Part shown: piece by piece, positions 1 through 64,000 of the stretch
Layout of the letters: every line of letters starts with the position of its first letter
Position numbering within the stretch: the first letter of the stretch is position 1
DNA from: Lytechinus pictus
Lineage: Eukaryota
NCBI RefSeq assembly: GCF_037042905.1
Contig: NC_087251.1
Coordinates: forward strand, 23,934,001 to 23,998,000
Direction of reading: 5' to 3'
Length of the DNA: 64,000 bases
Translations under genes and position numbers: made by a program
The notes under the pieces: generated by a model
What the model was told of the DNA's origin: nothing
The model's input: only the letters and a program-made list of their open reading frames with translations
Database searches by the model: none

Positions 1-1870
1 AAAGTGATTATAAAGTGATTTTCTGATCTCTATACCTGCGTCATTATTTTGTACCCCGTATGTTTCAGTTTTTTTTTTTACAAATCACAAAGGTTTCCAT
101 GCTTCACGTGTATTTGGGAATGGAAAGATCCCTCTCCGTGAGAGCATCATCCCTTTCCCATTTTGTGCTCTTAATACGAAAAGTGAAATTAAGAAATAAA
201 ATTAGAGCAGGATAAGGTTTCAGACAAAAACTATTGGTGGGAAGGAATATCTTCTCTTTGCATACCTATTGATCTACCCAGTTTTGCGATGATTAATAAG
301 GCTAGATTTGTGGCTCTCACATCTTATCTGACCAAGATAAGCATTTTATACCACTCAATGAATGCCCTTTTTCTGTTCTCAAAGATTATATAAGACGTCA
401 TAGCTTCCGCGCTTCGCATGGGAAGAGAAATCATGTCAAATTCCCCAAATCTTTTCCCATTTTGGGCACTCATAATTTTTTTTCAAAAAAAAGTTTTATT
501 TAATCACAGCAAGTCAATGAATTCGAGCTGATGAGGGTCCTGGAGACGCGATAGATGTCTTCTTTTGAATTGAATTTGATGAGACATCGAAAATTTCGCG
601 CTTCGCATGGGCCGGGGGGAAAAGTCCCCCATCCCTGCACCCTCCCCCCCCCCCTTCTTCTGTTACTGTTTGCTACAGCAGAGAAAACAAACCACAACAA
701 GCCCCAAATCATACAGAAGACTGGGTTTGGGGTCTGAATCCCGAAACCTAAAAAAAGTGCAGGAAAGTTAAAAAATATAAATAAAAGATATGCTTTGTTA
801 GAAAGAAAATTTTCAGATTTTCTTTTGATATAAATCTTATAGAAGCAAATATACTACATCATTAATTTTCAACTCTATATCTTCGGCCACTAACCCCGTA
901 CAAGAGAAAAATATTTGTCGTGCATAGAATGGTCCATTCCTGCGCACGAGTCATTTTATTAAGTAAAACTTGTGTATTTAGGAATTATGAAACCAGATGG
1001 AAAAAAATCAGAGGCGCAATGAGCAAAAAATTTAAAGGGCAGAATAATGGCGTATCAGGCAAAATTTATAAAATTTTTATTACAAAAATTTGATTTGTGA
1101 TAGAGGCTTTGACATAAAACTATGCAGAAAATTAATAATAATATAATATTTTACCCTTCTCTCTCTCTCCTTTTCTCTTTTTTTTTCTTGGTCGTGAACA
1201 TTTTTGTGGCAAGCGCCTCCCACCCCCGTCCACCATCCGATACGGCTACTGGAAAAAAAAATAGAGAAAATATACATCTCATCTAGTCTTGTGTAAACCC
1301 CCATATTGTTGATCAGTCTCAATCAGGGTCTGTGCCTGCAGACTAAAAAAAGGAGGGGGGAAAGGATGGGGCTATTATGGTGGCGTTACGGCCATGCCCG
1401 GTTATGGCTACGGACAGGAGCGCCACGCTTTTTTTTCCTTTTTTTTTTCAATGCCTGCACACTTTTTTTTTATCACAGCCGCAGATGAACATCATCATCT
1501 TTTCAAAAATATATGTTTCATGATGACTAGAGAGTATTTTACTTGTAAAAAGGGTCTGATATAATGAATATGAATGCACAAATAAAATCACCTTCACTTT
1601 TTTTTTTTAAGAAAATGGTATTTTATGGAATATATTGCATAACATATTTATGGGAAAGCTGCCAAATCTTCACTAATGCATTTCTTTATTTTTTCTTCTT
1701 TCATGAAAAACTTAACATAGGGTTGAACTTTCCCTTTCAAATTTCGATTCTGAGAAAACGTGTTTAGACCCCGAGGAAAAGAGGAGGAAGCCATACAAGG
1801 TGGGTAGAAACGGAAGAAAGATCAGAGATCTGCATGATTTGTGAACACTGTAATATTAATATAATTCAAT

Positions 1871-2533
1871 AACAAGTGGAGCGAGCGCCTCTGGCAGTCT
1901 CACCTGCATTACGCGATTCAATATATAGAAGCAGTGCTGACTTTGAAAACTAATATAAAATAATTATTCACAAAAACACCGTTCATAATTATGATACAAA
2001 ACTACGTTCATTGACCCTAAATGACATTTGACCTTGATCATGATGTGACCTAAGATATAACTTGATTACCCCTATGTCCACATTTCATAAACTATATCCA
2101 TAAACTTTGACAGTTATGACAGCAATATAATAATTACCTCCAACATGGCCAAAGTCCATTGACCTTAAATGACCTTCATGTGCCCTGAAACTCGCAAAGG
2201 ATATTCAATGATACTTGATTACTCTTATGTCCAAGTTATATGAATCAGATCCATAAACTTTTAAAGTTATAATGGTAATTCAACAAATTCCCCCAACATG
2301 GTCTAAGTTCATTACACTGAATGAACTTTGACCTTGGTCATGTGACCTGAAACTCAGGCAGGATGTTTAGTAATACTTGATTAACCTTATGTCCAAGTTT
2401 CATAATCAACTAGGTCCATTATGTCATTTCAAAAGCTTAACTTTGAGTTTCGGTTATAAGATTTTACGTTGACGCCGCCTCCGCCGTCCTAAAAGCGGCG
2501 TCTATAAGTCTCACTCTGTTATGCAGGCGAGAC
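1871..2533 (-). mobile_element. Helentron-associated/DINE-1-like non-autonomous element, copy 1
   Basis: Subterminal inverted repeat GTCTCACCTGCA / TGCAGGCGAGAC, (GCC)n tract near one end, internal TGACCTT-rich repeats, A/T-run flanks, no TSD. Confidence 0.65.
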
Positions 2534-3466
2534 AAAAATTGAAGAAAATAAAAAGAGAAAAATGACATCATATTTAGGTCACCTCTTCCCTCTATCAAAA
2601 TTAGATTGTGGAATTTTATCATATAGATTTCCAGAATATGATAAAGAAGCTCATCTAATTTAATTGATAACAGCTGACGGTGACCCCATAATTAAGGCCG
2701 ACCCCAACGATTTTGAATTAAAAAAAGAAAAATAATCAAACAAGCATATATGCTGGAAATTTTATCAAAATTTGATGAAAAATAAGAGAATAATGAAATT
2801 GTAATTTGATGCTTTGCAAATGAGAGAGTCGGTGATGTCTCACAAGTAACGAATTATTCCGGAATTTTTGCAGATTTTACAAAACACTTCTTCTCATCAT
2901 AGGTTACAACAAACAAATGCAATTCCACATTGTCAGGGAGAAATCAAAATTAGTTTCACATTACCATGATCGAGTAGAAAATTGGGGTATTCAACATTTT
3001 GTTTTTTAAAAAGTGAGTACGTAGGCCACCCGTCATCGGTCCCATAATTTGTATATCGACCAGCATGTGTGTATTACAAGGAAAAAATTTACAAGTTTCT
3101 TGGGGGTTTTTTTCATCCGATTTTGATGAAATTTTCTTCCTTAGTATTAACAAAAAATTGGTTGGGATACACTTGCAATTTAAATATACTCTTGTGTGTA
3201 TATTGCGGGCGTCCCGACCCTTCGAGTTAATTGTTGGCAATCATTTTTTCCCAATTTTATTTTTCCCAAAAGATTGAATAGTGCATTTACATAAAACTGA
3301 AAAGCTTTCCTTGTGTCATTGTAAACAACTGGACGAAAAGTATGTTTTAATGACGTTTCAGTTCTACCGTCTGGCCTTCATTTTAGGTACAGATTGACCG
3401 CAATTCCGCGGCGAAAAATTATTCTTCCATGAACGATGCGAGTCATCGTCAGACGGGGGCAATCAT

Positions 3467-5386
3467 CATAGGCGGATCCAGGGGGGGGGGCGAGGGGCCT
3501 GGGTTCCCCTATTGGCGGAGCAAAAAAAAAAAGAAAAGAAAGGAAAGAAAGAAAAAAAGGGGGGAAATAGAGGAGAATAAAGAAGAGGAGGAAGACGAGT
3601 GAATAAAAAAGATTAAAATGAGGGGAAGACTTGGAAAATAAAAAGAATCTTTCAGGTCACTATAAAATTTTCGCTCGCGCTTCGCGCTCGCATTGCCTGT
3701 TAGGTGATTTACATAATTTGTTCAATATGGAGCTTAAATATCAAGTTTGGAAGTCAATATACAAAACATATTTCACCTCGACAATTGAACTTTCATTATT
3801 TTTTGTGATTTACAAATTTATTTTTATGAAGTGCTCTGTAAAAATGTCAGTTTTATGGTCTGAATAATAAAAAATTTCTGCTCGCGCTGCGCGCTCGCAA
3901 ATTTTGATTTATCTGGTACTTAATATTTTCGTGTATTCCATAAAGTTTTCAAAATATCCCTTTTCAGGTCTGTAGCCAAAACGTATCACCTAGCGCTGCA
4001 CGCTCGCATTTTGATTGGCGAGTAATGTAGGCCTATATTATGTGTCAATATTGATTCCCTTATTGATTACACGACAAACTACTTAAAATCTTCTTTTCAT
4101 GAAGGCAGTTTATCAAATATTTCGGCTCTCGCGATTTGCACTCGCATTAATTCCGCGCCCTCATTATGCATTAATAAATAAGATATCAATTTAATAATTA
4201 AATTGTCCTTTTGTTTCATCTCGCGCTTAATTAGCAAGAGGAATAGAAAGATAGTCATCATTTTCATATGATGACATGTCCTAAAGATGTCCCTGAAAAG
4301 TCATGTCCTATGTCAAAACTCAAAGTAATAATAATGAAAAATGTCAGCTCTTTATTAAGTGCGATCCATATCCACCTCACAATTTTCCTACAAAGTGCTT
4401 GAAATATATAGCTAAAATTGACCTTTTTTTAGATCGAAATATCAAATATTTTAAGCTCGCGCTTCGCGTTCGCTTTGATTTGCATGATAAAAGATGTATT
4501 TAGAATGCCTAGATTCTAGGATTAAATCTGAAACACGCGCGCGCATCTGCTCGCGCTTTGTGCTCGCATTATTAATGTAAGAAGATCTCCTATTACTCAT
4601 CCTTTTCATGATTTACAAAACACGAATAGATGAGTGTCCCGTTTTTATGTCTGAATCTCTAATTTTTCCACTCGCGCTTCGTGCTCGCATCAATTACTTA
4701 GTTATATAGCTATCTTGTTCACGATTACAAATATTGATTAAAATTTTCCATTCTTTATGTAGAAATGTCAAAAATTTCCAGCTCGCGCTTCGCGCTCGCA
4801 TTATTTGATTGTTGAAATATTACGTCTTCATGGCTAAGTGCAAGCAGTCCTTAACAGGTAGCGCCTACCTTTTCGATCAGTTCAAAACGTGAATTAAAAT
4901 TTTCTGCTCGTGCTTTGCGCTCGCATTATTAATGTAAGAAAGATCGCCAATCACTCATCCTTTTCATGATTTACAAAACATGAACAGACTGTCTCGTTTT
5001 TAGGTCTAAATCTCGAAATTTTTCGCTCGCGCTTTGCGCTCGAATCACATACCTATTCTGTTTAAGTTACAAAAAGTGCTTAGAATTTCCATTCTTGAGG
5101 TAAAAATTTCAGCTCGCGCCTGGCGCTCGCATTATTGATTGTTGAATAAAAATAAGAATACATAAAAATTCAACAACAAATTGCTCGCGCTTCGCATTGT
5201 ATAAATATTAAGGATTATGATATTATATATTTATGTTGATTTATAAGAATAAAGCTAAGAAGTAACTATTAGGACTACCCCTTCAAAGAAACAAACAAAA
5301 TATCATGTTCGAGCGGCCGATCGGAGAAAATATGGCTGAACAAAAAATCTGGGCCTCCCTATTGGCGAAGGCTGGATCCGTCCCTG
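3467..5386. mobile_element. ~1.9-kb TIR element with many GCTCGCGCTTCGCGCTCGCA motifs
   Basis: Ends CATAGGCGGATCCAG / CTGGATCCGTCCCTG; CCCTATTGGCG occurs near both ends; motif recurs about every 100-150 bp. Related fragments are scattered over ~39660-42700. Confidence 0.6.
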
Positions 5387-6567
5387 TAATCGATAACAAT
5401 ATTAAATCTTTTTCTTTTCAAATACATGGAAAGGGATGTATAATAAAATACACAATGAAAACTGAACACATTTGAATGGTGTCATTTCAACCATTAGAGA
5501 TCAGACAAGAATTATCATAGGCCCCATATACTACATGAAATCAATTTATATAAGGCTGCTTTCACGGTACACCACCCCTCCATCTTTCTCCTCCTCCTTT
5601 TTCTTACCCTTCCTCTCCTTCCTCCTTATTCTTCTCCTTTTCCTTCTTCCTCTACTTCTCCAGCCTCTTCTTCCTTCATTCGATTTTACCCTTCTCCATA
5701 TTATTATTTTGTCATAATATTGTCACATGAAAAAAAAAAAGAAATCGTTACAACGAAAATGAATTTGACCTGATTTATCGCGAGTATAAATGAAATTGTA
5801 GATTCAAACATAATAACTCTTTAAAGGGGAAGTTCACCCCCAATGATTAGTTGGTTTTAATAAAAGCTGAAAAAATTAGAGAAAAATATTGGTATATCCC
5901 TACAAAAATATGATGCAAAGGACATGAAATACACATTTGTTTGAATGGGTAAATTTCGGGATGTTAAAGAAAAACACATTTTGAATGGGTACCCGATTAA
6001 ATAAAATATATAGGTATCTGTTTTTTTTTAATGAACCACTTCTGAAGCATGCATGGAATGGGCAGGAATTATAAGGATATAATATTTGTCTGTAATATTT
6101 CTGATATGATCCCTAAATCTGTAAGATAAGTTTTTGTTGTTGTGTGTGTGTGTGTATTACCAAGGTAGTATCTCGTCCCCTCTGATAATTATGTAGAAGG
6201 GGTCAAGGCTGTTACTTGATTGTGAGGCCTCTAATTCCGGACAAAAAGAAAATAAAATAAATTGCATAAAACTAACAGAATACTAATGAATAATATAAAA
6301 TTTAAAGAATAATAAAATATGCCCATAAATCATAAAATTCAACAAAAGATAAAGAATATCATAAAAAGCAGTAATACATCTGTAAGATAACTGCTCAAAT
6401 TACAATATAAAGGGGAAAATTAACAGAGAGAGAGAGAGAGAGAGTGGGTGGGGCTGGATTCCAAATATTTAGAATTCAATTTTCATAAAAGAAAAAAGTT
6501 ATAAAAAAAAAATTGTTGACTAAAATCCATTAGAGAATAACATATAATCATGTGTTCTGTTTAAAGT

Positions 6568-6852
6568 ACTTTTGATTTTATAATGTTACATGCAAGCAGT
6601 TCTACCATAATGTTATGTGGATCGAGAATAAATAATTAAAATACTCTTTCCTAAAGTTTTAAAGTTTTTACTTTTGATTTTATAATGTTACATGCAAGCA
6701 GTTCTACCATAATGTTATGTGGATCTATAATAAATAATAAAAATACTCTATCCTAAAGTTTCAAAGTTTTTACTTTTGATTTTATAATGTTACATGCAAG
6801 CAGTTCTACCATAATGTTATGTGGATCTATAATAAAAACACTCTTATCTAAA
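6568..6852. repeat. Tandem repeat, ~102-bp unit, about three copies
   Basis: TGATTTT(T)ATAATGTTACATGCAAGCAGTTCTACCATAATGTTATGTGGATC recurs at ~6573, ~6676 and ~6777. Confidence 0.9.
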
Positions 6853-9229
6853 AGAAAATGATTTGAGTATTTAATATACATGTATATTCAGACACATTTT
6901 AGGCATACTTGTTTCTTTAATGTACTGTATAAAATAGTTATTCATCATGAACTTCAAAAAAACACAATTGATGGAACTTTTGCCAAACCTTCATCAACGT
7001 TCCTCCCATTTTCTGTTTTTTTTTTAAATTGAAACCAACTTGACATCGGGATGAAACTCCTCTTGTTTCTTGAAAATGAGTTAAAAACCATTTTGAATTG
7101 GGGATTGATATACAAATCTTAAAGTCCAAAGCAGAAGCACAACTGTATTCAGACAGAGTTAAAGAGTTTAAAGCCTGCATCAAGTCAAATAATATATATA
7201 AATACATTTTATTCTTAATACCCAACATTCATAACAAAATTGAATAAAACATATCTAAGAAGAAGATAACACAAAAACCAAACTCCACATTTATCACATT
7301 TCACAGATTCTCAATTCTATTCAAAAATTAGCATGACTGTATTACGGTTGAACAGCTGTCCTTTGTTAAAGAGGAATTAACTACATGAGAAAAAATAGCA
7401 TTCCTAACCTTCATTTCTTGTCATTTCCAGATATTGTTATGACTATCATATCCAGATCTAAAAACAATGCACTCAATAAACAGAAGAAAAATTGGTACAA
7501 GAACCTTAATTCCATCCACATTACTTAACAACAAACTAATGAACCCTATAAAAAATCCTTTGAAAACATTTATTCACAGTATTTGATACTATCCATATTA
7601 GTTTCAACCATAAGGCTTATTTGATACCTGAAATTAGATATCAAGAGAGAAACCTGTATCTGATGCAAACCATAAAAATTACATGTTTCGGGACAAGACA
7701 TGGCACGTTCCCTGGTCAGTACTTGATCTTGATGTGATGACACAATCTCTTCAAGTGGTCATAAAGAATACGCAGCACCAAAGGAAACATAATTTAGTTG
7801 CTACCATTACATAGACTATGTTACTTCAATTGAACTGTTCAGTTCTTGACCAATATTATTTTTACAGGGGATGGGGTGCTGGTAAAAAGAACAGCCTTTT
7901 TCCCGGCTAGATATCATGGTGAGAATTATTAACTTGTGAGTGCTATATTTAATCCATACATATTGCACATCCTTGCTGCAACCTATGAATTCATATCACA
8001 TCATCCCTCTCAAAAACGCCATACAAGATATACATTTGTATTACAGAAAAAGGAAAGACCTGACTGAAACATGTTCCTAATACTGCTCAGAAAAAAAGAA
8101 AAAAATATGAAAGAAATTGGCATTGTGATTGGGTATTCTTAGCACCAAAATGAATTGCATCTTGCGTAAAATGTACATTTCTGCTTGTAGAAGAAAGCAA
8201 GATTATAAGCCCCCTTTGGAGTCACAGTGAAGACTTTGGCATTAATTCTACAAACAAAGTATATTTTACAGACTTGGCCCCCGAATGGTTTGACATGGAC
8301 ACATTCCTTCCTGAAAACATGCAAATAATGCACAGGTCACAATGTGAATTATAATGTTGCAATAAGCACAGGGCACAAACACTAAACATGTTTGCAAATT
8401 GAGAGAAATATCTGAGATGCCTGCATGTGTGTTTGAGTTTTTTTCACAGAGGTGCATCAATCAGATATGATTATTTACAACAAGACCGATCTTTAAGTTC
8501 ACTATCTGAAATACTTGACGAGGTAACTGTTTCATAAAGCTTTTAGTAAATTACGAGTGACTCTACAAAAGACTGGTGATCCTTTCTTAGGCATTTAATC
8601 AACATCAATGAAAATTTGGTGTACATCATTTACAAGAAAGGATAATCAGTCAAACAATACCTTATGAAGAGCATTATGAAACTACAAACTGGGCTCAAAC
8701 CACCTCAAACCTCTGTTTTAATTTGCAACCTACCCAACATAGCTTGGATTGTTTGCATTATTGGTTTCGTAAAACAGCTACCAGTATGAATTTCTACAAA
8801 AATTTGTTCATAAAACTTTTTCAATTTCCACGAATTGTACAGGCAAGGCAGTCACATTTACTTCCCCTTATAACTTGAAAAGCCTAACCATAAAGTATGA
8901 TGCATATTCATATCACTGTGTGCATGACTCAGTGTACACACCATTGTCAATGCAATAGCAAAGTCTTCACTTGGAAAATACATAAATTATCAGTGTCTCT
9001 TTCTTATATGTCCTACAGGTGCAGTGATGCATCCGAAATGCAAGGCCTAGGGGTTTGGTAAAATCAAAGCACCAGCACATGACTTGTACACTTACACTAT
9101 TGGCTATATTCTTAAACCCTGTTTATATTTTGTTACTATTATTATAATAATAATATGGTCCACGACTCCATTTATATAGCTCAGCTACTATAATTGCATA
9201 TACTCTACTGAGCTTCATACTTGGTATCA

Positions 9230-9430
9230 TATTATTACCCCGGCTGTAGCTGAGTCGCCATATAGGCGCTAAGGCATTCAAGGAATAAATCCTACCGGGA
9301 ACCCATTCACCTCACCTGGGTCGGGTGCAGCACAATGTGGGTAAATTTCTTGCTGAAGAAAAACATGCCATGGCTGGGATTCCAACCCATGTCCCTCTGA
9401 TTGACAGACAAGGGTCGTAACCAAGAGACT
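9230..9430 (-). mobile_element. tRNA-derived SINE
   Basis: Minus-strand head with degenerate A box and GGGTTGGAATCCC B box, followed by a CCCAGGTGAGGTGAATGGGTACCCGG core. Confidence 0.65.
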
Positions 9431-9841
9431 ATTCCCATTTGTAAATGAATACTTTCCAATTCTGTAGAGCTATTCCAAAAGATACAATAAACACACATTT
9501 TTACTTCGTTTGGAGATCTCGGCTGCTATGGATCATTGCATGTCAAATAAAAAATGTAGTTCCAAAATTTGTTACACCTTATAATAATAATAATAATAGA
9601 AAGATTGATTATTGAATATTCTAAACATTCTCTCTGAAATATACCTGTACATCAATATTGAACAATGAAAAAGGTCAAACAACCCATCACAAACTTCAAA
9701 AGAAATGGGTATAAAATAAATATACAACACATTGCACAGAATATTCACTGTTTCATAAATTTGATAAGTAAAATTCAAAACATCAAAATTCAATGATAAA
9801 AGTTAGGTATTCAAACTATTAAAAAAGCTATATAAAAAAAA

Positions 9842-10800
9842 AACAAGTGGAACGCCTCTGGCAGTTTCACCTGCATCGCGCAATTCAATATAGCAGCAGT
9901 GCTGACTTTGAAAACTACTATAAAATAATTATTAAAAAAAACATCATTCATATAAATTATAATGATACAATACTATGTTCATCGACAATAAATGACATTT
10001 GACCTTGATCATGCGACCTAAGACTTGTCAGTGATACTTGATTACCCCTATATCCACATTTTATAAACTATATCTATAAACTTTGAAAGTTATGACAGCA
10101 ATCTAATAATTACCTCCTAAATGGCCAAAGTTCAATGACCTTAAATGACCTTGTATTTGGTAATGTGACCTGAAAATTGTATGAGATGTTAAATGATACT
10201 TGATTACTCTTTATGTCCAAGTTATACACTTTGAGAGTTATGATGGTTATTCAACAAATACCACCTACTACAAGGCCAAAGTCCATTGACCTTTGTCAAG
10301 TGACCTGAGACTCGCACAGGATGTTCAGTGATACTTGATTACTCTTATGTCCAAGTTTCATGAATCAGATCCATAAACTGTTAAAGTTATGATGGCAATT
10401 CAACAGATTTGGCCAGAGTTCATTGACCCTAAATGACCTTTGACCTTGGTCATGTGACTCGAAACTCAGGCAGGATGTTCAATAATACTTAATCAACCTT
10501 ATGTCCAAGTTTCGTGAACTAGGTCCATATATATTCTAAGTTATGATGACATTTCAAAAACTTAACCTTAGGTTAAGATTTTGATGTTGATTCCCCCAAC
10601 ATTGTCTAAGTTCATTGACCCTAAATGACCTTTGACCTTGGTCATGTGACCTGAAACTCAGGCAGGATGTTTAGTAATACTTGATTAACCTTATGGCCAA
10701 GTTTCATGAACAAGGTCCATATACTTTCTAAGTTATGCTGTCATTTCAAAAACTGAACCTTCGGTTAAGATTCGGTGTTGACGCTGCCACCGCCGTCGCA
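9842..10800 (-). mobile_element. Same Helentron/DINE-1-like family, copy 2 (one end truncated)
   Basis: Starts AACAAGTGGAACGCCTCTGGCAG; tandem GACCTTTGACCTTGGTCATGTGACCTGAAACTC units. Confidence 0.65.
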
Positions 10801-13380
10801 AACTATGAAATGAAATGCTCAACAAATTATTGTCCAAATAAAAACATGCAAGAAAAATATCGGTAAAGATCTCTACTGAGAGTATGGGCACATCACTATT
10901 TTCAATATTATTAAATGTTCAATTAAAAAAAAGGGTTTTCATTATGGTACAGTGTACATGTATCTTAAATAGCTCCCAACAGTAACACTAATCTACAACC
11001 AAATACTACTTGGTGAATCCAACCATGGACCTACCATGATCCAACTCAACTAGTTAATCACAATTATCTTTTACAATTCACTTAATACAATGAAAACAAT
11101 ATTCATGAATAACTTTGATTAATAGTCATGAAATGGTTTCAGGATTTTCATAAAGACCTAGCAACATCTGTCGCCAAATGAGATTTACTTAAATAAATAG
11201 AGTAAAATTCACAGAGCAGAATGCTGAAAATTTAATCATAATTGGATAACAAATAACAAAGTTATTGAATTTAAAAGTTTATCAATATTTTGAGAAAAGT
11301 TATATGCACATCATCATTAATATTCATTAGGTGGGCTGATGATGTCAAATCTCCACTTTCCGTTTTCTTATGTTATTATATGAAATCATAATTGTTTCAT
11401 TTTTTCTTACATGTGTAAATGATGTGTCTCCATTATGATGAAATAAGTTGCGGCAATAAATAACTAATGCACTTAATCGTTTGTGAATCCAATTGTTTTA
11501 GTTCTTGATAGAAAAATATTGAATAAACCTATTTTCATATAATAAAATACAAAAGAACAAGTGGGGATATGACATCATCAGCCCACCTAATGAATATTCA
11601 TAAAGACATGCTTTGAACTGTTTCACCAGAATGTTGCAATTTTCTTTAACTGGCTACATGGCTACTACTTTTTGCCCCACAACACAATCATATATTAGTG
11701 TCTAGGATCATTTAAATGAAAGCACTCTTTCTTAGTAGCATTATCATATTTACTGTCATAAAAATACTATATTTTCTCTATTTTGACATCTTTTACATGA
11801 AATTAATCATTCACATATTGTCATTTACTGAGGGTGAGTTGGCAATCAGTATATGAGTTGATGGGACAGACATTTCTGGCTGAAATTTTCAAACAAATTG
11901 AAGTTCTTACTAGTCACTTGAGCAGATGATATGGAAAACTACTGCATATGGTGTAATGGACACTAACTTGGATAACTGGTTATTACAATACATGATCTGG
12001 CAAAAAAATCTTTTTGGCATCATTCTATCAATGCAATATGCACAGACTCATAGATGCTGTTTAATAGACTAACTGCTATAAATTCTGTGTTTACTGAATG
12101 ACGTTTGGCAAATGAGCAGGGATATTATATTACATCAAACAATATCCATGTAATAACATCGTAGTAAAAACATTATGTATCCAAGAAAACCCTATCACTA
12201 CCTCTATTTGACCACTATCAATTACATTAACTTGCTGAAAATTGCAACAAATGAACTGCTGAACCTGATTTAAAAAAAAAATCCTAATTTTGTTTATCAA
12301 TACATCTATAAGACAAAAAACAAAAGGGAGAAATGTTTAATTTAGTTTTGTTCATGTCATGAAATCCGAATGATGTGGTTGTGACCTTTAACATTTAAAA
12401 AAGAGGACATACATGTACATTGAACATTTCACAAATATCAATAATGCAACAAAATTATAATAGTCTAAAAACCAACCTTCATTTTTCAGTCTACAATAAT
12501 AACAATCAACAAGAGCACAATACTGAATATGCTTAATATTTTCAACATTACATAATCAAAGTCTCACCATTTAAAAAATGGTAACCCGTATTAAAGAAAC
12601 TCCATCAATAAATCAAGGTAATCTAAAGAGACATCATAAAGAAATGCTATGCCTATGGTTGGCAATTTCTTCAGTGGGGTTGTAATAAGCAAATAATCAC
12701 CACTGTTGAAGAAGATGGGCAAACTATCACTGTCAAGGCAAGCTGGATATAGCTATCTTTCAGAAGCAGCACTGAGGAATAAACATAGCGAGTACATCCA
12801 GCTCGCTGAGTTGTGAAAATGATGTAAAGTTAATTTTCCCAGAATTACATTTTTGCTTCACAAAAATGCTTTACAACAGTTTGGATGACCGCTAAAATAA
12901 AGACATTAAAAAGAGTTTAAAGTACATTGTCCTCAAAAGATCAGTACTGCCTCAATAAGCATTTTACATTCATAAATGTTAAAGGTTTCCATGAACCAAA
13001 AATCTTATGAAAGAACTTGTGCTTACTTTAAATAATAGCATGATGTGGAGTATAATGAGAATCATACAAAATATCTAAAGAATCTAAAAGTACTGTAAAC
13101 AATGCCCTTTATTCAGCACTTCATGTAGCACTGTCCTGTTATGGCAAAAGGAAGCAAGTAACCAAGGTTAGATCTGTAATTTACTAACATATTTTACATA
13201 TACAGTGTAATTGAGTTTTTACAGACATGCATCAATCAGATAGGCATTGTATTGTAACTTCTCTATGTAGCTTGGATTACAGGTGCATGCCACAATGCCA
13301 ATTTTTTTTACCGGGGGGGGGGGGGGCGCTGTTTCATAAAATTGTTTTTATGTTACCTGAGACTTTACAAATGTCTAGAA

Positions 13381-14409
13381 CAGGGGTTCTCAAACTTTTT
13401 TTGAAGGGCCAGATGAGACTCCTAGTAAACCTGACAGGGCCAGGGTGAAGTAGATACTTAGAAAAAAAAATGTGCGCGAAGCGCAAAGACTTTTGCGGTC
13501 GGGGTCCTAGATGCTCTCTTGTGCAATCTGGCCCTTATTTTGGGAGCATTTAATCCAACAAATTTATAAGTTTCATATGGAACGCAGGCAAAATAATAAA
13601 AGATTTCAAAATACAGCGAGAGTCAAAATTAATGATCACAAAATTGTAGTACTTTGTTAAAAGGAATCTAGATTATACCTATACATACCTGGTATTAGGG
13701 AGACGGATAATGTCTTGAAGTATCAATATTTATTGTAGTCAAAGTAGATTGAATAATAGAGCATGTCTGTTGTAGACTCTAACAAGGATGTCAGTCTCCT
13801 AGTCACTTTCAATATGGGGGAAGTGACAGTCTGTCAGCAACAAGTTGCTTGAACCTTGGTACAAAAGGTGTAATTGCCAGACGAAGGCACTGGTGCAAAG
13901 GTTCACTGGTCAAGCAGGGGCCGCAGAAGCGGGGTGGGACTTCAGCCCCCCACTTTTTTCCAAAATCATGTACAAAAACGTAAAAATTACCATATGATTG
14001 TGATTTTTTGCATGGCCAGCCCCCCCCCCCCCCTACTTTGAAAACTGTTCCGCGGCCCCTGTCAAAGGACTTCGGTATGAGTTAGTTCTTTAAAATGTTA
14101 ATTGTGGATAATGCACTTTCGCACCTGTATGTAGATCCAAACATGGTGAGAACAGCGCTGGTCATCTAATAAGAAAGTAGATCGAACAGACAGAAAAGAC
14201 TCCACTAAACTTTGTTTAAAAGTCAAATTAATTTGACTGCCATTACTTTTATTACGGTCATGACGGTTAGGTCTACATGGATACACAATGTAATCATAAT
14301 TTTGAGCTATGTTTCATATTGTGACTTAAAAGTGATAAAAAAAAACCCAGCAGGGTCTCGCGGGCCGCGGGCCGGATCCGGCCCGCGGGCCGTAGTTTGA
14401 GAACCCCTG
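13381..14409. mobile_element. hAT (Charlie-like) non-autonomous element
   Basis: TIR CAGGGGTTCTCAAACT / AGTTTGAGAACCCCTG; 8-bp TSD GTCTAGAA / GTCTTGAA; GGCCCGCGGGCC subterminal repeats. Confidence 0.85.
13915..14061. mobile_element. Small CAGGGGCCGC-TIR MITE nested in the hAT element
   Basis: CAGGGGCCGCAGAA / TTCCGCGGCCCCTG; sister copies at ~45284-45432 and ~46741-46899. Confidence 0.7.
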
Positions 14410-15018
14410 GTCTTGAACATGCACTGGATCAGAATCTTATTCATTTAAATCCCCATCAGTCAAACAGAAATATGTTGGTACCTCATTACATAGAACAAGA
14501 ATGCAATCCAGTTACTGTAATTAGGGCTGAGTCATTACATTAAAAAAAATAGAAATAAATAATGTGAAAGTTTTGATATATAGATCTAGACAATGAAATA
14601 CAAGTCTTAAAATGGTTGATATTCTTAGTCTTTGGTGATACTGAATTTTTTGTGCATTTCTCTTTTTAGCGGTGCACCGGTCTGGAAGATGTTGCATCAG
14701 TGATTGGTGGCATTGGTCGCTCACTGGTGGACCGTCAGCTTTAAATCAGCCCTAATTGTTATGTTATGCATAGTTTAAGAACAGCTTTTGAAACAGAGAT
14801 TTATAGAAAATATTTGGCCGAAGAATTTGAGCACGTCAAGTAGAATATCAATCACTCAAAAAATGTGATTGGTATGTAACTTGCTTCCTTTGCCAAAGAA
14901 GGACAGAGTATACCTTATATAGATTTATTCTCATATCTTCAGAAAGAAAAGGCTTTGTTTCGAAATTACATTCCGCTGTTTTTCTTTGGCTGTAGATAAC
15001 CGGCATACAGTTAATGAG

Positions 15019-15518
15019 CTATGATGACTTCTCTCGTGTAGTCCGTCCCACATGCCAGTTATAAGCATTCACCATCAGCCTCTCCATACCACCATAGAAG
15101 ATCCCGACCCCTGTGAAGAACAATCCAACAATCAGGGTATGCCACCATGCAATGGAAGTGTACACCAACAGACACGTAATGAAGCACAAGAAGGAGATCC
15201 AGTAGACGAATGCGAGGAAGAGAGTGATACTGATCGCGGACACATATCCTCTGTCCACGCCGTCCCCGGTGGAGCTGCCGGATACGAACCTCCTGTCTCC
15301 GGTGTAATAATCCATGAGTTGGACCTCCTTCGCTTTCCATCTCTCTACACACCAGTCTTCATAGTTTGTATCTTGAGGTAGGGATTTGATGTCATATCGC
15401 TTCACATGGTAGTGGACCTCGTTGGGTAGCTTGGCCTTGAGGATATCCATCTCTCCACCTACAGGTATCCTATCAGGGTAGGCCACTGTCACGTCATAGA
15501 TGGCATCCACTGCTTCAT
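15019..15518 (-). CDS. LCLAT1: LCLAT1 last coding exon (acyltransferase C-terminal domain, TM helices, stop)
   Basis: TTTTGACAG acceptor, phase 1; encodes (H)EAVDAIYDVTVAYPDRIP...HYHVKRY...WCVERWKAKE...FYGGME...REKSS*. Lys at -3 resembles an ER-retrieval tail. Confidence 0.95.
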
Positions 15519-16056
15519 CTGTCAAAAGGTCAAAGGTCATCAGATATCATTCCTGCATTGATCTGATTTATTCAATGCTTGTTTATAACGTAAATCTTGT
15601 AAGTTCTATTTTCCATGAAGAAAAAATGATTTCAATGAAATGAAAAGGAAAACTTCTATTGACATTTTACATGTGACATATCATCAAATACAGGGGAATC
15701 TTTTCAAGCGTAATATTACATATGAAAAGTAAGAATTGTCTTGATATTTTCATCTCCAATACCACTGATAACAAAATAAATGCTTTAATTTAGCAAGCTA
15801 TTCAAAGATGAGATGCACTTGTCCAAATATAAAGGGAGTACATCCAAGTAAATCCAAAAAGTGTAAAAAATTACAATAAAAATTGTAACTGCCGTACTGT
15901 GACAGCACAAATACAAATAATTCAGAGTTTCAGACCATCAATTTATATCTGTAGTAATGCATTTTTCATACATGATCAACTTGTTTTGTAAATTAGTCTC
16001 CAGTTTATTTGCTTTATGTTGTTGCTGTGTTTATTTTTTTTCTTCAAAATACTCAC

Positions 16057-16188
16057 GTTTTCTTAGATGATCCATAATAAATTTGAAACCAGTTGTTCGA
16101 GGATGTAGAACATACTCATACTTTGGTAGATTATATTTTGTTGCATAGGAATCACTTCTATTCTTGCTGTCATCATTGTAGTCAGTTC
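16057..16188 (-). CDS. LCLAT1: LCLAT1 coding exon 5 (TDYN...VLHPRTTGF...)
   Basis: Not in the ORF track. TACAG acceptor; encodes (G)TDYNDDSKNRSDSYATKYNLPKYEYVLHPRTTGFKFIMDHLRK; C|GTGAGT donor. YEYVLHPRTTGF matches LCLAT1. Confidence 0.95.
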
Positions 16189-16875
16189 CTGTATATGTAA
16201 AATAGAAAATGCAATGTTTGAGTAATCTTGCTCAACAACACAACTAGCAACTCTGAAACTATAGTCTTCGACTCTAGTACATATACAGTAAAAAAAAAAT
16301 AATTAATTAGGGAAACATGTAAATTAGGAACAGATTAGCACACAAAAAGCATTCTTTATCCAGAATGATTAATTCTGTGTCTGTTTAACGCTATCCTGCT
16401 AGGTATCTTAGAACTATGATGCAAATAGTACATTAATGTCCCATTCAGCTAAGAATCATTAATAATTTGCCAGGTAAGGTTTTCTGCAGTAAGCCGCAAG
16501 AGCCATTTGGTCTGTAAAAATCAACTTTAGCAAAATATCTGAAAGAATAATTCTTTGTCTATGTGATGTAAAAAAATTGAACCAGATGAAAAAAGTTTAT
16601 TTGAGACAATTTGATTTCAGACTGCTGAGTTTTATATTAGGCCTATACATATTATGCTTGAGTGAATCAAAATTTAAAGACCTAATTTTCACCTAGTTCA
16701 TTCGATCTTGCCATGAAATGGTTCTACATTATAAAAAATATTTATACATTCATTTTCATATGTAAATAACATTTTAAATCTTGGGACCTATCAAACCACA
16801 TCAACATCTCAAAATTAATTTTGGTCCAGTTAATGTGGATTTTAGCTGAGAGGTCACATCTTTAAATTTAATCAC

Positions 16876-17349
16876 TAGAGGAACGCCTCTGGCAGTCTCA
16901 TCTGTATTACATGATTCAATACATTAGCAGTGCTAACTTTGAAAACAACTAAGATGAAAATGATTCACAAAACACACCATTAATATGATAATATTAAAGT
17001 TATGATGACATTTCAAAAAATAGCCCCACATGGTAAGAGAAAATTGACCCTAAAAAAAATTAATGTAGGTTAAGATTTCAATATTGATAACCAAGACATG
17101 GTCAGAGTTCACTTGCCCTAAATGACATTTGACCTTGATCGTGTAACCCGACACTTATGCAAGATGATCAGTGATGCTTCAATATTCAAGTTTCATGAAC
17201 TAGGTCCATATACTTTGTAAGTTATTATGATGATTTAAAAACCTAACTTTGGTTAAGATTTCAATGTTAACGATGCCGCCGCTGCAGTAGTTGCTGCCAC
17301 TGCCGCCATAGGAAAAGTGACGCCTATAGTCTCACTCTCCTGCAAGACA
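16876..17349 (-). mobile_element. Same family, degenerate copy 3
   Basis: GGAACGCCTCTGGCAGTCTCATCTG...GCCTATAGTCTCACTCT ends. Confidence 0.6.
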
Positions 17350-17911
17350 ATAAAGCTAAGTAATGTCATTTATGCAGCTATGTTGCAGGGTCAAACATCA
17401 GGGGAAAATTTCCTAAAGGAGCCCATTGCTGAATGAATATGAGTGACATGATCAAGGGATCTACATAGATATCATTCCTATCTTTCAACTAGAGTATCAA
17501 GTGGGATTTACTGGGTTTTATGCTGGTGGTAGTTCAATGAAAAAAAAAATGGAAAAGACCATGAATTAGAATTTACTGATCTTCCAATAAAAGAAAACAA
17601 ACAAATCTTGAAGTCTTATTACATCAGAAAATTTTTTATGCATTCTTTATCAGCACAATGGCCTTCAAGAAATTTATCTCAATGGACCAACTATTTAATA
17701 TTATCTTATAAGTAACTGGATTTCAACAAAGATTAGGCTAATTCATCTCTCTGATTGAAAGGCATTTCAGCTAAAAAAATAACATTCATGAATATTTGCA
17801 CTTAATTTCACGCTTGTGTGTAACAGACCAATCATGAATGCACGTTTTTAGGAAAACAGTACTATGCTTATGTCAGGGAGCCGTTTCATAAAGCTGTTCG
17901 TAAGTTAAGAG

Positions 17912-20900
17912 CATAGACTAATAAATACGTATAGACGGAAAGGTAGCACCCGCGGAAAAGCCTCATTTAAATAACATTTGCATATAACGTACAGATACTC
18001 CATAGAAGCTCCATGGTGATAAGCGTATTTTGTACCACTTTTGGCCACACCTCCTGGGAGACATTTGAACCGAATCCTAAGCCCCCATTTGCATATTGCT
18101 AATGAATCATTTATTTTTTCTTTGCGTATTCGCAAGATACTGTGATTTGATTGGACATTACCTCATGAATAATGTATTTTTCTATTGAAATTCGTACGTC
18201 ATAATTTGACCCCTATCGTCACTTCGGCTTAATCAAGGGCTGAAAGGTGACGTCACCCGCACAGAAGAAGGTTATTTCCTTGAAAGATTTTCGGTGAGTA
18301 CTGTCAGATTAACGCTGAATTTTAATTCATTTACAAAAATAAATCAAAAGATCTGATGTTATATGGGATCTTTAGATGTCTGGGTATAACGTGAATTAAT
18401 TTTTGTTTATAAAAAGTGAACAATTAGGAAGCAAACGACTTGCGAAAACTCAAAACTATTTCCATCGTCGTGAGCTAAAAATGGTGGCTATAAAGCCTAT
18501 ATTACTTGATGTAAATCTCCATCTGCTACCATTTGAGACCTCGTATATCAATTCACGCCAGACTTTCGGGCGAGAGTTTCTCTGAAATTTCGATTCCTAC
18601 CGAAGATCTCAGCAGGCATGAAATGAACTAGACCAAAAGCTTCAGTCTCTGTATTTTGGTTGTTCCGCTGAACTACGTTGGCTCCACTCACCAAACAGTA
18701 AAATGTCAGAAATTGTTGAATAAATCCCCAGAAACGACGGTTATTCCTGTCTAGAAATGAACTAGAATCTAGATAACGTTTAGGCTACACATATTGAGTT
18801 TAGAAAGACATTCACTCCATTAACCCGTCCCTTTGAATTCACATATTAAGACAATAGGACCGTAGCCTCTAGAGTAGATCTAGAGTCTAGTCCTCGATCA
18901 TTTTGTAAAAAAAGATGTTTTTCCCAAACTTATTTCTACTAATAATACGGTACTACACTAGTTCTTATGTTTCCTTTTATTTTTTTTAAACTTGAAAGTT
19001 GGGCCTACCGCCTTGATCTAGATCTAGACCAAGTCTAAGTTAATCTAACTTAGACTAGTAACTTAGAGTTAGACGTAGGGCCTACCCCGGGGTCTGAACG
19101 TCGCCACTTCGGACAGCCTCGGACTCGGCAACATAGATCTAGAGGGGAGTAGAGATCTAGTCTAAGTTGGGCCTAATTCATCGGTAGATCTGATTACAGG
19201 TCTTGGCTAAAGCTAAAAGAAAACATTTCTACCTCCCAGCCTATCTAGCTTAGGCTAGGTCTAACTTGTTATAGACCTAGACTAGACTTGGATCTAGGCC
19301 TACAACAAAGTCAAAGCGACCTGTAGAATCTATATAGGCTTAGTATTATTTCAGTCAGGGTCTTAAGTTAAGGCCAAAGGGTTTATTTAATTTTGGAGGT
19401 TAGCTTTTGTTTGGCCTAACGTGCAGATTTTCCATCGGAGCACTTGTCATCAGAGCAAATGTCATGAAACTATTTTAAAGACACGTCTAGGTCAAGACAG
19501 CTTTAGTCTAGATCTAACACTTGTATGATTCAATAAATTGAAAGTTCGCAGAATAGTAGGTTTAACAAATATGAAATTTAGATCTAGGCCTACTTTTGAT
19601 GTAGATCTAGATCTACTTACATTTAGTTCCAGATCTATGTACGTCAGAGTCTATGACTAGATCTAGATATATACGCTATAGTCCAAGTGTTATGTTTTTT
19701 TTTTTTACAATAGCTTGTATTGCTAACATTTCTGTCTGTGTATTGTTTTAATCAACAGACATAGAACATGATGCTGCTTCACATCCTCTTTTAAAGACTC
19801 AAGAATTACAAGACCAAATTAAGCTGCAGGACCCTCCTGATTCAAAAAGGTAAAAAAAACAATAATCATCCTATATATCAAACTGAATGACTTCATGTAT
19901 TTACATACCAAACGACTTTATCCAAGAATGATTCCAGATGTCGATTATTTCATAATCCTACAATGGTTATATTAAAACCCATTTCAAATTTCAATACCCA
20001 TGTTCAATAATTTACAAGATAATTGTTTAGTAAATTCTTTTTAGTGTCAATACACAAATTAATTTCTTTGAAATTTTGCTAACTCATAGGTTTTGACATC
20101 ATTGGCATCTGGAGTCATTAATTTTAGCCATGCCTTATTTTGGTGCAAATCAAAATCTACATCTCTGCAAAGAATACATACTGACTATCCAACCATGAAT
20201 ATGATATCAAATTATTTGGGAGAATATACTCTTTCTATTGGTATATAATATGCGTTCATGACATATTTTTACCTTAAATTGGGGTTTTGTGAGGTGTCCC
20301 TTTTTTTTTTTGGGGGGGGGGGGGCTCACACGGTAGACCAAGATCTAAGTTTTATTGAGTAAATGAAAAAAAAATCAGCTCAGAGACTAGGCTGGAGTCG
20401 TTTTGACAGGCTCCATTTTCATTTTCACCTGTCATATTTTCACGGGACAATTAATATCACCTACCGGTAGATCTAGCTTGTCAAAATTAAATAAGAAAAT
20501 CAGAATATACTATACTATAGGCTAAGCAAGTGGAAAGTCATTTTGTAATCAATTTATTTGCTTCCTACCCACTCATGAATTCTTCAATCCACACCAGATT
20601 TTGTAAAGGCGACTCATTCGGCTTGTGATTTCATTAAGCTTTTATATTTTTTTTTATTTCTTTTTATTTTGATGATGGCTTGATTGAATTGCTAACATTT
20701 CTGTCTTTTTGTGTGTGTTTTTTTTCAACAGACATGGAACAGGACTCTGCTTCACATCCTTTGTTTTAGAGACTCAAGAACTACAAGACCAAATTAAGGG
20801 TTTGCTTTTTTAATTCCAATAACAATTTTCTGGTGGAAGAATTAGGGAATAATGCATTGACAATATGCCAAACATCCTATATCAAACTGAATTACTGCAT

Positions 20901-23478
20901 GTATTTACAATAGAGTATTGTAACCGCTTCCCCCTCACCACTGACCAAACAAAACCCACAAACAATTTTAGAGGGATAGGGTTATTTTAGGGGTAATTAT
21001 CCTTGCTGATTGTAGCAGTAGTTTTTACAAATATGGATGTAGTTAATGATGATGTTTATGATAATAATACTTAGAATAATAAATTCATTACGATGACATA
21101 ACAGTAATGATGAATAAATATGATAATTCAGCACTATAATATGTACATGAAATTGTGTAACAATTTTGGCAATGAAGAATTTTTAACAAAAATAATGATC
21201 AATGAATTCGGGGGGGGGGGCATGTGACATTGCATCTGTGTTTGTGAGGACAGTAGTCTCTTTCACACCATTTCATCTTAAGCAGATGGGAACGAGCTCT
21301 GATCAAAATTTGATCTTTAAACTCAAGAGGAAAATAATTGTTACCTGATTTATGTATTTGGAATAAAATGAATTGAAATAATAATTTTGTCATTGTCACT
21401 GAATTAACAAGTCTTCTATAATTCTTTTAGCTGAGAGTTCAGGTGAATCAAGATATTTGAGGAGACACTGAAAGTACTAGTAGAATTAATGGACGAGCAA
21501 TAGTGAACAAACAGCATAAATTTAAGAGTAATGAGACCTACATTTTGCAGCCATGGATCAAGGTTGGAGGGGGTGGTAGTTGCAGGTTTTCTCTGTAAAA
21601 ATCACCCCCATTAAAAAACATAACAAATAATATATAAAGATATTTTTAAAAAATGAATAAATTTGAAAATAAAATAGAAAACAATCCTTTTGAGAACCAG
21701 GACCTTTAAGGTGGAGGGCAAAAGACTCCCCCCCCCCCTTAAAGAATTTTTGATCCATGGCTGTTATGTAGATGTGATAGAGAATTTCTAAATATATATA
21801 TTTTTTAAATGAGAAAGATACATGGGTGATTTCAAGTTTGCTGTTGAACTTTTGGTGTGGCGTCTTACAAGTTTTACATCATCATCACAGCACCAAAATT
21901 ACAATCAAATTGATTCATAGATTCATCTCACTTGATGTTGAGCTATTAATGTGATTTTGATTATTTTTGTAAACTCACATTAGGTTTTGGAGGAAGGAAG
22001 AACTAAATTGTGCTACGAACACCAACGCCAAAGTTAGAATCACCCAGTGTATTTTCTTTTTTTAATGAATTGCGAGAAGAGCTGAGAGGTGGAAAATATA
22101 AGAGAAAGAGTTGTGTGTGTGGTTTAATAATGAGAGTGCGATATGGCAAAGAGAGAGCTGAAGAGAGATTAAAAGAATAGATAATGTATTATAATGATAA
22201 TGTGAAGGGGCATAGGGTGCACAAGAGAGTGGACAGAGCCAATTGACAATTTACCCACAAGGAGAAACCATAAAGGGCCATTTTATTCTTTATTTATTTT
22301 GAGAGGAGGCGGGGATAAATGAGGGAGAAACAATTTATAAAGAGTGGGGAAGAGGAATAAGATGAATAGAGATGACTTTTAAAGACAAAAATTAGGCCAA
22401 TCAGAGTGTGTGTGGGGGGGGGGGGCAAAGCCGATCAGTGCGCCCCCCTCCCCAAATTTGACAGGCTCAATTAAAAATTGTAATGTAAAGTGTGTCCCCC
22501 TTCTGAAAGTGAAGACCCCCCCCCCCCTTTTTTTTGCTTTTCAAATTTTTCCTTGAGAAAATGTGCCCCCCTTTGGAAAAATCCTAGATCCGCCCTGCCT
22601 GAAACTGATGAAGTTTGGTAATGACATGTCACTTATCTGTGCTCTTAAAAAGAGTGAACACAAAGAAATTAGATTACCCCCCCCCCTGCAAAAAAGAATT
22701 AAATGATCATTATCAATAATTGGAAAGGCTTAGCGTAAAAAACACACTATTAATTAATTACAGAAAATAAATAGGTTCTAATTAAATCCAATCCTATTTT
22801 CTAAAGAATTTTTTGATTCAGAATTTGTTTTTACTATATCATTACTAACATACACTGCGATGTGAAACATGCCTCTAGTGATTCTGATCTGGAGAACAGC
22901 AGAGAAAGGTCGTATTTTTTTAAAATGAAAGAACCAAATTACAAAACCAGTAAGTGAAACGTTCAAACTGAAATACATAGTTATTATTTATATTGGCGTA
23001 TTGTTATTGTGAAATAAACTAGTTCGTAAATATCTTCCCCTTTCATTTACACCGATGTTAAAAAGAAGATAAAAACAGGCTGATTCACCCCCCCCCCCCC
23101 CATCTCCAGGTTAAACAAGATTAAGAAAAGTGTCAGGCTGCGGTGCTAGTGTACGTTGCATGTAAACTGCATTCTATGCACGGATTGAAAAACATGCATT
23201 CATGATGACTCATTGTAGTGAAGAACGCTGATTGGTCAATAGTAGTAAGAAGTAGATTAATCACGTGATGAATATATTAAATTTCATGAATAATTAACGC
23301 AAAGTTGACCTCGCTCAATGCGCATGCGTGACGCTGATCTCCACTTTCTGCTTCGTCATATAAAGAGTCTATTGGGATGTGTGGAGCAGCGAACTGATGA
23401 ATTATTCATGCATATGCAAATGGGGGCTTAGGATTTGCCCAAATGTCTCCGACAAAATGGCGGAGCTTCGGGGGCCTG
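17912..23478. mobile_element. 5567-bp non-autonomous DNA element with asymmetric ends, subterminal inverted repeats and 8-bp TSD (superfamily unresolved)
   Basis: Flanked by direct repeat GTTAAGAG (17904-17911, 23479-23486); interrupts a foldback MITE; perfect 24-bp inverted repeat at 18073-18096 / 23412-23435. Confidence 0.8.
21548..21763. mobile_element. MITE nested in the 5.57-kb element
   Basis: TIRs CAGCCATGGATCAA / TTGATCCATGGCTG. Confidence 0.65.
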
Positions 23479-23809
23479 GTTAAGAGCGACTTTAAGAACG
23501 ACTGGTGAACCTTTCTTACGCGCTAAACCATCACCAATTCAATATACTATTTACCACAAGAAAGGATCACAAGTCCTTCTTAAAGTCGCTCTTAACTTAC
23601 GAACAGCTTTATGAAACACCCACCTGTTTCATAAAATAGATCCATATACAAGTTGAAACATTTCAAAAACTTAACCTTGTTACGTTTCTAGTTGATGGCT
23701 GTCACCGCCACCGTCGATGAGTGGTGCCCATGTCTAGCTTCTGCTAAACATGCAATATAAAAACAAATGGAAAAAAAAAAAAAATGAAATGAAAGAAATA
23801 TCTTCAAAC

Positions 23810-23941
23810 CTTCAGGAAAGATGAGATACTGAGCATTGTATCGCATATCACAGAAGTAATCTAACATCATGGCCAACGATTCTTTGTCTTGTTCCCAACG
23901 TCTTTTTAAGAAGATATATGACGCTATCTGCATTGCCCAGC
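23810..23941 (-). CDS. LCLAT1: LCLAT1 coding exon 4 (GWAMQ...IFPEG)
   Basis: TTCAG acceptor; encodes GWAMQIASYIFLKRRWEQDKESLAMMLDYFCDMRYNAQYLIFPEG (motifs II/III); GAAG|GTTTGA donor, phase 1. Confidence 0.95.
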
Positions 23942-24501
23942 CTGAATGCAAAGAAACAAATTAATATCATCCAAATAAATAAAGTAGTAGTTTTGGTACG
24001 TAGAGGAAGAGATTTTTTAGCATACATTATCATACCCCACATAAATCAACTTGAAAGGAAAACATCTTATTTTGTTGCCTCCATCAATAATTGATAAAGT
24101 GCTCTAAACCAAATATTTAATTGATTTGTTCTGGGCAAATTAATCCAGCTTGTGGAACAGGCTTTCAGACCCGCTTCAAAACATCACACCTTAAAATTTA
24201 CAATATTTAATCAATTCTTGCCAAGTTTATTATACAGTTGAAATTTGTTTTAACAAATATGATGAATTTTACAAATTAGATTAAGTGGTAGAGAAAATGC
24301 ACTTATTGGTTTGTGTAGTGGACAAGACATTGTGTGATGTCTGATATGCGACAAAATAAGTGCATTCTCTCTACAAGGGTATAATTGTGTTTCACTTTGA
24401 TTAGGATATTTTAATAGACTATTCAAAATTACTTGATCATTGTGAATTAATCATAAGACAAAGTCAGTCCTTGAATAATCATGTTTAGTTGCTTCTCTGA
24501 C

Positions 24502-24690
24502 CTGGCCCTGGTAAATGTTTGAGTTCATTCTTGAGGATGATCTTCTCTGATCTGACAGAACTGAGAGAGAAGAGGGGTATCCAGAAGAACATCCAATCCA
24601 ATCTTGTCCGATGGTTCATCATGATAACGCTCCTCTCTGATTTTCTCGGTCTGTCGCCGCTCACCCTACATTTCACTCCAAATATTACTT
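24502..24690 (-). CDS. LCLAT1: LCLAT1 coding exon 3, acyltransferase motif I (NHRTRLD)
   Basis: TTCGCAG acceptor; encodes (E)VIFGVKCRVSGDRPRKSERSVIMMNHRTRLDWMFFW...LKNELKHLPGP; CAG|GTCAGA donor, phase 1. Contains the HX4D catalytic motif of PlsC/AGPAT-family acyltransferases. Confidence 0.95.
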
Positions 24691-26830
24691 CTGCGAAACA
24701 AATGATAAAAGGCTTAATTCCATAGAAAAATAAGGTCTACTCTAAACTCAGTATTCTAAGGGTTGTTTATTATAAGGAATTGATACTGGTATGACTAAAT
24801 GAATAGTGGTTCATTTCATTCAAGTTTAATAATGATAACAATAGTAATAATATCAATTCAATTATGGTTCAATTAGGTTTCAATTAATAATAATACGAAC
24901 AACAATAAGACCACCATACCACTATTACTACTAATCATAATGATATTAATATTATAATAAAAGGTAATTCGGGTAGCAATGACAAGTTCATCCAGTAAGC
25001 CACTAGATAAGATGGAATGTAGAAATTATGCAATTTACTTCCAAAATCTGACTTGATTGACATGAAATATTCATTTTTTTGTGTCTTTTCATTCATGTCC
25101 CGTTCATCAAGTAAATATACTAGTTAAACGTTTTTAAACATCTTTATGATCTTTTAAAATAATAAAATAAATTTCATATTATATGAAATAAATCAAATTG
25201 AATTAAGATAGTTGAGGGGTCATTAATGCCAAAAAAAATATCAGTGCGCAAAGCAATCTTTGTCATGATAAAAGTAAGCTGGGGAGATAAATCAAAAGTT
25301 TTAGTTGATCTTGTTTTCATTATGCAGCATACATTATTTCACAATTTTTTAACCTAATACACTCTACCGAACAAAAACTCTGTCTGGCTTTCACAAAGGA
25401 CTAGAACATCACCATGGTAACTGATTGTGAGCTTAGTGAAGGATAATCAAATTTCCATTAACTCTAATGGCCAATGTGATGTCCAATGACAGTAGCTGAA
25501 TACTACATGTATGTGCACAAATCATTATTAGCCTCTACCATTATACTTACTCAGGACTATGCATGTACATGTCAGCCTCATATTTGCATTTAGAAGTATA
25601 TTATCATAAATATTGAGGATGCAATAAACATAAATTGTAGTGAAGTGATATTTTTGGTTCATTTTGAATGATTTACTGGTTCATGCTCTGCTGACTAAAG
25701 GCTAGCAAGAAAAGAGATCTCCATACACACCCAAACAAACCATCTAGGGTAGTATGTTGTGCATTGTCATTGCTCTATTACTGTTTTAAATAGTCATGCA
25801 TGTATTGCTATGATTGTCACCCCCCATAAGTAAAATAAGATAAAATGAAATAAAATGAATGATCAAATAAATAGATACAAACTGAAAAATTGGGGGGAAA
25901 TTGGCTTCTCTTTTAATAGAATGATAGCTATACCCAGATCACCCAAGAGTCTCACTACCTTCATCAATGTTATTTTACTTGCTTACTACTTTCACTTTCT
26001 AATCAGTGTGTTGATTTGTATGTACTATTCATAGGACATTATTAATGAAAGAAAATGCCGAAGTTAAGTTTTTATATATATCATGGATATTTATAAGATA
26101 TTTCACAATAAGACCCATCTTTTATTACTGTTAAAAAATTGTGATTGTAGGTGTAATGGTGCTTCATTTTATGTATTGTGCACCAGATTAGATTTTTCTA
26201 CTCTATATTATTATTTTTATATCAATAGGTAAAACTTTTGCACCTATTCTTTTACATATAAATAACAATAAATTTTTGGTTCTTTAAGTATTAACTGGTA
26301 GAAATTTAGAACACAATTGATAAAAGAAAAGGGACAGACCACTGTCCATTGGGACAGCATTATGTCTTCACAATGACTATTTCCTTCTTTCAAATAATCA
26401 TTAACTGGACATCAAGGTTGGCATATTTTGATAACATGTACAAATATTCAACTAACATAACAACATATGTCCATATTGTACAAGATGTCCCCCCCCCCCC
26501 TGGGCCCCATAGGGAGAAAAATTGTGTAATGTGGTAACATCGTCATTGAGAATTCAGAGATTTCCACATGATATATTTTGGTAGAATGGTAGATACAGTG
26601 TGCTTCTACATTTAAATGCCCTTGATACATTTCACACTGTATTTATATGTTTAGTTTTTTTTGTATGTTTGATTAGGAGTATGATATCAATCACATTGAA
26701 AAGTAATATACATGTTACCGGGTACTGGAATCTGATACTTTTTTACTAGTAAGTGCAAGAGGTGGTGGAGCACAAAAAAAACAGAAACACAACATGGATA
26801 AAGACAGTGAAAAAAAAACAATTAACTCAC

Positions 26831-26840
26831 CTAAAAAAAA
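26831..26840 (-). CDS. LCLAT1: LCLAT1 10-nt microexon (TTT TTT TTA G = F-F-L plus first base of E)
   Basis: Minus strand reads CTACAG|TTTTTTTTAG|GTGAGT. It bridges the phase-0 donor at 28939 to the phase-1 acceptor at 24690 and gives WLTLPV-FFLE-VIFGVK, colinear with vertebrate WLTLPV-ALLE-TMFGVK. Confidence 0.75.
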
Positions 26841-26907
26841 CTGTAGTTTTCCATTTGTCATGAAAATGAAACAAATAAAAATAAGCTTTGTGAAAGAGAT
26901 TAAGCAA

Positions 26908-27444
26908 TATGAATATGCGCAGTTCAATATCAAACATCCTAAAACTTATAAAAAAATAAACAAATCTATTCAAGTAAATATTTTCTGAGAATCTTTTTTT
27001 TATGAAAAAAAATGAAAAAGAAAAGCTAAAATGCATGATTGATGGGTATGAAATGATGGAAGTTTTAATATGTTATTTTGAAATAAATCAAGTCAACATC
27101 ACCTGGGCATAATTTCCTTGTTTCTGTTTATGTTTGTAATTCAGGTTTAACACAAGGAGACAACCAATAGATGAATATGAATATGCGCAGTTCTTCAATA
27201 TCAAACATCCTAAAACTTATACAAAAATAAACATAAATCTATTCAAATAAAAATACTTTCTGAGAATTTTTTTTTATGAAAAAAAAAATGAAAAAGAAAA
27301 GCTAAAATGCATGATGGGTATGAAATGCTGAAAGTTTTAATATGTTATTTTGAAATAAATCAAGTCAACATCACCTGGGCATAATTTCCTTGTTTCTGTT
27401 TATGTTTGTAATTCAGGTTTAACACAAGTAGACAACCAATAGAT
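26908..27444. repeat. Tandem duplication of ~270 bp, with a third degenerate copy at ~27840-27960
   Basis: ATGAATATGCGCAGTTC...GACAACCAATAGATGA occurs twice back to back. Confidence 0.9.
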
Positions 27445-28938
27445 GACCTTATATTCCAACGAATGTGTGTTAAAAGTTCAACAAGGAACCAGATTTAAGG
27501 GTACTCACAAAATATGGAGACTTTCCTTCTGTTTTCACAGCACATAAGTTATTAAACAAAATTGATAAACTACCAGAAATTTATGGACAACTGTCCTTCA
27601 AAAAACATGTATAAAGTAATTATCACCTCAAAATTGGAAAAGAAAAAAAAAGAAAATTTGCTACAAATAAACCGTCCTCTCCAATACAGACTAAAATTAC
27701 ACCTAACCAACTATGAAGTAAAAAAATAATAGATGCAGAAGTTAACATACACATACAATGCAGTGAAACATTTATAAAATTTCAACTTGAAATATCATTT
27801 TGTTTCTGACAAAACATCATGAACTGTAACTATCAAAACATATGAATATGCTCAGTAAACTATAAAACATCCTAAAACTGACATCTATTCAAATAAAAAA
27901 AAAACGATGATTTTTTTTCATGAAAACAGAAATGAAAAAGAAAAAAGCAGTGGGTATGAAACAAATCTCATTTCAGATCAACATTTCATAGGCTTTTTTT
28001 TTTAATTTATCATAACTTTCTTTATATTATACATGTATTTGATCAGATCTTGGCTAAAATACCCTTATCTGATACCTCCAATTAAAGTCAAATCTAATCC
28101 AATTTAATTTTGGAATTTGTATAGCAATTAATATTTAAAAAAAAAAAAAACCACAAAATAGTTATTTCTGGAAATGATGAATGTAATAATTACTTGCAAA
28201 GCAATCTGAAAAAGGGGACAATCTTCAGTCAAGTTCTAAATGTGGATATATTCAGCTGGCCAGAAGATTCAGTTGAGTATTCCATAGCCCACATAGTCTA
28301 CATATATATACATTGTAGATGTACATTCAGTAAATGGCCCAAATTAAAGTTTTAAAAGTGAAAAAAAAATCTGACAAGCAGACCTATGAATGTTTAAACA
28401 TAATTGTGCAAACATAAGCAAACAATAAGAGTGTTTTGAAATCTTATTATAAAAGGTTGTAATTATTTCATCAAAGGGGATTTCAAATTGACAACATATG
28501 AAATGTCATTGTGATGTACGCATGTAATGCCATGTTTGGTACACAAAATGAATGAAACATCATCCTTTACAAAAGCTTTACTCTAAATACTTTTTTTGTT
28601 TTAGTTTGCAAAGAAAAAAAAATACATTCTCATACTGATATATTTTTGATTACCTACTATCTATTATAGGTGCATAAGCTGAGGAGTTGTCCCTACTAAT
28701 TTTCACTTACAACCTAGTTGCCAAATTGCCAATTTGAAATTCACAAAGTCCTAGTAACCTTGTTCTACAAAGAGATATATCACTTTCTTATTCCTTGTCC
28801 AAGTTCTTTAAAACTTTCACCATAGCATTCTGTTTTTACATTTCTCTTTTTAACCGAATCATGGCATTACAAAGATTGGATTCCCCTTTAAGTTTTGGAT
28901 GTACTCTGGGACTTTATACTTACTGTACTAGTACTTAC

Positions 28939-29118
28939 CACTGGTAGTGTCAACCATAAAACCATGAGGTTATCATTGATGTGTCTGAATGCAAGAGGTC
29001 TGATGAACATAAGAGGTATCAAGGGCCCCATCATCAACATGGATCCAAAGAAAGCAGTAAACGAGAGGAGGGACACAAATAAAAACCCTCCTACCTTATT
29101 ATTCAAGATTCCACCCAT
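28939..29118 (-). CDS. LCLAT1: LCLAT1 coding exon 1 (aa 1-60, N-terminal membrane segment)
   Basis: Translates MGGILNNKVGGFLFVSLLSFTAFFGSMLMMGPLIPLMFIRPLAFRHINDNLMVLWLTLPV, matching the vertebrate LCLAT1 N-terminus as I recall it (..SFFGSIFMLSPFLPLMF..WLTLPV). Ends at donor GTG|GTAAGT, phase 0. Confidence 0.93.
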
Positions 29119-29273
29119 CCTAAACGTCTAATTCTATCGAGAGTGACCTGTAGGATGATACAACATGGTACTGTAGGATTAGAAAGGTAGGAATACAGAT
29201 CATGTCAGCAGATTATGCATTAACACTTTTGAAAACTGCACAGGTTTGACATGATTACAGGCGATTAATAAAA

Positions 29274-30542
29274 AACAAGTGGAGCGCCTCTGGCTGTCTC
29301 ACCTGCATCACGCGATTGAATATAGCAGCAGTGCTGACTTTGAAAACTACTATAAAATAATTATTCACAAAAAAACACCATACATAATGATACAATACTA
29401 CGTTCATTGACAACAGATGACATTTGACCATGATCATGCAACCTAAGACTTGGCAGTGATACTTGGTTACCCCTATATCCACATTTTATAGACTAAATCT
29501 ATAAACTTTGAAAGTTATGACAGCAATCTAATAATTACCTCCAAAATGGCCAAAGTTCAATGACCTTAAATGACCTTTGACTTTGGTCATGTGACCTGAA
29601 ACTCACATGAGATGTTCAATGATACTTTAATTACTCTTATGTCAAAGTTTTATGAACTAGACCAATACACCCCAACATGGCCAAAGTCCACTGACCTTTG
29701 ACCTTGGTCATGTGACCTGAAACTCCTACAGGACGTATAGTGATACTTGATTACTCTTATGTCCAAGTTTTATGAACTAGACCAATACACTTACAGAGTT
29801 ATGATGGTATTCAACAAATACCCCCAACATGGCCAAAGTTCATTGACCTTAAATGACCTTTGACCTTGGTCATGTGACCTGAAACTTGCACAGGATGTTC
29901 AGTGATACTTGATTACTCTTATGTCCAAGTTGTATGAACTAGACCAATAAACTTTCAAAGTTATGATGGCAATTCAACAAATACCCCCAACTTGGCCAAA
30001 GTGCATTGACCCTTGACCTTGGTCATGTGACCTGAAATTTGCACAAGATGTTCAGTGATACTTGATTACTCTTATGTTTTATGAAATAGATCCATAAACT
30101 TCAGAGTTATGATGGTTTTTCAACAATTACCCCCAACTTGGCCAAAGTTCATTGACCTTAAATGACCTCTGACCTTGATCATGTGATCTGAAACTCGCAC
30201 AGGATGTGCAGTGATACTTGATTTCTCTTATGTCCAAGTTTCATGAATCAGATCCATAAACTTTTAAAGTTATGATGGTTTTTCAACAAATACCCCCAAT
30301 TTGGCCAAAGTTAATTGACCCTAAATTACCTTTGACCTTGGTCATGTGACCCAAAACTCAGGCAGGATATCAGTAATACTTGATTAACCTTATGTTCAAG
30401 TTTCATGAACTACATGTAGGTCTATATATTTTCTAAGTTATGCTGGTATTTCAAAAACTTAACCTTCGGTTAAGACTTGGTGTTGACGCCGCCGCCGTCG
30501 GAAAAGCGGCGCCTATAGTCTCTCTCTGCTTCGCAGGTGAGA
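29274..30542 (-). mobile_element. Same family, copy 4, with about six internal ~120-163-bp units
   Basis: Both ends present; unit marker GA(C/T)C(T/C)(G/A)AAA near 29593, 29714, 29876, 30029, 30185 and 30348. Confidence 0.7.
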
Positions 30543-31022
30543 AAAAAATTGTACAACTAATCATTTTCATAATACCTTCTTGACAGCAAATTATGATCTA
30601 TCAGAGAGTGATCAAAGATTTTACATACATTTCATCATTCATGTGACAAGGTTCATAGATCAATGTTAGATTTACTTTTATTGAAAATTATATTAGAAAG
30701 ACTGAGTGAAATATCATTTGCATAGAAATGAAAACTATCTAATTCTCCCTATAGCTCTTCATTGTAAAAAATCAATGTTTTTAATATATTTGGAAAAAAA
30801 GAAGTTTCCCTTTTGAATATAGATGTTTTGAAGATACCCTTATTGGTCTCCAAATTCAGTGGTCAATGGCGACAATAGTCAAATATGACTAATCGCCACT
30901 CAAACCAACATAAGAAGAAGGTCGCGAAAATCAGCTCAATTACATATGGCGATGTAAACAGTGGCGAGTTAAATTCCATCTTCTAACTACACATTGAATT
31001 CAATATGACTTAATACTTATCT

Positions 31023-34000
31023 TTAAAGGTCAAGTCCACCCCAGGAAAATGCCGATTTGAATAAATAGAGAAAAATCAAACTAGCATAGTGCTGAAAATT
31101 TCATCAAAATCGGATGTAAAATAAGAAAGTTATGACATTTTAAAGTTTTGCTTATTTTTCAAAAAACAGCGATATGCACAACTAGGTGACTCAGTCGATG
31201 ATGTCCATCACTCACTATTTCTTTTGTTTTTTTTATTGTTTGAATTATACAATATTTCATTTTTTTTTAGATTTGACAATAATGAACAACTTGACTGAAC
31301 CATATAGTATTAAACAATGCTAATTCCACATGTTCAGGGAGGAATTAATCGTTGTCTCACTTGACAATGAGGAGAAAATTAGAATATTTCATATAATAAA
31401 ATACAAAAGAAATAGTGAGTGGATGACGTCATCGTCTCCTCATTTGCATACCAGCCAGGATGTGCATATAAAAGTTCTGTTTTGTGAAATTAAGGACGTT
31501 CCACAGTTAAAATGAAGTCCATGTCATTTTCACAAAATTTTGCAGAGAGTTACTTTGGTATCTATGCATTATGAAAAGGCAAAAAGTAATATAGGTTTAT
31601 GTGCTTTTTTTTTTCCTACGGGTCTTCAAAGTCGCCATATTTGAATGGCAATCTTGCGCAATCAAGAGAATCATGCCTCTCTTAGACCTCACGAATTCAC
31701 CAAATGAGTTTAAATCATCTTTACTCAGTGGATACCGCATCAAACTTCATCAAATTTTCAAGCTATATAACAAAGTGTATACCAAAGTAAGAGAAAGTTT
31801 TTTAATTGGTAAAACTATATCAGTTTGGAGTCAGCAGCGCCCTCATTTGGCAAGAATGGTGCAAAAACATGGAAAAAACAAATCTTTAAAGTCGTGAATC
31901 AATTCAAAAATTAAAAAAGTATTTTGCAAGCTGCACTTTTATCAAAATCCATGTCATTTTCATCAAAGTCGGCTAAATTGTAGAGGAATGCATATCGAAG
32001 GCGTAGGGAAGTTAAAAATATAGGGTCCATGTGCTCGTTTTTAAACTATTGGTGTCTAAAGTGTTGCGAGTTGGCTTGAAAATTGCCTAAAAAGCGCCGA
32101 AAACATGCAAAAGTCTCTTAATACCCTCTAAAATGCAAATGGTTCCATACTAGTATTTCGCTCCCAAACATTAAAAATCCATGTCATTTTCATCATACTC
32201 TCTAGATTTGTAGAGAAATATATTCAAAAGGCATTAAAATATTAAAAATATGGGGTCCATGTGCTCATTTTTAAACTATCAGTGTCCAAAGTGTTGGGAG
32301 TTGGCTTGAAAATATTGAAATCCACCTAAAGTGATGCGAAAACAAGTAAAAAGTATAATACCGTCTAAAATGCAAATGGTTTCATATTTCGCTCCCATGC
32401 ATCTAAAATCCATGTCATTTTTATCATACTCTCCATATTTGTAAAAGAATATATTCTGAAGACATTAAAATATTAAAATTATGGGGTCCATGTGCTCGTT
32501 TTTTAACTATTGGTGTACCAAGTATTGCAAGTTGGCTTGGATATCGCCTAAAAAGCGCTGAAAACATGCAAAAGTCTAATAATACCGTCTAAAATGCGGA
32601 TGGTTTCGATCCGTAGTTTTGCTCCCTAACATTCAAAATCCATGTCATTTTCACCATGCTCTCTAGATTTGTAGAGGAATATATTCTGAAGACGTTAAAA
32701 TATTAAAAATATGGGGTCCATGTGCTCGTTATCAAACTATCAGTGTCTAAATTGTTGCAAGTTGGCTTGAAACAGTCTATAATGCGCCTAAAACGGGCAA
32801 AAGTCTAATACCGTCAAAAATGTATAAAATACGAATGTTCCTTAATCCTGCTCCCAAACATTAAAAAATCCATGTCATTTTCATCATACTCTCTAGATTT
32901 GTAGAGGAATATATTCTGAAGAAGTCAAGACATTTAAACTATGGGGTCCATGTGCTCGTTTTCAAATTATCAGTGTCCACTGTCCAAACTATTGCAAGTT
33001 GGCTTGAAACAACCCAAAATGCGCCGAAAACAAGCAAAAGTCTGTTAATACCGTCTAAAATGCGAATGGTTCCGTAGTCTTGCTCCCAAACATTGAAAAT
33101 CCATGTCATTTTCATCATACTTTGCACATAGATACTTTAGCACCTGAATATTCCAAATATTCAAAAATTAACATGGGTCCATGTGCTTGATTTTTTGCTA
33201 TAGAGCTTCAAGTTAACCCAAAATGGATGATGTTCTTAAAAATTGCGCATCCAAAAGAATTTGGCATTTTTACACCTCACGAGATCACAACAATGAGTTT
33301 AAAGCTCTATTACTCGGTCAAAATCCATGAAAATTTCATCAAATTTTGCAATATGATTAATATTTGTATCTTTAAGATGGATAATCTATTTATATTGCTG
33401 TCAATTGTTTGCTCATTTAAGTCTAACAACACTCTCAGTTCTTAGAAATTGCGGGAAAGATACTCAACCTCAAACATTTCAAATTTCAATAACAAACTAG
33501 AGAAGTAAAAGAAATGCTGCACTTTATTCAAAACCCATGTCATTTTCACCAAGCTTTGCAAAGTTGTAGAGGAAGGTATACCTAAGAGGTGCAAACATTA
33601 AAAAATATGGGTTTGTTTTCAAACTATCAGCACTCTTATTACAGCAAATTTGCTTCTTAAAACACCCGAAAACGCGCCAAAAGCTTTGTATCTATGTGAG
33701 GAAAAATTTTGAACCACTTTTCAATTTATTCAAACTCATACTTTGCAGCACTACAGAGAAACTATTTTGAAATTGTAGAGGAATAAAAAAATGGTCTATG
33801 GAATAATTCCAGTTTATTAGCTTCATAAAATAACACATTTGATCTGCAGTTAGTGCAGATAAGGAGAAAAATCAGCTCACATTACCTACATATAGCTGAT
33901 TAATCACCAGTTCATCCATTGTGACGTCAGCGTGCAGAGTGTAAAATATGCGCAGATCATGATGCGCACAAACATTACTGTGGAATGTCCTTAAGCGAAA

Positions 34001-34069
34001 CTTTAAAATGTCATAACTAAGTTATTTTACATCCGATTTTGATGAATTTTTTTGTTGGGGTGGACTTTT
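31023..34069. mobile_element. Kolobok-like MITE (TTAA|AGG termini), split by a second element
   Basis: Starts TTAAAGGTCAAGTCCACCCC and ends GGGGTGGACTT; the family also occurs at ~2692-3183, ~11170-11640, ~41175-41790 and ~49427-50081. Confidence 0.7.
31494..33990. mobile_element. Kolobok-like non-autonomous element with internal ~231-bp tandem array
   Basis: TTAA TSD (31490-31493, 33991-33994); TIR GGACGTTCCACAGT / ACTGTGGAATGTCC; AAAATCCATGTCATTTT unit starts near 31944, 32174, 32406, 32635, 32866 and 33097. Confidence 0.85.
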
Positions 34070-34190
34070 TAGGGCTAGAACACTCATTCCGCTACTCCCC
34101 AGGGCTTTTTCTGGTGACGGGCGTTCCATTGTCAATTTTTATATCATTTTTTTATATAAAAAGCATATAAGAAAGAGCAAAATTGCATAC

Positions 34191-34224
34191 CTCAGCATGG
34201 AAAAAGACTTTGCATGTTTCTTCC
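34191..34224 (-). other. LCLAT1: Probable LCLAT1 5'UTR exon (34 nt)
   Basis: TCTTCTTTTTATTTCCAG acceptor and GAG|GTATGC donor on the minus strand, upstream of the first coding exon. Confidence 0.55.
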
Positions 34225-35300
34225 CTGGAAATAAAAAGAAGATCGTTGGTGGCGCTAATACAATTCACAACCTTAATTCAGCTCGTCTGTATTTTATAAC
34301 TAGATTCTAGATTCATTGTATGCGCAATTCCCATGCATGATTGTTTGATAAAATATAGACACCAATAAATGCAATAACAAAAAACATACTTTTTAGATTA
34401 TTTTTGCTGACGATAATACTTTTGGAAAACATTCAGAGCGAGGACAAATTAAACAAAAAAATTTAGAAAATTCTAAGCCAGCAGCGCTACCGTTCGTAGC
34501 AAAAATAGTTGAATAATTGACTGGTTGCCAAATAAAAAGAAGAAACCCCCCCCCCCCCCCGTTTGTCAACAAACTTCCACCAGTCTTTACAATAAAAATT
34601 AAGATTGGACACTTTGCCGACCGTTGTAACGCTTTACATCGATTTACATGTAAAATAGTTTTTGTGCCTAGTCTTTCCCTTGCAGTGTCTTTGATATGAA
34701 GATAAATCGCGCTCAATCTTTAGCTAATTAGACGAAAAATTTCGGAAATAGAAGACTGCTCCATATTTTGTCAACGAGAAGAAAAATCAGCGCTTAAACT
34801 AAGTAAGTTACATGACGCTATTTGAGGGATATTCATGATTAGATTTAGAGCTAGGGAATCGACTTCACAATCACATCGTTCGGAAAGTTTTGCAGAAGGA
34901 CTTTATTTTATCAAAGCTTACTCTTAAATTCGTGCAAGGGCCAAGCAAGTGTTGCAATTTTAAATGCGCCGTGCCTTCAATTTTCCTGTACACGGTGGCA
35001 CACTTTATAAATGCACCCATGCCATGGGTGAGGGTAAGCTAACCCCACTCACACAACATGCGAGGTTAGTGAGCTAACCCCAGCAGAGCTGAGCCGAGTG
35101 AGTCAATCCCCGGCCCCGCCGTGGTTCGAACGTCTAGTCGGGCGCGGTCGGGCTATCGCTAGCGTATGGACCGGGAGCTGATGCTACCGTACCGCTATAC
35201 CGGTATGCAAAAAAAAAAACACACACGATCGCGAAATTACGATAGAGATTTTGGGGAATTCTAGAAAAGAGGGATAAGTCTTCATAATTTAGTCACTTAC

Positions 35301-35432
35301 CAAAGACTCTGAATAAAACCAAAGATGATCCTGTTAGTTCTTCGTTGGTTCTTCCGCTCCCAATTTTCACTTTATATCACAAAAATGACAGTATCAAACT
35401 TCGTGTTGTCCCTTTACCGTCGCGAACTCGCG
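35301..35432 (-). promoter_or_regulatory. LCLAT1: Probable LCLAT1 first non-coding exon / promoter region
   Basis: Strong donor TTG|GTAAGTGA at 35301/35300; CpG-rich neighbourhood 35040-35435 with TCGCG motifs near 35420-35432. The TSS position is approximate. Confidence 0.5.
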
Positions 35433-35742
35433 ATGATATTATGAACGTAGAGAGTGTATGGTGTCGTTGAGATATGAAAAAAAAAATATTCATCAAAAAG
35501 GTTCACCTGATAATAATCATCATTATCATCGTTATGCACAAAAGGGGGGTTTGGGTTTGTCGGTTTGTTTCCATTTTTTTTTCATTATATTTTGCTTCGA
35601 CTTATTTTGGAGAAGAAATGTCTCCTGTTTGGGAATTGATAACATTCTTTTTAACATGTTAAATTTTCTGGGAGGAAAAACGAGAATCAAGTTATGATAA
35701 CTTTTTGAACTTCCTCTAAAAGTATCTTGAAATGCTTGCATG

Positions 35743-35917
35743 CATCATCATCATCGTCATCAGCGGGCATCATCACCACCATCGCCACTACCATCATTAT
35801 CACCATCATTACCATCACCATTATTATCATCATCATCATCATCATCATCCTCCTCATCATCGTCGTCGTCGTCGTCATCATCATCATCACCGTCATCATT
35901 ATCACCATCATCATGAT
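35743..35917. repeat. Degenerate (CAT)n/(CAC)n/(CGT)n trinucleotide microsatellite
   Basis: Directly visible; it explains the poly-His, poly-Ile and poly-Met ORFs in the track. Confidence 0.95.
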
Positions 35918-36715
35918 GATTAGCAAACTGCATTGTTATTCACAATTGCCCTAATTCGTTTTTACTTCACCTTTTAAAAGTATTTTTAAAGGTCAAGTCC
36001 ACAAAAAATAATTTCATTTCCGTTTCGTAGATGAATTGAAGCGAGATGAGCTATTTTGTCCATATCAAGCCTTTGAATTCATTCATGCAGGAGAGTAAAT
36101 ATTCTGCCTATAATGAAGAGCATCTGATTAGGACAAGGACGAACATCCTCTGGACGAAAACAACTTGTCAGTCGCTGACAAGAAGTTCAACAATGTTATG
36201 AAAATAGTCAGGCTAAGATGGTCAATTAAACTAAGAAAGAACAATTGTTATCAGAAGCTATATTATATTAAAGCAACGTATAAAAACGTCTCAACTCTTT
36301 AACTTCGGCGGATGGAGGATCCCCCCCCCCCCCACACACACACACACTGACACTTTTCGGAGAGGGCGAGGCCTGTCAGTCTGTCACAACTTCCGCCCCA
36401 CACCTTTCACGACAAATCTATTTTATTTCTTAGTCATCAAATAATTGACATTGCTGTTCAGTGGTTCATCTTTATCAAATGTCGGCAAAATTATGCTTAA
36501 TTTGGCATAATTTTGCATTCTAAAAACGCCTGTCACTCAGATCCCGCGCTATCTTACAAAAATTTGGCTACGACGTTATGAGTTCAATAATAAAATGACT
36601 TTTGAATATGGTTATAACATTCATCATCGACCAATCAGAACATTATTCTTCGAAAAAAAAAATACTGTGAATTAGGGGGCAGTAGCCCTATATCGTGGCA
36701 TGTTTGTGGAAGCAG

Positions 36716-37027
36716 GGGCCGATTGCACGAAAGGGTCTTTCCAAGGACCGTCTTTCGTGTCGCCCATCTTTTATGATGCGCTTATAAGCGGGGTGTTTCT
36801 GAAATTTATGATAAACAAATAGAATTCGTAAGCTTGCTTTTAAATCAAATTTTAAACAATTTCATGAGATATAACATCATTTTATAAACAAATATTTTGT
36901 TTATTTTAACGGACAAATAAAATATATTTGCAGATAATTTATTTGAAATGCGTTTCACATGGCGTATCATAAAAGATGGGCGACACGAAAGACGGTCCTT
37001 GGAAAGACCCTTTCGTGCAATCGGCCC
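36716..37027. mobile_element. Harbinger-like foldback MITE with ~60-bp near-perfect TIRs
   Basis: GGGCCGATTGCACGAAAGGGTCTTTCCAAGGACCGTCTTTCGTGTCGCCCATCTTTTATGAT is mirrored at the right end; CAG/CTG flanks. Confidence 0.85.
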
Positions 37028-37082
37028 CTGGTGATTTTGTACTATGATTTTGTACCCCCAAACGTACGGTAGCCTAGCTACA

Positions 37083-37792
37083 CACTAAGAAATTCCGGTG
37101 CAAATGGGGTGTACGATACGCGCGTGCACCTCGCAAAACCATCTTATGCGAGAGTCCGTGTCTGTTGCACACTGGTTGCACACCCATGTACTCTTTGCGT
37201 GCACCCCACGAGTCTCGCTGATAGACGTATGGTATAGATAAAGTTGATTTGTAATAGAAGATTACCCGAAATAACAGTGCACTAACGCCACACTTTACCT
37301 TAGTGAAATGATTTGTTAAATATTTAATATTTATGTGATGATAATTGTTTCAAAAACACATTTGATTACGTATACATTTGGAGAAACAGTAAATAGAGCA
37401 AGTTGAATCAGCAAAAGTAAAAAAAGAATCGGATCCTGTCGCTAGAGACCTCTTCCTGTCTCAGCGCTTCTCGCTGGCATAGCGGGAAGAATCTTGACTA
37501 CAGATAAAACGAAGTGAGTTCGAAGCATAACTAAGATAAATAAAAATTGATACAGAAAGTGAATGAACCGAAAGTCTCGAAATCTTTTTTTTTTTTTTTT
37601 TTTAGGTGGGAGTACATTATGCACCCTAAGGGGTAGACGTGCACACCCTCTAAGGTGCGATGGGCACCCCAAATAGGGTTGCACACTGTACACCCCTATT
37701 CGGGGTGTACGTGTGCACTGCTAGGGGTACTCGTATAGGGACAAGCCTGTGCACCCCATAGGGGTGTGAAATTGAACCCGAATTTCTTAGTG
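37083..37792. mobile_element. CACTA/EnSpm-like non-autonomous element
   Basis: TIR CACTAAGAAATTC / GAATTTCTTAGTG; many subterminal GCACCC/GGGTG repeats. Confidence 0.65.
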
Positions 37793-39329
37793 TACAAAGA
37801 GTTATATATATAGGCCCAACTTATGGCATATTGAATTGATCAAATTTATGCCTTCAATAAACACAGCAGTATTTCATAAAACTTTTCATTTCAATATGAG
37901 ACTTAAACTCTAATAAATATTTTGAATGTAAATTAAATTTTGCTCAGAATTTTGAATGTTGCATCTTTTTTAAATATAATGTCAAAGATTATTCAAATCT
38001 GTACTTTCTGGATCTTATTCTTCTCATTTGCATCATTTTGCTATTTCCACGTATTGAAAGTTTATGTTATTGTCTGTGACTGGCCTGAAGTCACCCCCGT
38101 GTCTCGATAATCAAGATCCCATGTCTTTTCCCATTCTCACCTAACCTCTAACCAGTAAGTAAATGAGTTTTTATTGAAAAAAAAATCGATCGACTGTGTA
38201 GTTCTCATTTCATTCGTTTTGATATAAAAGCTTTGTATTTTTTCCTTTTCTTCTGAAGTTTCATTTCGTTATTGATAGGTGATCCTTATTTTCCTCTGTA
38301 GCTCATTATTTTTAACTGATAATAGAATAAGCATCGTTTCAGAGGCTTGCTCACTATATATACGCTCGTTCGCCACAGATTTTCAGTATCTCTCATATAC
38401 ATACCCCTTGAAAGATATTTTGGAGACAGTCTTCCAACTACTAGCATATGATCACTTGCTTTGCTCGCTGCATACATAGCTGCTCAACTGTAATCACAAT
38501 AAAAATAGACCTTAACTGTCATCACCAAAAGTGGAGGCATTATGGACAGATTCATTTTTCCCAGTATAGGCCTACCGAGCCCATGATGTGGGGGTGCCCC
38601 CAAATTTTGAATTTTAAAATTTTCGGCTCAATATATTGCTATCATGACCATTCCCCCTTGTGCTCGGACCAGATTTAGGGAACTGATTTTTTATCATCCT
38701 GTTAAATTTCTTGAATCTTGTAACTTTATATAATCATAAAGTCATTAATTATTATAACAACGTGTGTTATTATTATTATTATTATTGTTATTTTCAACAT
38801 TTTTTTTAAAACAGTAGGCCTATCATTGTCCGTCATTATTTTAAACCTGTATGCCTTTGAATTTTTACTATGAGTTTTATATATAGATTTGTTCTGTCAC
38901 ATACATAGAGAATAAAACCAGTTAGCAATCAATCAATCAACCAATCAAACAATCAATCATTTATGAAATGACTTCATAGACCAATCAGAACATTATTCCT
39001 TGGAAAAACAAAACTACCGTGAATTAGGGGGTAGTATATCGTGGCATGTTTGAGGAAGCGGGTGATTTTATACCTCATGTAGCCTACAAATAGATATACT
39101 GATGGCATTGATCAAATTAATGCCTTTAATAAGCACAGCTGCAATTATTATCATTTTGTATGAAATTTTCTATATTATGTATGTATGAATTTCATATGAA
39201 GTGAATGAATAATAAAGATTACAAAGAGATTACAACAAAACAAAAAATCAATAAATCGAAATATTCAAGATAATGTCATGGTTCTAGGGTTTGCTTGTGA
39301 TGAAGAAAAGTATTCTGCTTTAAATAATC

Positions 39330-39347
39330 ACCCAGTAGATGGCGCTA
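39330..39347 (+). promoter_or_regulatory. CTCF-consensus motif
   Basis: CCAGTAGATGGCGC fits CCASYAGRKGGCRS. Confidence 0.45.
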
Positions 39348-39401
39348 TACTAACTTTTCATTTTAGGTGTGGTGGAGGTGCCATGGCCGACGAGAGGGAA
39401 T

Positions 39402-39428
39402 CACTGAACTAGTATCTCTAGTTCAGTG
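39402..39428. mobile_element. 27-bp palindromic mini-insertion with 8-bp TSD
   Basis: GAGGGAAT|CACTGAACTAG-TATCT-CTAGTTCAGTG|GAGGGAAT. Confidence 0.8.
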
Positions 39429-41174
39429 GAGGGAATGCGCTTGGCGAGACAGTTATGTAGACACATGAAAGTCCGGGGTTCGATCTCTAGTCACGGCCAG
39501 CCCTTGCACAAGGCATTTAATCAACCTTGCTATTTTATCCTATACATTGTAATAAACGGGAATGCGAATGACATCATTAGTACCAATATGTGCGAGTGTT
39601 AAACACTCCCGGGGTAAACACTATTTTCCTTTTATGGTAAACCAACTTATAAACTTATTCGGGGGGGGGGGGGCGAAGAGAGCCGCGGCGCCCGCCCCCT
39701 CCCCCCCCCCCCTTATTGGCGCGCGCAAAAAATAAAAACAACTGAGGCGATATAGAAGAAAAAATGAAGGAGACTAGAAAATGAAGAAAAATTAAAAGCG
39801 GGGGAAAACAAGGGCAGGGAGTAATTTAGAAAATAAGAAGAAAATAATAAAATATTGCCTTGAGTGAGATTACAATCTCCTCAAGAGGATGGGGCTTAGA
39901 ATATCATGTTTTAAGACAATATGCGCACATTATTCTGCTCGTGATTCGAGTTTTCCTTATTTTGTTTCAGCGAGATAGTATCCAGTTAAAAATTTGAATT
40001 TCAGCTCGCGCTACGCGCTCGGATTATCTAAGTCCTGATTCCTCTTCATAAATTCCACAAGCAGTCACCGAAATGCTACCTTTTCAGGTCATTATAGGCT
40101 TGAATAAAATATTTTCATCGCTTTGAATCAGAGTTATTAAGATATACGCAGTATATTCATGCTTGCAAACCATGCAGAATGTACATGGGGATTCACAACT
40201 TAAAGAATACTGAAAGTTTTCCGTTTACAAAAACGAGCAATATACCTATCTGAAGAGAGTGCACCTCTTTTCCAAAGAATTCTTACAGATTCAGAATATC
40301 ATTTCATTACCTGGTTATTTATATACCAATAACACAATCAGATGTTACTAAAGTCTCTCCAAATTATTTTAGAATGAATGATTTGTACCATTCATATCAA
40401 CTAGAAATTCAAACTACCACCCTCCTTTGCCACGTACACTCTTAATCAAACGATTTTTTTTTGTTACTCTTTTGGAATTCATTACCCATTTTGTTAAATA
40501 TTACGTAAAACTTCTAATCTCTTTAAAAGTGTATGTCTCCGGGACAAAACACTTATAAACACGGCTTTTCTTTCATTGTAATGATCTGTTTTTACCCCGG
40601 CCCTCTCTCTTATAATTATGTTGTACTATATAGTATTTTTATCGTTTTGGTGCTAAGTTTACATGTATTAAGATTTTGTAAAAATTTGGGGGGGATATCA
40701 ATATAGGGCCAATAAACAAGCAGTTGTGCTACATTTGACCCCTTCACATGTGAAATATCTTTATATGTCAACGATCTGTATATATAATTTTTAACTGTGG
40801 AAATAAAGTTAAATTTGAATTTATAATGTCCCGTTTTTGGGTCTAAATATAAAAAAAAGTTCGCGCTTCGCGCTCGAATTATCTTATAGTGACAATCGTT
40901 ACCCTCCCTCTGGCGCTGCATAGCAGCGATCATTTGGCCAAAGCAAATTTTCGGAGTATTTCATTTCATGTCTATTTCGATCATTAAAATATGGATTGGA
41001 TTGGATAATGTTCATATTATGTTCAACAGTGCTTTTCGGGTCAGTATATCCATCTTGTGCTTTAAGCTCGCATTCATTTTTTTAAAATGAGATAATGTTC
41101 TGTATTAAAAAAAAGTGCTTAAAATGCCCAGTTTTCATATAGCATCATTTATTTGGAAAACATTCCCACAAACA

Positions 41175-41790
41175 TTTAAAGGTCAAGTCACCCCAGAAAA
41201 ATGTTGATTTGATTAGATAGAGAAAATGAAACCAGCATAATGCTGAAAATTTCATCAAAAGTGGATGTGAAATAAGAAAGTTATGACATTTTAAACTTTC
41301 GCATATTTTTCACAAAACAGTGATATGCACATAATTCTGAGTGACATGCAAATGAGACAGTTGATGATGTCCCTCACTCAGTATTTCTTTTGTTTTTTTA
41401 TTGTTTGAATATTATATTTCATTTTTTTACAGATTTGACAATAAGGGCCAACTTGACTAAACCATAATATAGTAATAAGTAATGCTAATTTCACATACTC
41501 AGGGAGGAATTAATCTCAGTTGTTTCCACTTGACAATGAGGAGAAAATTTGAATATTTCATATTATAATGAAATACAAAATAAAATAATGAGGGGATGAT
41601 ATCATCATGCAGTCTCCTCATTTGCATACCAACCAGGATGTGCATATAAATGTTTTGTGAAATTAAGCATAAGTTTAAATGTCATAACTTTCTTTTTTAC
41701 ATCCGATTTTGATGAAATTTTCAGTGTTATGCTTATTTGGTTTTTCTCTTTTTATTCATTTCAACTTTTTTTGGGGTGGACTTGTCCTTT
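41175..41790. mobile_element. Kolobok-like MITE, uninterrupted copy
   Basis: TTTAAAGGTCAAGTCACCCC...GGGGTGGACTTGTCCTTT; colinear with 31023-31493 plus 33995-34069. Confidence 0.7.
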
Positions 41791-42304
41791 TTTTTTAAAT
41801 GTCCCATTTTTAGGACTAAATCTAAAAAAAAGGTCAGCCCGAATAGTAATAGTTGTTTAAGGCGATACATATAATTATATATATATATATATAATTTTGT
41901 CTTTATTAAAGACATGCTAAAACTGTTCTGGTTTTCAGAAAAAAAAGAAAAAGGGGGAAAATGCAATTTGCGCTCTCGTCGTGTTCAAGATAACGGTGTC
42001 CCAAATTGTGTCCAAACTGTCCCTTCTTAGGTTTCACCAAAAAGGATTCAGCTAGCGCTTTGCACTCGTTTACTTTATTTTTTATTCAAAAATGTGATTA
42101 AACTGTCCAGTTTCGGGGTTGGAATATTACAATTTTCAGTTTTGGCTTTGCGCTCATTTCAATAACTGTTTAGTTCGATATACCCATCCTGCTTATGGAT
42201 ACTAAATGTGCTTATAGAATGTCAAATTTTCAGGTCAGAATATCAAAATTATTCAAGTTCGCATTATTAATTGGTGAGATATCCTCTTTATTAGTCACTT
42301 CAAA

Positions 42305-42577
42305 CAGGGGCGGATCCAGAATTTTCCAAAAAAGGTGACACATTTTCCCCATGAAAATTTGACAAGCCCCCCCCCCCCCCCAAAAAAAAAGAAGGTTTTT
42401 ACCTAATTGAAGGTCATTATGTCAGCGGAAAATTTGACAAGCAAAAAAAAAGGTCCTTAGTTTCAAGAGGACCGGCACACTTTGAGTTAAAACGGCATAT
42501 TTACATTAAAAATTTTGATTAAGGCTCACAAGGGGGGAGGGGGTGGTTACAGCCCGGATGTGCCGGATCCGCCACTG
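42305..42577. mobile_element. hAT-like MITE
   Basis: TIR CAGGGGCGGATCC / GGATCCGCCACTG; perfect 8-bp TSD ACTTCAAA. Confidence 0.85.
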
Positions 42578-42770
42578 ACTTCAAATAGGTCCCTTTTCAT
42601 GTCAATATACAAAAAATTCAGAGTCACGCTTCTCGCTTCCAGTTAAATACGCATCTTGATCGTGATTATATAAAAACTGCTTAGAATGTTCTTTTTTTAA
42701 TGCTGAATACATGGAAAAAAAAATTAGCCAGCTTTACACTTAAAATCCTCGAATCATTCATTTATGAGAT

Positions 42771-45262
42771 TGATTGATTGATTGATTGCATTTATTCTTT
42801 TTCATTCCAAAATTTAACAAAAGTTACAATGTATAGCAAAACACAAAAATATAATATACAGAAATGAAAAAAGGGAACCCACTGGAAAGCAAAGCTTGTT
42901 AGTATGGGTTCCCTGCAATAAATAGTTAATTAAAGTATATCTTTGATCAATGAAATTCAAATCGTAAATTAAAAAGGTTTGTACAATGAAAAAGAATACT
43001 AGTGGGGTCAAGCTATTTATGCCTACTATGTTACAATTAACAAAAAATATTATATCATATACACCCCTGCTGTATAAAAAAAACATGAGTACAGGAGTGT
43101 GTGAAGAGACAATCACTTGGACAAGACAGGACAAATACTAAAAGCAAAACAAAGACAAAAACAAAAAAGGCACACAAATAAAAACAAAACAAAACACACT
43201 ACAAAACATAGATAAACAGGAAAATAAGAAAAGCAATAGATAGGAAGAGAAAGAGAAAAAAAATGTGAGAGGGAGGGGGAAAGAGAAGAGGGAAGAAAAT
43301 AAGAAGGGTAGAAGAACAAGAGGTGGTAGCTGCTTATACAGAAATGTTTAAGTTCTGGGGTTTATACCCAAGGATAAGAATTTTCTTTAACCCTCGACTG
43401 AAACTTAAATGTGTTGGTTTGTTACGTAATGATTCTATAAGGGAGTTCCAAAGTTTGATACCTGTAAAAATAAATGTTTTATTTAAAAGGACTTCTAGCT
43501 CTTGGTGGATGAAAGAGCCCGCGGGCGGACCTAGTAGGATAATGATGAATATCGACATTTTTTGTAAACATGGAATAAAAAATATTTGGAAGTTCATTTT
43601 TATCTAAACTATACATGAGTTTTCCGAGATTGTATCGATACAAGTCACTAATCTTCAAAATATTATATTTATAGAAAAGTTCGTCAGTGTGTGAACGAAA
43701 ATCTGCATGACAAATAATACGAATAGCCTTTTTCTGTAAAAGTAAAATTCTGTTCAGGAGGCAGTCAGCACAATTCCCCCATGCTGTTATACCGTAGTTT
43801 AAATGAGGCAGGATCAAAGTTGAAAAAAAAAATTAAATAGTATATGAGTGGGAAAGAAAATGTTTACTTTGTTTCTGATACCAACATTTCTCGAAATAAT
43901 TTTACAAATGTGATCAACGTGTTCTTTCCAGGAAAGATTATTATCGATGGTTACCCCAAGAAATTTAGTACTGCCAACTCTTTGTAAATTAGTATTTTCG
44001 AAAATTATATTACCTGGAAGTTCATATATGATATTACTAAAGAGCATATAATTTGTTTTTTGGAGATTAAGGACGTTCCACAGTTATGTTTGTGCGCATT
44101 ATGATCTACGCATATTTAACACTCCGCGCGCTGACGTCACAATGGATGAACAGGTGATTAATTAGCTGTGGGTATGAGCTGATTTTTCTCATCATCTGCA
44201 TCCTAACTGCACATCCGATGCGTTATTTTATGAAGCTAAAAAAATGGAATTATTCCATGGACCATTTAAAAAAATATCTCTACAATTTAAAAATACTTTA
44301 CTCTGCAGTACTGCCAAGAATCACGAATATGACCCCAAGTTTGAATAAATGGTAGAGTGGTTTTGATTTTTCTTCACATAGATACAAAGCATTTGGCGCA
44401 TTTTTGGTGTTTTAAAAAGCACGTTTGCTCATATAAAAATGCTAATAGTTTGAAAACAAGCACATGAACCCCTATTTTTTAATGTTTGTACCTCTTAAGT
44501 ATAGATTCCTCTACAACTTTGCAAATTTAGGTGAAAATGACATGGATTTTGAATAAAGTGCAGCATTTATTGTACTTTTGTAGTCTGTTATTGAAATTTC
44601 ACATTTTTGAGATTGAGTTTTTGTTATCTTTTACGCCATTTTTAAGAACTGACTGTGCTGTTAGAATTAAAGTTGCAAAAAAATAGCACAATAATTAGAT
44701 TCTCTATTCTAACGATACAATTATTAACTCTCTTGCGAAATTTGAAGACTTTTTCATGTATTTTGACTGAGTAATAGAGGTTTAAACTCATTGTAGTATT
44801 CTTGAGAGGTCTAAAAATGCCAAATTCTTTTGAATGCGAAATTCTTAAGAACATCAATTTGGGTGAACTTTGAAGCTCTATAGCAAAAAATCAAGCACAT
44901 GGACCTATGTTAATTTTTGCATATTTCGAATATTAAGGTTCTAAAGTATCTATGTGCAAAGTTTGGTGAAAATGACATGGATTTCACTTTAACTGTGGAA
45001 CGTCCTTAAGGGATAGTTTGTTAGCTTTGATCCATACAGATACATGTACTATATAGTTCGTGATTAATGGTGGCAAGCAAATGGTGTGGATCCTTATGGG
45101 AGAAAAAAATATTATAATCGTCAGCAAACAGAATAAAGGATAAATTATTGGAGGACTTACAAAAATCATTTATGTATATAAGAAAAGTAGGGGACCCAAA
45201 ATAGAGCCTTGCGGAACCCCACAAGCAACAAGTTTTGTTTCGGAGTTAAAGATACATTATAA
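42771..45262 (-). pseudogene. 5'-truncated, frameshifted CR1/L2-type LINE (RT C-terminal half, 3'UTR, (TCAA)n tail)
   Basis: Fragments CGVPQGS.., ND....LFADD, ANKLSL|NLQKTNYMLF (rejoined across the TTAA insertion), KFLGVTIDNNLSWKEHV, ILPHLNYGITAWG, LQKKAIRII; AATAAA plus (TCAA)n tail at 42771-42796 on the minus strand. Confidence 0.85.
44071..45005. mobile_element. Same Kolobok-like family, 935 bp, opposite orientation, without the array; inserted in a LINE
   Basis: TTAA TSD (44067-44070, 45006-45009); TIR GGACGTTCCACAGTTA / TAACTGTGGAACGTCC; interior is the reverse complement of ~33100-33990. Confidence 0.85.
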
Positions 45263-46139
45263 CTTGTTTGTAAGAATAAAGTTCAGGGGCCGCGGAACCG
45301 GGGGGGGGGGGGGGCTTTTCCATTACCGTGTACACAAACGTAAAAATGACCATCAGATTGTAATTTTTTGCATGATCAGCCCCCCACTGTTGGCTCACCC
45401 CCTGCACTTTCAGATCCGTTCCGCGACCCCTGCTTGCAAGATTAGGCTACACCTCAAATTTGGTGCTACCGGGTTGCTTAATGTGCAAAAATTTCCCATT
45501 TTGTACTTTAAAGGTCAGGGACGGATACAGCTTTCGCCATGGAGGGGGGATATTTCAATCCACATTTTCCTTGATAGGCTACCTCAAGAGTTAAGAGCTA
45601 AAAGCAGGGGTGTTTTCCTTTTTATCCGTCGGGAGGGGGGGGGGGATATGTAACCCTAAAGACTGATAAGAACATTTTAGTTTGATTTAAAAAATCACAT
45701 TTTTTTATTATTTGCATTGAGAAATGCTCGTTTGCACCATAAGGTGCATGATACTTGATATTAAGAAAGGTTCAAATTTGTACCTTTACATGGTGCATCT
45801 TTTCTCCTTGGGAAGCTGCTATTGTACCCCATGAGGGATCAAATTTGAACCCCAAATTCTTAGTGTGTATATAGGCCCTACTCTTAAACCGGCTCTTAAA
45901 TCGGTACCAGTAATAAACACATGATTCAATCCTTACAATAAAACTATTACAAATAATTTGAAAAATGCATGACAATATGATTTAAAGAAAAATAATGAAA
46001 GCAATAAAGAAATCAAAATAAAGCTCTTGCATCTGCAGAGGGGTCAGTGTCGAGCCCGCATGAACTCTTCCCTGGATAGAGCTGAGAGATCGCTTGTATT
46101 TTGACCTGACATGTACAAACAAGGGCACAGTAGCAGTAC

Positions 46140-46253
46140 ACAGAGTCACTAGACGTGGTGGAGGCGATCCCCGTCTGCTTCGATTTCGAGAAAATAGCTC
46201 ATTCGCTACTCTAATACACCAACTTAGAGAACATCGAGGCTTCGTATTTAGAG
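46140..46253 (+). promoter_or_regulatory. Probable first non-coding exon / promoter of an unidentified plus-strand gene
   Basis: CpG-rich, repeat-free patch 46030-46450 with perfect donor GAG|GTAAGT at 46253/46254. The start is approximate. Confidence 0.45.
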
Positions 46254-48644
46254 GTAAGTATGGCATGTGTATCCCTGCTAAAATTAAAAACGAGCAAAAT
46301 CATAGGAACATCTCATATCTGACTTTATTGCCTTTGGCTCTGTTTGGCTTTGCCAATGTTGAAGTTGAGATCGAACTTTCTGCCCCTGCGCCGCGCAGCC
46401 GGCCGGCCGGCCGGCTGCGCTAATGTGACCTCACGATATGCCGTTTCGTGGACTTGTACTTGAGAGTGAATGACTGTCTGTGTATAATGTGTGTTAGTTT
46501 ACCATTAAAATCAAGTTGATAGTATTTATTTTAATTATGCATCGTACAAATTTGTCTGAACATTATCACTTTCACTGTGCCATGATTTTACCCTGGTGTT
46601 TTTGATGATGCACTTTTTACAGGGAGGGGGGGGGGGGGGGGGGGGGCGGTATCGGGCCTTATGTAATCTAAGTGGCTCTTTATTTTCCATTCTGAAGCCT
46701 GCCCCATGAATAAAATCTGTACTGCCAAAATATTGGCCCTGGAACCGGGGAGGGGGGAGTCAGCCCCCCACTTACTCCAATGAGATGTGCACAAAAACAA
46801 ATATTACCATCTGATTGTGATTTTTTGTTTGCATGGTCAGCCCCCCCCCTCACTTTTGGCTCAACCACTCCCCACTTTCAAAACTGTTCCACAGCCCCTA
46901 AAAAGGAAAATGACACAGTTATTGAATGGAATGGAGACCTGCTCCCTTCAATCAAGAAACAAAAACTGTTTAATGCACCTAATAGAATAACAAAATAAGT
47001 GATAAAGTAAAATGTCAGCCAAGCTTAATGCTCCATTCCTTCCAAAACAACCATTTTAAAATGTTTCTGTTCCATGGTTATTTGTCTGACACCCCCATCC
47101 CCCCAAAAAATAGAAGAGATTGGATGATGTGGGTCATGAAAATTGGAATATGTAGGAAGGCCCATAAGTTTTTGATAAGTTTGTTTAATGTATATTAGCA
47201 GAAACCTGAGTGCATTTTCAACTTTATTCAAATATGCATTTTTTTGCTTTGTGTAGTAGCTACTAGATAGTGTGTAGCAATCAAATAAGCAGTGTCTACT
47301 ATTAATACATTCTTGTTCAGAACACACTCATATTACGATGTTAGAACATATGCTTTTCAAGATCTCAAGATATTTTTAAGTTTTCTACTTTGATTTTTTT
47401 TTTTTCATCTTGAAGATCATGAAGAGATGGTATCTTTTTAAATAACCATTGTTATTATTATTTTCTCACTGGAAATGAGCTTTACCCCATATCTCAGATA
47501 TATCATACCAAACATTATTTGAAATACCCGTGTAAATTACTAGTTTCATGGAATAACTCATTTCATCGTACATAATTTCCAGATATATGTTGAGATGTTT
47601 TAAGTAAATAATTATGTAGAATAGAAGAATTGTACATTTAGGCCTGTATGTATTTTTTTATTCAGAAATGTAAACCTCTTCATTTTACATGATTAAACAC
47701 TGTTTGTGTTGACTCTAGTGTTGGCATCAGTTGATAAAGAATGTAAATCCACACCAGAATTTTTGTTTTGTTTTGAATAATGCAAGTGAATTTTGTTTTG
47801 AATAAGTGAATGCAAGTGAATGCAAGTGACTTGATTAAAATGTCTCCCTCTACATTAAATGGAGGTAAATGTTCCTAATAAAGGGACACTACATGTATCT
47901 AAGATAAGTTTTAGCGTATTTGAAATTAGATGTTAATCTATTTTGATTGAATTATAATGTTATTTCTTTCTCTATCTTCTTTTAGGAAAAATGTTTTGAG
48001 AGCAATTTTAGCTTACAATAGTATTGTAAAATTGTTTTACATTAAGATAATTAGTTGATCCTTTGATGAAAGGCATGAAGCCAAACAGGATATATTTTTG
48101 TTTATAAAAATGTAAAATAAATAATACCAACTTCAATGATAAGCATAATAAATGGAATAGAAATAGCTATCACTTTATTCTTCATAGTATTATGGTAGTT
48201 ATTGCAAGTGTAATGAATTGTGATCTTTTCACTCAGTTTGGGAATGTAAGTAGTTGGTTTCCCACGTGGAGGTGTTTCACAAATATTTAAGTGTGACTTA
48301 AACTTGCTATGAAATTCCCAGATGCACGCGGTATGTAATGCGTCAACCCCATTCATTGGTAGGAGCATGCCCTGAGGATGTGTGCTACTTGTAGTTATTA
48401 ATGAGATGAATATGCTTTGAATATCAAGTGTGCTTGATTAAAGTAGACTTTAGATCACACTTAACTCTTTGTGAACCCCCCCCCTCCCCTTATAAAATGT
48501 TACGGGGTCCATTGCCATCCAGTTGTAAACCATAGTAACAATTGCAAAACATTTTTCAGAATCAAGGATTTCAGGGAAATACCATAATACATGTACCATT
48601 TGTGCAACAAGACCTCATTCTTGCTATCATTAATTATACATCTT

Positions 48645-48795
48645 CAGGGGTCTGTTGCAGAAAGAGTTGTGTTTAAACGCAAGTCAAAAAATCAATCTCA
48701 AGTCCCAAATGCACGCTGTTGATTGGTAGAAAATCAACTTACGCATGTTCTTTAGAGTTGCGATTGATTGCAACTCTTTCTGCAACGTGCCCCAG
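48645..48795. mobile_element. Foldback MITE
   Basis: GTTGCAGAAAGAGTTG / CAACTCTTTCTGCAAC inverted arms around a central GATTGG. Confidence 0.7.
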
Positions 48796-49426
48796 GTTTT
48801 TGCCAAGCTTTACAATCATACATATTTTTCTATCCAAAGATCTGAATGAGACATTAGAGGTGTTTCAAAGTTCAATGTACAAATTGACTCAAGGATAGAA
48901 TTTGACAGTCAATTGATAAGATAATGCTAGTCAAAGCTGATTCAATAACACGTCTTTAAATGAACATTGTTTTATGTCCTTGTTAAACAATTAACCAATT
49001 TCTTTGCAATTTCAGTCCTATTCAGAGAAGATGTTATTCATTTTAAGGAAGAGTCTGATATATCTTGAGACGACTTTGTGTGCATGAATTATAAAATCGA
49101 AAATACTATACTTTGCTATCAGTACACACAGGTGTTGCATGACAAAGTTCATGGCAACAGCCACCTCTTATGATATATTAAGTAGTGAAAAAGGAGAATA
49201 AAAGAAGGCAAAGACTTCAGAAGAAAAGTTAGCAATGTATTACCCCTGTTATTAATTTGAAAACAAAAATGATCACCTTTATCTTGTCTACGCCCCCCCC
49301 CAATCAAAAGACCCTGGCACCATCCCTGAGTTCACATACAGTTAGATAAAATCAAACATCTTCAGATGCCCTCAAATCAATAGTATGCCTCACCTTGTCT
49401 GATAGATGTTTTGCGTGACTACATTG

Positions 49427-50081
49427 TTAAAGGACAAGTTCACCCCAACAATTTATTTATTTATGTAATAATTCATGTTTTATTTATAACAAGTGATAAA
49501 ATAAGGTGGAGGGTAGTTCAGTTCAGTTAAAAAAAAACTGCTTTTGGTTCAGTTATAAAAACTGCTTTACAAAAAGTCATTTGAATAAAAAGAGAAAAAT
49601 CCAACAAGTACATAACACTGAAAATTTCCTCAAAATCGGATGTTATGACATTTTAAAGTTCACATCCTGGTCGGTATGCAAATGAGAGGACTGATGACAT
49701 CACCCACTCAATATTTCATTTATATTTCATTATAGGAAATATTCTAATTTTCTCCCCATTGTCCTGTGGAACAAAGTTATATTCCTCCCCAAACATATGC
49801 TATTACCATTGTTATAACATATTTGTTTGGTAAAGTTGTTTCTTAATGTCAAATCAGTAAAAATTGAAAATTCAAACAATAAAAAACAAAAGAAATAGTG
49901 AGTGATGGACGTCATTGACTCTTTCATTTGCATGTCACTGAGTTGTGCATATAACTGTTTTGTGAAAATTAAGCAAAAGTGTCAACTTATTTTACATCTG
50001 ATTTCGATTTTTAGCGTTATGCTTGTTGAATTTTTTTTTTATTCAAACCAACATTTTTCTGGGGTGGACTTGACCTTTTAA
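49427..50081. mobile_element. Kolobok-like MITE copy
   Basis: TTAAAGGACAAGTTCACCCC...GGGGTGGACTTGACCTTTTAA. Confidence 0.7.
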
Positions 50082-51329
50082 AGGTACTTAAGCTTAAATG
50101 TCTAAGAATGAGGGCTTAGTTTGAAATTTTATCTGTTGAGTTTAATTGCAAAAGTTGTTGGCCAAATACTGTTTCATGTATGAATGGAAGGAATCATCTA
50201 TTTATAAGGGAAACATTAAGATGACCAAATATTAGTAGTGCTCAATATTAGTGTTATGAAGGTCAAGTACTAAGTTGTCAATTTGGCAAATTAGATTTGA
50301 GACTTTTGAGTTACAGTGAGAGTGAGAATAATGAATTGAACAACTGCTTTTAATTTAATTGAGTTCATCTTTTCAGTGTCATAAAACAAGTCATTCAAGA
50401 AAAGAACCCTGCTTCAATTAAGTATCTGACTAAAGTAACACATGCCTAATGACTTGACAATCATCCGTGCTGTGTATTTCAGGAAAAAAGTCTTAATAAT
50501 GACCAATCCTGGTCCTTACACATGACTTTGTTTATTCATGAAAACCGAGATGAGGACGGGAATAGGGCATTCTCACAATACATCTTTTTTTTCAATAAAC
50601 AATTTTTCCTTCTTCTCAAAACATTCTGGGAGTTTGATTTGCATTCATTTGAAAATATTGACATACCATTTAACATTCTCTCCTATACTTGTGGGAAAAT
50701 TTGCCTGTTTGAAATTGAAACCTATGATAAACTTTGAAATTTGGTATCAGACATTTCATCATCATGTGAGCAATTCATGAAGGTTTTAAAAATGGGTGAT
50801 TTTCACTGACCAATTTTGCTCTATGCCAATCAGATGCAAGGATTTCCAGTAGCTTGTAACATTTGTTGTTGAAAATCACTGATAAAACCCTCATGAAATG
50901 CTCCCCTGGTATCTGGTTCTTGCTAAACCTAGATATTGTTTGGTCACTTTGTTGTATTATCTTTTTATTGTTCCTATATAATCTCATTAATGTTGTAGCA
51001 ACATTATTTTACAATTACATTTTATAATAGAAACCCCTTTTCAATACTTAACTCATATTCCATACAAACTACAATATGAAGCATCAAATTTAATATTACA
51101 GTAGAAGTGAATTCATGAATAACTGATTTTCATTCCTTTGAGGTTTTTAAACCTAATTTTTGTCAGGGAAAAGCCCAATTTTAGGTATACGTATTTTGAT
51201 TGATGTTCAACTTTTTTTCAATCTTGGGTTAATATATGAAAAAAAATCCATGAAACAATTTGTTATGAAAATCCATATTTTATTGTTCGAAATAGACATC
51301 ACAAATGAAATACCAGTACTTTGAAAATT

Positions 51330-51526
51330 TGCTTTGCCCAATTGATTGTGGGCCTGGCAGCCACTGTGCAGTGCCAGAACAACGAGGCTCTATCTCTTTA
51401 ATTGTTGAACGCCAAACAGGGTAGCAGGAACTCCCATCTTTTAACATCTATTGGTCTGACGCGGCCGGGTTTTGAACTCCCGACCTCCCGGTTGTGAGAC
51501 GGACGCTCTACCAACTGAGCCAATAC
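51330..51526 (-). mobile_element. tRNA-derived SINE
   Basis: Minus strand TGGCTCAGTTGGTAGAGCG (A box)...GGGAGTTCAAAACCC (B box), continuing into a non-tRNA body GTCAGACCAATAGATGTTAAAAGATGG. Confidence 0.75.
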
Positions 51527-54500
51527 AAGGGTCATATCATAGGATAGGTAATGAAAATATGTGATTATTTAGATTTTGTAAATTAAAGATTTGAGTGAAT
51601 AGAAAAAGACATCATCATGGTCTGTAATTTATGATAGGCCGATAACAAAGCAATGCCATATTTATAGCACTAGTTTGCCCTCTTGTTTTAGTCTTGTTGA
51701 ATTTATTGGCATATCTATCTTATTTCATATCTAAAGATATGAAATAATTTTGCAATTTTATGATCTGACAGAGAGGAAGGGCAAAAGAAATAGGCTCTCA
51801 AGCATTGCCAAAATGTCAAGGGGAAATAATGATTGGTTTGGACATTTGCATTAGTTCTATCGATAGGCCAATTAAAATGAAGGGTACATGTATGCGTGTC
51901 GTCAGGAGCCTGGCATCTGAATCAGTATGCAAACAGTTAATTAAAAACTGCACAGAAATCACTGATGATGTTCAACTACAGGAGAATTTTTTTTGGCTTT
52001 AGTCATTGTGCAGACGTGCATGTTTCATTTCCGTGTAGGCGGTTTAATTTGATAAATTATGCCAGCGAATGAAGTAGCAAAAAAGACCATTGCAGTTACA
52101 TAATGTTTGAAATTTGTTGATACAGTTCTATCCCTGCTCTATCATAGAAAACTAATTTTTTAATAGGATTTTTAAAAATCAAATTTAAAACCAAAGGGTT
52201 GATATTTTGTATAGTCATATAGCATACTGTATGTAATATAGTCTTAAAGAGATAAGCTTTAATTATCAGATGATATAGTAACTGGATCAATTTGTTTAGT
52301 ACACATGATAATATGATATCAAATTGATTTTAGAATGTATGTAAAGTTAATTTCAGAAGTGACAAAACAAAGGTGGGCCATTTATATCAGTATTACCTCA
52401 TATACATGCACTTTGATAATTAAACAGTTTTGGTAAATGTTGCTTATTGATGCTAAAATTTATGCTGATTTTATCAAAATGAATTCTGATCAAATGTACA
52501 TATTTCTAGATATATGAAGGGAATGGATCAACTGTTTAAGGAATGTTCTATTTCACTATATAGCTTTGTGAAGCGTGTTTATTATTTTCCACCTTCATGT
52601 AATACTTTGAAATGGGACGTAGCTCTATATCCTGTGCACAGCAGATCCATTCTGTGTCTCATCGCATCAACATTACATTCAAGACTCGTACACTGCACGG
52701 CTTGCCCCCCAAAGACCTCAAAGCTGCTTGCCTCATAAAAAAGAAAAGGGAAAATCCTTCGTCATACAACATAAACCCGGGCTTCTCCGTCTTGGAAAAG
52801 CAAGAGTGTTGGCCCTGGAAATAGATGTAGATGGATGGAGCGCATCTCTTCCATTGCTTGGCTGGAGGATGAGTTATGTGAGGATGAGGAGAGGGATGCT
52901 AGCAGAGATGCGGAAGATGGTTCTACCAGATGTTCTTCTCCCTCTCCGCAGCCACAATCCCAAAGGTTAATTTCATCACAGCCACACGCCTGCCCTCAAG
53001 AGTCACTGCATTAATGCTAAGAAACCCATTTAGGAATCATCTCTCTGACTAATTGAGGGTCAGCGGGCAGGGTAGGAGGAGGGACTTGTCTTTTAGAATG
53101 CTCTTACCCTCAACATACCTTGATTCAGAATCCTTGGCAACTGCCATTTCCATTTTGATTCCATCAACATATTTGTGTTATTTAGTCACAACCTAATCCT
53201 TCCTAAAAGAAGTATAAGTCTAAAAAATTCAAAGAAGCCTATCCGATGTGAAATAAGGAAGTTATATGTGTTTGGCAGTTTCACAAACAGTTAAGTTGTG
53301 ATTGAATGGAGAGGTCATAGTTCCTATGTTGTGAAATCTATTAAATGAAAATATTTGCAATATCATGTACTGAATATATTTTCAGTTAATATGTTTGTTG
53401 CATTCTTCTTGGTTTATATATCAATTTGGCATTTGAAAAAAAAATCTGATTAAGATTAAGTGGAATAGAAGATGGATGAAGGTTTGAAAAAATCAAAGAG
53501 TGTCTTAAATTTAGTAGGGATAATATCAAAATATGTTACATAGAGAAGATCTGTGAAGGATTTAGTTGCATTAAGCATATACAAATCATCATCTGGGAGG
53601 GAGTTTTATATCTTCGGTAGAAAACAAAGTATTGGATGCCTCTTACTGTTTGTAGGATTCATTTTTAGAACTTCATTAAGAAACAACACTACAGTCAAAG
53701 TGGATGTGAATATATGTATGGCTATACTAACATGGGCCCCCAATTTTTGAATTCTAGAATAAAAACTTATGTAAACTCCTTTAGACTCATGAGGATAAGT
53801 GTACCATGATCTCTTCGTAATTTTTAAAAATCAAATGTTCAGCTCACACTGTGCTGTATGTTTATGGAATGAAACTTAAAAATGTCTTCAAACCTAAAAG
53901 ATATTTAATTATGAACCAACTACCTTTAAACTAAGTTCATCATCATAGCTTATTGAATATTACACAAATTGCTTCTACATAACTATGGGGTGCGTGTAGG
54001 CATGTCCACTTTGTGCAACTGTAAAAAGAAAATCATTGAAAGAATGTTGAAAGCTTCTAACCTGGAAATAGGATGAAAGTGTTTTAACAGGGTGTATTCC
54101 ATCTATCCCATCACTGATCTCTGTGCCATCCCTCCCGTTCACACTTAAAGGAACGCTTAAAAAAATCCTTATGAAGAAAAGTATGAATGGTCTGTCTTTG
54201 TAGAATGAATATTATACTCATATTATTAGGCACAATGGCATCTTATAATGAGAAAAAAGAATTATGCTTCATAATTCTTATGTTTTATGTAGAAATTTTG
54301 TAGAAATTGATTTCAATGGATCTCCTTGCTGGTCTGTTTTTAGTTGCATCCACAATGCTAATCATTAATATACTTTATAGGCTCCAATCAATTTTATTCC
54401 ATTTTGTATACCGGTAAGTTGACTTCAAACCAAAAATGAGATCAATGTTTCATTAGATTTTCATGATTCAAGACTTCTCTGTAGTCTGACATAGGAGATT

Positions 54501-56477
54501 AGCATACCGATTGTACAACAAAGAATGACCAAGCACAGTTGTGTATGGATGGAGTGCGTTGACAGTTTATTACAAGGTCATCACGTGGGTTACATTAGTC
54601 TCAATTTGTTTGACAACTGTCATGAGAGTGCAGGTAAATTGATATGCTCTCGTTCGTCATCACTCTGGGGCTGTGCCCAACTAGATAGGGGGCTAAGAAT
54701 AAAATGGTTTCAAGAAAGGGGCAAGCAAAATATGGTGTGGTACAAGTACAGAGGGTATGAAGTTCTTCATGAAGTCAGTCAAAATCAAATGCACCTCTCT
54801 CTTAATTTGCATGAAAGGCCTGATTTGGGGGAATTTATAGCATGCAATATTTTATTGGCCTGTATATGATTAAAAGAAGGATTAAATAATCTGACAAGTT
54901 GTCAGACCTGACATCTTTCCTTAATTTTGATTGGCTGAGAGACACTGTTTTATGGTAATTGTCAGATAAAACAGGACTTCTGACAAGTCCTTTCATGAAA
55001 TACTCCCCAGTTGTCATCTTTTTCACCTCAACAATAAATTCAGTGGGCAAACAGTTAATGATATTGTCAAAATAGCAAAGATGATACTTGCTCTGCGAAA
55101 GATTTAATACTCTAATTACATTATGGTTTCTTTTGTTGTCTGGATCATTTTTGTAATAGAGGGAAGGAGCTAGATCTAAGATGGCATCCCTCCTTAAATA
55201 TTAGCCTTCTACCTTGCTCATCCTACATACATGATGAAATTGATATGCTTACTTTCTTGTCTCTTAGCCAGGGTCTACCTGTAACATGAGTAAAGCTAAC
55301 TGCTTTCAGTGGTTTGCTATCTCGCTCTGTGCGAGGCCATCCCTACCGCACCTTACACACAGCAGGCTTCAGAGAGAAAATGGGGTGGTAAAAAAAAAAT
55401 CAATACCATCACTGCGGTGAAAAAGCTTGCATTGGGTGGCTCGGTGGCTATTTGCGTGTCATTCTCGTCATTTCTCGCATTGTCCTCGAATGTTAGCTTG
55501 CGCTTCTTTGATGGAATTTCACTTCCTAATAGTTCATCCTCTGAGGTTTGTGACATTTGAAAACGGGTGTCCTTTGGGTTAGCAAACCGTCACTTGAGGT
55601 TTGTCGGTAGAATGAAGTGTGAATGTATTACCTGTGTGTGTAAATATACTCTCGCCTGTCTCTGTGGATTCCTTTGTATGTAAATGTATGTCACCAGTCT
55701 AATAACCCATATTACCCCTGATCTGTGAAAAAATCTTTGCTTTCCTATAGATTAAAAAAACACACACTAATTTAATTGCAATGAAACATTTATGAATTTG
55801 TACATAATGTTATGAAAAGCAAAATTTGACATGTTTTGTGTACTATGACATTCCTCAAGTTGATATTCCATGTTCGTCAATATTACTGAAGTAATGAATA
55901 CTTTATTTGAATTTCAAAAAGTATGCCAAATATCATCATTGGCAATAATGTTAGTTTTGCTATCACAAAATATGTGATATGAATATGACATTATATTTTA
56001 ATGTATGGCATTCACTTTTTTTTTTAGTATTAATGAGAAATTTCTTTGTTTGTGATATTAACCAAATACAGAAGTGGCAATTACTAGTAGAGAACATCTA
56101 AAACTTGTCAAAACTTATATCCCTGCAAAATACTTTACTATTATAAAATGGTTTTAAATACAGGGAGAGAGTAAGATGTCTAAATACCAATACACCAGCA
56201 CAAACACTCCATCTTACATGTTTGCCAGAGTTTAGAATCATTAGTTGCCTCTACTTCTAATCAGTCCTTTGTTCTCTATTGATTGACCTTTGAGTCCTAT
56301 CATTCAAAAATGGAATCTGACACAGTGAATTGACCCTTGATAGAGCCTAGGTATCCAATAGAACAAACCCTCTAGCCGATTAAGGTATTGACACAAGAGT
56401 ATTAAGCAGTGTTGATTGTGATGACAGTTATTGAGTTGTATGTCATGGAAATTCTTGCTTTTTTATTATTTCCATAG

Positions 56478-56559
56478 GATGTACTCCGATGACCGTCGGT
56501 GATCAGAACAGGACTGGGATACAGGTCCATTGATACAACCGGTGAGCCACTGAATGAAG
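56478..56559 (+). other. Candidate internal exon (stops in all three frames, so 5'UTR or lncRNA-like)
   Basis: Pyrimidine tract plus CATAG acceptor; donors CCG|GTGAGC (56541) and AAG|GTAGGC (56559). Confidence 0.45.
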
Positions 56560-56963
56560 GTAGGCAGTGGGAATACCCTCTGGAATGAAACGTTCATTTA
56601 AAGTTTTCTATTCAATTTGACACCCTAGTTTCAGAATGTTTGTCAGTTGTGGGAACCTAGTAGCAGTGGACAGACAAGATATGCCACAATCAAACGATGC
56701 TCTGGGTTATTAGTGAGATAATTGAATAACTCACAAGTGTGAAGGAGTTCATCTACCTGATAGTGTATGGCAAAGTTCTCAATTTTAGTTGATAAGATAC
56801 TACACTGTCATCATTGATTGCTTAAGATCGACCTAGTTCGTTCATAGTAATATTTTTTCCATTATTGATGCCAATTTTTGATTAGTTATGGTTTTGAATA
56901 TAGACCTAAATGGAATATAGTCTGGAGTGAGCAATCATTTGTGAGGGAAAATAATACAAATCT

Positions 56964-57122
56964 AGGGCCTGTTTCATAAAGGACTTGCAATTGCTGTAAC
57001 TTTGCCATTATGGCAACTACCATGGTAACAGGGCTCAGCAGCCAATCATAATCAAGGTTACCATGGTTGTTGCCATAATGGCAAAGTTACAACAGTTGCA
57101 AGTCCTTTATGAAATGGGCCCC
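56964..57122. mobile_element. Foldback MITE (sister copy 61318-61482 in opposite orientation)
   Basis: TTTCATAAAGGACTTGCAA...TTGCAAGTCCTTTATGAAA, with ~65-bp arms. Confidence 0.8.
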
Positions 57123-59275
57123 TCCTATTATAAGAACCAGACTGAAAGTGACGAAATCATCATCAGAATGATAAGATGAATTTCCTGCATATTACTTGTG
57201 AAAAAAAAAGTGAATCAAATTGGAAAAATCATGCATTGTTAACTTGACACAGTGACAGTGTGTCTACGGTGTACAAAAGACCAGCAAACGTTCATGAATA
57301 CAACTTTTCAGATATCAACACACCTTACAAATTACTCAAAACCATTGCTATTTGCTTCCCAGGCTTTCATAATTGATTCCATCAGAAAGAGTTGTCCCAT
57401 CTTGAGGTCACCTATTGATAGTTTGAGAGATCATTCCTTGGCAGAGGGATTCTAAATGGGTTTATACCTAAATAGACCATTGTTGCCTTCCCTGTTATAG
57501 ACCCTCTTGTCACAAATTGAGTTTACACAAGACTGAACAATGCCTTTATATCAAACACAATACCTTCCTCTAGTTATCCAACTGGTGTATGGAATGCATT
57601 TACCAGAAGGTGGTGGTGGGTTGTAACCCCTTCTTTCATCATTTGTATCACTTTCAAGATCAACAGTTTGCTTCATTTTAGGTGTTTTGATAAGGGCAAC
57701 TATTGTTAAAAGGGTCTTTTGTTATTCGGATGAATAGTCTTCCTGTGTCATGTCTTGGTGTATCTTTCAGAAGTTCGTTTACTAATTAGGTGGTAATAAA
57801 TACATCAGTATATTGTAAAAAAAAAGAAATGTGTTTTTAATTCATAGAAAATAATACACTTGAAATGACGAGAAAGAAAATGTGAATTTTAATCAGACAC
57901 ATTTCAAGATATTTTTCTTTCAGAGTGAATAGATTTTTTTCTTTGTAAGAATAAGAATTAGGCAAGAAAAGTACTTTATAAATACAAGATGCAAATCTCT
58001 TGCCTGAATATTTTTATGTTATCAGGGTTCTCATACATGTAGCTTGAAACATGCATCATTCATCTGAGGTTGAGAGCCTATTTTAAGATGTCTTTGCCTC
58101 TTATAAGCCCTCCAATGCACCTGAATTATGGATATATTATGAACTGTTTATTGTGGGCAAATATTGACTATGAAAACATCTGTCTGTACTTGAGTCATGC
58201 ATACATTCATGCAATTCACACTCGAGGGACAAATTGTACCAGGCACTTCAAGAAATGTTCTCACCTCATCATGACCTGGTGTATGCTTGATAAGAAACCT
58301 TAAAGGGAGTGCTTGTCGAGTCTTGGACAACGTTCTCACTACCATAAAAAATTGTTTAGTGGAAACTATTTTAACGCATAATGAGAACGGTCCAAGCGGC
58401 CTTGGAAGTGATCTTCCAAACAAGTTAAAAAACCACCTCTCAATGTAGTTTCCAAGATTGCTTTGCCTCGTTAAACTGGTTTTAGCGTAAGTGAGAACAC
58501 AACAGTTTTTCGGGAAGCGATCTTCGCACATTTTGAGCACACTACACACTCTGTGTAGAATGTCTACGCTGCGGTTTCAAATTTCACGCGAAACATGTCA
58601 CCCCCACTGAGAGCATTCCCGTAGCAACAAGGCCACTTTACGTGAAGTGGTTTTGAAAACCACTTTCGGCTGATCAAATGGGAACACTGGCAAAGCAATC
58701 TTCCAAACTGGTTTCCTGAACCGGTTTCCAGTAAACTGGTTCTAGAAAGTACAATGAGAATGGTGTCTTGGATATCATGAATCTTTCAGTGATCCACTAC
58801 AGTATAGCATGTAGACTTTTTTTTTTGGAAGAGGTTCATCTGATTTCTGAATAGAAAAGTGAAGATGGAATTTCTTCTTGAAATAATTCTTGTCTTGTTA
58901 GTCTTGTCTTGGGTTGTGTGTTTTTTAAAGACAACATGCAGATCTAGTTATAAGATTGTATTATGGAAGAAACTGCTTCAAAAATGATAGTAAAATGTTT
59001 CATCATAATACTCCCAACAAGTGATGCGTACTGTAAGATTTGGAAATAGCCAAAATGATAAGATGTTGACTCAAGGCTCATGAGAGTCACATCCAAAATG
59101 CATTCACACAGAAATGCGTGAAAGGGACTACGCCCATAGCTCTCGTCACAAGCGTGTAAGCTATCATAGGGTCATACATGAACGTTTGAGCCAGCATATC
59201 TGAGAAGGGATCCTTTTTATACTTCCTAAATATGAAAAACTTTCTTTCCGAGAACAGGAGTTACTCTTTTGTTAG

Positions 59276-59331
59276 GTGTATCAAGAGCCTGAGAATGAAT
59301 GTTCTTGTATGAGTTGGTCACAACCTAACAG
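59276..59331 (+). other. Candidate internal exon (56 nt)
   Basis: CTCTTTTGTTAG acceptor and perfect CAG|GTAAGT donor; one open frame VYQEPENECSCMSWSQPN. Confidence 0.4.
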
Positions 59332-59437
59332 GTAAGTATTTTGTCAACAGTTTGCCCATATCAGAGTCTAGTGTAATTAAACTACATGTACTTTCAATAA
59401 AATTGTCAGGAGTATGGTTTCAGTTAATAGTGTGTCC

Positions 59438-59956
59438 CCCGGGGGGGGGGGGGCACTCAGTATATAATGCATAGTGGGTATGTGCCGCGGAGGGGACCCC
59501 CATTTTCACACTCAAATTTCCGTTCCGAGGCATAGCATTTTTGTCTTATTGAGAAAAAGAACAAAGAAAGCCGCTCCAAAGCATAGCATTTTCTTCTTCT
59601 CGAGAAAAAAGAAGAAAAAAAATCCGCTCCAGGGCTTCGCATATTTTCTGTTACGCCGTTCCGGTCGCAATTTAGGTGAAAAGCGGCCGCAGCTCGCTGT
59701 CCGACCATCGCCTCTGCACTAGCGCGCCCGTCAGTCGTGCCGCCGGGCTAGCTGCATGCACGTTCCATAGGGATGCATACGCACTCGCACGCAGGCGACC
59801 CGTTCCAAGGACCCCCGTTTTCACAAACATTTATAGTTCCGAAGCCCGTTCCGAGGACCTTCCTTTTTACAATAAGCCCGCTCCAAGGCCCCCGTTTTTT
59901 GTCTCGCCCGCGGCACACCCCTACCACTTTTTTGGTCGAGTGCCCCCCCCCCCGGG
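59438..59956. mobile_element. TIR element with CCCGGG(G)nCACTC ends
   Basis: Perfect 8-bp TSD GTGTGTCC (59430-59437, 59957-59964); TIR CCCGGG..GCACTC / GAGTGC..CCCGGG. Confidence 0.8.
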
Positions 59957-60367
59957 GTGTGTCCAGCCTTTTTGAACGAGTCTAATAGTGAGTAAGGTTT
60001 ATGCATTTTTTTCCACATATTTTGTCCATAGCCTACTAGTGTGAAAGGTCCAATTAAAATAAGTTTCAGGTTTAGTTTATCCAGCGCCTAGTGTAAATGA
60101 GTCTACTATAAGTTGGCAGGGGATACACCTGTATAGGAGAGAATGCAAGAATCCAGGGGCCATATTGTTTCCTCATTAACCCTGTGAATCGTGATCAACC
60201 AGCATCTCAAAAATTGGGTCATCCCGTCATGGTCAATCAAAGGTGTGCCCATTTCACTTTTCCTTCTTGAGAACAAGACAATTGATGTCAAGTGGTTCAT
60301 GGGTAATCCATAAGCCTTCTTAGAGATCCTTGATTTGTGAGAGAAGAATAGGAAAGAGCTCAGAAAA

Positions 60368-60835
60368 CCGGAGGGGGGGAGTCAAATGTATTGCTGTACA
60401 CATGCGTGACCAAATTATTTCCAAACACCCCCTAAACAAGTTTTTTCTCTGTGTGCAAAATAACCCCATAAACAAGTTTTACGTGGGCTTTATTTACACA
60501 TTTTGGCCGCTAAACAAGTTGTCGCCAGAATATGACCCTGGGGAAAAAGCTTGGGGAAAAAATACCCTAAACACGTTTGGCTAATTGTTAGTCTTAAAAG
60601 AAAAAAAAAGCTTTGGAAAAAAAATATCCTAAATACGTTTGACCCCGCGATTGGCCATTGACCAGTCTTTCAAAACCTCCCTTTCCCTTGAAAATCTGTG
60701 TTTTTTATATCCTTAAAGAGTGCACGCATGGCCCGCGTCCAAAACTGAAAAAACACCCCTCTAAAAACGTGTTTTTTTTTGTCACGCATGTGTGCAGCAA
60801 TATATTTGACTGGCCCCCCTCCCCCCCCCCCCTGG
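60368..60835. mobile_element. TIR element with G-rich ends
   Basis: AGTCAAATGTATTGCTGTACACATGCGTGAC / GTCACGCATGTGTGCAGCAATATATTTGACT; TSD TCAGAAAA / TAAGAAAA. Confidence 0.75.
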
Positions 60836-61317
60836 TAAGAAAATATCAGTTGAAAGGAAGGGAGAGAGATAGATTGAAACCTTTTCAGGATGTCATTATT
60901 TGGCATACCAAAGAAAAGCGAGCACCCAAATGGAGAGCCAACATCTGGAAATAAAAATAGAGGAGGTGAATTGAAATATCCCATATCTTGAAAAGGTGTT
61001 TGAGTCTAAATATCAATGTTGAAACCTACTTAGGACATGACTGCTGCAAAAGATGCAAATGAAGTCCAGCCCAAAGAATGGGTGCTTGGAATGGCCTCAA
61101 ATCCAAGATACACCAAGCTCATGATGTCAGTAAGCATTAAAAAAAATTGAGCCCAATTTCACAAAGCTTAGCGATTGATGTTATGGTCGATCTATATAAT
61201 TGATTGGGCATAAGAATAATTGCAATGATAAAAGTCAGCCATACGATCAATCAATATGGTTCATGTTATATGGCCCAGAGATACAGGTGCAGCCCAGACC
61301 CAGAATCTCAAAACACC

Positions 61318-61482
61318 AGGAGCCAGTTTCATAAAGGACTTGCAACTGTTGTAACTTTGTCATTATGGCAACTACCATGAAAACCTTGATTGTGATTGGC
61401 TGCTAAGCCCTGTTACCATGGTAGTTGCAATTATGGCAAAGTTACAACAGTTGCAAGTCATTTTATATGAAACAGGCCCCTG
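61318..61482. mobile_element. Foldback MITE, same family as 56964-57122
   Basis: Same arms; central loop reverse-complemented. Confidence 0.8.
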
Positions 61483-61561
61483 CAGATGATGTGTAGGCAA
61501 TTCTGATAACAAATTTTGTTTGGTTATACCCAGACATCAAAATCAAGGTATTAACTAATAA

Positions 61562-62101
61562 CAGTCAAACCTGTGTATAATGGCCACTGAAGGGAATTAG
61601 AAAATGTGGCCCATGCTATAGACAGGTGGCCACTATAGACAGGTTGGTGGCTGTCTTGAATTTATGTGTATTGTAGATCTATACTGTGCAATATTTACTG
61701 AACATACAGAATGTGTATTTAATAACTATCTATAATCAATTGACCAAATACTTTAAGTATTTGGTTGATTGGAATAGATACATGAATACATATATAGGCC
61801 TACATGAATGCAATATTATATATAAAAAAATTGAAGTATTAAATCTTACTCTTTTAGAGTTATTAGATTCATACAGCTGCAAGTGCAAAGACTAGCTATT
61901 CAACCACTGTTGGGGAAGCTCATTTTAAGTGGTCACTATAGAGGGTCTGCTATTGTGCAAAATGAGTGGCCACTGGCCGTGTTAGACAGGTGGCCACGAT
62001 AGACGGGGTCTAAAACACATAAATTTCCTGCGGGAATTTTAAGTGGCCGCTTTAAGCAGGTGGCCACTATAGACATGTGGCCACTGAGACAGGTTCAACT
62101 G
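61562..62101. mobile_element. Tc1/mariner-pogo-like MITE
   Basis: CAGTCAAACCTGT / ACAGGTTCAACTG|TA ends; repeated GTGGCCACTATAGACAGG subterminal motifs. Confidence 0.7.
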
Positions 62102-62498
62102 TACATTTGAAAGCAGTGCCATGTTTTTTTCAGATGAGCTTCTAAATATCTTCAAAACAATATTTATTCAAATCACCTTTGCATTGCTATTAGTATGTAT
62201 TTGTTTCTGTGAATGTAACATCAGTCCACAGACAGAACGCGTTATTTAGTATATTCACTTGTCTATTGATTTTTTTTCTGTCCAAGATTTTAAATACCTT
62301 CGGTATATTTATTCCAATATTGAAAAATACAATCCATATTTAATCCACTTGCAAATCTCATTCAATAATGTGTACGTGTAAAGTATAGACCTTTCCATAA
62401 TGATCAGAATATTTGGTAATAGGCAACACTCTCACCCCCCCCCCCCCTTCACTCCCCTCTACATTATCCTTGAATGTGTTTATGTTTAGCTCTAACAG

Positions 62499-62561
62499 GT
62501 TTATGGGTAGGGTGGTCGACCCGAGGCCAACAGACGGTCACTGGGCAGCGTTCCCATTTGG
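62499..62561 (+). other. Candidate internal exon (63 nt) just before the LTR
   Basis: CTCTAACAG acceptor; GC-richer open frame FMGRVVDPRPTDGHWAAFPF; weak donor TGG|GTCAGC. Confidence 0.3.
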
Positions 62562-62573
62562 GTCAGCGTAGTT

Positions 62574-63588
62574 TGTAATGAAATAGGATTAGTTTAGTCT
62601 TGGTATAAGCTCATGGTCAGAAAGTCTATGGAATGTCAGTGTAGGATAGTGTAGATCTGTTTAGACTGAGATATTTTGTTGTGTATAGTTTATTAACTTA
62701 GTCTTGTATGGCAGTAGAATTAGGGGAAACACAAGATGGTCAGTATTTTAGTACAAAAAGAGAACAGGACTTATGACGTGGCATGGAGAGCTGCTACATG
62801 AATGGAACAGTGGAGATACATTTTTTTGCTTTGAAAAGGATTGGACAGAGTTGGATTGGATGTGAAGAGAAAGAGGACACAGTTTGGCAGTTGTGCTGGA
62901 ATATTTAATATTGTGGTGAACCGTATATTGAGCATTTTGAGCAATTTATTCATTTTTATCCTGGAATTTGCCTTAGAAGAAGACATAAAGTTATACACAA
63001 CTTATTTGCCCCTCTGCACCCAAAAACGTTGGTATTGGAGTCAAAACATCTTGATAAACGCTATCCAGCTTGTGAGTATTTTTAAAGCAAATTATTGGAA
63101 ACAAAACCATTTGGAAATCGGAATCAATTAAGACGCTATCCTGATTTATGTTCTTTGATTGTGAACATTCGTTTTGGTCAACACTTAATAAGAGACGCTA
63201 TCCAGAGTATCTTCTTTAATTTTGGATCCCTTGAGATGCTATCCTGATCGATTATTGAGACATTTATTATAGGAGAGATTCCACACTTCCTTAGCTCCCG
63301 TTATATCCATATCATCAGACACTGAGAAACAAACTGCTTCCTTTTATTTTCTTTGGTTCTCATTGTGAATACTGACCGATCTATTTTTTGTTTAATATTA
63401 TTTAATACATTATTTGAGTTTGTTTTCTGATTCTGTCCAAGTCGTAATATTACATTTTTGTTACCTGTATAGCCTTGTATCTTTATAGCCTTGAATATAT
63501 ATATCCCCAGTTATTCTACAAAGCCTGTTTGACTTTGTTTTTGTTTGACTCCTTGACTACAGAAAAGTATGTTAGTTTGAACCTTACA
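62574..63588 (+). mobile_element. 5' LTR of a Ty3/Gypsy LTR retrotransposon (~1015 bp)
   Basis: TGTAA...TTACA inverted termini, followed after 5 nt by a PBS and then a gag ORF. The left boundary is inferred from the TGTAA match. Confidence 0.75.
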
Positions 63589-63593
63589 TAATT

Positions 63594-63613
63594 TGGTGTC
63601 AGAAGTGGGATTC
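63594..63613 (+). promoter_or_regulatory. Primer-binding site complementary to the 3' end of tRNA-Leu
   Basis: TGGTGTCAGAAGTGGGATTC is the reverse complement of GAATCCCACTTCTGACACCA, the 3' end of metazoan tRNA-Leu(CAA). Confidence 0.85.
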
Positions 63614-63739
63614 TAGTCAAGGAATATAATATTTAAGGCTACCCAGTAGTGTTTTTATTGCTATTCTTGATTTAAAACATTATATTACCTATTATCATTT
63701 CCTCCTCCTCCATTTCGTAGACAATTTCTAAACTGTAGG

Positions 63740-64000
63740 ATGGCCACAGAAGGTAATAACGGGGGTGCCCCCATCTCTTCCTCAAACCAAGGCACATCTC
63801 AAATAGTGCCGCTCCCTTACTTTCCATTATATGTAACAGTACCAATTTTCAGTGGGGACAACCTTGAAGCCACTCAGGGGATAGAGGGGTGGATTGCAAG
63901 AGTGGAGGCAGCCTACAAAGCATGGAATATCCCCGAGGACCAGAAATCACAGGTCATCATCCATCACCTCGCAGGAGAGGCCCGCAGGGAGGTGATGGTT
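63740..64000 (+). CDS. gag: Gag (capsid) N-terminus of a Ty3/Gypsy retrotransposon, open to the window edge
   Basis: MATEGNNGGAPISSSNQGTSQIVPLPYFPLYVTVPIFSGDNLEATQGIEGWIARVEAAYKAWNIPEDQKSQVIIHHLAGEARREVMV; the P.FSG...WI...L.GEA pattern is typical of Gypsy/PNMA-like capsid N-domains; lies directly after the PBS. Confidence 0.85.
   Translation, partial: MATEGNNGGAPISSSNQGTSQIVPLPYFPLYVTVPIFSGDNLEATQGIEGWIARVEAAYKAWNIPEDQKSQVIIHHLAGEARREVMV

Follow-up and report, generated by a model that had tools for sequence, protein, structure and literature searches.

A 10-nt coding microexon, probably constitutive and of early animal origin, in the LCLAT1 gene of the sea urchin Lytechinus pictus

The LCLAT1 locus of Lytechinus pictus

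The window analysed here is a 64,000-nt stretch of the Lytechinus pictus genome (contig NC_087251.1, positions 23,934,001 to 23,998,000). On its minus strand lies a gene whose best named matches are LCLAT1 proteins, with 43-49% identity to named vertebrate LCLAT1 proteins. The PF01553 and PF16076 domains were found above their curated cut-offs in the RefSeq proteins P0003 and P0008, the H-X4-D and F-P-E-G motifs are present, and the exon downstream of the segment studied below is 100% identical to a RefSeq L. pictus protein named lysocardiolipin acyltransferase 1-like. Judged by these matches, the gene is a predicted LCLAT1 (lysocardiolipin acyltransferase 1) of the AGPAT family. With a 10-nt segment included, the six coding exons form a single open reading frame (ORF) of 380 codons (Table 1). 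The first coding exon opens with an ATG at 29118 and runs for 60 codons to W-L-T-L-P-V before a phase-0 donor, GTAAGT, and the catalytic H90-X4-D95 motif is encoded at 24613-24596 within the 189-nt exon. The ORF is identical to RefSeq XP_054758615.2 except for FFLE in place of VK, and differs from L. variegatus XP_041468834.1 at 17 residues.

Table 1. Features of the LCLAT1 gene in the window (window coordinates)
Feature	Position	Strand	Basis or remark
First coding exon	28939..29148	-	Contig X1 piece 28939-29148 and read depth
Out-of-frame ATG, start of RefSeq L. pictus isoform X2 (323 aa, exon-skipping model)	28955..28957	-	Eighth ATG of the exon
Pyrimidine-rich tract, putative role in splicing of the microexon	26861..26903	-	About 20 nt back from the microexon acceptor, purine-rich spacer between
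Microexon acceptor CAG	26841..26843	-	The 8-T insert of the junction reads implies its use
Coding microexon TTTTTTTTAG, 10 nt: codons F61, F62, L63 and first base of E64	26831..26840	-	Junction reads and contig
Microexon donor GTGAGT, phase 1	26825..26830	-	Intron T-rich for about 50 nt after it
189-nt exon starting within codon E64	24502..24690	-	Same 189-nt length in loci L030, L031 and L032
132-nt coding exon	23810..23941	-	Junction to the preceding exon in 53, 46 and 33 reads
132-nt coding exon	16057..16188	-	Identity to RefSeq P0003; beyond the read-mapped region
Last coding exon, stop codon included	15019..15518	-	Sequence; beyond the read-mapped region

When the exon ending at 28939 is joined directly to the acceptor at 24690, the product reads W-L-T-L-P-V-K-stop, with the stop (24687-24685) at codon 62, 26 codons ahead of HX4D and 186 nt upstream of the next junction, confirming the frameshift that the original prediction had claimed for this join. 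Between the two exons, CTACAG ending at 26841, TTTTTTTTAG at 26840-26831 and GTGAGT from 26830 follow one another on the minus strand, an internal exon of ≤15 nt between AG and GT; its insertion restores FFLE opposite vertebrate ALLE and opens the full ORF, again as had been proposed. The 4,248-nt intron holds 15 AG-N10-GT candidates, two of them with a GTRAG donor, and only TTTTTTTTAG is both open and family-like. Likewise, 13 AG-N10-GTRAG sites occur on the two strands of the window, and family-like residues plus G are encoded only at TTTTTTTTAG. The string T8AG is found once in the microexon-bearing intron, namely as the microexon. Upstream of it, the pyrimidine fraction takes values of 0.8, 0.5, 0.8 and 0.8 and then 0.4 and 0.3 in the 20 nt preceding the AG of the acceptor. 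The GC content of the microexon region is 28-34%.

Three further features of the window were recorded. A two-copy tandem duplication of 272 bp (26906-27446, 92% match) stops about 65 nt upstream of the acceptor of the microexon and excludes the latter. Just upstream of the first coding exon, a high-copy transcribed repeat (29270-29400) reaches a depth of about 1,700-1,900 in every RNA run, nearly all on one strand and in many variants. An open stretch of 117 aa at 43479-43832 on the minus strand presumably resembles a LINE-type reverse transcriptase in its C-terminal part.

The microexon is present in spliced RNA

The region 23700-29400 was covered with raw RNA-seq reads from three runs that belong to a single study (about 6% of each run) and with contigs from one run of another study. 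The runs were picked by species label and then judged by mapping, their samples come without a stated tissue or stage, and a junction was listed when 3 reads from 2 starts supported it. One junction form was found across the gap, linking 24692 with 28939 through an insert of 8 A (plus strand). This insert was carried by 19/20 reads in run X8, 29/34 in X9 and 13/16 in X10, and contig X1 of the second study has 8 A at the same junction. Because the terminal AG of the microexon aligns to the last AG of the intron (24692-24691), the 8-letter insert corresponds to exactly the predicted 10-nt exon, and the junction forecast for the coding strand is the one that the reads carry. Contig X1 also has an extra 29 nt of 5' sequence that lies outside the region used for read mapping.

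Pooled over the three runs, 61 of the 70 junction reads have 8 T, in agreement with contig X1 and with the run length originally read from the genome; seven have 9 T (9-A inserts in four reads of X9 and three of X10) and two were not itemised. The T-run is present in 68/70 junction reads and one contig, and the dependence of LCLAT1 on a 10-nt microexon, as originally claimed, is borne out by the 70 reads and the contig. The microexon is in the mRNA, the frame breaks without TTTTTTTTAG, and relatives keep its residues.

Neither a direct skip nor a +4-donor or AAG-acceptor (24712) junction was listed in the three raw runs and the contig set. Even in the worst case, at most two skip reads per run would be hidden, that is 6/76 (8%), and with the skip form unlisted in 4/4 runs, inclusion was near 100% in the samples examined. 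The bin that contains the microexon (26756-26946) has zero depth, and the 4.2-kb intron is nearly free of intronic reads. The ratio of junction reads to local depth is 0.62-0.76 at the microexon and 0.86-1.0 at the next junction; the lower value probably arises from short overhangs beyond the insert, which cannot be placed.

RefSeq models and protein context

The microexon is missing from all three RefSeq L. pictus models, as gene predictors had been expected to miss it. Model X1 uses a +4 donor and reads V-V-K-V-I-F at the microexon position. Model X2 (P0009), in which the two neighbouring exons are spliced straight to each other, opens with M-V-D-T-T-S-E, an out-of-frame reading of the upstream exon that continues into 24690. 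A previous version has its start only at the catalytic motif. Proteins of sea urchins, taken by themselves, have at residues 61-64 LFLE in L. variegatus, LLLE in S. purpuratus and LLLE or LFLQ in Diadema, a sea urchin-like transcript contig has LLME, and one S. purpuratus model is two residues short at this position. Exons of 10 nt can defeat aligners and thereby yield skip models of the X2 type. Misannotation of microexons is documented in a survey of plants (PMC8831610).

Diadema has a second LCLAT1-like paralogue (P0300/P0144) with L-L-L-E at the microexon position, one model of which breaks there, and the L. variegatus RefSeq isoform X2 (P0004) is without the 132-nt exon that matches window 16188-16057 (44 residues, in frame).

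The distance from W55 to H90 is 36 residues in 123 of the 125 scorable proteins, the two exceptions being RefSeq sea urchin models; 10 more records are without the motifs. Residue 61 is L or F in sea urchin proteins versus A or S in most other animals. An AlphaFold prediction for the protein of L. variegatus (mean pLDDT 82, 14 sequences) places residues 61-64 at the end of helix 41-66, where they make up its final turn (pLDDT about 87); the first strand of the catalytic domain follows immediately. This position in the last helix turn, together with the invariant length, argues that the microexon is not an optional loop insert. The sole solved relative is a distant bacterial PlsC, which is matched from profile position 70 onward and is therefore uninformative on residues 61-64.

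Orthologous loci and intron history

Scanning metagenome contigs identified 61 loci, in which codon 61 was placed from the N-H-R motif; L054, in which the script found no such motif, was read by eye. The intron count omits 15 loci without an intron here (transcript-like or intronless), one at a contig edge and 16 without the N-H-R motif. In 23 loci belonging to six sequence clusters, the acceptor lies just before codon 61 and the 10 nt are inside a long exon. The fish-like cluster among these matches teleost proteins at 98-100%, and its exon of 199 nt equals 10 + 189 (L046). For three fused-exon loci (L019, L044 and L046), the upstream donor is visible as well.

In five loci from two clusters, the acceptor lies 10 nt later, within the Glu codon as in the window. 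Four of them are coral-like (L030, L031, L053 and L054) and match Stylophora at 78-85% (L031 at 85%), and the fifth, L032, is an animal locus with 60-67% to its best matches. In L031, a phase-0 donor at 1345 after L-L-L-P-P, AG-GCCCTTCTGG-GTAAGT at 1538-1547 and a phase-1 acceptor at 4188 give an open predicted frame that reads A-L-L-E as in the Stylophora protein; there are 11 AG-N10-GT candidates in L031, and only GCCCTTCTGG is followed by a GTRAG donor. Similarly, L032 has AG-GTACTGATAG-GTAAGT at 520-529, predicted from the DNA to encode V-L-I-E, plus a phase-1 acceptor, with its upstream exon off the contig; two of its six candidates have a GTRAG donor, and the other one reads D-I-G. L030, L053 and L054 have the phase-1 acceptor, their contigs end before any microexon, and they contain no AG-N10-GT candidate with a GTRAG donor. 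The comparison of orthologous introns called for by the original prediction thus returned a predicted 10-nt exon in both L031 and L032, but the T-run and AG signature is gone in L031: GCCCTTCTGG ends TGG and has neither a T-run nor a terminal AG. The exon GTACTGATAG ends TAG.

Two peculiarities of single loci are recorded here. GTACTGATAG (L032, 520-529) begins GTAC, a partial donor, and is in this respect a better candidate for a recursive exon than the sea urchin microexon. L022 (about 2680-2723) has a single intron one base off the usual phase-0 position, in phase 1 inside codon 61, possibly the result of a one-base intron slide.

In amphioxus, the RefSeq isoform X2 (P0148) reads the upstream exon out of frame and joins it at Glu, which implies the same two splice sites there. 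Compared with the B. belcheri protein in the shifted frame, 25/40 positions of P0148 are compatible, whereas shuffles gave a mean of 8.6 and a maximum of 18 in 5,000. Of six proteins put to this shifted-frame test, P0148 and the control P0009 were positive, and P0144, P0293, P0203 and P0180 (4/6) were negative. A sponge model (Corticium) breaks exactly at Glu after intron-like residues, a weak hint of an intron at Glu in sponges. Breaks near the site occur in other models too: those of Corticium (P0298/P0203) fall at Glu, and those of Hydractinia (P0285), Timema (P0237/P0303) and Gryllus (P0180/P0301) fall just before A-x-x-E, hinting that the breaks reflect which introns each lineage has.

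Overall, the position and length of the microexon are conserved in L031 and L032 according to their DNA and in amphioxus according to a protein model, and a separate exon is absent in the 23 fused loci. Since the position is shared between a coral-like gene and deuterostomes, ancestry with losses is the simpler reading compared with repeated gain, an argument drawn from shared positions. The microexon is therefore probably older than the cnidarian-bilaterian split, and its downstream intron was probably lost in several lineages.

A spliced-in coding microexon and its alternatives

The segment 26840-26831 is a coding microexon that is spliced into the mRNA, and we consider it quite likely that it is constitutive, descends from an early animal ancestor and is not a regulatory switch. 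The ancestral animal gene would have had two introns 10 nt apart, one in phase 0 before residue 61 and one in phase 1 inside Glu64. Both may have been retained in the coral-like, sea urchin and amphioxus genes and in one further animal gene (L032), while loss of the second intron in fish-like, annelid-like and nematode-like genes would have merged the 10 nt with the exon that follows. Inclusion likely depends on the near-perfect donor (AG/GTGAGT here, GTAAGT in L031 and L032) and on the set-back pyrimidine tract, which is clear in the window and L032 and less so in L031. The T-run would be a by-product of Phe and Leu codons in an AT-rich genome, as it is spelled by codons for Phe/Phe/Leu where relatives have L/A-L/F-L. 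Of the other four coding donors in LCLAT1, two are also preceded by exons ending in AG; the acceptor look of the microexon is likely incidental, its terminal AG being the usual exonic half of a donor.

The exon could also be usually included and yet skipped in some tissues, stages or stresses, with nonsense-mediated decay (NMD) of the product tuning LCLAT1 output, which would explain its long retention. A transcript whose stop precedes the next junction by 186 nt is likely destroyed by NMD, so steady-state reads would undercount the skip form; NMD would thus hide the very product of the stop at codon 62. For two distant species, RefSeq contains X2 models without the exon (P0009 and P0148), which may be real skip transcripts, and the junction-to-depth ratio at the microexon is below that of its neighbour. 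However, the on/off splicing switch inferred originally is not supported by the RNA, as the skip junction was unlisted in the three raw runs and in the contig set, and the X2 models can be aligner artefacts. Moreover, animal loci from six or more sequence clusters (the 23 fused loci) are devoid of the second intron, so such control is not needed in general. Taken together, regulated skipping is decidedly unlikely. A bolder form of the idea, also unlikely in our estimation, holds that corals, sea urchins and amphioxus have kept the exon as a hidden NMD-coupled dial of LCLAT1 that predates the cnidarian-bilaterian split and possibly extends to sponges, and that fish gave the dial up by losing the intron. 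If this were true, skipping unseen in steady-state RNA would tune phospholipid remodelling, and the RefSeq skip models would be its traces.

Compatible with a constitutive microexon is the proposal that T8 is a slippage site, or carries a polymorphic null allele, and gives real frameshifted LCLAT1 mRNA. The 9-T class does exist (7/70 junction reads, 10%, 95% interval 4-20%, in two of the three runs), and no 7-T class was listed. For 8-base A/T runs, however, one report gives a reverse-transcription error of 3.7% that is biased towards expansion, and a true RNA-level rate of 0.4%, about ten times lower (PMC5026258). The excess over 3.7% has P = 0.02 if the reads are independent and 0.11 under an assumed 4/45 fragments; mates and duplicates are counted together in the 7/70, and no in-run homopolymer control was visible. 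In addition, the T8 run is specific to the F-F-L codons of L. pictus. Hence, of the earlier suggestion that the T-run is slippage-prone, the occurrence of 9-T reads stands, at a rate near, and somewhat above, the reverse-transcription error that falls short of demonstrating biological slippage. The 9-T reads are probably technical, and we give the proposal little chance.

The original prediction had further likened the microexon to a recursive (zero-length) splice site, in which T8-AG followed by GTGAGT would compete with the upstream CAG and switch the gene off. The pyrimidine run, TAG and perfect donor are indeed in register, with tract and AG abutting the donor, joining of the upstream exon would rebuild a strong donor, and the L032 exon also ends in AG. 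Nevertheless, the 10 nt are kept in the mature mRNA, as the junction reads reveal, and the end product of recursive use would be the skip junction, which is unlisted. An AG before the GT is conserved in only one of the two orthologues (TAG in L032, TGG in L031), the coral-like exon being devoid of both T-run and terminal AG, and AG before GT is in any case the normal donor consensus. No intermediate was seen, though the 4.2-kb intron had almost no reads. A recursive site is accordingly very improbable.

Three other routes would restore the frame and dispense with the microexon, namely a 55-nt exon starting at 26885, the AAG acceptor at 24712 and the +4 donor that RefSeq X1 employs. This reading has virtually no chance of being correct: all three are open in frame and RefSeq X1 does use the +4 donor, yet none is among the listed junctions, the depth at 26756-26946 is zero, and each would alter the spacing fixed in 123/125 proteins. 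The weak AAG acceptor had been named as a possible rescue from the outset, and with no such junction listed in RNA the microexon first proposed stands. A search for other frame-restoring exons of ≤60 nt had yielded 58 open candidates, which the junction reads ruled out as the main form.

Comparison with known microexons

The constitutive microexon favoured here resembles several described classes in part. A survey of plants reports constitutive coding microexons of ≤15 nt whose length is not a multiple of three and which annotation missed (Yu et al. 2022, PMC8831610). Like the LCLAT1 exon, these are coding and of high inclusion, are conserved in position across distant species and are mis-annotated, but the survey covers plants only, and its main text does not mention acyltransferase (PMC8831610). 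According to the same source, a length divisible by 3 is found in about 80% of human microexons, against 10 nt for the LCLAT1 exon. Among animals, a long-retained microexon of Arp2 is similar in age, is also tiny and holds one position across distant species while its sequence drifts; it is described as an in-frame alternative insert that gives two proteins and is kept in vertebrates (bioRxiv 10.1101/2025.10.12.681909). In contrast, the frame depends on the LCLAT1 exon, whose residues belong to a predicted helix and which the fish-like locus has merged with the next exon.

Recursive sites and RS-exons, as characterized by Blazquez et al. (2018, PMC6224609), share with the LCLAT1 exon an acceptor-like AG directly before a donor motif, but use of the recursive donor is stated to remove the segment without trace, whereas the 10 nt of LCLAT1 stay in the mature mRNA. 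The neural microexons that depend on eMIC/SRRM4 are likewise very short, and their pyrimidine tract lies at a distance from the acceptor; they are reported to be neural and switch-like, to carry UGC near the acceptor and to have arisen in bilaterians (PMC8797185). Unlike them, the LCLAT1 exon breaks the frame when skipped and has a counterpart in a coral-like gene. By eye, the 60 nt ahead of the acceptor contain no TGC motif in either the window or L031, and one in L032. Full inclusion in all runs also argues against neural-specific inclusion.

The microexon has apparently not been described before: no description was found in the literature on LCLAT1, acyltransferase or sea urchin microexons, although supplementary exon tables may list it.

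Significance

The present analysis corrects the RefSeq LCLAT1 models of a laboratory sea urchin, all three of which have wrong residues 61-64 and one of which represents a frameshifted transcript. On present evidence, it does not reveal a new control of lipid metabolism. It offers instead a clear case, in animals, of a 10-nt exon that is indispensable for the frame, is common to a coral-like gene and deuterostomes and has been fused away in other lineages. Such a microexon would be older than the machinery for neural microexons that has been described in bilaterians. It would therefore provide a tractable test of how the spliceosome reliably includes very short exons without neural enhancers, and its fusion to the next exon may serve as a usable marker of intron loss.
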